From a virus (lineage: Duplodnaviria; Caudoviricetes): a stretch of 29,281 bases of DNA. Below the pieces are notes generated by a model. That model saw only the letters and a program-made list of their open reading frames with translations, had not been told where the DNA came from and did no database searches. The position numbers and the translations under genes are program-made. Where the stretch lies: the IMG/VR virus record IMGVR_UViG_3300020042_007467, positions 1 to 29,281 of that record. The stretch is one strand, 5' to 3'. Shown in pieces: positions 1 to 29,281 of the stretch; the first letter of the stretch is position 1, and every line of letters begins with the position of its first letter.

Positions 1-932
1 ATAACGTAAGCAGTTATTGCGCTACCGTTTGCGGATGGAGCAGTCCAGGATAAAGCTAAACCGTTAGGGTTCTGCGGTGACTGTTGCGCCACAGCAAAAG
101 CGGTCGGCTGGCCTGGTGCAGTCGCAGAGCTAGTAACGGTTATTGGGCCAGTAGCAGTAGAGTAGGCACTAGTCGTTGAGGCTGCTGTAGCCACAGCATT
201 TACGGCAGCTATGCGGAAGTAGTATGTTCCGTTAGCTAACCCAGTTACTACTGTGCTTGTGCCTGTTAAACCTGGGGTTGTTGTTAAGCCAGTTGTAAAC
301 CCTGCGTTGGTAGCCCTTTGTAAGGTGTAACTTGTTACAGAGGTTCCGCCATCGCTAACAGGGCCAGTCCAAGATACTGTTGCGGAAGAAGTCCCTGCCA
401 CCGCAGAAATGCTCAAAGGTGCTGTCGGTAAACTATAGTAGTCAAATGATCCGACAAGGCTGGCGTTAGACTTCAGGGTGGCATCATTGTTAAATGTAGA
501 GATTGATGTTGAGCTGCTGTGATCACTGAGAACGTTGATCCCAGATTGGGATGTTTCGTCAGCCGAATAATAAACGCTACCCATTCCCGAAACCCAAAAG
601 CCCATACGAACAGTGCTAGTTGTTGATCGGTTGATAAGTGGCACAGTGGTAAGGGTTTTTAAACCTGTGCTAGAAGCAGAGGATGCAGCTGTTTCAGTAA
701 AGTTAGCGGTTTTACCAATCAGCGAGTTACCAGTAGTCCAGACTCCAAGTGCAACAGTGCGACTAGCATCCTTTCCAGAAAGGTTTAAAGCCATTCGATA
801 AATTTGAATATAAGGCACACCGCTAGGATCTGTTGCAGGGTTGATCCCAGTTAGGTCTACGTTACAAGCAGTTTGCGACCAAGCAACCCAGGCTACGTTA
901 TTTGTTGCTACAGCACCATTAATTGTCGCCAT
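1..932 (-). CDS. Minor tail/tip protein with fibronectin type III repeats (partial, runs off window)
   Basis: Not in the ORF track. Read by hand from ATG at 932: MATINGAVATNNVAW...PTAPLSISAVAGTSSATVSWTGPVSDGGTSVTSYTLQ...YYFRIAAVNAV...APGQPT...LSWTAPSANGSAITAYV. These are FN3 signatures; the frame is open to the window edge. Confidence 0.85.
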   Translation of the reverse strand, partial: MATINGAVATNNVAWVAWSQTACNVDLTGINPATDPSGVPYIQIYRMALNLSGKDASRTVALGVWTTGNSLIGKTANFTETAASSASSTGLKTLTTVPLINRSTTSTVRMGFWVSGMGSVYYSADETSQSGINVLSDHSSSTSISTFNNDATLKSNASLVGSFDYYSLPTAPLSISAVAGTSSATVSWTGPVSDGGTSVTSYTLQRATNAGFTTGLTTTPGLTGTSTVVTGLANGTYYFRIAAVNAVATAASTTSAYSTATGPITVTSSATAPGQPTAFAVAQQSPQNPNGLALSWTAPSANGSAITAYV

Positions 933-1059
933 CAGTTACCTCAATGATCTCGTGGCTAGAAGGATTGGTTTCAACAATCGCAAGAGCAACCTGTGCATCC
1001 TCAATTGTTGAGTGCTGGCTCACAACAGTGCCAGAGGGTAAATAGATAACATTAAACAT
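919..1059 (-). CDS. Small hypothetical tail-region protein (46 aa)
   Basis: MFNVIYLPSGTVVSQHSTIEDAQVALAIVETNPSSHEIIEVTDGDN. ATG overlaps the upstream stop (TAATG) and the ORF fills the gap between two tail genes. Confidence 0.7.
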   Translation of the reverse strand: MFNVIYLPSGTVVSQHSTIEDAQVALAIVETNPSSHEIIEVTDGDN

Positions 1060-2687
1060 TATGGGCCCACATATTCTATAATAAAGAAAGTATCAGTAGT
1101 CAAAGTATTTGTCGCTGTGCTGTTTTGGTAAGCTTGCAAAGTCACAGTATTGCTAGCTGCTAAGTTAACCGAGTTCATGTTAAGGTATACGGATTGGCTG
1201 TGTCCAGCGGATTGTGGAGCTGGCAAAGTATTTCGGTAAGTAACGCCAGTGCTACTTAAAGTAATCAACGCTCCACGACCACCAGTAGTATTATTTGCTG
1301 TGTGAATGCAAACAAAAGTCATGTTATATCTTCCAGCCAAAGGAACTGTGACAACCCCTGAAGCTTCGCTAAAAGTGCTGTTGTTGCTAATTGTTGTCCA
1401 ACCAGTAACTGTCGAAGTTGATCCGCTAGTAATTGAAAAAGCAGAGTTTAACTTTAGGTGCATTCTTGGCATTTGCCCAGCAATCGGATACCAAGCCGAG
1501 CCAATATAAGAAGTAACTTGGTTTACGTCTTCAAGGTAGCAGATCATTCCCTCAACAGGGGTGGTGATCGCTGCGTCACGAGCTGTGGCTGAGGCGAAAG
1601 AAGATCGCAAAGACCTGGCGACAAGGTTACCAGAAAAAGAAAGGTTAGCTGCATTGCCTAGCGATGAAGAGCCTGTAGGATCAATCCAAAGATCTCCGTT
1701 AGCCGGAGAAACAGGTTCCGTAACGCTCACCGAGATCTTAGTGTTGTTGACTTTTAAAAAGTCTCCAGCAAGCTCGGGGGCTTTCAAACTTGTCGGGGTA
1801 ACATATGCGGTAGCTGTTGCAGGGTTGCCGGCATCATTCCCAGCATAAATACCGTTCTGGTTTACAGTTACACCAGCAAAGTCTGGGCCAATACCCTGAA
1901 CCGAAAGCTTGCCATCATAAGAACCATTGAAATCAGATATTGTTGCGTAACCGCCAGCAACATATGTAGCAGTTTCTGTATCAGCAACAACAAACTTTAG
2001 AGTAGCACCAGAAGAATCAACAGATAAGATAATAGCATTAGAAAGGTTGTATCCTGCAGGGTCAACTCCAGTAACAGTAGCATAAACACCAGGCACATAA
2101 GAAGCAAGAGTGGCATCGGTTTTATCAATATCGTAAGTGGCGTTAGTGCCATCCCCGGTCACAGAGTTAATAGCGACAGGTGTTTGAGCAATCTGATTAC
2201 TGTTTGACAAAGCGATCGACAAACCATCACCAGCAATAAGACCGTTGACACTCAAGTTCAAAGCACTATCAGTCATGTGCATAGTGCCCTGAGTGTAATA
2301 CTCTTCTTCTGTCACAGGGTTGATAGCAAACTGTCCAGCAGTCATTTCAAAGTTTGGGATAGCACCAATAGGTTCGTTGGTTTCTGGGTCCAGCTCTTGG
2401 CGATCAGGTGCGCCAACAGTTAGGGATCCGCCAATGTCAACAACAGAATCCGCAATAACATTACCAGTAAAGTTCATTCCAGTAGCGTAAGGAATAACTT
2501 GACCACTATCTTCTGCCACAAAAGTAAAAGTAGAGTTGATTCCAAAGTTTTGTTCATGGTCAACGTTAGGAATATTGTTTGCAGCTTGCAATCTTGCAAT
2601 CGCATTTTCAAGATCTTGAATTTGCTTGTCGGTTGTGCGAACCCAAGGTTGCATACTTGACGGAGCATTGCTCTCTGGTTTAATCAT
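1059..2687 (-). CDS. Minor tail protein / tail fibre (putative receptor-binding)
   Basis: 542 aa. N-terminal coiled coil, Ser/Thr/Gly-rich beta segments, fibre-like motifs (EPVSPANGDLWID; FASATARDAAITTPVEGMICY) and a C-terminal beta-sandwich-like region; lies downstream of the tape measure gene. Confidence 0.75.
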   Translation of the reverse strand: MIKPESNAPSSMQPWVRTTDKQIQDLENAIARLQAANNIPNVDHEQNFGINSTFTFVAEDSGQVIPYATGMNFTGNVIADSVVDIGGSLTVGAPDRQELDPETNEPIGAIPNFEMTAGQFAINPVTEEEYYTQGTMHMTDSALNLSVNGLIAGDGLSIALSNSNQIAQTPVAINSVTGDGTNATYDIDKTDATLASYVPGVYATVTGVDPAGYNLSNAIILSVDSSGATLKFVVADTETATYVAGGYATISDFNGSYDGKLSVQGIGPDFAGVTVNQNGIYAGNDAGNPATATAYVTPTSLKAPELAGDFLKVNNTKISVSVTEPVSPANGDLWIDPTGSSSLGNAANLSFSGNLVARSLRSSFASATARDAAITTPVEGMICYLEDVNQVTSYIGSAWYPIAGQMPRMHLKLNSAFSITSGSTSTVTGWTTISNNSTFSEASGVVTVPLAGRYNMTFVCIHTANNTTGGRGALITLSSTGVTYRNTLPAPQSAGHSQSVYLNMNSVNLAASNTVTLQAYQNSTATNTLTTDTFFIIEYVGP

Positions 2688-2688
2688 T

Positions 2689-4203
2689 TTATGGCCCCAT
2701 TAACGGAATAATAGCAAAATCACTGTGTTTCATATACTCGTCCGGGTAAGTTGTTGGATCAAGCATAACACTATTAAACTCTGCAAAAGTTTTGCCAGTC
2801 CAATTAGTTTCAAAGTCAGCAAAAGTTACATACTGATCTGCGTTAATATTTATGTTGCCATAATCATAGGACACACTTCTGACTCGATACTTTGAACCGC
2901 TATAAGTAAAGATTGCGCCTGGTAAAAAACCAAACTCTTGATTACTTGCTTCCTCTATTTTATCAGTGCTAAAACTAAACTTTACTACAGGGCCAGCAAC
3001 TTGTTGCGCAGTGTAATACGCTGTGTTATAAAAGTAAGTATTGTTTACTAGAAAAGGGTTATCTGTGTATTCATTTTCAGAGTCACCAAGCGAGCTGCCA
3101 GTTGGGAACGTTGCGCTAAATTGATCGGTGAGCGTTCCTGTGCCAGTCAAGGCAAGGGCGGGGTAGTTGTCGCGAAACTCTAAAGTCCAAGGAGTGTTCA
3201 AAGGCCCTTTGGGTCCGGTAACAATAATTTTGATTTCATAAGGGTCGTCAGTAACCTCTGCCGTAACTTTAGCTCCGCGCAGTTGAGCTAATTTAACAAT
3301 ACTGCCATTCTTGTCGCGGAAAGAATAAAAGCCGTTAGCCAACTCAGTTGGAACAGTTCCAATCGCACGATCGCTAATGTATTCAACGTAAGAGTCAGGT
3401 GAAGTTTCAACATACTCTGGTTGATTCACAGAAACCAAAGAAACCCTAGAGGTTACACTAAACTCTTTAACCTCATCACCTTCAACAGTTTCTGGGCTAT
3501 CATTGTAACCATAAGTGAAAGCGATTGCGTCCTCAACCCAAGAAGTTTTGATGTTAGTAAGCTTAATTGTTTTTGCTTGCTCACCAAGGGAAATTTCAAA
3601 ATTCTCTGAAGTAATATCAGTTACATTGACCTGTTTTGTGGCTCGGCGTTTAACATAAACTGTGCCAGCCATAAAATAGATTTCCGTATTTGAAGCAATG
3701 CAAAGTTTCTTTAGGCCGTTCCAAATATTATCGGTCCAGGCTGGCACAACAATTTGCTCAGTAAGAGATGTGGAAATGTCGTAGCTTGTGATCCCCGCTT
3801 CGTCAAAGTAGGCTTCGAAGACTTCGGCAAGGGTTCCACGAGTAGGAGAAATGCGCTTAGTGGCGTTGAGTTTTTCAAACTTAGAGAACACGTTAGCTGA
3901 AACAGAGTTAGAGTCAACTGACAGGTTGCCAACGCGACCTGTAAAGCTGCCACGAAGATCGTCAACCAAAGTCAGCTGGTTGTCAATTAGTAACCTGCTT
4001 GATGGGTGGGTATTTCCAGAGGTTTCAATCTTGTTAGATTCGCCAACAAGAGATAGGGCGGGAATTTCGCCACTGCTATCGGATAAGCCAACAGGTGAAG
4101 CGCTTTCATTCATCGAGTAACTGACAATAACATCAGACTGATCCCCGGTAGGCGAAAACTTACCGTTACCAGTTGTGCTTACTGTAATGCCCATGTTAAA
4201 CAA
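2689..4203 (-). CDS. Minor tail protein (baseplate hub/Tal position)
   Basis: 504 aa, second gene after tape measure. Call is from synteny; the start could instead be ATG at 4194. Confidence 0.65.
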   Translation of the reverse strand: MFNMGITVSTTGNGKFSPTGDQSDVIVSYSMNESASPVGLSDSSGEIPALSLVGESNKIETSGNTHPSSRLLIDNQLTLVDDLRGSFTGRVGNLSVDSNSVSANVFSKFEKLNATKRISPTRGTLAEVFEAYFDEAGITSYDISTSLTEQIVVPAWTDNIWNGLKKLCIASNTEIYFMAGTVYVKRRATKQVNVTDITSENFEISLGEQAKTIKLTNIKTSWVEDAIAFTYGYNDSPETVEGDEVKEFSVTSRVSLVSVNQPEYVETSPDSYVEYISDRAIGTVPTELANGFYSFRDKNGSIVKLAQLRGAKVTAEVTDDPYEIKIIVTGPKGPLNTPWTLEFRDNYPALALTGTGTLTDQFSATFPTGSSLGDSENEYTDNPFLVNNTYFYNTAYYTAQQVAGPVVKFSFSTDKIEEASNQEFGFLPGAIFTYSGSKYRVRSVSYDYGNININADQYVTFADFETNWTGKTFAEFNSVMLDPTTYPDEYMKHSDFAIIPLMGP

Positions 4204-5083
4204 CCTCTACGAAGTTTGCACTCATTTCAAAGTATCCGTTATTAATTGCTGACGAAATGTAACTAATAGTTGGGCTTGAAGCAAATTCAAATCGAGTAAT
4301 TCCACGACCTGAAATAAAACCGCCAGAAGCAACAGAAGTGCCGGTCGGTAAGATCTGCGCAATTAGGGCGACTAGGGCCGCAGTAGAAGTCGATCCAGAG
4401 CCGTTAGCTAAGAAGATCTCTACACGAGAAACAGATGCGCCATCAAAAGTTGTGTTTGTTCTGGTTGTGCCACCAGCAAGTAAACTGTTTGGGTTCACAG
4501 CAGTTTGTGCAACACCTGAAAGGTTGTAAGGCACAATTCGGATACCAGCTGCGCTAGATGCCGATACCCCAGCAGAGGTCGAGTGCCAACCGAGGTTTAA
4601 ACTATGGGTCACAGGAATGATCAAGGTCAGCTTGTTGGTATCAACAGCACTGCCAGCTAAAGCGTAAGAAGCATACTTTATTGGGTAGCCATTAGAGTAA
4701 GCCTGGCTTGTAAAAGTTGGGGTAACTGTGGCAGAAATGTTAGGCCATTCACCTTCGGCCAACATTGGGGCAGCCCAGTGAGGAGGTAAAATGTTGCTAT
4801 TAGAAGCAAAAGGATCATTCCAATAAAACGGTCCATCACCATACAAGCCATCGTAAAAGTCTTTTAAAACATACAAAGACTCGCTGGCCTCAGTGTTGTT
4901 CATCTGACCAGCCCAAGACATAGAGTATTCTCTGTGAGTTCTTTTCGATCGGCGCACAGAAGAACCACCGTTAAGGAACTCCATTTTATTTGAGTAGCCT
5001 ACTGGGCTGGCATCCATACCAGATTGCGGGGCTTTGATCAAAGTTTGGTAAGTAGCGTTTCCAAAGTAAACGGTTCCAGCCAT
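4196..5083 (-). CDS. Minor tail protein (distal tail position)
   Basis: 295 aa directly after tape measure, coupled by a TAATG overlap. Confidence 0.7.
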   Translation of the reverse strand: MAGTVYFGNATYQTLIKAPQSGMDASPVGYSNKMEFLNGGSSVRRSKRTHREYSMSWAGQMNNTEASESLYVLKDFYDGLYGDGPFYWNDPFASNSNILPPHWAAPMLAEGEWPNISATVTPTFTSQAYSNGYPIKYASYALAGSAVDTNKLTLIIPVTHSLNLGWHSTSAGVSASSAAGIRIVPYNLSGVAQTAVNPNSLLAGGTTRTNTTFDGASVSRVEIFLANGSGSTSTAALVALIAQILPTGTSVASGGFISGRGITRFEFASSPTISYISSAINNGYFEMSANFVEVV

Positions 5084-8000
5084 TAGTTTTTACCTAGCCT
5101 TGCAAGTTCTCGATTGCCATCGTTAGCTGATTCAGCAATTGTGCGGTTCGTTGTTCTTAGGGTTACCGGGCGGTTGATTGCAGCTTGCAATAGTTCGCGG
5201 TCTTTACTGGACAAGTATACCACACCACCCGAACCTCCAGAAGAGCCACCACCCAACATTCCAGGGGAAAGTCGCTGCTGGTTTAGGGCATTCATAAAGT
5301 CAACGCCGTAACGATTCACAGAGGATGCACGCATCATGTATTCGCCGTTTGAGGCACCGATTGTGATGCTATCGCTTGTGCCACTACCCGCACCCCGGAT
5401 TAGACCACCTTGAGCATAGTCCCCTGATCGGAGAGCACCTTCGATAGATAGCCGCTGGTTCATCCAGTAACTCTTCTGCGATCCAGTAGCATTCTTTTCC
5501 AAAGCGCCAATGCGATTGGCTTCCTTGGTAAGGGCGTTCTTACGATCTTCTTTGGTCGGAGCTTTAATGTCAACATTAACACTAGCATTAGAGTTGTTGA
5601 TCTCTTCAAGTAACTGGTTTAGTGCGCGCTTCGCAGGGTCGGTGCTAGCATCAACATTTACCTTTTTAGGTGTGCCAGCAACAATCGTCTTGAAACCATC
5701 AAAAGATTTAGCATACTTATCGATAGCCTCTTGAGAGATATTCATGGCTGTGGCTTGGGCGCGGAACTGTGCCTCACCATCCTTGATAGCCTGATTTACA
5801 ACTTCTTGCTTAGCACCAGAGTCAACTAGGGCCTGAATATAGGCTGCGTTACTGGTAAGAATTTCCTGAAGGGCTTTGTCATTATCTCGACCGGCCTGAG
5901 TATTAGCATCAAGCGAACCACTCAAAAGATCAGTGTTGTAAGTAACGTCTTCTTGGTTCTTCGCAATCTCCTGATCCAAAGAAGCCATTTCGTTAGCGAT
6001 CTTCTTAGCGGACTCGGTATCACCAAACTGAATAGCCAAACGATAGTCAAGCTCAAGATCTTTACGCTTACGGCTATTCTCATCCAAGGTATTTTGAAGA
6101 TCAGTAACATTTTTACGAGCATCACGAATACCATCATTGATTCCCTCAATAACACCCTGCAGTTCACCAAAAGCATTCTGGCGTTCAAACTTGAACTTGA
6201 GCATGTTTGTGAAAGCTTTACCAAGATCGTCAGCATAATCAGTTAAGGTTCTCATAACCTTCTTCTGCTTATCCATTTTCTTGGTGTTGTCAGTTACCCA
6301 CTGTCCTAAGAACTGGGCGGCGTAAGCCCCACCCCTAAGAGAGTTCTGCAATGAAACACCATAACGCTTAGCTGCTAGCTCTGCTTGGTTGAGCACAGTC
6401 TTGCCCTTGCCGATCCCGGCAACCCAAGCGTCAACAGATGCTCGGAGTTCTTCAGGGTTAGAAGCCTTATCCAGTGCGCTAGAAAGGTTATTGATTCCTT
6501 GAACATCCTCATCAAGGACGGCTTTAGATAAGTAATCTTTGAACTGACCAAAAGCCTGCCCAGTTTCTATACCCTTAACTTCCAGTGCAGCTAAAGCATC
6601 TGCCATACGCTCAACGCCACCCATAAAGCCTTCGCCAGACTGCTTAGCAGACTCAAGCGAAGCAACCATGTAAGAGTTCCAGTTTTCTAGGTTCTTACGT
6701 CCAGCCTCGCTAAACTTATCAAAGTTGTCTGTCCCAGTTTTTAGCCCACTAGAGAGCGTAGTAAAAGAAGACAATAGTTTTGTTTGAGCAGATGTAGTGT
6801 TACCAATTTCATCGACATAGCCTTTTAGAGTTTCAGATAAGCCGTAAACTTGTTCATCAATTTGCTCTTCGGCTGCACCAGTTGCCCGCATAACATCTGC
6901 TTCAATTTTTCTGGTAGCGGCTAGTTTTTTTGATGATTCGCGCATAGCATCAATAGCTTTAGCGGCTTCTTTGGCTGCCTTGGGGGTGCTGCTCATTATG
7001 TAGTTATTTTCTTTTTGAGACGCAAGAACTAACTTAATCTGTTCAGCAGTCCACCCGACTTCTTTACCATACTCTTTAATGATAGCAATATTAGATGCCT
7101 CAATGCCACCCATAAGCATTATTCTTTTTTGCAAACCACTCATTTGATCTTCAAAGTTTTTTAGGTAAGCAGTTGCACCGCCCTCAGACTCAATGCCCTT
7201 AGTGATTAAAGTGGCAACGTCAATTCCAAATGACTCTATGAGGGCTTTATCTGATGCACTGGCCTCAGCAAGACTTTCATAAATAGTTGCTTGATCTCCG
7301 CCAGCGCCTTTATACTTAGCCAAAGCGTTAGCAGTAAATGCGGCTGTGTTGCGACCAAGTGAAATTGTCTGCTCATCAATGCTGGCTTTAGATTCATTGA
7401 TTGATTTTTGCACAGCTGCGTTAGAGTCTGCCTGGACGGAAGAAGCATCAATCATTTCATCAACACCAGATTTAGCCTCTAAGAATGAATCACTAAGGGC
7501 TTTAACGCCTTCAGCAGTAGCTAATGCTTTAATTTCAGCTTTAGTATTCTCTTCATTAAGATCTTTAATCTTTGTGGTAAATGTGGTAAAAGCGCCTTCT
7601 CCGGCAATAGCGGCATCAGTGTCTTTAGCCATAGCTTTAGCTAGTTCTTCTGAGCCACCACCGGCTTCGATCATCGCATCGCCCATGGCTTTTGCTTGGG
7701 AACCAGTGTTAGCCATGGTATCACCAATTTGCGACATAATTACCAAAGCGGTTGTTATTATTCCAACAATTCCTAAAGCGCGTTGCATTATTGTCAAGCC
7801 AAGAGCTGCTTTTTTGCCAGCCTCACCAACTGCAACAAGACCGCCAGTAAGACCAGCAAGACCTGCACGAGTAGAAGCTCCAGTCAAACCGACCTGACGC
7901 ATCATTACGCGCAAGGTTGTCATGCTAGCAAGTGATCCAATGCTAGCGTCTTTCAAGCCATTCATAGCAGTTTTCACAGCAAGGAGGCCGGCGACAGCCA

Positions 8001-9558
8001 AGAACATTGTTGCTTTGAATAAAGCAAACCCACCAATAAGTGCAGTAGCCAAAGCTAACAGCAACTTCATTGGGCCATTCATGTTACCGATGGCATTGAT
8101 AATCGGAGTAATAATGTCTAGTAATATTTTGAGTCCAGGGGCCATGGCATCACCTAAAGCGGCCGAAGTAGCAAGTAGAGCATTCTGGAAAATCGTCAAC
8201 TTAGAAGCAAGATCGTCTTGCACCTTAGCGTAAGCTTCAGCAGAGTAAGTTGCAAGCATGTATTGCTTGTGTGCGTCTTCCATGGTAGAAGCCAAAACAT
8301 CTGTGTTGTTGGCAAGACGTTGGATAACGTTTAGTTCGCGAGAGTTAGTGATCCCAAGAGCAGTAATAGTTTTGTTGAGGTCACCAGCCCGGTTAGCACC
8401 TTCAAGGAATGAATTAAAGAAGCGACTTGGATCATTTTTCCAAAGGTTTCCAGCTTCATAAGAAGTCATGTTCAAAACTTTAGCAAAGTCGTCTAGGCGT
8501 GCTCCACCGATCGAAACTGACGAGTCGATCTCGCGGAACAAGCGCACAATAACACCACGAGCTTCTTCAGGGCGAACCTTTAGCGAAGCAAGAGCTGCAG
8601 CTAGACCAATAACCTCATCAGCGGCGAAACCTGCCTGGTTAGAGGCTGCAGCGATCGACTCAGACATTACAAGGATTTCTTTATCGGTAGCAACAGCGTT
8701 CACACCAACAAAAGTAATTGCAGAAGATAGGTTCTCAAACTTGGAAGCTGGAACATCCATCATCTGGCCTAGGCGACCAAAAGCCTGGGAAGTTTCTTCA
8801 ACCGAAACACCTGTGATCGCGGAGAACTGGCTAACAGTTTTTGTGAACTGAGTAATAGCGCTTTCAGCGATACCCATCTGTGCACCAAGAGTAGCAACTT
8901 TAGCAATGTCCTCAAAAGACACAGGAGTGGTCAAGGAGAGGTCGATAAGTGATTTGCGTAGCTTTTCACCCTGATCGGTTAGCTTGCCTTCAGCATCGCG
9001 CACAAGGCCCACAGTTCGTTCAACGCTAGTAAACGCAGACTCAAACCTAGCTGCTTGCATGATCGAAATACCCATGGCGGTGTAGATTGCGGTTCCCATA
9101 GCCAAAGCCCGGTTACCAACATCATACAAAGCGTAGCGGGTTCGAGACATGCTTTGTTCAAAGTCGCCACTGACCATAGCACGCATGTGTGCGTAACGTG
9201 CAGTTTGCTCGGCATCCTTCTTGGCAAGGGCCATAGCCTTTTTGTCTAAATCAAATTTTCTTTGGCTTTTAGCATAGTCGAACCCCATAAGGTTCATAAC
9301 AGTCTGCTCAGCGCCCACAGCCTTGCCAGCGCCGTAACCACGCCTCTTCATGTCGGCAATGTTCTTTTCGACCTTTAAGCGGGCCTCAGCAGCCTTAGCA
9401 GACTTGATCTCAAGATCAGTAGCTTTCTTTAACTCTTGGTTAGAGCCCTTACCAGCATTGACCAGTTTTTTGTTAAGATCGTCAACCGATTTTCCAGCCG
9501 CTGAAGCAGCAGCTTTAAACTGCTCCGCATTCAAAATCAGATTTGCTCTAATGTCCAA
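5083..9558 (-). CDS. Tape measure protein
   Basis: 1491 aa, Ala-rich and helical. TP901-like core (FESAFTSVERT...EDIAKVATLGAQMGI), hydrophobic central segments, C-terminal YAQGGLIRGAGSGTSDSI...NGEYMMRASSV. TTG start with AGGTGG SD; follows the tail chaperones. Confidence 0.95.
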   Translation of the reverse strand: MDIRANLILNAEQFKAAASAAGKSVDDLNKKLVNAGKGSNQELKKATDLEIKSAKAAEARLKVEKNIADMKRRGYGAGKAVGAEQTVMNLMGFDYAKSQRKFDLDKKAMALAKKDAEQTARYAHMRAMVSGDFEQSMSRTRYALYDVGNRALAMGTAIYTAMGISIMQAARFESAFTSVERTVGLVRDAEGKLTDQGEKLRKSLIDLSLTTPVSFEDIAKVATLGAQMGIAESAITQFTKTVSQFSAITGVSVEETSQAFGRLGQMMDVPASKFENLSSAITFVGVNAVATDKEILVMSESIAAASNQAGFAADEVIGLAAALASLKVRPEEARGVIVRLFREIDSSVSIGGARLDDFAKVLNMTSYEAGNLWKNDPSRFFNSFLEGANRAGDLNKTITALGITNSRELNVIQRLANNTDVLASTMEDAHKQYMLATYSAEAYAKVQDDLASKLTIFQNALLATSAALGDAMAPGLKILLDIITPIINAIGNMNGPMKLLLALATALIGGFALFKATMFLAVAGLLAVKTAMNGLKDASIGSLASMTTLRVMMRQVGLTGASTRAGLAGLTGGLVAVGEAGKKAALGLTIMQRALGIVGIITTALVIMSQIGDTMANTGSQAKAMGDAMIEAGGGSEELAKAMAKDTDAAIAGEGAFTTFTTKIKDLNEENTKAEIKALATAEGVKALSDSFLEAKSGVDEMIDASSVQADSNAAVQKSINESKASIDEQTISLGRNTAAFTANALAKYKGAGGDQATIYESLAEASASDKALIESFGIDVATLITKGIESEGGATAYLKNFEDQMSGLQKRIMLMGGIEASNIAIIKEYGKEVGWTAEQIKLVLASQKENNYIMSSTPKAAKEAAKAIDAMRESSKKLAATRKIEADVMRATGAAEEQIDEQVYGLSETLKGYVDEIGNTTSAQTKLLSSFTTLSSGLKTGTDNFDKFSEAGRKNLENWNSYMVASLESAKQSGEGFMGGVERMADALAALEVKGIETGQAFGQFKDYLSKAVLDEDVQGINNLSSALDKASNPEELRASVDAWVAGIGKGKTVLNQAELAAKRYGVSLQNSLRGGAYAAQFLGQWVTDNTKKMDKQKKVMRTLTDYADDLGKAFTNMLKFKFERQNAFGELQGVIEGINDGIRDARKNVTDLQNTLDENSRKRKDLELDYRLAIQFGDTESAKKIANEMASLDQEIAKNQEDVTYNTDLLSGSLDANTQAGRDNDKALQEILTSNAAYIQALVDSGAKQEVVNQAIKDGEAQFRAQATAMNISQEAIDKYAKSFDGFKTIVAGTPKKVNVDASTDPAKRALNQLLEEINNSNASVNVDIKAPTKEDRKNALTKEANRIGALEKNATGSQKSYWMNQRLSIEGALRSGDYAQGGLIRGAGSGTSDSITIGASNGEYMMRASSVNRYGVDFMNALNQQRLSPGMLGGGSSGGSGGVVYLSSKDRELLQAAINRPVTLRTTNRTIAESANDGNRELARLGKN

Positions 9559-9583
9559 GATAAACCACCTAAGTCTTTCTCAC

Positions 9584-9600
9584 CTATTTTATCTTATCTA
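9584..9600 (-). promoter_or_regulatory. Putative promoter for tape measure (TAGATAAGA-TAAAAT-AG)
   Basis: -10-like TAAAAT at 9591-9586; the 17-nt block matches 14018-14002 at 16 of 17 positions. Confidence 0.55.
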
Positions 9601-10017
9601 GCCAGAGTTCTCAGCCAAATATTTATAGTATGAGGTTCGAGTAGGAAGATCACTCTCATCGTAAGTATAAGGCACGACATAAGGGATCTCCCCAAAATTA
9701 TTCTTTGCGCCATCTTTCTTACTTTGCTTGTCATGCCATTTGTCTAATTCTGCCTTAGCATAACAGGTGCTTGTTTTAACTTTGAACCCAACGTTGTGAG
9801 CATTATCGTTACGGCACACCCAGATCGGGTTTCCGCATTCCGCACAGGTCTCTTCTTGGAGCATCTGATACGCTTCCAAAAGCATAAAATCAAATGGGGT
9901 CCAAGGGTCACTAGGCTGTTCATGGAAAATCATGGAGACCGGGCGGATACTTGCTGTGATCGCAGCTTTAATGCGCGTCACATACTGACGATTATATTCC
10001 CAAGTTAGGACTTCGGT
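9598..10017 (-). CDS. Tail assembly chaperone, -1 frameshift extension (GT-like; fusion about 335 aa)
   Basis: The -1 frame is open from the slippery site (...GF-FTEVLTWEYNRQYVTRIKAAITAS...) and continues into track ORF 9598..9981. Contains CAEC...C...C. Confidence 0.85.
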   Translation of the reverse strand, partial: TEVLTWEYNRQYVTRIKAAITASIRPVSMIFHEQPSDPWTPFDFMLLEAYQMLQEETCAECGNPIWVCRNDNAHNVGFKVKTSTCYAKAELDKWHDKQSKKDGAKNNFGEIPYVVPYTYDESDLPTRTSYYKYLAENSG

Positions 10018-10604
10018 AAAAAACCGGCATCAGTCACCACGTTAAAGTAGGAGTTAGCCAGGGTTAGTTGTTGCATGGTTTCGATCAGAACCCCCCAAGA
10101 GTCAACCGGGATGGTGTCACGAATAGTTAAAATGTCTTCAACGCTGAACTCTGAATCATCTTCGTTACCCTCAGCATCAGCAACCTTAACAATGTTCTTA
10201 GCAACCAGGTAAGACAGGTAATGTTTAGTCCACTCAGGTGTAGAAGACTCTTCTTCCTCATCTGGGCAAGCCTCATCAGCTGCTTTCATAGCATCTTCGA
10301 CAACACCCTGGCCAACGCCACGCATAGTGAAAGTTAGGCGAGAATCTTTGATCTTTTGCACAAGGGAAGCTGCTTCGGCTTCAAGCCGATCAAACTCTTC
10401 CTGATTTTCGAGGCCGCCGATCTCATTCATGCGCTCGCGGATAATCTCCAGCTGAAAAGCTGAGTTGGCATCAATGTAAACATCGATCGACTTCTGTGGG
10501 AAGGATCGGCCCTTGATAGCGTCAGCTAAATTAAATTTACCCTTTTTCTGGGCTTCATCAACAAGGTTAATAACGTTGTCGATCTCTTTTGTTTCTTCTG
10601 TCAT
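10005..10604 (-). CDS. Tail assembly chaperone (G-like)
   Basis: Acidic 199-aa ORF between major tail and tape measure. Start placed at ATG 10604 (AAAGAAAGG upstream); ends DAGFLPKS across the slippery site. Confidence 0.85.
   Translation of the reverse strand: MTEETKEIDNVINLVDEAQKKGKFNLADAIKGRSFPQKSIDVYIDANSAFQLEIIRERMNEIGGLENQEEFDRLEAEAASLVQKIKDSRLTFTMRGVGQGVVEDAMKAADEACPDEEEESSTPEWTKHYLSYLVAKNIVKVADAEGNEDDSEFSVEDILTIRDTIPVDSWGVLIETMQQLTLANSYFNVVTDAGFLPKS
10017..10023 (-). other. Programmed -1 frameshift heptamer U UUU UUA
   Basis: In-frame ggT TTT TTA fits X XXY YYZ; a -1 shift joins the two chaperone ORFs, as in lambda G/GT-type genes. Confidence 0.85.
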
Positions 10605-10635
10605 AATGCGCCTTTCTTTCATACCCATTCATTTA

Positions 10636-10682
10636 AAGCTAAAGACAGGGAGAGGTGAATGGGCGCAAAACCTCTCCCTGTC
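10636..10682 (-). terminator. 13-bp hairpin after major tail gene (terminator/attenuator-like)
   Basis: GACAGGGAGAGGT (10682-10670), 13-nt loop, ACCTCTCCCTGTC (10656-10644), then TTTAGCTTT. Confidence 0.7.
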
Positions 10683-10693
10683 AGCTTAGTTAG

Positions 10694-11764
10694 TTAAGCT
10701 GCGGCTGTTTTCCAAACGCCCAAGAGACCTTGAGGCTGGAAGTTTACCATAAACTTAACGCTGTCTTCACCCTCGGTGTTGTCCATAACTGCGTCAGCAG
10801 TGAACTTGAACACGTTTGCTTTTTCGCCAGAAGCTAGAGCAGCGGTTCCGCCACCGATCCTAGTAACTAGGTAGCCGTTAACGCGAGCGTTAGTGGCAGC
10901 CTTGAAGGTTTCAAAAGCGGTGTAGTATGCACCTGTGGTTTCCGAAGTGATACCGCGGAAGAATGTTAGCGATCCAGCGAACTGAGCAAAACCGCGGGCC
11001 TGAGCATTAGCAGCATCTGCAATACCCTTGTCATCGATCTTGTTCGAGTCAGTTGCACCAAGCTCGTAACCATCCCAAGCAATTGCTGGAGTTAGGTTTA
11101 CAGCAGCGTTAACAATTGTAGCTGAAGGAGTGGCTAGGAATGTAGCTTCGTTTGAAACGCTAGCGTTAGGAACCCACCATACAGCAACGTTTGCGTTCGA
11201 CTGCATCTTTGTGCCAACTGTAGCAGCAAGAGCTGGTCCAGCCCCGGCAGTGCCAGCAGCAGGAACAATGTTCACAGCAACTTCACCAGTGGTTAGGAAA
11301 CGTGCACCAAGCATGATCATTGCGCCATCAGCAACAATGTCAACCGGGATATCAGTTGTTACACCGTAGATGCTGAAGGTGTCAGTTACAGCCCAAGCTG
11401 CATCGTGCGCCTTACCAATACGCTTGATTAGGTAATACTTTGTTCCAGCAGCAACAGTGAAAAGGTCGCGGAACTTGTTGTAAACCGATGTAGCTGAGGT
11501 GCTTGAATCGCGGAAGCCATCGAAAGATGCTTCGTAGTTGTAAAGGGTTGGTGTTGAAACCTGAGCCGAGTCAGTCATAGACAGCGAAGTGTCTAGGTCA
11601 GAGTCAGTCATATTTAGTGTGTATCCGTCAGCGATTGCTGGCGAAACGTTAAAGACCTTTGTTGGGGCAGTTAGTTCTGCTAGTGTAGGTGCAGCCCAGT
11701 TTGCAAAAGCATCTGCAGCGGCAACAAATATACCAACGTTAGGTCGAAGCAGCTTTGTAGGCAT
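10694..11764 (-). CDS. Major tail (tube) protein with tandem duplicated domain
   Basis: 356 aa. AAPTLAELTA and NVSPAI-ADGYTLNMTDSD recur in the second half as ATPSATIVNA and NLTPAIAWDGYELGATDSN. AAGGA SD; lies before the chaperones. Confidence 0.9.
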   Translation of the reverse strand: MPTKLLRPNVGIFVAAADAFANWAAPTLAELTAPTKVFNVSPAIADGYTLNMTDSDLDTSLSMTDSAQVSTPTLYNYEASFDGFRDSSTSATSVYNKFRDLFTVAAGTKYYLIKRIGKAHDAAWAVTDTFSIYGVTTDIPVDIVADGAMIMLGARFLTTGEVAVNIVPAAGTAGAGPALAATVGTKMQSNANVAVWWVPNASVSNEATFLATPSATIVNAAVNLTPAIAWDGYELGATDSNKIDDKGIADAANAQARGFAQFAGSLTFFRGITSETTGAYYTAFETFKAATNARVNGYLVTRIGGGTAALASGEKANVFKFTADAVMDNTEGEDSVKFMVNFQPQGLLGVWKTAAA

Positions 11765-11780
11765 TTTCTATTCCTTAGTT

Positions 11781-11978
11781 TTACTTAGTAGTTTCAGGCT
11801 TTGCCAAAATTGGCTCGGCCTCTGGAGCTGGCTGCTCCTTGGTTTTTGTTTCTTTATTTGGTGCAGCCTGAACTTCATCTTCTACAAGAATAAGGTTCTT
11901 GCCCAAAATTGGGTTGTTTAAATAGTGGTCTGGAACGATACTAAAAACATCGGTCTCCACATTTTTTACATAAAGCAT
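11781..11978 (-). CDS. Small hypothetical virion-module protein (65 aa)
   Basis: GAAGGA SD; low-complexity K/E/P tail; sits between tail terminator and major tail. Confidence 0.7.
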   Translation of the reverse strand: MLYVKNVETDVFSIVPDHYLNNPILGKNLILVEDEVQAAPNKETKTKEQPAPEAEPILAKPETTK

Positions 11979-12002
11979 TTTAATCCTTCCATGCTATTCT
12001 CT

Positions 12003-12011
12003 ATTTTACCA
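12003..12011 (-). promoter_or_regulatory. Putative extended -10 promoter (TG-G-TAAAAT) for the major tail unit
   Basis: TGGTAAAAT overlaps the upstream stop codon, just before the SD of the 11978 ORF. Confidence 0.5.
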
Positions 12012-12428
12012 TACAATGTTTACCGGATACACGAAAGAGAGCTCAGAAGCAAAGCGGTTAGGCTTAGCATCCTTGATCGTATACCTGCGATTACCATCGA
12101 TTTTCATTTCACCAGAGTTAATTGGGACATACCCAAGCAACTTATCACGAACAAGTTGAGCAACCTGGCGAGAAGATCTTTCAGTTGGGGCAACGCACAC
12201 AACATCAACATAGCTGTCTTTAGTGTCGTATTTGGTTGATAGGATCCCACTAGAATCGGCTGAATCATAAACATCAGAGTAGATCACAACAATGTAGGGT
12301 AGGATCATTCCGTTAGCATCAAAGCGTAGCTTTGAATCTTCAGGAGCTTCCGACTCATAAACATCTTGAGCTAACTGGTTTAAACGACTTGTAATGTTAT
12401 CTTGAATCGCCAGTAAATCTAAACTCAT
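12006..12428 (-). CDS. Tail terminator protein
   Basis: 140 aa; PYIVV and VDVVCVAPTERSSRQVAQLVRDKLLGY resemble actinophage tail terminators; synteny agrees. Confidence 0.75.
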   Translation of the reverse strand: MSLDLLAIQDNITSRLNQLAQDVYESEAPEDSKLRFDANGMILPYIVVIYSDVYDSADSSGILSTKYDTKDSYVDVVCVAPTERSSRQVAQLVRDKLLGYVPINSGEMKIDGNRRYTIKDAKPNRFASELSFVYPVNIVW

Positions 12429-13141
12429 CTTGTATACCTTCCACTAAACCCACCCTTATCGGTGTAGTTCCTCATAAACTGTAGCATCTTCTCAGGGGCT
12501 TTTGGTGCGGTCTTTCTGTAGCCACGCTGAATAGCACGCATCGCTCCAACAGTTTCCGTCCCACGTTCCTGAAAGTCAAAGTATTTGTAAAACTTTCTAG
12601 TCCAACCCACAGTGATCGAAATTCCGTTAGCGGTTTTACGCTTACGAAAGTCCACAGCGTTATACATATCGCCTGTGTCGTAACGAAAACTTTTTGGAGC
12701 ATTAAGAGGGTTACGAATACCATCACGAACATTATCAATACCGATACGCCCAAGATCTGGGGCAAGGTCAGCATAAACTGCATCCCTGAAGCGCTCAGTG
12801 TTATAAGCCGACTTGATAGCTGCCCGATACTCGTTAGCACCCTTTTCGTCATCCTCAAGCTGAATGCTAATCATCTTATTACTAATGTTTTTACCAGGAC
12901 TTTTCTTGGCCTCAGCATACATGTTGTTAATAAAGTTACCTAAATAAAGTTTAGCAGAGTTCATGCTTTGAGTGAAATCAGCAAAGTCTATAGTTATCTG
13001 AAAAGTATCATCGGATCCAGTGCGATCGTTGGAATAACCTTCACCAGTTTTAGGTCTACCACTAGCATACTTTTTGCGAGTCGCAGAAATAGCTTTAGTT
13101 GACTTTTCGCGAGACCTAGAAACGCTACTGTATCTAGCCAT
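12425..13141 (-). CDS. Neck/tail-completion protein (HK97 gp10-like position)
   Basis: 238 aa; RYDTGDMYNAV...VGW...YFDFQERGT...GAMRAI resembles gp10-like motifs; long basic N-terminus. Confidence 0.6.
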   Translation of the reverse strand: MARYSSVSRSREKSTKAISATRKKYASGRPKTGEGYSNDRTGSDDTFQITIDFADFTQSMNSAKLYLGNFINNMYAEAKKSPGKNISNKMISIQLEDDEKGANEYRAAIKSAYNTERFRDAVYADLAPDLGRIGIDNVRDGIRNPLNAPKSFRYDTGDMYNAVDFRKRKTANGISITVGWTRKFYKYFDFQERGTETVGAMRAIQRGYRKTAPKAPEKMLQFMRNYTDKGGFSGRYTR

Positions 13142-13143
13142 GG

Positions 13144-13623
13144 TTAAACTTCCGTAGGATCTAGTTCTGTATCAACCCGGCACAACAACGTGCGTTCCCA
13201 AGCGTTGCTAGAGTTCATCACACTAACAACTGTGTAAATAAAACTCTCAAGAGATTCGTTAAAAGGTGAATCGGTAACAATCATACGATCATTAGGTCTA
13301 AAGTCTGGCATTTCAGCAGTAACCCCAGGTTGTTCGTTGCGGCCATAAGCAAGTTGAACTTTAATATTCTGAAACAATGTTGGGTTGTAAACATCGCCAG
13401 CATCGCCAGCTGCACCAATAGGTTGAATGCGAGCTTTGCCTTTCCACAAAATAGTTTTAGTTCCAGTCCAAGTATTTGTGGTGGCGTTATAAACTTGAGA
13501 TACAGAATTAGGATTATAGATTTCCACAGAGGCAAGGTGTAGCGAAAGAGCCACGCTTCTGTTATGTGTTATCCAGCGTGGATCAATCGCGCCTCGCGAA
13601 TTTAAACCCAATAGTCTCCCCAT
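13144..13623 (-). CDS. Head-to-tail stopper / head closure protein
   Basis: 159 aa; YNATTNTWT...LWKGKARIQP motif; follows the adaptor. Exact start uncertain. Confidence 0.65.
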   Translation of the reverse strand: MGRLLGLNSRGAIDPRWITHNRSVALSLHLASVEIYNPNSVSQVYNATTNTWTGTKTILWKGKARIQPIGAAGDAGDVYNPTLFQNIKVQLAYGRNEQPGVTAEMPDFRPNDRMIVTDSPFNESLESFIYTVVSVMNSSNAWERTLLCRVDTELDPTEV

Positions 13624-13997
13624 TTACCTGTATAGTCTACGACAGTAAAAGTGTCGTAAGATTCAGCCAAGTCGTCTTTGTCAGCTTCATCCTGCAATGC
13701 TTTAGCCTGGGCGCGAAGTTCGGCTCCAAGTTTTGCGCCATCAGTAGTGTAATCAGTTGTGCGAATAACCTTGTTGATCAAAGTTTCACTAGTGGCAAGA
13801 ACAAGCTTAGCTTGAGCTGCAGCTCGTTTCACATTGCTTCCGTAAAGCGAAACAAAAGCTTGAATCTGGGCATCCGAAAAAATGTATTCATCCGGGGCAG
13901 AAAGGTTTTGAAGATTCTCTAACTGCTCAACATCTGGGATCAGTAAGCGAACCTGGCCAATAGCAGTGGAATAGTTTGGGGGCGTAATGTCTGGCAT
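13602..13997 (-). CDS. Head-to-tail adaptor
   Basis: 131 aa; IGQVRLLIPD...YIFSDAQIQAF...NVKRAAA motif of actinophage adaptors; apparently leaderless. Confidence 0.8.
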   Translation of the reverse strand: MPDITPPNYSTAIGQVRLLIPDVEQLENLQNLSAPDEYIFSDAQIQAFVSLYGSNVKRAAAQAKLVLATSETLINKVIRTTDYTTDGAKLGAELRAQAKALQDEADKDDLAESYDTFTVVDYTGKWGDYWV

Positions 13998-14001
13998 GAG
14001 T

Positions 14002-14018
14002 CTATTGTATCTTATCTA
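14002..14018 (-). promoter_or_regulatory. Putative leaderless promoter (TAGATAAGA-TACAAT-N6-ATG)
   Basis: TACAAT at 14009-14004, 6 nt before ATG 13997; no SD. Confidence 0.65.
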
Positions 14019-14144
14019 TTATGCTGGATTGCTTATATCTAGGCCACAGCAACAAATAACTGTGTCGCTCATACCTTCTTCAAGGGGAATAGTAACTTCA
14101 ATATTGAAGTTAGGGCAATTTTCGTTAACGCATTTTACTGTCAT
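14019..14144 (-). CDS. Cys-rich microprotein (41 aa) after the collagen fibre gene
   Basis: MTVKCVNENCPNFNIEVTIPLEEGMSDTVICCCGLDISNPA. ATG is 1 nt after the upstream stop; not in the ORF track. Confidence 0.7.
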   Translation of the reverse strand: MTVKCVNENCPNFNIEVTIPLEEGMSDTVICCCGLDISNPA

Positions 14145-14145
14145 G

Positions 14146-15948
14146 TTATCCCGCCGATGTTGTTGAAGTCATTTGTATTCCATGAAGAGTTACAGTAGTT
14201 GCTGTGCTTGAAGCAGAACCACCAGCCCAAACATAAACAGGAACCGAGTAAATACCTCCTGAAAGGGTAATGTTTGCGGTTGTTACGCTTGTTCGAGTGG
14301 TTGCACCGCTAGTTGCGGTAGCAAGAATTGCTGGAGCAACACTAAAGCGATTTACTGGAAAACTCATTATTCCGTTACCAGTAATGCTACCACTAACAAT
14401 GGCTTGTGAGTAGGGGACGATTACGTTTGCGGTTGAACTCAGATCTCCTGAGCTTGATACTGACACAACTCCTGGTCCACCTAGTGTTCCAATGTTAGTT
14501 ATTTCTGAGGTGGTTATGCTGGCAGATAAAGCCGTTCCAGTTAGTGTATTAGCAGCATGAGTGTGGTTGCCAAGTGCAACAGTCGTGCCAGTTGTTCCTG
14601 TCGGAATGCGACCAATCGCAAAAGTTCCGCTAGTAACATCAGCAGTATCGTGAGTATGCCCAACTACTGAGATACCCGCTTCCGCAGCTGTCTGATTCTT
14701 CCACAAGCCAGAAGTAGAGTCATAAGCCATAACCTCGTTATCGGCAGGTGCTTCAATCAGAACATCGTGAAGTTCGCGGAACTCAAAACCATTCTGAGGC
14801 TTTACGAAGATCTCGCCGTTGTTGCTCTGCGCGCGAGTAACAACACCAATAAATACAAGGTGCGCGGGAGCCACAGGCTTATTAACTAAACCATAAATAA
14901 GGTTGCCAGCGGTTCCAAGCCACACAGGGTCGCCAGCAGTAGCAGTTGAAGTATCAAGCCCAGAAAGTAAACCTTCAGCAACCAACTTAACCTTAGCGTT
15001 AGTTGATCCACCCAACTCAAGCAAACCCAAAGTCTTAGAAGAAGTCGCTTCAGTAGCGTTAGAAGCCTTAGAAACAATCATGTTAGTTCCGTCAGCGGAA
15101 CTCACATAAACTGCTTGACCTTTAGCAATGGCCTCACCAAGTTTAACTTCGTGCTTAACCTGAGAAGTCCAGTTAGCGTAGTTATCAATCCAAGTTGTGT
15201 TGTAGTTTGTGCCATCAAGCTTGGCAAGGATTTGGCCAGCATCGCCACCAGTTGGAATGCCAACACCAGCAGGACCAGTCGCTCCTGTTGCACCAGTGGC
15301 ACCAGTAGCTCCAGTTGCTCCAGTCGCACCCACAAGGCTAGCAAGCCATTCAGCTTCAGTGCCAGTAAAACCTTCAAGTTGTGCAACCTGATAAGCGCTA
15401 AAACCGTTTGGACCTTGGCTACCAGTAGCACCAGTAGCACCTGTGTCACCCTTAGCACCAGTCGCACCAGTATCTCCCTTGGCACCCGGTATACCTTGGA
15501 TACCTTGGATACCCTGATCACCAGTTAAACCAGTATCACCTTTGACACCAGGGATACCCTGTATACCTTGAATACCCTGAATGCCTTGGTCGCCAGTATC
15601 GCCCTTAGCACCTGGTATGCCTTGAATACCCTGAATACCTTGATCGCCTTTAGCGCCCGGAGCCCCATCGGTTCCATTAGTTCCATTAGTTCCATTCGTT
15701 CCATTGGTTCCATTGGTTCCATTAGTGCCATCAGCACCCGGCAAACCTTGATCCCCAGCTGGGCCTTGAGGCCCCTGAGGACCTGCTGGACCCTGAGGAC
15801 CTGCTGGACCAACCTCACCAGAAGTGGAAGAGTCGGAACCCCCACCGCCACCAAAGGGCCGCTTATCAAGCCTCTTAATTTCTTTTTCAACCTTGTCGCC
15901 CCACTCCTGTGATTGCGCCGGAAGATTACTATCAGGAAAGATTATCAT
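14146..15948 (-). CDS. Collagen-like fibre protein with capsid-cement-like domain
   Basis: 600 aa. Long Gly-X-Y tract, SAYQVAQLEGFTGTEAEWLASL linker, GQILAK...YNTTW motif, cement-like segment (EAIAKGQAVYV...GDPVWL...FIGVV) and HTH fibre repeats. Confidence 0.85.
   Translation of the reverse strand: MIIFPDSNLPAQSQEWGDKVEKEIKRLDKRPFGGGGGSDSSTSGEVGPAGPQGPAGPQGPQGPAGDQGLPGADGTNGTNGTNGTNGTNGTNGTDGAPGAKGDQGIQGIQGIPGAKGDTGDQGIQGIQGIQGIPGVKGDTGLTGDQGIQGIQGIPGAKGDTGATGAKGDTGATGATGSQGPNGFSAYQVAQLEGFTGTEAEWLASLVGATGATGATGATGATGATGPAGVGIPTGGDAGQILAKLDGTNYNTTWIDNYANWTSQVKHEVKLGEAIAKGQAVYVSSADGTNMIVSKASNATEATSSKTLGLLELGGSTNAKVKLVAEGLLSGLDTSTATAGDPVWLGTAGNLIYGLVNKPVAPAHLVFIGVVTRAQSNNGEIFVKPQNGFEFRELHDVLIEAPADNEVMAYDSTSGLWKNQTAAEAGISVVGHTHDTADVTSGTFAIGRIPTGTTGTTVALGNHTHAANTLTGTALSASITTSEITNIGTLGGPGVVSVSSSGDLSSTANVIVPYSQAIVSGSITGNGIMSFPVNRFSVAPAILATATSGATTRTSVTTANITLSGGIYSVPVYVWAGGSASSTATTVTLHGIQMTSTTSAG
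15268..15819 (-). repeat. Gly-X-Y coding tandem repeats
   Basis: (GTN)n 9-bp repeats at about 15669-15726, three GDQGIQGIQGI..GxKGDTG blocks, and (GAT)n at about 15277-15330. Confidence 0.9.
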
Positions 15949-15954
15949 TCAACC

Positions 15955-15963
15955 ATTCTATCA
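15955..15963 (-). promoter_or_regulatory. Putative leaderless promoter (TG-A-TAGAAT-N6-ATG)
   Basis: Extended -10 lies 6 nt before ATG 15948; no SD. Confidence 0.7.
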
Positions 15964-15964
15964 T

Positions 15965-16043
15965 AAAAGTAAAGACCGCCCCGGAGAAAAAATCTCAACA
16001 GGGCGGTCTGTAACACACACAGCAGGAAAGGAGGTAACCTGCT
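15965..16043 (-). ncRNA. Candidate small RNA with anti-Shine-Dalgarno loop
   Basis: Predicted start 16043/16042 after TGTGGTATAAT. Hairpin AGCAGG-UUACCUCCUUU-CCUGCU, linker GUGUGUGUUAC, GC-rich hairpin AGACCGCCC...GGGCGGUCU, then UUACUUUU. No credible ORF. Confidence 0.7.
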
Positions 16044-16048
16044 CTAAT

Positions 16049-16059
16049 ATTATACCACA
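16049..16059 (-). promoter_or_regulatory. Extended -10 promoter TGTGGTATAAT (candidate sRNA promoter)
   Basis: Identical 11-mer at 18620-18610 and a one-base variant at 20092-20082; lies just downstream of the capsid terminator. Confidence 0.75.
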
Positions 16060-16061
16060 AC

Positions 16062-16096
16062 AATAAAGAAAACCCCCACCGAAGTGAGGGTTCTCT
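16062..16096 (-). terminator. Intrinsic terminator after major capsid gene
   Basis: AGAGAACCCUCAC-UUCG-GUGGGGGUUUUCU-UUAUU: cUUCGg tetraloop, 12 nt after the stop. Confidence 0.85.
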
Positions 16097-16108
16097 TTTG
16101 TGAAGCTA

Positions 16109-17209
16109 TTAGCTGCCAGCACCAGTCGATGCGATAGTTCCAGCAGGAACTAGGAAGCCACCAGTAGCAATGTGACGGATTCTCATCTCGAAGTCGTCAT
16201 TGTCGAAGCCACCCTCGCGAGCAGGAACTGCACCGCCACCAAGGTAGGTTCCGCCGTTAGCCTTAACACGAAGCTCAGGAGCCTCGTAGCCACGAAGGAA
16301 TCCAAGTGCAACACCTGGGTTTAGCGACTGGCTTGGAACTGGAATTAGGAACCAGTAAGCGCCAGCACCCGAGTTGATCTTCATGATCCAGTCGTTAACA
16401 ACGATCTCAACCTGTGAACCGATTGGGTTACCAGTGATAGTCTTTGTTACGATCGAACCAACAGTAGCCGAAGTTTCTACAGTCTGAACTGCAAGAATCT
16501 TGCGAGCGGTTAGCTCAAGTGAACGAGGAATAACCAAAGCGAAACGAGTTACAGGGCTAATCAAGCTACCGTTGAAGGTCTGTAGGTTAGCTGCCTGGAT
16601 AGCCTTCTCTAGGTTCTCTAGAGTTAGCGCACCGTTACCTGAGAACAGGTTTTGGTTAGTTCCGTTGAAGTTAGTGGTGTTTAGACCAGAGGTAGCAACA
16701 AGCTGCTTAGTAACTTCTTCATCTTCTTTTCCAGCTGCCTTCTGAGCAAGCTCAATAGGTAGACGCTCAAGAAGCGAAATGTTGCCATCGTTTACGATTG
16801 CTTCCCATGAGAAACGGATACGCTGACCGGCTTTCTTAACAGAAAGAGTCTTCTCCGTAACAGCAAACCAACCAGCAGTAGGGTATTCGTCATACTCTCC
16901 AACAGTTGGAAGCGATCCATCGCGGAACGTGTCACCCTGGTTGTTCTTGCCGTCATCATCATATGAAAGAGACATAAATGTTTGTGGGCGGAAGTCATCA
17001 AGAACTAGACGAGAAGCAAAACGGTCCCAAACTTTTGGCTGGACTGCGTAGTTCTCAAGAAGAATCTTGTTGATAGTTGGGGCAAGCTGAACTGGTAGGT
17101 CGCTCGTAGAGATACCTTCCTGAAGCTTAAGCTTGTCCATGCGGTCGCCGCGAAGGGCACCTTCGAGAAGCTTAGCAGCTTCTACTTGACGTGCGGTAAT
17201 GTTTTCCAT
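16109..17209 (-). CDS. Major capsid protein
   Basis: 366 aa. EGISTSDLP, LPTVGEYDEYP, KKAGQRIRFSWEAIVND and GGFDNDDFEMRIRH are Mu gpT-like capsid motifs; followed by a strong terminator. Confidence 0.92.
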   Translation of the reverse strand: MENITARQVEAAKLLEGALRGDRMDKLKLQEGISTSDLPVQLAPTINKILLENYAVQPKVWDRFASRLVLDDFRPQTFMSLSYDDDGKNNQGDTFRDGSLPTVGEYDEYPTAGWFAVTEKTLSVKKAGQRIRFSWEAIVNDGNISLLERLPIELAQKAAGKEDEEVTKQLVATSGLNTTNFNGTNQNLFSGNGALTLENLEKAIQAANLQTFNGSLISPVTRFALVIPRSLELTARKILAVQTVETSATVGSIVTKTITGNPIGSQVEIVVNDWIMKINSGAGAYWFLIPVPSQSLNPGVALGFLRGYEAPELRVKANGGTYLGGGAVPAREGGFDNDDFEMRIRHIATGGFLVPAGTIASTGAGS

Positions 17210-17224
17210 GATTTAACCTATTCC

Positions 17225-17569
17225 TTATGCGCCGGAGACGTGCAAACGAACGAAAACTGGACCAGAAGTGCTGGTAGTCTTAGCTGCAATTGCGTGACCG
17301 ATGAACTTGTTACCAGAAGCTGTCACGTTAATGACACCAGCTGAAGTAACATATACTGCCTGACCAACTGTAACTGCTACAAGTGTGGACAGCTTGAAAA
17401 CACCGTTCATTTTGATGGTGGCATAAGTGTTGCCATCTTCGCCTGTAACAGCATCGTTTTGTGCAACACCGATTAGCTGACCAACCTGAACCAAGTCGCC
17501 TGAGTTAACAGTGCTGGCTACAGGAAGGACAAGCTCGTTGCCATTTGTGTAAATCTCGTTAAGAGCCAT
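17225..17569 (-). CDS. Capsid cement/decoration protein (DUF2190-like)
   Basis: 114 aa; VNSGDLVQVGQLIGVA...GVF...VGQAVY...FIGHA; between scaffold and major capsid. Confidence 0.8.
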   Translation of the reverse strand: MALNEIYTNGNELVLPVASTVNSGDLVQVGQLIGVAQNDAVTGEDGNTYATIKMNGVFKLSTLVAVTVGQAVYVTSAGVINVTASGNKFIGHAIAAKTTSTSGPVFVRLHVSGA

Positions 17570-17582
17570 TTACTTTTTCCTT

Positions 17583-18578
17583 CTACTTGTTGCCTGAGAT
17601 GCGGTTCACAACTGCTGCGAACTCATCTGCTAGGCTTGACTTGGTTGCCTCCTCGATAACACCAGAGGTGTCTTGAGCAGGTGCCTCAACAGCAGCCGAC
17701 TCGATCAACTGAGCAGCATAAGCTTTTTCAGCGGCGATCAATTCGTCAGCAGTTTTGGTATTATTCTCAGCCTGGAGAGACTCAACCACGCGGGTCAAAG
17801 CAATCTTCGGTAGAGCTGATTCGTTGAACTTAGCTGCAAGTTCTATTGGGTCGATAGCTTCAACAACTTCAGTAGTTGCATCCTCATCACCCTCAATAGC
17901 CTCCACAGGCTTTGAAGCCTCAGCCAGAACCGAAACAGACTCGATTACAGGCGAAAGGGTTTCAACGAAAGTGGCTTTAAGGTCAGCAATAGCTGCCTCA
18001 AATTCTTCCTTAGTAATGGACATTCCATTTCCTTCCGATACGGATTCTGCAACCTCAACGGTTTCAGCATCTTTTCTAGTGTAGCTCTCAAGCAGTGACA
18101 AGAATTTGCCACCAGCCCCGGCTACAGTAACAACATCGACACTTGTCATAGGATCTACAACAAGCGACTCGATGATTGGACCCTGACGGCCCTCCGCCTC
18201 CCCAACATTAGCAGAACCTAACGCATGGATCGACAAACCAACATCCCCAGACATTTCCCGAATGATCGGGGCATAGTGGGAATAAAATTCAATATCAGCA
18301 ACAAGACCGTTCTCTGTGAAGTAAGCATCAGAAACAAGCTTACCGGCCAACTTCTCAACATCACGCTCTGGTCGATCATTCGACTCAGAAATTGATGGAT
18401 GGTTCATAAAAACCTTTGTGCCCTTTTTAAAAACAACAGGACCATACTCTGCGAGCATGTCAGGACCGTAGTAACCTGACGAACCCCAACCGGCTTCAAT
18501 AACTTTGACCTTCCACTTGTTGCCCTTAACTGGGGCATCTGCGGAAAATCCTAAGCTTTCACTAAGCTCAATAGCCAT
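17583..18578 (-). CDS. Capsid maturation protease / scaffold fusion
   Basis: Start placed at ATG 18578 (GGAGA SD). FMNHP...VGLSI...SVDVVTVAGAGG protease motifs, then an acidic Ala/Glu-rich scaffold-like tail. Confidence 0.85.
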   Translation of the reverse strand: MAIELSESLGFSADAPVKGNKWKVKVIEAGWGSSGYYGPDMLAEYGPVVFKKGTKVFMNHPSISESNDRPERDVEKLAGKLVSDAYFTENGLVADIEFYSHYAPIIREMSGDVGLSIHALGSANVGEAEGRQGPIIESLVVDPMTSVDVVTVAGAGGKFLSLLESYTRKDAETVEVAESVSEGNGMSITKEEFEAAIADLKATFVETLSPVIESVSVLAEASKPVEAIEGDEDATTEVVEAIDPIELAAKFNESALPKIALTRVVESLQAENNTKTADELIAAEKAYAAQLIESAAVEAPAQDTSGVIEEATKSSLADEFAAVVNRISGNK

Positions 18579-18609
18579 AAAATCTCCAAAACTTTTCGTG
18601 CTGGTAATA

Positions 18610-18620
18610 ATTATACCACA
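18610..18620 (-). promoter_or_regulatory. Extended -10 promoter TGTGGTATAAT for the head unit
   Basis: Intergenic, about 30 nt before ATG 18578. Confidence 0.75.
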
Positions 18621-18633
18621 CAGCATTATAGCA

Positions 18634-20046
18634 TTAGGCTATTGGTGCAGCATCCTGAGTTCGGGTGTCGTTAGTGTTGTCTTGCATCGAACCCGCAGCT
18701 CCAGAGTTACCCTGTGACGGAACCACACTAGAGTTGTTGTCGTTCGAGATAGAGTCAGTATTTGGTGACTCGTTGTGCAACTTTTTGATATCCAAAACTT
18801 CAACAATGGCTTCGCGGAACTCGTCATCCCACAAAGCGCCAGCCTCATGTGCTAACACCAAAGCTTGGGTCATGCGCTGGCTTGGCTCAGTCTCAATTTT
18901 TGGCCAGTTGATCTCAACTTCACGAGCACCAATAAAGTTCATCACACGCTTATAGAACAAAGTCCAAACATGTTGGCGAGCTTCCATCGCTTTCAAAGTA
19001 GGAACGTCAAGGGTCTGCGCAGTTCCATAAGCACCCGAAGTTCCAGGATCAGACAACAAAGCCACAACAGAAACCTCAAGCGCAGAAGCAACCATCGAAC
19101 CCAAAGGCCGACCATCACCAAGATCAACACTGTTAGCACGAGGCATCGAACTAAGTTCCATGTCGCTACCAGTCACAGCAGTCGAACCTGCACCCGGTGG
19201 TGTAGCAATAGCTGCAGCGGCCGTAGTCGCACCATTCTTAGTCTTAGCTTTCAGCTGCCAAGCAAACATGCTCAAAGCTTTCAACATGCGAGAACCATCT
19301 TTAAGATATTCGTTATAAGCGTGAGCCCAAGGCAAAGCTGGGAAAGCATCAGGCAAACCCCACACATTACCAGAACGGCGATTCACACGAGAAGCAAACA
19401 TGCGCTTCTGTGTGTTCACAGGCTGACCATGGATACGCCCAACAAACCTTGTGCCCGGTTCATAAGTGTCAGCAGGATACCACTCATTCACCTCAACAGC
19501 AGTAACATTCATAGTTCCCAAATCTTGTGAATTACGAGTCCAAGAACGGCGGTAATACCAAACCTCTTCACCATCATCAGGGTTAGTGACAACAGCAGTG
19601 ATCTGATCAAACGGAACACGTTGGAAAACTTTAGTGCCAACATCACCCAACACAAAAAACTGGCCATCAGTAAAATGGCTACGCTCATTAATAACTTGAG
19701 CTTCAGGCGAAAACAAAACTTCCTGATTTTTTGGGTTCTCAACAATTTTTAGGTAACGAGGAGCCAACTCCCCAAACTCAACACCTCGACCAAAAATGTA
19801 AGAAGTGCGCAAACCGCAACCACGCTTCAAAAGCGGGTTCCCTTCAGAAGTTTCACGAATACGCGCAGACACATCCTGCAGCTCATTCAACTTAAAACCA
19901 GTGCTTTGAGAAGTATAACCAGGGATCTCCCAACCCTTATCCTCAAAAGCCAACATAGCATGAGCCATCGAACTGTAAGACTCCCTAAGAAGTTCATTCT
20001 CATTAGCAATCGACTCAAACTGTTCAGTAAGTTTACTAAAATCCAT
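18634..20046 (-). CDS. Portal protein
   Basis: About 470 aa directly after the large terminase; NPLLKRGCGLRTSYIFGRG, DGQFF, WGLPD and EINWP motifs. Confidence 0.88.
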   Translation of the reverse strand: MDFSKLTEQFESIANENELLRESYSSMAHAMLAFEDKGWEIPGYTSQSTGFKLNELQDVSARIRETSEGNPLLKRGCGLRTSYIFGRGVEFGELAPRYLKIVENPKNQEVLFSPEAQVINERSHFTDGQFFVLGDVGTKVFQRVPFDQITAVVTNPDDGEEVWYYRRSWTRNSQDLGTMNVTAVEVNEWYPADTYEPGTRFVGRIHGQPVNTQKRMFASRVNRRSGNVWGLPDAFPALPWAHAYNEYLKDGSRMLKALSMFAWQLKAKTKNGATTAAAAIATPPGAGSTAVTGSDMELSSMPRANSVDLGDGRPLGSMVASALEVSVVALLSDPGTSGAYGTAQTLDVPTLKAMEARQHVWTLFYKRVMNFIGAREVEINWPKIETEPSQRMTQALVLAHEAGALWDDEFREAIVEVLDIKKLHNESPNTDSISNDNNSSVVPSQGNSGAAGSMQDNTNDTRTQDAAPIA

Positions 20047-20081
20047 CAAAAAATCCTAAAATTGTGTGAAAACATAAGAAT

Positions 20082-20092
20082 ATTCTACCACA
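20082..20092 (-). promoter_or_regulatory. Extended -10 promoter TGTGGTAGAAT upstream of portal
   Basis: Immediately after the terminase stop; same class as the 16049 and 18610 promoters. Confidence 0.65.
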
Positions 20093-21616
20093 CTACCAAA
20101 CCCAGCCACCCAAAAAAGGGTCGTGGTCATCAAGCAACTGGTTTTCAAATGTAATCACATCACCCGGTTTACGATCACCAAACGGCGAATCAATAATAGC
20201 AGACAAATCAGCTGTCGCATAAACAACAGCATCCAACTGGTCAGGAGACTTCACACCACGAGAACGCATATCATCCTTCGACTCAATCTGAATAGCACCC
20301 TTCACATTAAACTTATACTGAATCATCAACAACTCATCCAACAAACGAGTATCATCAGAATCAATATCAACCAACCCACCAGACATTAACTCTTTAAGAT
20401 GATCAAAGTTACAAGACCTCGCATTAAGCCAACGCATCTTATCAGGACTCGCAGCACCACCCAACATGGAAATAACAATATAACGATTATCAGCATGACT
20501 AGCAACAAGATCCACAACAGGACCACCAAGGCCAGCCGCGTCAATGCGGACTTCAGAAACACCATTCTCAACAGCCAATCTATGAATGCGATTAGCGGTT
20601 TCGATCGCTGTAGCCTTAGACCAAGTTTCTAGCAACCTCACCCGACCACCGCGGTTAATATAAACAACAGAATCATCTTCACCAAAACGAGCAACGTCAA
20701 CACCCAAAACAGCTCGTTGCTCCATATCATCCTCAATCACAGTATCAATAGCACGATCAATATTGCTTTGAGAAAAGAAAGCATTATCTGCTTCGTCAGG
20801 GAACTCAGCCAAAACTTTAGACTTAAACCGGGCCGAATCAACACCCCACGAAATCTTTTGCTTCTCCACCCAAGCAGGCTGAATAAGCAGCGGCAACAAA
20901 GCTGCCGGAACTGTGTGACGTTCCTCAGTAAAATTAGGGGTATCATAAGCCGAGATCTTGATCTTGTTCCAAGTCGGGTCTTTTAGCCAGATCTGGTGAA
21001 AAGGTGTGCCACGATTATCAGGGTTACCAATAGCCAAAACACGAGCGCCCTCAGTGTTAGTAACGGCTTCAGTAGCGGTATATAGATCCTCAGGGATACC
21101 ACCAGCCTCGTCTAAAATCACCATCACATAACGGCGGTGAATACCCTGGAACGAAGACACCAAATCCTTATCAGCCGGTCTACGGCCCCAAGCCATAACA
21201 TAACCATCATCCAACTTCCACTCCTGCGACTGGTTGATGTGCCCTGGAAGCGTAACGCCGTTCCCCTTGGCTAAATCGTAGTTAGCCTTGATCTCGGTGA
21301 ACAACACACGAGCAATCTGAACGTAAGTAGGGGCAGAACAAATAACGGCAACATCGTAAGGGTCATGCACTGCGACCCACCAAACAGCGAGCATACCAGC
21401 AAGGCCAGACTTACCAGCACCATTACAAGACACAACAGCAGTGTGCGAATTCTCAACAACCGAATTAGCGATCTCCTGCTGCTTAGACCACATGTGCTTA
21501 CCCAAAACTTCTTTAGCCCACAAAACCGGGTCAGTGCGATAAACTTCCTTCTTAGAACGAGAACGCAAATCAGCAATCACATTATCGAAAACAGAATCAA
21601 TCAACTTGTTGCTCAT
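20093..21616 (-). CDS. terL: Terminase large subunit
   Basis: Walker A SCNGAGKS, Walker B MVILDEA, motif III IGNP, nuclease LGVDVARFGEDD and SPDQLDA. Start placed at ATG 21616. Confidence 0.95.
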   Translation of the reverse strand: MSNKLIDSVFDNVIADLRSRSKKEVYRTDPVLWAKEVLGKHMWSKQQEIANSVVENSHTAVVSCNGAGKSGLAGMLAVWWVAVHDPYDVAVICSAPTYVQIARVLFTEIKANYDLAKGNGVTLPGHINQSQEWKLDDGYVMAWGRRPADKDLVSSFQGIHRRYVMVILDEAGGIPEDLYTATEAVTNTEGARVLAIGNPDNRGTPFHQIWLKDPTWNKIKISAYDTPNFTEERHTVPAALLPLLIQPAWVEKQKISWGVDSARFKSKVLAEFPDEADNAFFSQSNIDRAIDTVIEDDMEQRAVLGVDVARFGEDDSVVYINRGGRVRLLETWSKATAIETANRIHRLAVENGVSEVRIDAAGLGGPVVDLVASHADNRYIVISMLGGAASPDKMRWLNARSCNFDHLKELMSGGLVDIDSDDTRLLDELLMIQYKFNVKGAIQIESKDDMRSRGVKSPDQLDAVVYATADLSAIIDSPFGDRKPGDVITFENQLLDDHDPFLGGWVW

Positions 21617-22103
21617 CCATAATCTCATACTTAGCCTGTTGCAAACCATCCGCCACAAGCTCATCAAGTTTATAAATTGGGATCTCAGGGAACTGCTCAG
21701 CCAACTGGCGTTTAGCAAAGCTGAGAGCTGAATCCATAGCGCGAAGTAGAACCTTCTCCTGGAAGCGAGAAAGCTTAATCAAGTTCTCATCCAGATCGAG
21801 CTTCTGCGAATCCAAACGCTTGCCGATCGTCTCCAAGGTCTTCAGAAGTAAGCTCGCCGAATCCATGTCGCCATGCTTCAAAACATTAGTCTGGAGAGTC
21901 TCCTTTAGCTCCTGCAGTTCAGTAAGGAGAAGCTGACGTTGTTCATGCTCAGTCCAAATATCCCGGCTCGACAAAAGCGACTTAATATGAACCACAGCCT
22001 GATCAGCAGGGATACCTGTGAGACGCTCAATCTCAACGCCAGACTTACCGCCAGCTGCCGACCTTAAAAGCAGGTCATCCAAGACCGAAATTTCTTTACT
22101 CAT
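21597..22103 (-). CDS. Putative terminase small subunit
   Basis: 168 aa, helical, N-terminal HTH-like segment (KSGVEIERLTGIPADQAVVHI); directly upstream of terL. Confidence 0.6.
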   Translation of the reverse strand: MSKEISVLDDLLLRSAAGGKSGVEIERLTGIPADQAVVHIKSLLSSRDIWTEHEQRQLLLTELQELKETLQTNVLKHGDMDSASLLLKTLETIGKRLDSQKLDLDENLIKLSRFQEKVLLRAMDSALSFAKRQLAEQFPEIPIYKLDELVADGLQQAKYEIMDEQQVD

Positions 22104-22294
22104 TACAAACCTGTGACGTGCTTAGGAACCGAAGCAATACTAGCCCCAATAATCTCCCGCAAAACCTTATTCTCAGTGCGCAACTCAGCAATCTCCGCAA
22201 ACAACTGTTGCAAAGCCTCATCAACCTCAGCCATAGACGGCAAATCACCAACAAGTGAAACCGGCTCAATAGGATCATTAATACCCCTAGACAA
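22103..22294 (-). CDS. Small coiled-coil protein (about 63 aa)
   Basis: TTG 22294 with GGAGG SD; LFAEIAELRTENKVLREII heptads; stop overlaps the next ATG. Confidence 0.6.
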   Translation of the reverse strand: MSRGINDPIEPVSLVGDLPSMAEVDEALQQLFAEIAELRTENKVLREIIGASIASVPKHVTGL

Positions 22295-22535
22295 TCTGAT
22301 CAACCTCCAACTTATAAGTCTCAATAGCCTCAGAAATCAAATCCCAAGACTCATACCCATCACGAGAATCCATCTCAAAAAACACAGTCCACAAAGTCTC
22401 CCCCTCAAAATCACTCACCTCAGAAAACACCCCACGCCAAACCTCAACCCCATCAGGCTCAGTCAAATCCTCAACCAAATCAAGGCACAGATGCGCTCGG
22501 CCATAACCATCAAGCGAAACTTCAATAATACTCAT
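22287..22535 (-). CDS. Acidic hypothetical protein (82 aa), first gene of the virion arm
   Basis: ATG 22535 is 6 nt after TG-C-TATGAT (leaderless geometry); MSIIEVSLDGYGRAH... Confidence 0.7.
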   Translation of the reverse strand: MSIIEVSLDGYGRAHLCLDLVEDLTEPDGVEVWRGVFSEVSDFEGETLWTVFFEMDSRDGYESWDLISEAIETYKLEVDQIV

Positions 22536-22541
22536 ACCTAC

Positions 22542-22552
22542 ATCATAGCACA
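22542..22552 (-). promoter_or_regulatory. Putative leaderless promoter TGTGC-TATGAT
   Basis: Extended -10 followed by N6-ATG. Confidence 0.65.
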
Positions 22553-22559
22553 ATACCAA

Positions 22560-22750
22560 ATGCTCAGAAAAAATGGGTGAAAAATTTTTTGATTTGGAAA
22601 CCGGCGGAAACGAAAAACGCTTGGAAAGTTTTGAAAGTTGGAAAAATTAGATACGGTTGTGCGCCGATCTAAATCGGCACCGGGCCGCGGATAAAAAGAT
22701 CTGTTTACACGAAGCTTTTGGGCGTTTTGGTGGTGGTGTGGGTGAGAATT
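22560..22750. other. Non-coding strand-switch region, possible packaging site or genome end
   Basis: Divergence point upstream of the terminase genes; eight GAAA-initiated A-tracts at 22567-22646 and a GCCGAT-CTAA-ATCGGC palindrome at 22663-22678. Confidence 0.4.
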
Positions 22751-22751
22751 C

Positions 22752-22760
22752 TGATAGTCT
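22752..22760 (+). promoter_or_regulatory. Putative extended -10 promoter TG-A-TAGTCT for the first early gene
   Basis: Predicted start about 22767 coincides with hairpin GTTACCG-AAATA-CGGCAAC, followed by SD GAGAGGA. Confidence 0.4.
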
Positions 22761-22802
22761 GTTCTTGTTACCGAAATACGGCAACGGAGAGGAAGCGAAC
22801 AA

Positions 22803-22910
22803 ATGTTCGTAAATGTATGGCAACCAAAAGTAATCGTATGTCGCGAGTGTGGCTACGAAATTTACATTGATAGCAATTGCGAAAATTGCGCAACTAAGGA
22901 GAGCAACTAA
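22803..22910 (+). CDS. Zinc-ribbon microprotein (35 aa)
   Basis: MFVNVWQPKVIVCRECGYEIYIDSNCENCATKESN; CxxC...CxxC, SD GAGAGGA, TAATG coupling to the next gene. Confidence 0.7.
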   Translation: MFVNVWQPKVIVCRECGYEIYIDSNCENCATKESN

Positions 22911-23197
22911 TGAGTAAGAAGAACGCACACACCGACCGCGTGCCAGTAGCAGGGCAACCATACGCTAACGATTACCTAGTTGGCGAAATTGTGGAGGTAT
23001 CTCCACGCCTCACCGCACAGAATGGCAAAGAGTATTACCGCTTTGGAATTGTAATTCTGATGATTACCGCGCCAGAGAACGAGAACGCGCAAGCGCTTGT
23101 TATCGGTGAAGTGATTTACCGACAGGCAACGCCTCACCGCAAAGCAGACGGCACTTGGAATGTGCTAAAGAACGCAAGCGCTAAGGGGGTGAAATAA
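22910..23197 (+). CDS. Hypothetical early protein (95 aa)
   Basis: AAGGAG SD; coupled at both ends; beta-rich. Confidence 0.8.
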   Translation: MSKKNAHTDRVPVAGQPYANDYLVGEIVEVSPRLTAQNGKEYYRFGIVILMITAPENENAQALVIGEVIYRQATPHRKADGTWNVLKNASAKGVK

Positions 23198-23280
23198 TGT
23201 TCAAGTGTCCTTTGTGTAAAGCAACCTCAAAAGACTTCACAATCAAATACTTTTGTATGTGTCGAGTCTCTAAAAAATAG
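23197..23280 (+). CDS. Cys-rich microprotein (27 aa)
   Basis: MFKCPLCKATSKDFTIKYFCMCRVSKK; AAGGGGGTG SD, TAATG overlap. Confidence 0.6.
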   Translation: MFKCPLCKATSKDFTIKYFCMCRVSKK

Positions 23281-23286
23281 CACCAC

Positions 23287-23314
23287 CGCCCTAGGTATGG
23301 CGTGAAACTACCTA
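23287..23314 (+). ncRNA. 28-nt pseudoknot element, copy 1
   Basis: CGCC-C-TAGGTA-T-GGCG-TGAAAC-TACCTA. Confidence 0.75.
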
Positions 23315-23345
23315 CCAAACAAACAACTATCTAAGGAGATTCAAA

Positions 23346-23687
23346 TTGTATACACACACCGATCCAGAATCAGGCGAGGTTATTTACACTTGCCCGCTTT
23401 GTTCAGAGGCTATGCTTTACTGGCAGGAGGGCGCACACAACGCCCGCAAGCACCTAAACAAATTCCTCTCTTACGCCTACAACGTGGAGGGAACGCGCGA
23501 ATTTATTTGTTGCGAGGGTTGCGCCGTTTACGTTATTGAAAATTGGGAATTGGTCAAGAACGGCGAACATAACCAATGGCTAAATGATCCCGCGAAATAC
23601 GAGAGCGACATAGCGATTACTCTGAAATTTAGTAACGCCTCACTCTTTGAGAATGGTTGCGACCTTTGTAACGACCGAGTAAACTAG
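23346..23687 (+). CDS. Cys/His-rich hypothetical protein (113 aa)
   Basis: TTG start after AAGGAGAT; CPLC...H...H, CEGC and CDLC. Confidence 0.8.
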   Translation: MYTHTDPESGEVIYTCPLCSEAMLYWQEGAHNARKHLNKFLSYAYNVEGTREFICCEGCAVYVIENWELVKNGEHNQWLNDPAKYESDIAITLKFSNASLFENGCDLCNDRVN

Positions 23688-23692
23688 AACCA

Positions 23693-23720
23693 CCACCTAG
23701 GCAAGTGGCTAAACGGCCTA
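23693..23720 (+). ncRNA. 28-nt pseudoknot element, copy 2
   Basis: CCAC-C-TAGGCA-A-GTGG-CTAAAC-GGCCTA. Confidence 0.75.
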
Positions 23721-23752
23721 ACCACAATCACACACAAACAAAGGATAAAAGA

Positions 23753-24115
23753 ATGACTATTTCAATTCCAGAACCAATCACCACCATTCACCCGCCACGC
23801 CGTTACCGCTATTCAACGGAGTGGGAGCAACTAATCTACAGATCTGGCCATTGGTTCAGTAAGAGCGCTATGGGCTTTTCTGGATCGCGGATCCTGTGGG
23901 GAACGTTGCGCCCGATTGCCGGTGATAATTTCACATTCATTACTAGCGAGGAGCGCAATGGTGAACGCCGTTACTCGGTGCGCGAGTGGTATCCAAACGG
24001 CGTTTACACTCTGGGCGAATTCATGGAGCATCCAACCCGATCCGCAGCTTTGCGCGCACAAGCCAAATACCACAAAGAGGAGGAAGATTACGTCAAAAGC
24101 TTTGATAACAAATAA
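23753..24115 (+). CDS. Hypothetical early protein (120 aa)
   Basis: Start placed at ATG 23753 after AAAGGA; GHWFS...GSRI...FITSE...RRYSVR. Confidence 0.8.
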   Translation: MTISIPEPITTIHPPRRYRYSTEWEQLIYRSGHWFSKSAMGFSGSRILWGTLRPIAGDNFTFITSEERNGERRYSVREWYPNGVYTLGEFMEHPTRSAALRAQAKYHKEEEDYVKSFDNK

Positions 24116-24123
24116 ATAACAAA

Positions 24124-24151
24124 GCGCCTGGGTATGCGTTGAAACTACCCT
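24124..24151 (+). ncRNA. 28-nt pseudoknot element, copy 3
   Basis: GCGC-C-TGGGTA-T-GCGT-TGAAAC-TACCCT. Confidence 0.75.
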
Positions 24152-24206
24152 CAATCAACTAAACTAATTACATAGCCAATAACGGCTACTAAACAAGGAG
24201 ATACAG

Positions 24207-24440
24207 ATGAACGCAGAAATTACACTAAGCCCGGACTTCACCGATTTGGTTTTCACATGGAGTGGAGGCGCATACATTGATGTTTGGTTTTCACACCCTA
24301 GCAACAATGATCCGGCGGGCGCGGTTATAAATGTTTATGACTACGCTAAGGGCAAGCCCTCAATTCCGTTCACGCCTAAAGCAATGGAACGCGCTTGTAA
24401 GCGTTATGTTCGGGCGCTTGAAAATGGAACGGCAGAATAA
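24207..24440 (+). CDS. Hypothetical early protein (77 aa)
   Basis: AAGGAGATACAGATG leader; FTWSGGAYIDV...VINVYDY. Confidence 0.85.
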   Translation: MNAEITLSPDFTDLVFTWSGGAYIDVWFSHPSNNDPAGAVINVYDYAKGKPSIPFTPKAMERACKRYVRALENGTAE

Positions 24441-24447
24441 AAGCTCT

Positions 24448-24475
24448 TACCCTGGCTATGGTGTAAAACTAGCCA
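24448..24475 (+). ncRNA. 28-nt pseudoknot element, copy 4
   Basis: TACC-C-TGGCTA-T-GGTG-TAAAAC-TAGCCA. Confidence 0.75.
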
Positions 24476-24505
24476 CACACACAAAACAATCTAAGGAGAT
24501 ACAAA

Positions 24506-24655
24506 ATGAAATACGGAATTCGATCGATCGCAGCTTTGCTCGGTTTGCTAGGTTTCACTAGCACGATTGGCGCGTTGCTCTCTGGCCATTCCCCGGTTGC
24601 TAGTTTTAGCCTGGTTTTGGTTGCGGGGATCACTCTCGTGGCAGCTCACGATTAG
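24506..24655 (+). CDS. Small membrane protein (49 aa, two hydrophobic segments)
   Basis: MKYGIRSIAALLGLLGFTSTIGALLSGHSPVASFSLVLVAGITLVAAHD after AAGGAGATACAAAATG; not in the ORF track. Confidence 0.8.
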   Translation: MKYGIRSIAALLGLLGFTSTIGALLSGHSPVASFSLVLVAGITLVAAHD

Positions 24656-24730
24656 ACTAAAAGTTTATTTCATCGTTACACAAATGTTACATAAATAAGT
24701 TGGCATTACTCAACAGAGTGTGCCTATAAT
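24653..24730 (+). promoter_or_regulatory. Composite promoter: palindrome, GTTAC-N6-GTTAC, -35 and -10
   Basis: TAGACT-AAA-AGTTTA 24653-24667; GTTAC-N6-GTTAC 24675-24690; TTGGCA 24700-24705; TATAAT 24725-24730 (19-bp spacer). Confidence 0.7.
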
Positions 24731-24774
24731 TAGAGGGTAGCCAAATTGGTTGCCACATAATAAGGAGATACAAA

Positions 24775-25032
24775 ATGGAAAACAGAATCACAAAGCACCT
24801 GGAATTGAACGGCCTAGACCTAATGACGGCTAGGGTTCAGGTTCAGGATTTCGATTGGCAGGTAAAGCAAATTCTTGAGACAGGCGCAGAGTATCGCGAT
24901 AGCGCGACGGCAGGCGCTCTTGTGGAGAGCATTGCGACATTCTGGGCAGACCTCTGCCTCGTTGGCCTCCACGAGGCAACAGACCCTTACTCGCTTTACT
25001 CACTTGCGATTGAGGAAGAGGAGGTGGCGTAA
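24775..25032 (+). CDS. Hypothetical early protein (85 aa)
   Basis: AAGGAGATACAAAATG leader. Confidence 0.85.
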   Translation: MENRITKHLELNGLDLMTARVQVQDFDWQVKQILETGAEYRDSATAGALVESIATFWADLCLVGLHEATDPYSLYSLAIEEEEVA

Positions 25033-25214
25033 TGCCAAAGTTTATTTTGGAAACGCGCCGTATCACGCATTACACAGTAGTCATTGAGGCGGATACCATT
25101 GAGGCAGCCGAGGCAGAGGTTGAACAATGGGTTGCAGATGACTTTGAAAAGTTTGAGAGCGGTTGCGAATGGCTTGACGGCGTTTGGCAAGAGGATGAGG
25201 AGGTGAACGCATGA
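25032..25214 (+). CDS. Small acidic protein (60 aa)
   Basis: GGAGGT SD, TAATG overlap; YTVVIEADTIEAAEA. Confidence 0.8.
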   Translation: MPKFILETRRITHYTVVIEADTIEAAEAEVEQWVADDFEKFESGCEWLDGVWQEDEEVNA

Positions 25215-25318
25215 ATGGTTATTGCTTGCTAGGGGAACACTCTGGTTGCCCTGATACATTGCGGGATGAGTATTTGTGCGCTTGCCAATGTCACATTGAG
25301 AGGGAGGTGGGCGCGTGA
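25211..25318 (+). CDS. Cys/His microprotein (35 aa)
   Basis: MNGYCLLGEHSGCPDTLRDEYLCACQCHIEREVGA; GGAGGTG SD, ATGA overlap, CxCxCH motif. Confidence 0.75.
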   Translation: MNGYCLLGEHSGCPDTLRDEYLCACQCHIEREVGA

Positions 25319-25455
25319 TCGGGCGCGTCTGCCCGGAATGTGGATCGGCAGCTGAGGAGGCCAAAGCGTTCAATTATTTAGACGGCGATTTGCGTTGCGT
25401 GATTGACGGAATGCCATTACACTTATACATAGATACACCAAACGAAAATAACTAA
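25315..25455 (+). CDS. Zinc-ribbon-like microprotein (46 aa)
   Basis: GTG start with GTGA overlap and GGAGGT SD; MIGRVCPECGSAAEEAKAFNYLDGDLRCVIDGMPLHLYIDTPNENN. Confidence 0.7.
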   Translation: MIGRVCPECGSAAEEAKAFNYLDGDLRCVIDGMPLHLYIDTPNENN

Positions 25456-25465
25456 GGAGATACAA

Positions 25466-25708
25466 ATGACTACATACGATAGCCTCGCGGTTGCGATTGA
25501 GATACAAGCGGAACGCACGAGATCAAAACAAATGGTTCAGGATTTGGAGGCGCTCGCGGTTGCAGTAAAAGCTCGCGCGGATAATCACCGGGCTAGTATG
25601 GATAGCGCAACCAATAGCGAATTTGATTATTTGGAGGGTCTTGTGGACGGCTATGAAATTTGCTACAATCAGATTATGGAGATTTTGAGAGGAGATGAAA
25701 ATGCCTAA
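25466..25708 (+). CDS. Hypothetical helical protein (80 aa)
   Basis: AAGGAGATACAAATG leader. Confidence 0.85.
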   Translation: MTTYDSLAVAIEIQAERTRSKQMVQDLEALAVAVKARADNHRASMDSATNSEFDYLEGLVDGYEICYNQIMEILRGDENA

Positions 25709-25805
25709 ACGCCCTGATAGCAAGAGAACGATCGTTGCCAAAGTGAGAGCGGTTGAGCTGCGCAAAGCACGCAAAACTAAATTGGCTTTTGGAACCACAA
25801 AGTAG
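25701..25805 (+). CDS. Basic microprotein (34 aa)
   Basis: MPKRPDSKRTIVAKVRAVELRKARKTKLAFGTTK; GAGGAG SD; tandem TAG TAG stop. Confidence 0.7.
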   Translation: MPKRPDSKRTIVAKVRAVELRKARKTKLAFGTTK

Positions 25806-25818
25806 TAGCATTGTAGTA

Positions 25819-25846
25819 TCACCTAAGCAAGTGTCAAAACTGCTTA
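25819..25846 (+). ncRNA. 28-nt pseudoknot element, copy 5
   Basis: TCAC-C-TAAGCA-A-GTGT-CAAAAC-TGCTTA. Confidence 0.7.
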
Positions 25847-25874
25847 CCACACACACAACTATAAGGAGATACAA

Positions 25875-26120
25875 ATGGCACACCTAGTAACACATTTAGT
25901 AATCACAGTAAGCCACACAACCGGGCAGGTTGCTTTTGACGGCGACGGCACGAGGGAATGGATTAGGCGCTTGTTTGATCCACAGACAACCACTTACGAT
26001 TATGATGAAGATCAAATGGTTGCAGTTTCATCGGAGATCGAACGAGCTGCGTTAGACAAGTTGATCGAATTGGGCATACTTGTAGACGGATTAGATTACG
26101 ACAATTGGCAGGAGAGATAA
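25875..26120 (+). CDS. Hypothetical early protein (81 aa)
   Basis: AAGGAGATACAAATG leader. Confidence 0.85.
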   Translation: MAHLVTHLVITVSHTTGQVAFDGDGTREWIRRLFDPQTTTYDYDEDQMVAVSSEIERAALDKLIELGILVDGLDYDNWQER

Positions 26121-26122
26121 CA

Positions 26123-26728
26123 ATGGAACAACCGCTTTACATTATGAAACTTAGCTTGACGGAACGCGTAGCCGTTTACCCGGATACGTCTACTTATTTG
26201 TTGGAAGACATTATTGGTGAGGAGTATGGCGTGATCGTGCTTGATGGGCCGCGAGGTCTTACTGCCGTTTATGGTGATACTCACCATTTGGAGGATGATA
26301 TCCGTAGGTTGGCAGATCGTTTTTATCGTGGCAGCTCTGGTTGGTGGGATAGGCGTAATAGGGCGATCCATATGTATCTCAACTTGTCTGGCTTTGATAG
26401 TGTGATCCACACTTTACAGGGCCACTCACAGGGGGATTGGGCGGAGGTTGTGCTATTCCATAAGCGCAATGTTGATTGGCACGTTGATGGATATAACATT
26501 CTTGATACTTTGCCATATGTCAATGCCTGGTTTGCGGGTGATATTTATTCGATCGTGCGCGAGAGCTTTGATACTTATGTGAACGCAACTGATCCTGATG
26601 ACACCATTACCCGGTGGAATGAGGTTGATGCGTTCCATTGCCAGATGATGTTGGACATTCGTGCGGAGCTGCCTAATCTGGCTGCGATCGAATTTGGTAT
26701 CCCTCGCGCGGATTGGGAGATCGTCTAA
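26123..26728 (+). CDS. Hypothetical protein (201 aa)
   Basis: Start placed at ATG 26123 after AGGAGAG; LQGHSQGDWAEV and AWFAGDIY motifs; followed by a terminator. Confidence 0.85.
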   Translation: MEQPLYIMKLSLTERVAVYPDTSTYLLEDIIGEEYGVIVLDGPRGLTAVYGDTHHLEDDIRRLADRFYRGSSGWWDRRNRAIHMYLNLSGFDSVIHTLQGHSQGDWAEVVLFHKRNVDWHVDGYNILDTLPYVNAWFAGDIYSIVRESFDTYVNATDPDDTITRWNEVDAFHCQMMLDIRAELPNLAAIEFGIPRADWEIV

Positions 26729-26747
26729 GCTGCAGCTTGATCAAGAG

Positions 26748-26776
26748 ATCCCTGGCCCTCCGGCCGGGGATTTTTT
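26748..26776 (+). terminator. Intrinsic terminator
   Basis: ATCCCTGGCC-CTCC-GGCCGGGGAT followed by a T-run. Confidence 0.85.
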
Positions 26777-26830
26777 GTTACCAAATTGTTATCAAATTGG
26801 CTTGATCCGCGAGCGTTTTTTTGTTAGAAT
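26777..26830 (+). promoter_or_regulatory. Promoter with GTTAC-N6-GTTAT box
   Basis: Box 26777-26792, 9 bp, TTGATC 26802-26807, 17 bp, (TGT)TAGAAT 26825-26830. Confidence 0.7.
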
Positions 26831-26852
26831 GGATTTGGTGCCTGATTTATTT

Positions 26853-26941
26853 TAGACTAAAAGTCTAGACCTTTGGTCTATTTGGCCGTTACCTAATCGT
26901 TATAATTGGAGCTTGCATTTTCATGCGATCTGTGAGAGAAT
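26853..26941 (+). promoter_or_regulatory. Composite promoter: two palindromes, GTTAC-N6-GTTAT, -35 and -10
   Basis: TAGACT-AAA-AGTCTA 26853-26867; TAGACC-TTT-GGTCTA 26866-26880; box 26888-26903; 9 bp; TTGCAT 26913-26918; 17 bp; (TGA)GAGAAT 26936-26941. Confidence 0.65.
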
Positions 26942-26961
26942 TGGTTTGATGCCCGGATCGG

Positions 26962-26980
26962 ATTAGACCAAAAGTCTAAT
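26962..26980. promoter_or_regulatory. Palindromic operator-like site between convergent promoters
   Basis: ATTAGAC-CAAAA-GTCTAAT flanked by direct repeats CCCGGATC at 26952 and 26982. Confidence 0.65.
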
Positions 26981-26986
26981 TCCCGG

Positions 26987-27040
26987 ATCTTACACTATGC
27001 AGCTGATCTTGTCAAGCGGTTTAGGTAACAAAATGGTAAC
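26987..27040 (-). promoter_or_regulatory. Minus-strand promoter TTGACA-17-TAAGAT with GTTAC-N6-GTTAC box
   Basis: Box 27040-27025, 9 bp, TTGACA 27015-27010, 17 bp, TAAGAT 26992-26987. Confidence 0.75.
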
Positions 27041-27189
27041 AATAAGTGAGGTCACCAGGCGGGCGTAGGCAGACTTTTAGAGGTGTCTGTGTATGATTAC
27101 CTATCCGAGGCATAAAAGCCGTCTACGAGGCGCAGGAGGCTTATTTGGATGATTTCGATCTGGCGCGAGATCGTAGCTTGAAACAGATC

Positions 27190-27253
27190 GTTACCAATCT
27201 GTTACATTTATTTTAGCTTTTTATTATGTTTGATCTAATAAGTGTGCTAAATT
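27190..27253 (+). promoter_or_regulatory. GTTAC-N6-GTTAC box and extended -10 (TG-C-TAAATT)
   Basis: Box 27190-27205; -10 at 27248-27253. The box is about one helical turn further upstream than in the other copies. Confidence 0.55.
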
Positions 27254-27297
27254 GAATATATTAGATAAACACATAACAGATAAGGAGATCTAATCAA

Positions 27298-27480
27298 ATG
27301 GCAATTTCATACCGCGTAACCAATCAAGGGGCATACGAATTGAGCTGCATAGTTACAGAACCAGGAACGCCGTTCGCTTTTTACGAACATTCACAATATT
27401 TTGGTTACACTAAAAAAGAGGCTACCCGGATGTTCAAAGAACATCTCGCGGCTAAGGGCTTGAAGATCGTGAGAGGCTAA
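27298..27480 (+). CDS. Hypothetical protein (60 aa)
   Basis: AAGGAGAT leader; YFGYTKKEATRMFK. Confidence 0.85.
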   Translation: MAISYRVTNQGAYELSCIVTEPGTPFAFYEHSQYFGYTKKEATRMFKEHLAAKGLKIVRG

Positions 27481-27483
27481 CTA

Positions 27484-27786
27484 ATGTTTGATTACGATAA
27501 AGCTTTGAATATTGCACAATTCGCAAAAGTTGAACCGATCCTCGATCTTGTGTCGTGGAGTGAAAATTATGGTTGGACTAATCCGTCTAATCCGTTGATT
27601 GCTTTTTATGCGATTGCACAGATCGAAGAATTTGAATTCGACATTCAACCGGGCGCGGTCTTTGGTTATGTTGAGATCGGTTTGATTGGGGCCGCGTTGG
27701 TCTGCTATGCAGATCGTCCTGATGATGTTACGCAATTCTTGACTAGGTTGCAGGAATGGGAAGATCAGGGGAGGGAGGATTTTTGA
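27484..27786 (+). CDS. Hypothetical protein (100 aa)
   Basis: GAGAGG SD, 3 nt after the previous stop. Confidence 0.85.
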   Translation: MFDYDKALNIAQFAKVEPILDLVSWSENYGWTNPSNPLIAFYAIAQIEEFEFDIQPGAVFGYVEIGLIGAALVCYADRPDDVTQFLTRLQEWEDQGREDF

Positions 27787-27807
27787 GCTGCGTTCTCTAC
27801 CTCTAAC

Positions 27808-27860
27808 ATATATACTATTATAATATATATATATATAATATATTATATAAGTATGTATAT
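27808..27860. repeat. Very AT-rich (TA)n tract
   Basis: ATATATACTATTATAATATATATATATATAATATATTATATAAGTATGTATAT inside a ~300-bp intergenic region. Confidence 0.85.
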
Positions 27861-28008
27861 GAGATCTTTACCCTTATACTCGAATATGATCGGTTTTGAT
27901 CTCTAAAATGATCCAAAAGTAATTGAATATGATTTTGGCAGCTCTTAGCCTGGATAATTGTGCTATGAGATCTGCAAAAAATTATAGTAGAATTATTTTG
28001 AAATAACA

Positions 28009-28037
28009 TAGCATAATAGCCAATATGGTGATATGCT
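28009..28037 (+). promoter_or_regulatory. Putative promoter TAGCAT-17-(TGA)TATGCT
   Basis: Upstream of the CACACA-N5-AAAGGAG leader of the 28089 gene. Confidence 0.5.
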
Positions 28038-28088
28038 TTTACATAGCACGAAAACATATTTGACCACACACTAACAAAGGAGATCTAA

Positions 28089-28696
28089 ATGACTACTAAA
28101 ATTCACCTAAATAAGAATGAGCTGCAAGCGGTTGCCTCAATGATAAATGTTACCGCGCCTAAGGATCACGTTACGGCTTTATCTATGGTTCAATTGACGG
28201 CTAATATTGACGGATCGCTTAGCCTGGTTGCTACTAATCGTATGGTGATCGGAGAGCAAACTTTTACGCCTCACTACCCGGTTGAGGTTGATGAACCGAT
28301 ACGATCTTGCTATCGCCTAACATTCTCAAAGCGTTCAAAGCCTCTAAGTTTGAGGGAACGATTATGATTTTTGAAGATCAAATTTCATTCTCTACTATTG
28401 GCAGCGCAACGATCACCGATAGTTTACCTAAGGATAAGTTTCCTGATGTGTCTGCCTATCTGCCTAGCGCAATAGATTTTGATATGATCAAGCCGTCTAC
28501 TGGGTTCAGTAGAGTGAACCTTGATCTGTTGGCACAAGTGTCTAAGTTGCGCGCGCCTAGTGATGATAGAACCGATAACCCGGTGTTTGATCTTTACACG
28601 CAAGAGATGACGGATACTGGTAAACCTAAACCGATTATTGTTACTCGTGCAGCTCGTTCACTTATGGCTGTTATTCAACCGATGTATGTAAAGTAG
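28089..28696 (+). pseudogene. Beta sliding-clamp-like protein split by a -1 frameshift
   Basis: LSLVATNRMVIG in the first ORF and KFPDVSAYLP...VMAVIQPM-like C-terminus (LMAVIQPM) in the second resemble DnaN motifs (LVATDxxRL, FPxxxxxIP, terminal MP). The second ORF has no SD and its frame opens at 28295. Confidence 0.55.
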
Positions 28697-28708
28697 AGGA
28701 GGAAATAA

Positions 28709-28936
28709 ATGACTACAACAACTTATGAGATCCGTAGAGCTGCATTCAAATTCCACGACACACCAGATACGATTGGGGTTGCTAATTTTGCGATTGGTTG
28801 CGTTCCCGAAGATCTGATCAACAATCCGGGTTTTGATGATGATATTTTTTATTATTGTGCAACGGAGGAAGAGTATGCTAATCTTTTCAATGAGAGCAAC
28901 AGTGAAGATTTTTATCTAATAAAGGAGGATAACTAA
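28709..28936 (+). CDS. Acidic hypothetical protein (75 aa)
   Basis: GAGGAGG SD; DDDIFYYC. Confidence 0.85.
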   Translation: MTTTTYEIRRAAFKFHDTPDTIGVANFAIGCVPEDLINNPGFDDDIFYYCATEEEYANLFNESNSEDFYLIKEDN

Positions 28937-28937
28937 T

Positions 28938-29141
28938 ATGAGTAAAGTAACTTTTAGGATCGATCTGGAGTATAACCAAAAGGATTTTGAATTTATGACA
29001 GGGCAAAGCTTTGATAGCGAGGCTAGTTTCCTAGAGGCCGCTGGTGAGTATGCGATCGAAGATCTTACTGCTCTTTGGCGCGAGTATAGTAGCGCAAAAG
29101 ATTTTAGTGAGATCATTATTAGCGAGGAGGATAGCGAATGA
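28938..29141 (+). CDS. Acidic hypothetical protein (67 aa)
   Basis: AAAGGAGG SD. Confidence 0.85.
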   Translation: MSKVTFRIDLEYNQKDFEFMTGQSFDSEASFLEAAGEYAIEDLTALWREYSSAKDFSEIIISEEDSE

Positions 29142-29281
29142 ACAACTTTACGAAATTCACTTATCACATTCAATTTGAACCACAGTATGATGAAACACCA
29201 GTGATCAGGGTTTATGAGAATTACCTGGATTTTGACGGAGAGCTGCACACCGATTTTGAGCAGATCGTTGATCGTTACGAA
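29138..29281 (+). CDS. Hypothetical protein (partial)
   Basis: GAGGAGG SD, ATGA overlap; MNNFTKFTYHIQFEPQYDETPVIRVYENY... open to the window end. Confidence 0.75.
   Translation, partial: MNNFTKFTYHIQFEPQYDETPVIRVYENYLDFDGELHTDFEQIVDRYE

Follow-up and report, generated by a model that had tools for sequence, protein, structure and literature searches.

A 29,281-nt stretch of phage DNA (the window: a whole IMG/VR record, amounting to ~60% of the phage genome) contains, on its minus strand at 16043-15965, a self-contained unit. From its sequence it appears to be a real and conserved phage RNA element, apparently not described before, and the genomes bear a strong footprint of the action predicted for it. 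The unit probably specifies a trans-acting RNA of ~80 nt that masks AGGAG-led messages by pairing with them. What can be read from the sequences compared is a -10 box of its own, covarying stems, an invariant loop core, independence of the genes upstream, and a split in Shine–Dalgarno (SD) sequence between early and late genes.

Layout and conservation of the unit

The minus strand of the window carries the terminase, portal, protease, decoration, capsid, collagen-like fibre, head-tail and tail genes (PHROG assignments). From 22.9 kb on, the plus strand is occupied by short genes that gave no family hits, with one exception of unknown function; this arm is read here as the early arm. The major capsid protein gene (16109-17209, minus strand; PHROG 133/4523/1650) encodes a product with 40-44% identity to the closest cultured capsids (at most 44% to those of Micrococcales phages), which are mostly from phages of Arthrobacter, Clavibacter, Curtobacterium and Microbacterium. 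The RNA runs that contained window DNA came from lake water, and we infer that the host is a freshwater Micrococcales bacterium; a scan of GTDB returned 27 stretches, from which no host could be assigned. No tRNA or tmRNA was found in the window. Two overlapping plus-strand frames (28089-28367 and 28307-28696) look like a single gene broken by a frameshift or an assembly error.

The unit is flanked on one side by the head-operon terminator and on the other by a second extended -10 box, and every coordinate in the initial annotation, which had described a self-contained minus-strand unit here, proved to be correct. Reading along the minus strand, a predicted intrinsic terminator of the head operon (16065-16098), which insulates the unit from upstream, is followed by the predicted extended -10 promoter of the RNA (16049-16059). 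Hairpin 1 (16021-16043) comes next, with a 6-bp stem and an 11-nt pyrimidine loop (16037-16027) whose core, CUCCU (16029-16033), is the complement of AGGAG; then a G/U linker (16010-16020), complementary to CA tracts 5′ of the SD in some early leaders; and then the terminator-like hairpin 2 (15965-16009), comprising a bulged hairpin (16009-15973) and a U-rich tail (15972-15965). The second extended -10 box (15955-15963) ends six bases before the start of the collagen-like tail-fibre gene (14146-15948, minus strand; PHROG tail fibre/collagen hits), which is predicted to be leaderless. As had been noted initially, the promoter 11-mer (16059-16049) recurs ahead of the head genes: its single further exact copy lies at 18620-18610 on the minus strand, 5′ of the protease–decoration–capsid operon, and with two more copies carrying one mismatch there are four matches in total against 0.40 expected.

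The unit has a predicted fold of -34.5 kcal/mol (z -5.7), which was not equalled by any of 200 shuffles, and both the loop and the linker are unpaired in the structure prediction. The minus strand also folds better than the plus strand (-33.8 vs. -29.6). The RNA data consisted of assembled contigs from six runs, five of which were compared with the window. Contigs of near-identical phages cover the head operon and end at 16115-16221, which lends weak support, from contigs only, to the head-operon terminator; none spans 15750-16107, and an RNA of ~80 nt is not expected in such contigs.

To follow the unit in other genomes, 80 capsid relatives were fetched, of which 30 long records were read whole. 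The unit was present in 30 of the 31 records of the phage family, the exception being a record that ends just after the capsid gene. It stood 5′ of the collagen-type gene in all 28 records in which that gene was found, window included, and before another gene in two more distant records. A first pattern scan was too loose, returning ~2,200 stretches that were mostly chance matches. Among 167 hits to the start of the downstream gene, 144 (58 distinct) carried the strict pattern, 10 had variant stems and were identified by eye, and 13 were weak and represent a paralogous tail gene. The loop core CUCCU was invariant in the 58 distinct strict-pattern, gene-anchored units. A -10 hexamer preceded each of the 57 units that could be parsed, with a TG extension in 45, and the stem started 5-6 nt after it in 41. 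In some relatives inserted genes (RNR, nrdH and others) sit between the capsid gene and the unit, which retains its own -10 box. The slot between the capsid terminator and the RNA is an insertion hot spot for promoter-bearing genes, including RNR, nrdH and genes for secreted proteins (L003, L012, L019, L023, L038 and other records), several of which have AGGAG leaders.

When 44 of the 57 parsed units were aligned with MAFFT, two-sided changes were seen at 13 of the 19 consensus pairs, and in hairpin 1 both sides had changed at all six. The fixed parts are the loop core and the bulged core of hairpin 2; the stems, linker and apical loop vary, and G-U pairs assign the structured strand to minus. 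The initial annotation had proposed looking in relatives for a conserved loop and G/U linker with covarying stems. Conservation was confirmed for the loop core and covariation for the stems, but the linker, scored as a G/U run of at least 9, was present in only 29 of the 57 units and absent from the other 28. The unit has several features of a trans-acting base-pairing sRNA, namely a predicted promoter and terminator of its own, no conserved reading frame, a conserved structure and an exposed, conserved seed.

A model built from the alignment scored the window unit at 71 bits, its sole strong site there, and found units in the cultured phages CN1A (35 bits, E 4e-6) and Jojan60 (24 bits). In four other cultured phages (Amigo, Molivia, Musetta and PhillyPhilly), the same gap contains a promoter-like box as well as a hairpin whose loop includes CCUCC or CUCCU; these hairpins differ in shape, were not matched by the model, and are analogues or distant homologues. 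Amigo, CN1A and Musetta had been chosen as negative controls and proved to carry anti-SD units. Jojan60 (L512) is labelled as a Stenotrophomonas phage, and its capsid, gene order, leader signals and anti-SD unit resemble those of Micrococcales phages, so the host label may be worth checking. With Rfam 15, the whole window gave no match at the locus at E ≤ 1, and a 181-nt query at E ≤ 10 gave 21 matches that were all far below the gathering threshold, with no assignment to 6C, c4, GcvB, cuckoo/alpha-r14 or AbcR.

The SD split and predicted pairing with early leaders

If the loop masks AGGAG, genes that are needed while the RNA is present should lack that sequence. Among distinct leaders of the family, AGGAG was found in none of those for capsid (0/52), decoration (0/53), protease (0/51) and major tail protein (0/27), in one of 36 for portal and in five of 37 for the small terminase. 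Nearly all capsid, decoration, protease and major tail leaders do have an SD, either AGGA with A or U after it or GGAG with U or C before it; the capsid leader of the window has such a split SD (AAGGA, then A) and no AGGAG. The collagen gene (50 of 50 distinct family leaders) and the first head-tail gene (37 of 37) look leaderless, with a -10 box 5-12 nt before the start. The initial annotation had proposed that leaderless virion transcripts would escape the RNA, and the comparative data extend this proposal, in that escape by late genes appears to involve avoidance of AGGAG besides leaderless starts.

The split was also seen genome-wide. Using our own ORF caller and ORFs of at least 80 codons, AGGAG preceded 221 of 645 ORFs on the early strand and 52 of 897 on the late strand. 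Of the 29 records that had eight or more ORFs per side (two were left out), 28 showed a larger early than late share; the records are related and so not independent. The late-strand genes with AGGAG were largely RNR, nrdH, genome-end and accessory genes. In cultured phages, where counts cover fetched stretches of at most 50 kb and timing in Amigo was taken from strand, AGGAG was less frequent on late than on early genes in those with an anti-SD unit (CN1A, 3/30 vs. 14/34; Amigo, 7/34 vs. 14/34; Musetta, 5/24 vs. 22/59, not significant, p 0.20). In five related phages without a unit after the capsid gene, the late share was equal to or above the early one (LuckyBarnes, 11/25 vs. 6/32; Montesquieu, 13/25 vs. 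3/29; TripleJ, 12/27 vs. 9/41; WaterT, 6/27 vs. 12/56; Commonplace, 6/22 vs. 7/42). Commonplace has a weak candidate hairpin ahead of its protease gene. CMP1 and Yappy are possible counter-examples, as AGGAG is absent from their head modules (0/7 each) and no clear CUCCU unit follows the capsid gene in either.

Since SD sites are matched by any anti-SD sequence, complementarity by itself says little. For the window, the initial annotation had pointed to early leaders sharing a layout of CA tract, spacer and SD, and the four leaders that it named were recovered. The pattern CACACA-N2..11-AAGGA gave 10 overlapping matches at five places, all on the plus strand, against 0.15 expected, and none of 100 shuffles reached 10; the places are the reverse complement of the unit and the early leaders at 23729, 24476, 25848 and 28065. 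Summed over the two blocks, pairing was joint best, at -21.0 kcal/mol, for the plus-strand leaders at 24474-24498 (gene at 24506) and 25848-25868 (gene at 25875), both with a CA tract and AAGGAG, and was -19.9 kcal/mol for that at 28065-28082 (CA tract and AAAGGAG; gene at 28089). The leader at 23729-23745 (plus strand; CA tract and AAAGGA; gene at 23753) is a candidate target with a weak loop match (-5.6); it reads AAAGGA-U rather than AGGAG. Most early leaders of the window read AGGAG-A, with which the loop pairs with one mismatch 5′ of the core.

Across the window, the loop paired more strongly with early than with late starts (-9.1 vs. -4.7 kcal/mol; 19 vs. 20 starts; p 2e-5), and, with hairpin 1 kept intact, the two-block sums of 10 of the 19 early starts, but of none of the 16 late starts with a leader, ranked in the top 5% of random windows. 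Full co-folding with hairpin 1 forced open did not separate early from late (-7.0 vs. -5.3, p 0.17). The linker pairs with four window leaders at -11 to -12.8 kcal/mol and would have some 4-5 targets among the 19 early leaders; taken alone, it did not separate early from late starts (p 0.59). Matrices of cognate against foreign pairings across phages were not significant for either the loop (p 0.076) or the linker (p 0.28). Thus, of the two-block pairing with early leaders that had been proposed, the preference of the loop for early starts stood, but the G/U block occurs in half of the units, reaches few leaders and shows no cognate specificity. Early leaders had been expected initially to outscore shuffled controls; for the linker they did so only narrowly (14 of 300 shuffles).

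There are signs that loop and linker vary with the leaders of each phage, which suggests co-evolution of seed and target. CA-tract leaders made up 33% in records with a G/U tract and 15% in those without (12 vs. 12 records, p 0.003, no tree correction), and fewer AGGAGG leaders were found where the loop has U before the core (5 vs. 18 records, p 0.023, no tree correction). However, the G/U state tracks the backbone trees, with 4-5 changes, and among six independent pairs G/U and CA changed in the same direction in four and in opposite directions in none (median p 0.125, not significant); the link between G/U tract and CA tracts may therefore be inherited. Linker type does not track the early arm more closely than the virion arm: it follows the terminase, portal, tail and primase trees alike; only the capsid and protease trees are scrambled.

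A further hairpin is repeated at the head of early-gene cassettes in the window (23293-23313, 24130-24150, 24454-24474 and 25825-25845, plus strand, with a looser copy near 23700). Its stems change, its 11-nt loop is conserved and ends in AAAC, and it lies just 5′ of the CA tract and SD. In the 31 records it gave 26 hits on the early strand and eight on the late strand, and it is possibly a processing or 5′-protection site.

Proposed action of the RNA and alternative readings

We propose that the RNA would be transcribed from its head-operon-type promoter and would accumulate late in infection, the promoter being of the host type (extended -10) and the late timing assumed. Its CUCCU loop would form a kissing contact with the AGGAG ribosome-binding sites of early genes. 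In half of the family, pairing of the G/U tract with a CA enhancer just 5′ of the SD would be added across the 6-bp stem, with a 5-nt spacer in the best targets. Binding of the 30S subunit would be blocked and mRNA decay would probably be faster, such that early, replication and host messages led by AGGAG would be silenced while virion messages with a split SD or no leader would pass. Hairpin 2 likely terminates the RNA and protects it, and could be a binding site for a protein.

Other explanations of the unit were weighed against this trans-acting pairing. The loop could be a decoy for a protein that reads the anti-SD, for example a MazF-type nuclease that cleaves at UCCUU or a protein that binds the anti-SD, without pairing with any mRNA. 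UCCUU, the cleavage site of a mycobacterial MazF, lies within the loop of 48 of the 57 units, and hairpin 2 resembles a protein site; however, the nine units without UCCUU have all kept CUCCU, and both the exact avoidance of AGGAG by late genes and the G/U tract would go unexplained. Although the decoy idea also draws on the report that this MazF removes the anti-SD of 16S rRNA (PMC6101614), we consider it unlikely. An improbable reading, too, is that of a second terminator or an attenuator acting in cis, which would insulate or adjust the leaderless gene that follows, with the loop contacting a protein or the ribosome on its own RNA and the SD split reflecting a need for strong early initiation. 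In the family the unit is indeed tied to the downstream gene and not to the capsid gene, hairpin 2 is of a general terminator type, and some of the U-tracts are poor enough to make read-through possible. Nevertheless, the unit is served by its own -10 box, which follows a strong terminator; the next gene has a promoter of its own (50/50) and is a different gene in CN1A, Musetta and L046, and the SD split is missing from the five phages without a unit.

Pairing with AGGAG might instead have been selected for its effect on host mRNA, in shut-off or the silencing of defence genes and possibly early in infection, with the early genes of the phage being bystanders or translated beforehand. This would predict avoidance of AGGAG by late genes equally well, and would fit the weak cognate specificity for the phage's own leaders and the host-type promoter. 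It has a low probability in our judgement, given that the layout of CA tract, spacer and SD is found in the window at early leaders only, and that the loop flanks, like the G/U state, tend to suit the leaders of the phage that carries them. Finally, the unit looks like an early leader when read in reverse complement, and is then followed in a few relatives by a start codon, as would be seen if it were a decayed plus-strand leader. The initial annotation had named such a leader among the outcomes that would overturn its reading, and it is excluded by the covariation data, together with the minus-strand G-U pairs, promoter and terminator; conservation also extends out to CN1A with no conserved reading frame, and we attach almost no weight to decay or chance as the origin of the unit.

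Setting trans-acting masking in a wider frame, we tentatively suggest an SD code in which AGGAG marks early and host messages, a split SD or leaderless start marks virion messages, and an anti-SD RNA, which also has an enhancer-masking G/U tract and a protein-binding bulged hairpin, shuts off the AGGAG class and so turns ribosomes to virion synthesis; such a code might recur in unrelated phages and explain the start-associated SAS motifs of Cluster K. If so, a single RNA of 80 nt directed at the ribosome-binding signal would serve both as the early-to-late switch of the phage and in host shut-off, and its footprint would be seen in the SD choice of every core virion gene. Because comparable anti-SD hairpins are carried by cultured phages whose hosts are harmless, namely Amigo (Arthrobacter), Musetta and PhillyPhilly (Microbacterium foliorum) and Adephagia (M. 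smegmatis), the proposal is directly testable.

Related systems and wider occurrence of the hairpins

Anti-SD loops are known from the cuckoo/AbcR-type sRNAs. From these and from 6C the unit differs in having a single CUCCU loop and no C-runs or repeated modules, in being phage-encoded and in matching no Rfam family; the two stem-loops with C-run loops by which 6C is recognised were not found, the loop of the second hairpin being variable. With the 6C sRNA of Actinobacteria, as described in PMC6486639, it shares a pyrimidine-rich loop on a stable stem and predicted action on several targets, chaperone independence being a property of 6C. An anti-SD RNA that needs no chaperone would also be of practical use, as a repressor part in Actinobacteria. 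The G/U block recalls GcvB, in which a G/U-rich stretch is predicted to mask ACA-rich enhancers just 5′ of the SD in many mRNAs (PMC3879156). The likeness would be one of function, without homology; GcvB is longer, chromosomal, enterobacterial and Hfq-dependent (PMC4474525), whereas here the G/U tract is optional and stands beside an anti-SD loop.

Two phage systems are comparable in biological role. The T4 endoribonuclease RegB inactivates early mRNAs at a GGAG motif in the SD and spares late transcripts (PMC3014915), the same outcome as that envisaged here; RegB is an early protein nuclease aided by S1, whereas our candidate is predicted to be a base-pairing RNA from which late messages escape by SD sequence or leaderless start. 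The c4 RNA of P1 and P7 is a trans-acting antisense RNA with loops that pair around a ribosome-binding site of the same phage (PMC12197685). It acts on one antirepressor message in immunity, as set out in that account, unlike the unit, for which a whole SD class is the predicted target and no Rfam match was obtained. The unit belongs to none of RegB, GcvB, 6C and c4, and resembles them only in how it would work. Neither this RNA nor an anti-SD shut-off RNA of any phage turned up in our literature search. In three of the six supplement files of a survey of 10,000 viral candidate RNAs (PMC10690425) there was no match; the survey may list the RNA as an unnamed candidate.

A precedent for the SD split is in Cluster K mycobacteriophages, where 13-bp SAS motifs containing AGGAG are found at the starts of non-structural genes only, with one reverse copy per K1 genome; Pope et al. 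left open whether RNA or protein binds (PMC3203893). Confinement of AGGAG-type start motifs to non-structural genes is common to both systems. SAS differs in being a 13-bp repeat, and the model of the unit scores 16 bits or nothing, with no sequence homology seen. In Adephagia (stretch 44,000-59,646 examined), the lone reverse SAS (58682-58694, between genes 92 and 93) lies on the transcribed strand in the loop of a long predicted hairpin that comes after a terminator-like hairpin, making it a candidate for an anti-SAS RNA. An RNA of this kind would, if the proposal is true, answer what reads the SAS motifs.

Hairpin 2 has a wider distribution than the unit. Its core consists of a G-C pair, a U-led 2-nt bulge (15998-15997) and then G-C, A-U and G-Y pairs, and was present in every strong gene-anchored hit, the bulge being UU in 48, UA in four and UC in four of 56, with one 4-nt variant. 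In secondary structure only, it resembles the arginine sandwich motif of TAR and 7SK, described as a bulged pyrimidine two pairs below an A-U, with G-C flanks and a variable second bulge base (PMC6189040): the bulged U lies under G-C and A-U pairs, the second bulge base varies, and the pair below the bulge is here G-C. A U-bulged terminator hairpin was found in 103 viral stretches, and 48 of the 68 distinct stretches with enough flank had an anti-SD-like motif within 60 nt upstream (three had one downstream and one further upstream), as judged with a motif list picked after viewing the data. Many of these stretches belong to another phage group, in which the unit lies between the terminase and portal genes. 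The bulged terminator also follows 5S rRNA in four of 10 cellular loci checked (L497, L501, L504 and L509) and a tRNA in one phage (L450), and because it ends such units elsewhere, hairpin 2 is a wider 3′-end motif of stable RNAs and not specific to this family. It may mark an unrecognised class of terminator with a protein site.

In the unrelated phage group (L380, L386, L388, L390-L392, L401, L410, L414, L444 and others), a promoter, an anti-SD stretch and the same bulged terminator stand together between terminase and portal. A candidate second CUCCU-loop RNA, for which the one record examined gave no Rfam match, was seen beyond the fragment represented by the window, 5′ of the primase gene in a relative (L352, 13600-13780, plus strand; G016) and in 12 others. 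In it, the AAAC hairpin seen in the early cassettes leads into a fold that resembles a tRNA, with a T-loop and with an anti-SD loop in the place of the anticodon arm.

Follow-up and report, generated by a model that had tools for sequence, protein, structure and literature searches.

The window, that is, the whole stretch of 29,281 nucleotides analyzed here, derives from a siphovirus related to Arthrobacter and Microbacterium phages, and the kinship of its terminase suggests an actinobacterial host. A cluster of small early-type ORFs on the plus strand (22803..26728) is divergent from the terminase-to-tail module and consists mostly of genes without family matches; it contains a DUF7447/phrog_4655 gene (23753-24115, +) and is closed by a GC-rich hairpin with a U-run (26749..26776, +), which was read from the sequence and is unlisted by the window-wide scan. 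Within this cluster lie five 28-base copies of one element, all on the plus strand, in which two short stems, S1 and S2, can pair in an interleaved manner. Copy 1 (23287..23314; S1 CGCC/GGCG, C, S2 TAGGTA/TACCTA, loop TGAAAC) starts 6 nt past the TAG of a 27-codon ORF (23197-23280), copy 2 (23693..23720; S1 CCAC/GTGG, S2 TAGGCA/GGCCTA) 5 nt past a TAG, copy 3 (24124..24151; S1 GCGC/GCGT, S2 TGGGTA/TACCCT) 8 nt past the TAA of the DUF7447 gene, copy 4 (24448..24475; S1 TACC/GGTG, S2 TGGCTA/TAGCCA) 7 nt past a TAA and copy 5 (25819..25846; S1 TCAC/GTGT, S2 TAAGCA/TGCTTA) 13 nt past the first TAG of a tandem pair.

Both the five positions and the spacing of 5-13 nt behind stop codons had been claimed by the sequence-only reading; the spacing was confirmed by measurement, the positions by a pattern scan and a covariance model. 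Its claim that stem pairing is kept holds, apart from single pairs in copy 2, with an A-G mismatch at an S2 junction pair that is near-invariant elsewhere, in copy 3, whose S2 ends in U-U, and in copy 5, whose outer S1 pair is U-U (this pair is G-U in copy 3 and U-G in copy 4). The bridging C and the AAAC, described as invariant, are so in the five copies and near-invariant across the family. The A/C-rich linker with a Shine-Dalgarno sequence before the next gene was found as described after copies 1 (23315..23345, G-poor, with AAGGAG; repeat family D1/D2), 2 (23721..23752, with AAGGA), 4 (24476..24505, AAGGAG) and 5 (25847..25874, AAGGAG), all on the plus strand. Behind copy 3 the linker (24152..24206, +) holds an AAGGAG, and folding places a hairpin of 5 bp, distinct from the knot, about 22 nt beyond the copy. 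The next start codons follow copies 1 to 5 at 31, 32, 55, 30 and 28 nt, and all five precede small early ORFs.

The pattern shared by the copies gave five matches in the window against 0.03 expected in shuffles, the pattern being derived post hoc from the copies themselves, and allowing up to two mismatches revealed nothing beyond the five. The covariance model, for which the copies were the training set, likewise returned exactly these five at 28.7-35.8 bits, the next match scoring 12.3. Geometry alone is not rare, since a loose pairing descriptor matched about 290-380 times in each shuffled window, and still 2-13 times once the C and AAA were added; geometry-only scans were therefore discarded as swamped by chance matches. 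Significance rests on the sequence that is shared together with the geometry and on relatives outside the window. Nested-only folding did not single out the copies (z-scores -0.53 to +0.08), as is expected for a pseudoknot. An Rfam search of the window (E<=5) gave no match over the copies, no GP20-b, no ribozyme and no ToxI-type family, a tRNA scan of the window found none, and folding indicated no hairpin adjoining the copies. No element was present in the four loci of terminase-based relatives, and no relatives of two early proteins of this phage were found.

Together with relatives outside the window, the copies form a family that is widespread among phages and whose members are predicted to fold as a tiny RNA knot. 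In these relatives pairing at the unconstrained positions is far more frequent than expected by chance in both stems, and G-U is favored over A-C at stem positions. Because of this independent covariation and the G-U over A-C asymmetry, a folded single-stranded structure of two interleaved stems is supported rather than a double-stranded DNA site, as the sequence-only reading had proposed; a double-stranded DNA palindrome was rejected. The closing C-G pair of S1 is found in all five window copies and in 77 of 80 aligned members, while the free S1 positions covary and the outer pair is unpaired in 18/80. AAAC-U is near-invariant (32-33/33 when left free in the search) and is followed by G in 80% and A in 19%, this base being paired; in the window the spacer ends in TAC in copies 1 and 3 and in TAG, TGC and GGC in copies 4, 5 and 2, respectively. 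For loops of 8-9 the spacer measures 6 nt in 365 cases, more in 8 and less in 1. The second loop base is U in 352/358, C in 6/358 and never G, with U in all five window copies, and the last one is C in only 10/358. Downstream, a second hairpin is not enriched (27.5% of 454 30-mers at <= -3 kcal/mol against 24.7% of shuffled ones).

Cultured carriers with harmless hosts are Arthrobacter phage Molivia, Microbacterium phage Count, Mycobacterium smegmatis phage Labelle and Synechococcus phage S-EIV1, and crAss-like and Moraxella phages carry the element as well. A match in an obelisk was dismissed as a chance coding match. Our literature search retrieved no description of the element, or of coremin in phages, although the supplements of Weinberg 2017 and Fremin 2023 may hold the motif.

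The closest known counterpart is coremin, with which eukaryotic RNA viruses, beny- and cucumoviruses among them, block Xrn1; for this RNA the accessible parts of PMC6546385 and PMC10520033 give the loop consensus Y-G-(N)n-A-D, the spacer NN-AAAC-U-A-C, a second hairpin directly behind it and functional loops of up to 8 nt. According to the sources at hand, its structure was unsolved as of 2023 and xrRNAs have been described from eukaryotic viruses; the available portion of PMC12397905 mentions neither phage nor coremin. The conservation pattern of the phage family matches the coremin mutational map, as far as it is given in the accessible part of PMC6546385: the closing C-G is kept, pairs 2-3 covary freely, the outer pair of the 4-bp hairpin is dispensable, the first two spacer bases are free in front of a near-invariant AAAC-U, longer spacers occur, and the last loop base is rarely C. 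In addition, a pyrimidine opens the loop and A-D closes it, the spacer largely reads NN-AAAC-U-R-C, and the element is located just past a stop codon. Four of 387 family clusters match 17/20 coremin bases exactly. On the other hand, loop base 2 is U/C in the phage 28-mer instead of the G of coremin, the loop is fully paired (5-6 bp) with the 3' strand, the second hairpin, present in 48/56 RNA-virus-like coremins, is missing, and the element, with its putative resistance, resides in dsDNA phages whose bacterial hosts lack Xrn1.

Among other small pseudoknots, the T4 gene 32 operator is likewise H-type with a one-base bridge and an A-rich loop, but the phage element differs from it by having no fixed partner gene. 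The luteoviral BWYV frameshift pseudoknot shares these three features (PMC10321173, as far as available), whereas the phage element has neither a slippery site nor a readthrough frame. From the same partial source, the Watson-Crick coremin xrRNA-WCC resembles the element in placing a canonical loop-to-spacer pseudoknot on a coremin scaffold, but has a 4-nt loop, a G bridge and an S2 of 3 bp that pairs in a different register (8-18, 7-19, 6-20), and needs hp2 for resistance. The accessible text of Fremin 2023 counts 6 motifs before GP20 genes and 12 before GP32 genes. Finally, in GP20-b (RF03003; Weinberg 2017, PMC5737381) the 5' half of the Rfam consensus allows a short pseudoknot of this kind, with UAAAA as its loop, and this motif also precedes phage scaffold genes; it differs in needing a second hairpin and scaffold context, in its longer bridge and in lacking AAAC-U. 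On the relative L560 it scored 33.2 bits, below the gathering score of 36.2, which makes GP20-b a sub-threshold relative; the window copies matched no Rfam family. Some relatives, but not the window copies, lie directly upstream of a scaffold (GP20) gene.

Coremin itself also occurs in tailed DNA phages. A short covarying hairpin follows 41/100 matches of the literal coremin in IMG/VR, with 2-4 bp behind the DNA-phage examples, and Streptococcus phage Javan351 carries a literal coremin as well. The one record that was opened (G051) encodes terminase, portal, scaffold and major head genes according to PHROGs, with the literal coremin 86 nt before the scaffold start; a Pfam Terminase_6N search of four coremin-bearing records gave no match. 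The literal coremin thus fills the same slot ahead of the scaffolding gene as the 28-nt family does in other phages (phiNM4, L502, L529 and L560). That tailed DNA phages carry it in this position, followed by a short second hairpin, is an addition of this analysis.

From these comparisons, we consider a roadblock against 5'-to-3' decay, probably by host RNase J, that shields the downstream cistron to be the best reading, at a probability of roughly 45%. A block to RNase J decay had been among the options listed from the sequence, of which it is the best supported, on a purely comparative basis. In the mRNA, each copy is predicted to form a compact H-pseudoknot of the coremin type, in which a 3-4 bp S1 is closed by C-G, the bridging C probably lies in the S2 groove and the S1 groove probably takes up AAA. 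Once a cut has exposed the upstream cistron to degradation, the nuclease, presumably RNase J, would be halted at the knot, sparing the gene behind it together with its ribosome-binding site. The three extra loop-to-3' base pairs may stand in for the second hairpin required by coremin. Given the position of the ribosome's helicase, the stop spacing may be the closest at which a terminating ribosome leaves the knot folded.

In favor of the roadblock are the agreement with the coremin map, the clusters with 17/20 coremin bases, the literal coremin in DNA phages, the copies that stand behind terminator-like hairpins or a ribozyme (see below), and the report that a flaviviral xrRNA blocks bacterial RNase J1, an enzyme that the same paper says xrRNAs never naturally meet (PMC5760640, available in part). 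RNase J was above the cut-off in 32/50 carrier genomes, many of which are MAGs, and one family query gave 0 matches in 5,426 E. coli genomes against 137 phage records. RNA-virus-like coremins lie within 40 nt of a stop codon in 37/60 cases, mostly at 6-18 nt; proximity to a stop is therefore compatible with a proven 5' barrier. Against it, two coremin rules, the loop G and the second hairpin, are broken, and the accessible part of PMC10321173 reports that Xrn1 is not stalled by pseudoknots of the BWYV type, which are of comparable size, and that resistance of the Watson-Crick coremin depends on hp2. Furthermore, 15/50 carrier genomes, including a Capnocytophaga isolate, lack RNase J and one more was not scorable, within a host list biased by AT-rich search patterns, crAss-like and Moraxella phages are among the carriers, and a promoter scan upstream of stop-less copies showed no enrichment (3/140).

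Several features of genomic placement would better suit a role at the 3' end. The main rival, which we regard as rather unlikely, is that the knot caps the upstream message, forming its 3' end with a tail too short for PNPase or RNase R, either after weak termination or after a downstream cut (by RNase P at a tRNA or by RNase E/Y in an A/U- or A/C-rich linker). Copies keep a tight distance to the upstream stop, 4-9 nt in 194/308, and a loose one to the next start. Of 15 copies next to a tRNA, 8 leave a gap of 2-4 nt to it; further cases are Molivia, where the element lies 6 nt behind a stop and 2 nt ahead of tRNA-Gly, and a copy at a permuted tmRNA. A U-tract (U>=6 of 8) directly after S2 is present in 57/387 clusters against 10 and 7 in controls, the downstream gene is convergent in 10/271 copies (e.g. 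L034), and the same upstream gene occurs with differing downstream genes (ribonucleotide reductase, phrog_1221, phrog_3677); hosts without RNase J also fit such a cap. However, a plain hairpin would do for this purpose, which leaves the invariant coremin-like loop bases unexplained, and the scaffold gene stays constant downstream while the upstream genes vary. Copies are also found directly behind terminator-like hairpins with a U-run (11/387 against 1/384 control sites, about 7 looking clear), and at L013 a pistol ribozyme precedes two copies and an SD; at such sites the RNA in need of protection lies downstream only. In the window, no copy stands behind the last gene of the cluster and none of the five is followed directly by a U-tract. 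Crude ORF-orientation classes are symmetric (co-oriented in 193/222 upstream and 189/222 downstream) and were not used for direction, because several loci, including two window copies, were mis-called. The cap and the roadblock are compatible, and the element can then be a two-way boundary.

The stop spacing has a sharp minimum at 4-5 nt (<=3 nt in 7/308), which intrinsic terminators in the same loci do not show (10/81 at <=3 nt, 12/81 at 4-9 nt). This edge, the under-use of TGA as preceding stop (15/231 against 573/2093, with TAA dominant) and the restriction of window copies to junctions with their own ribosome-binding site would also fit an insulator, placed where the mRNA enters the terminating ribosome, that blocks post-termination sliding or aids release, thereby uncoupling translation of neighboring genes; coremin is reported to stall scanning eukaryotic ribosomes (accessible part of PMC10520033). 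We judge this improbable: no qualifying stop lies within 40 nt of 142/450 copies (short ORFs being missed), copies are present in tRNA and tmRNA spacers, and exclusion plus compaction accounts for the edge. A still smaller chance is given to a site that a protein of phage or host binds or processes, in the manner of the T4 gene 32 operator or the GP20 leaders, as might be suggested by copies that precede scaffold genes or the gene of an ssDNA-binding protein and by the GP20-b score, since 65 upstream and 65 downstream proteins shared no neighbor family and the carriers are unrelated phages of many host phyla.

A pseudoknot-type intrinsic terminator or pause could account for the U-tracts of about 15% of clusters, but is very unlikely given that the window copies have none, that loci with U-tract copies are richer in AT (36% against 41% GC) and that most downstream genes are co-oriented. 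Equally little weight falls on a gene-cassette exchange junction (PeSL- or attC-like) acting on DNA or ssDNA. Consecutive gene-element modules in the window, L515, L517 and L567 and the turnover of neighbors around the element speak for it; yet stems diverge between copies of one genome, which weakens homologous crossover, no integrase is annotated among the window's proteins, single copies are used before scaffold and tRNA genes, and the G-U bias suits RNA (ssDNA also being possible).

Hardly credible, finally, is a type III toxin decoy or a stimulator of frameshifting or readthrough. ToxI pseudoknots have a similar size and H-type topology, but the copies are dispersed at 324-1371 nt instead of in tandem and match no ToxI-type family in Rfam, and the decoy option of the sequence-only reading is thus not upheld; nor does self-cleavage find support, no Rfam ribozyme matching at the copies. 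The frame after the stop is open for >=30 codons in 39/231, the same as the -1 frame, frames past the stop close after a median of 13, 12 and 5 codons, slippery heptamers are found in 7/231 against 4 in the control, and TAA prevails among the preceding stops while TGA is depleted.

Beyond the roadblock itself, a wider proposal, offered tentatively and quite possibly wrong, is that coremin is one branch of a pan-viral pseudoknot family, of which dsDNA phages of many bacterial phyla would use canonical and 28-nt forms interchangeably as the first bacterial xrRNAs, splitting polycistronic messages into cistrons that are each stable on their own. In that case, the 28-mer would be a minimal xrRNA free of hairpin 2, whose extra pairs would reveal the coremin fold. 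A fully Watson-Crick, covarying 28-mer would make a good structural target and hints at the role of the second hairpin of coremin, a 28-nt mRNA stabilizer, if real, would be a useful part, and the cultured carriers make the element directly testable. If the proposal is true, programmed exonuclease resistance would extend to bacteria, and phages could set gene stoichiometry post-transcriptionally.

The window represents 29 kb of a siphovirus genome. Its minus strand encodes the terminase-to-tail genes and its plus strand, from 22803 onwards, small ORFs; GC content in the early region is 47%. As the closest relatives of its terminase belong to Arthrobacter Amigovirus phages (44–46%), followed by phages of Clavibacter, Curtobacterium and Microbacterium among others, the host is probably actinobacterial. 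All five pseudoknot copies proposed by the sequence-only reading were present as described. The spacers between stop codon and copy were 6, 5, 8, 7 and 13 nt, reproducing the short spacing claimed there, and the next start codons followed at 31, 32, 55, 30 and 28 nt. Copies are confined to junctions with their own ribosome-binding site, in agreement with the proposal that each precedes a further SD sequence; neither a copy after the last early gene nor a sixth copy was found in the window. Since genes flank every copy on both sides, the window by itself does not separate a block to decay from a 3' cap, and since the pairing geometry alone is frequent in shuffled DNA the test had to rest on relatives.

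Elsewhere in the window, GTTAC-containing boxes and extended −10-like hexamers recur before early gene groups (22740–22770, 24676–24735, 26772–27045 and 27180–27260), and a 34-nt inverted repeat (26772/27012) lies among the GTTAC-box regions; they may serve the phage as early promoters or as operators. The non-coding stretch at 27800–27865 holds an extremely AT-rich inverted repeat with 27-nt arms, possibly an origin or genome-end feature.

Relatives were collected by four IMG/VR pattern scans (an estimated ~200, ~810, ~2800 and ~150 stored stretches) and a GTDB scan, which gave 69 loci. Among the matches listed, two sets of 59 and 86 distinct elements had three S1 pairs left free by the pattern; all three were Watson-Crick in 36 and 54 of these elements, respectively, and 20 and 29 more had two such pairs. 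The four free S2 pairs were fully Watson-Crick in 54/114, compared to 9.1 for shuffled arms (maximum 19 in 2000); in these counts contig relatedness was handled by de-duplication alone, without a tree. G-U pairs outnumbered mirror mismatches by 28 to 2 and 16 to 2 among the matches listed. The free positions of both stems in relatives thus show pairing well beyond chance expectation. Double-sided changes occurred at 8 of 10 pairs in an 80-sequence alignment whose members were chosen for pairing. Where the pattern left the loops free, the bridging C was kept in 32 of 33 elements and the loop A, A, A and C in 33, 32, 32 and 32.

By pattern match, the cultured carriers include phages of Staphylococcus, Clostridium, Lactobacillus, Geobacillus, Arthrobacter, Microbacterium, Mycobacterium, several cyanobacteria, Roseobacter, Paracoccus and Moraxella, as well as crAss-like phages; the element sequence itself was inspected in phiNM4, Molivia, Count, S-EIV1, LMM01 and Cr-LKS4. 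Saccharibacteria are frequent among the GTDB matches (loci L494, L500, L501, L508, L512, L514, L521, L527, L536, L537, L540, L543 and L557), several having 2–3 copies within runs of small genes. A Methanobrevibacter locus (L517) carries three copies, and the copy of a Campylobacteraceae locus (L553) is flanked by apparent chromosomal genes. In a Vibrio phage lineage (H221–H245; 27 records) the match lies within an annotated hypothetical ORF and, if real, would add another host lacking RNase J. The closest terminase relative shows a different pseudoknot-like geometry directly before an SD sequence (L001:7757–7790, +), which the covariance model of the element did not match.

Among the matches listed, 308 of 450 copies with flanks have the stop of a frame of at least 60 codons at −3 to 40 nt, the distance being 4–9 nt in 194 and ≤3 nt in 7 of these 308; harder de-duplication left 263 of 381, 161 of them at 4–9 nt. 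The opposite-strand control gave 16 versus 164 of 298, and intrinsic terminators in the same loci had no comparable distance edge from stop codons. Neighbours are diverse: no common gene family was found among 65 upstream and 65 downstream proteins, ribonucleotide reductase (upstream) and scaffold (downstream) being recurrent. In permuted (two-piece) tmRNAs (L522:1892–2230, −; L128:3892–4231, −; crAss-like cr7_1 and cr124_1), two copies lie inside the intervening segment, the second ending 3 nt before the coding piece. At L013:3864–4075 a stop codon is closely followed by a pistol ribozyme, after which come two pseudoknot copies and an SD sequence.

The published mutational map and loop rules of coremin, the Xrn1-blocking RNA of eukaryotic RNA viruses, agree with the closing pair, free pairs, dispensable outer pair, free spacer bases, AAAC-U and spacer length of the element, whereas the loop G and second hairpin of coremin are absent from the window-type form. 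Under the published rules the element is not a coremin member, although by inference it would work like one. We infer one fold with two solutions: in one, a short loop is combined with a hairpin next to it; in the other, the loop is long and its additional bases are paired to the 3' strand; an intermediate 9-nt-loop form stands beside a canonical family copy at locus L505.

A search for the exact canonical coremin motif, covering 100 IMG/VR stretches, unveiled 41 with a short AGACA-type-loop hairpin of covarying stem downstream and, where the flank was long enough, a scaffold-like ORF 60–94 nt beyond; these 41 represent a few related gut phage lineages. In record G051, a tailed phage, the motif is flanked by minor head and scaffold genes, and Streptococcus phage Javan351 has the same leader. 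The remaining 59 look RNA-viral where sampled (capsid, RdRP and tRNA-like matches in 5 loci). In other Firmicutes phages the window-type element fills the same scaffold-leader slot. Exact motifs with a short second hairpin in scaffold-gene leaders of gut Firmicutes-type tailed phages were seen at L571, L578, L634, L652, L669:7593–7612 (−), L668:3005–3025 and many of L670–L783, often directly behind a hairpin and U-run. This leader also contains two or three repeats of a unit made up of a small AGACA-loop hairpin and AAACTG, and it gave no Rfam match at E ≤ 1. The Rfam comparison of the window copies, as advised by the sequence-only reading, likewise returned no characterised family; GP20-b (RF03003), a motif found before phage scaffold genes, is a sub-threshold relative. 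No literature description of the element, or of coremin in phages, was found in the literature searches; it may be present as an unnamed candidate in supplementary files to Weinberg 2017 and Fremin 2023.

With respect to function, our tentatively favoured reading, at a probability of about 0.45, is mechanical: the knot would stop the nuclease during 5'-3' decay and thereby spare the downstream ribosome-binding site and cistron. This is suggested by the resemblance of the fold to a proven Xrn1 block, by the general ability of a flaviviral xrRNA to stop RNase J1, as reported in PMC5760640, and by contexts leaving only downstream RNA in need of protection. That the element instead caps the 3' end of the upstream message is the main rival, less likely but with genuine evidence behind it: copies abut tRNAs (downstream of 15 copies, with a gap of 2–4 nt in 8), U-tracts follow in 57 of 387 clusters, some copies lie at convergent junctions and some hosts lack RNase J. 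Among 50 of the 69 GTDB loci taken up for RNase J, 32 were over the cut-off, 2 were strong partial matches, 15 were without and 1 was not scored. A terminator-like hairpin precedes the element in 11 of 387 clusters, a context that fits the decay block. A readthrough or frameshift role was rejected, as family copies with stops carry no signature of it. The decay block and the 3' cap may coexist; the element itself is real and widespread.
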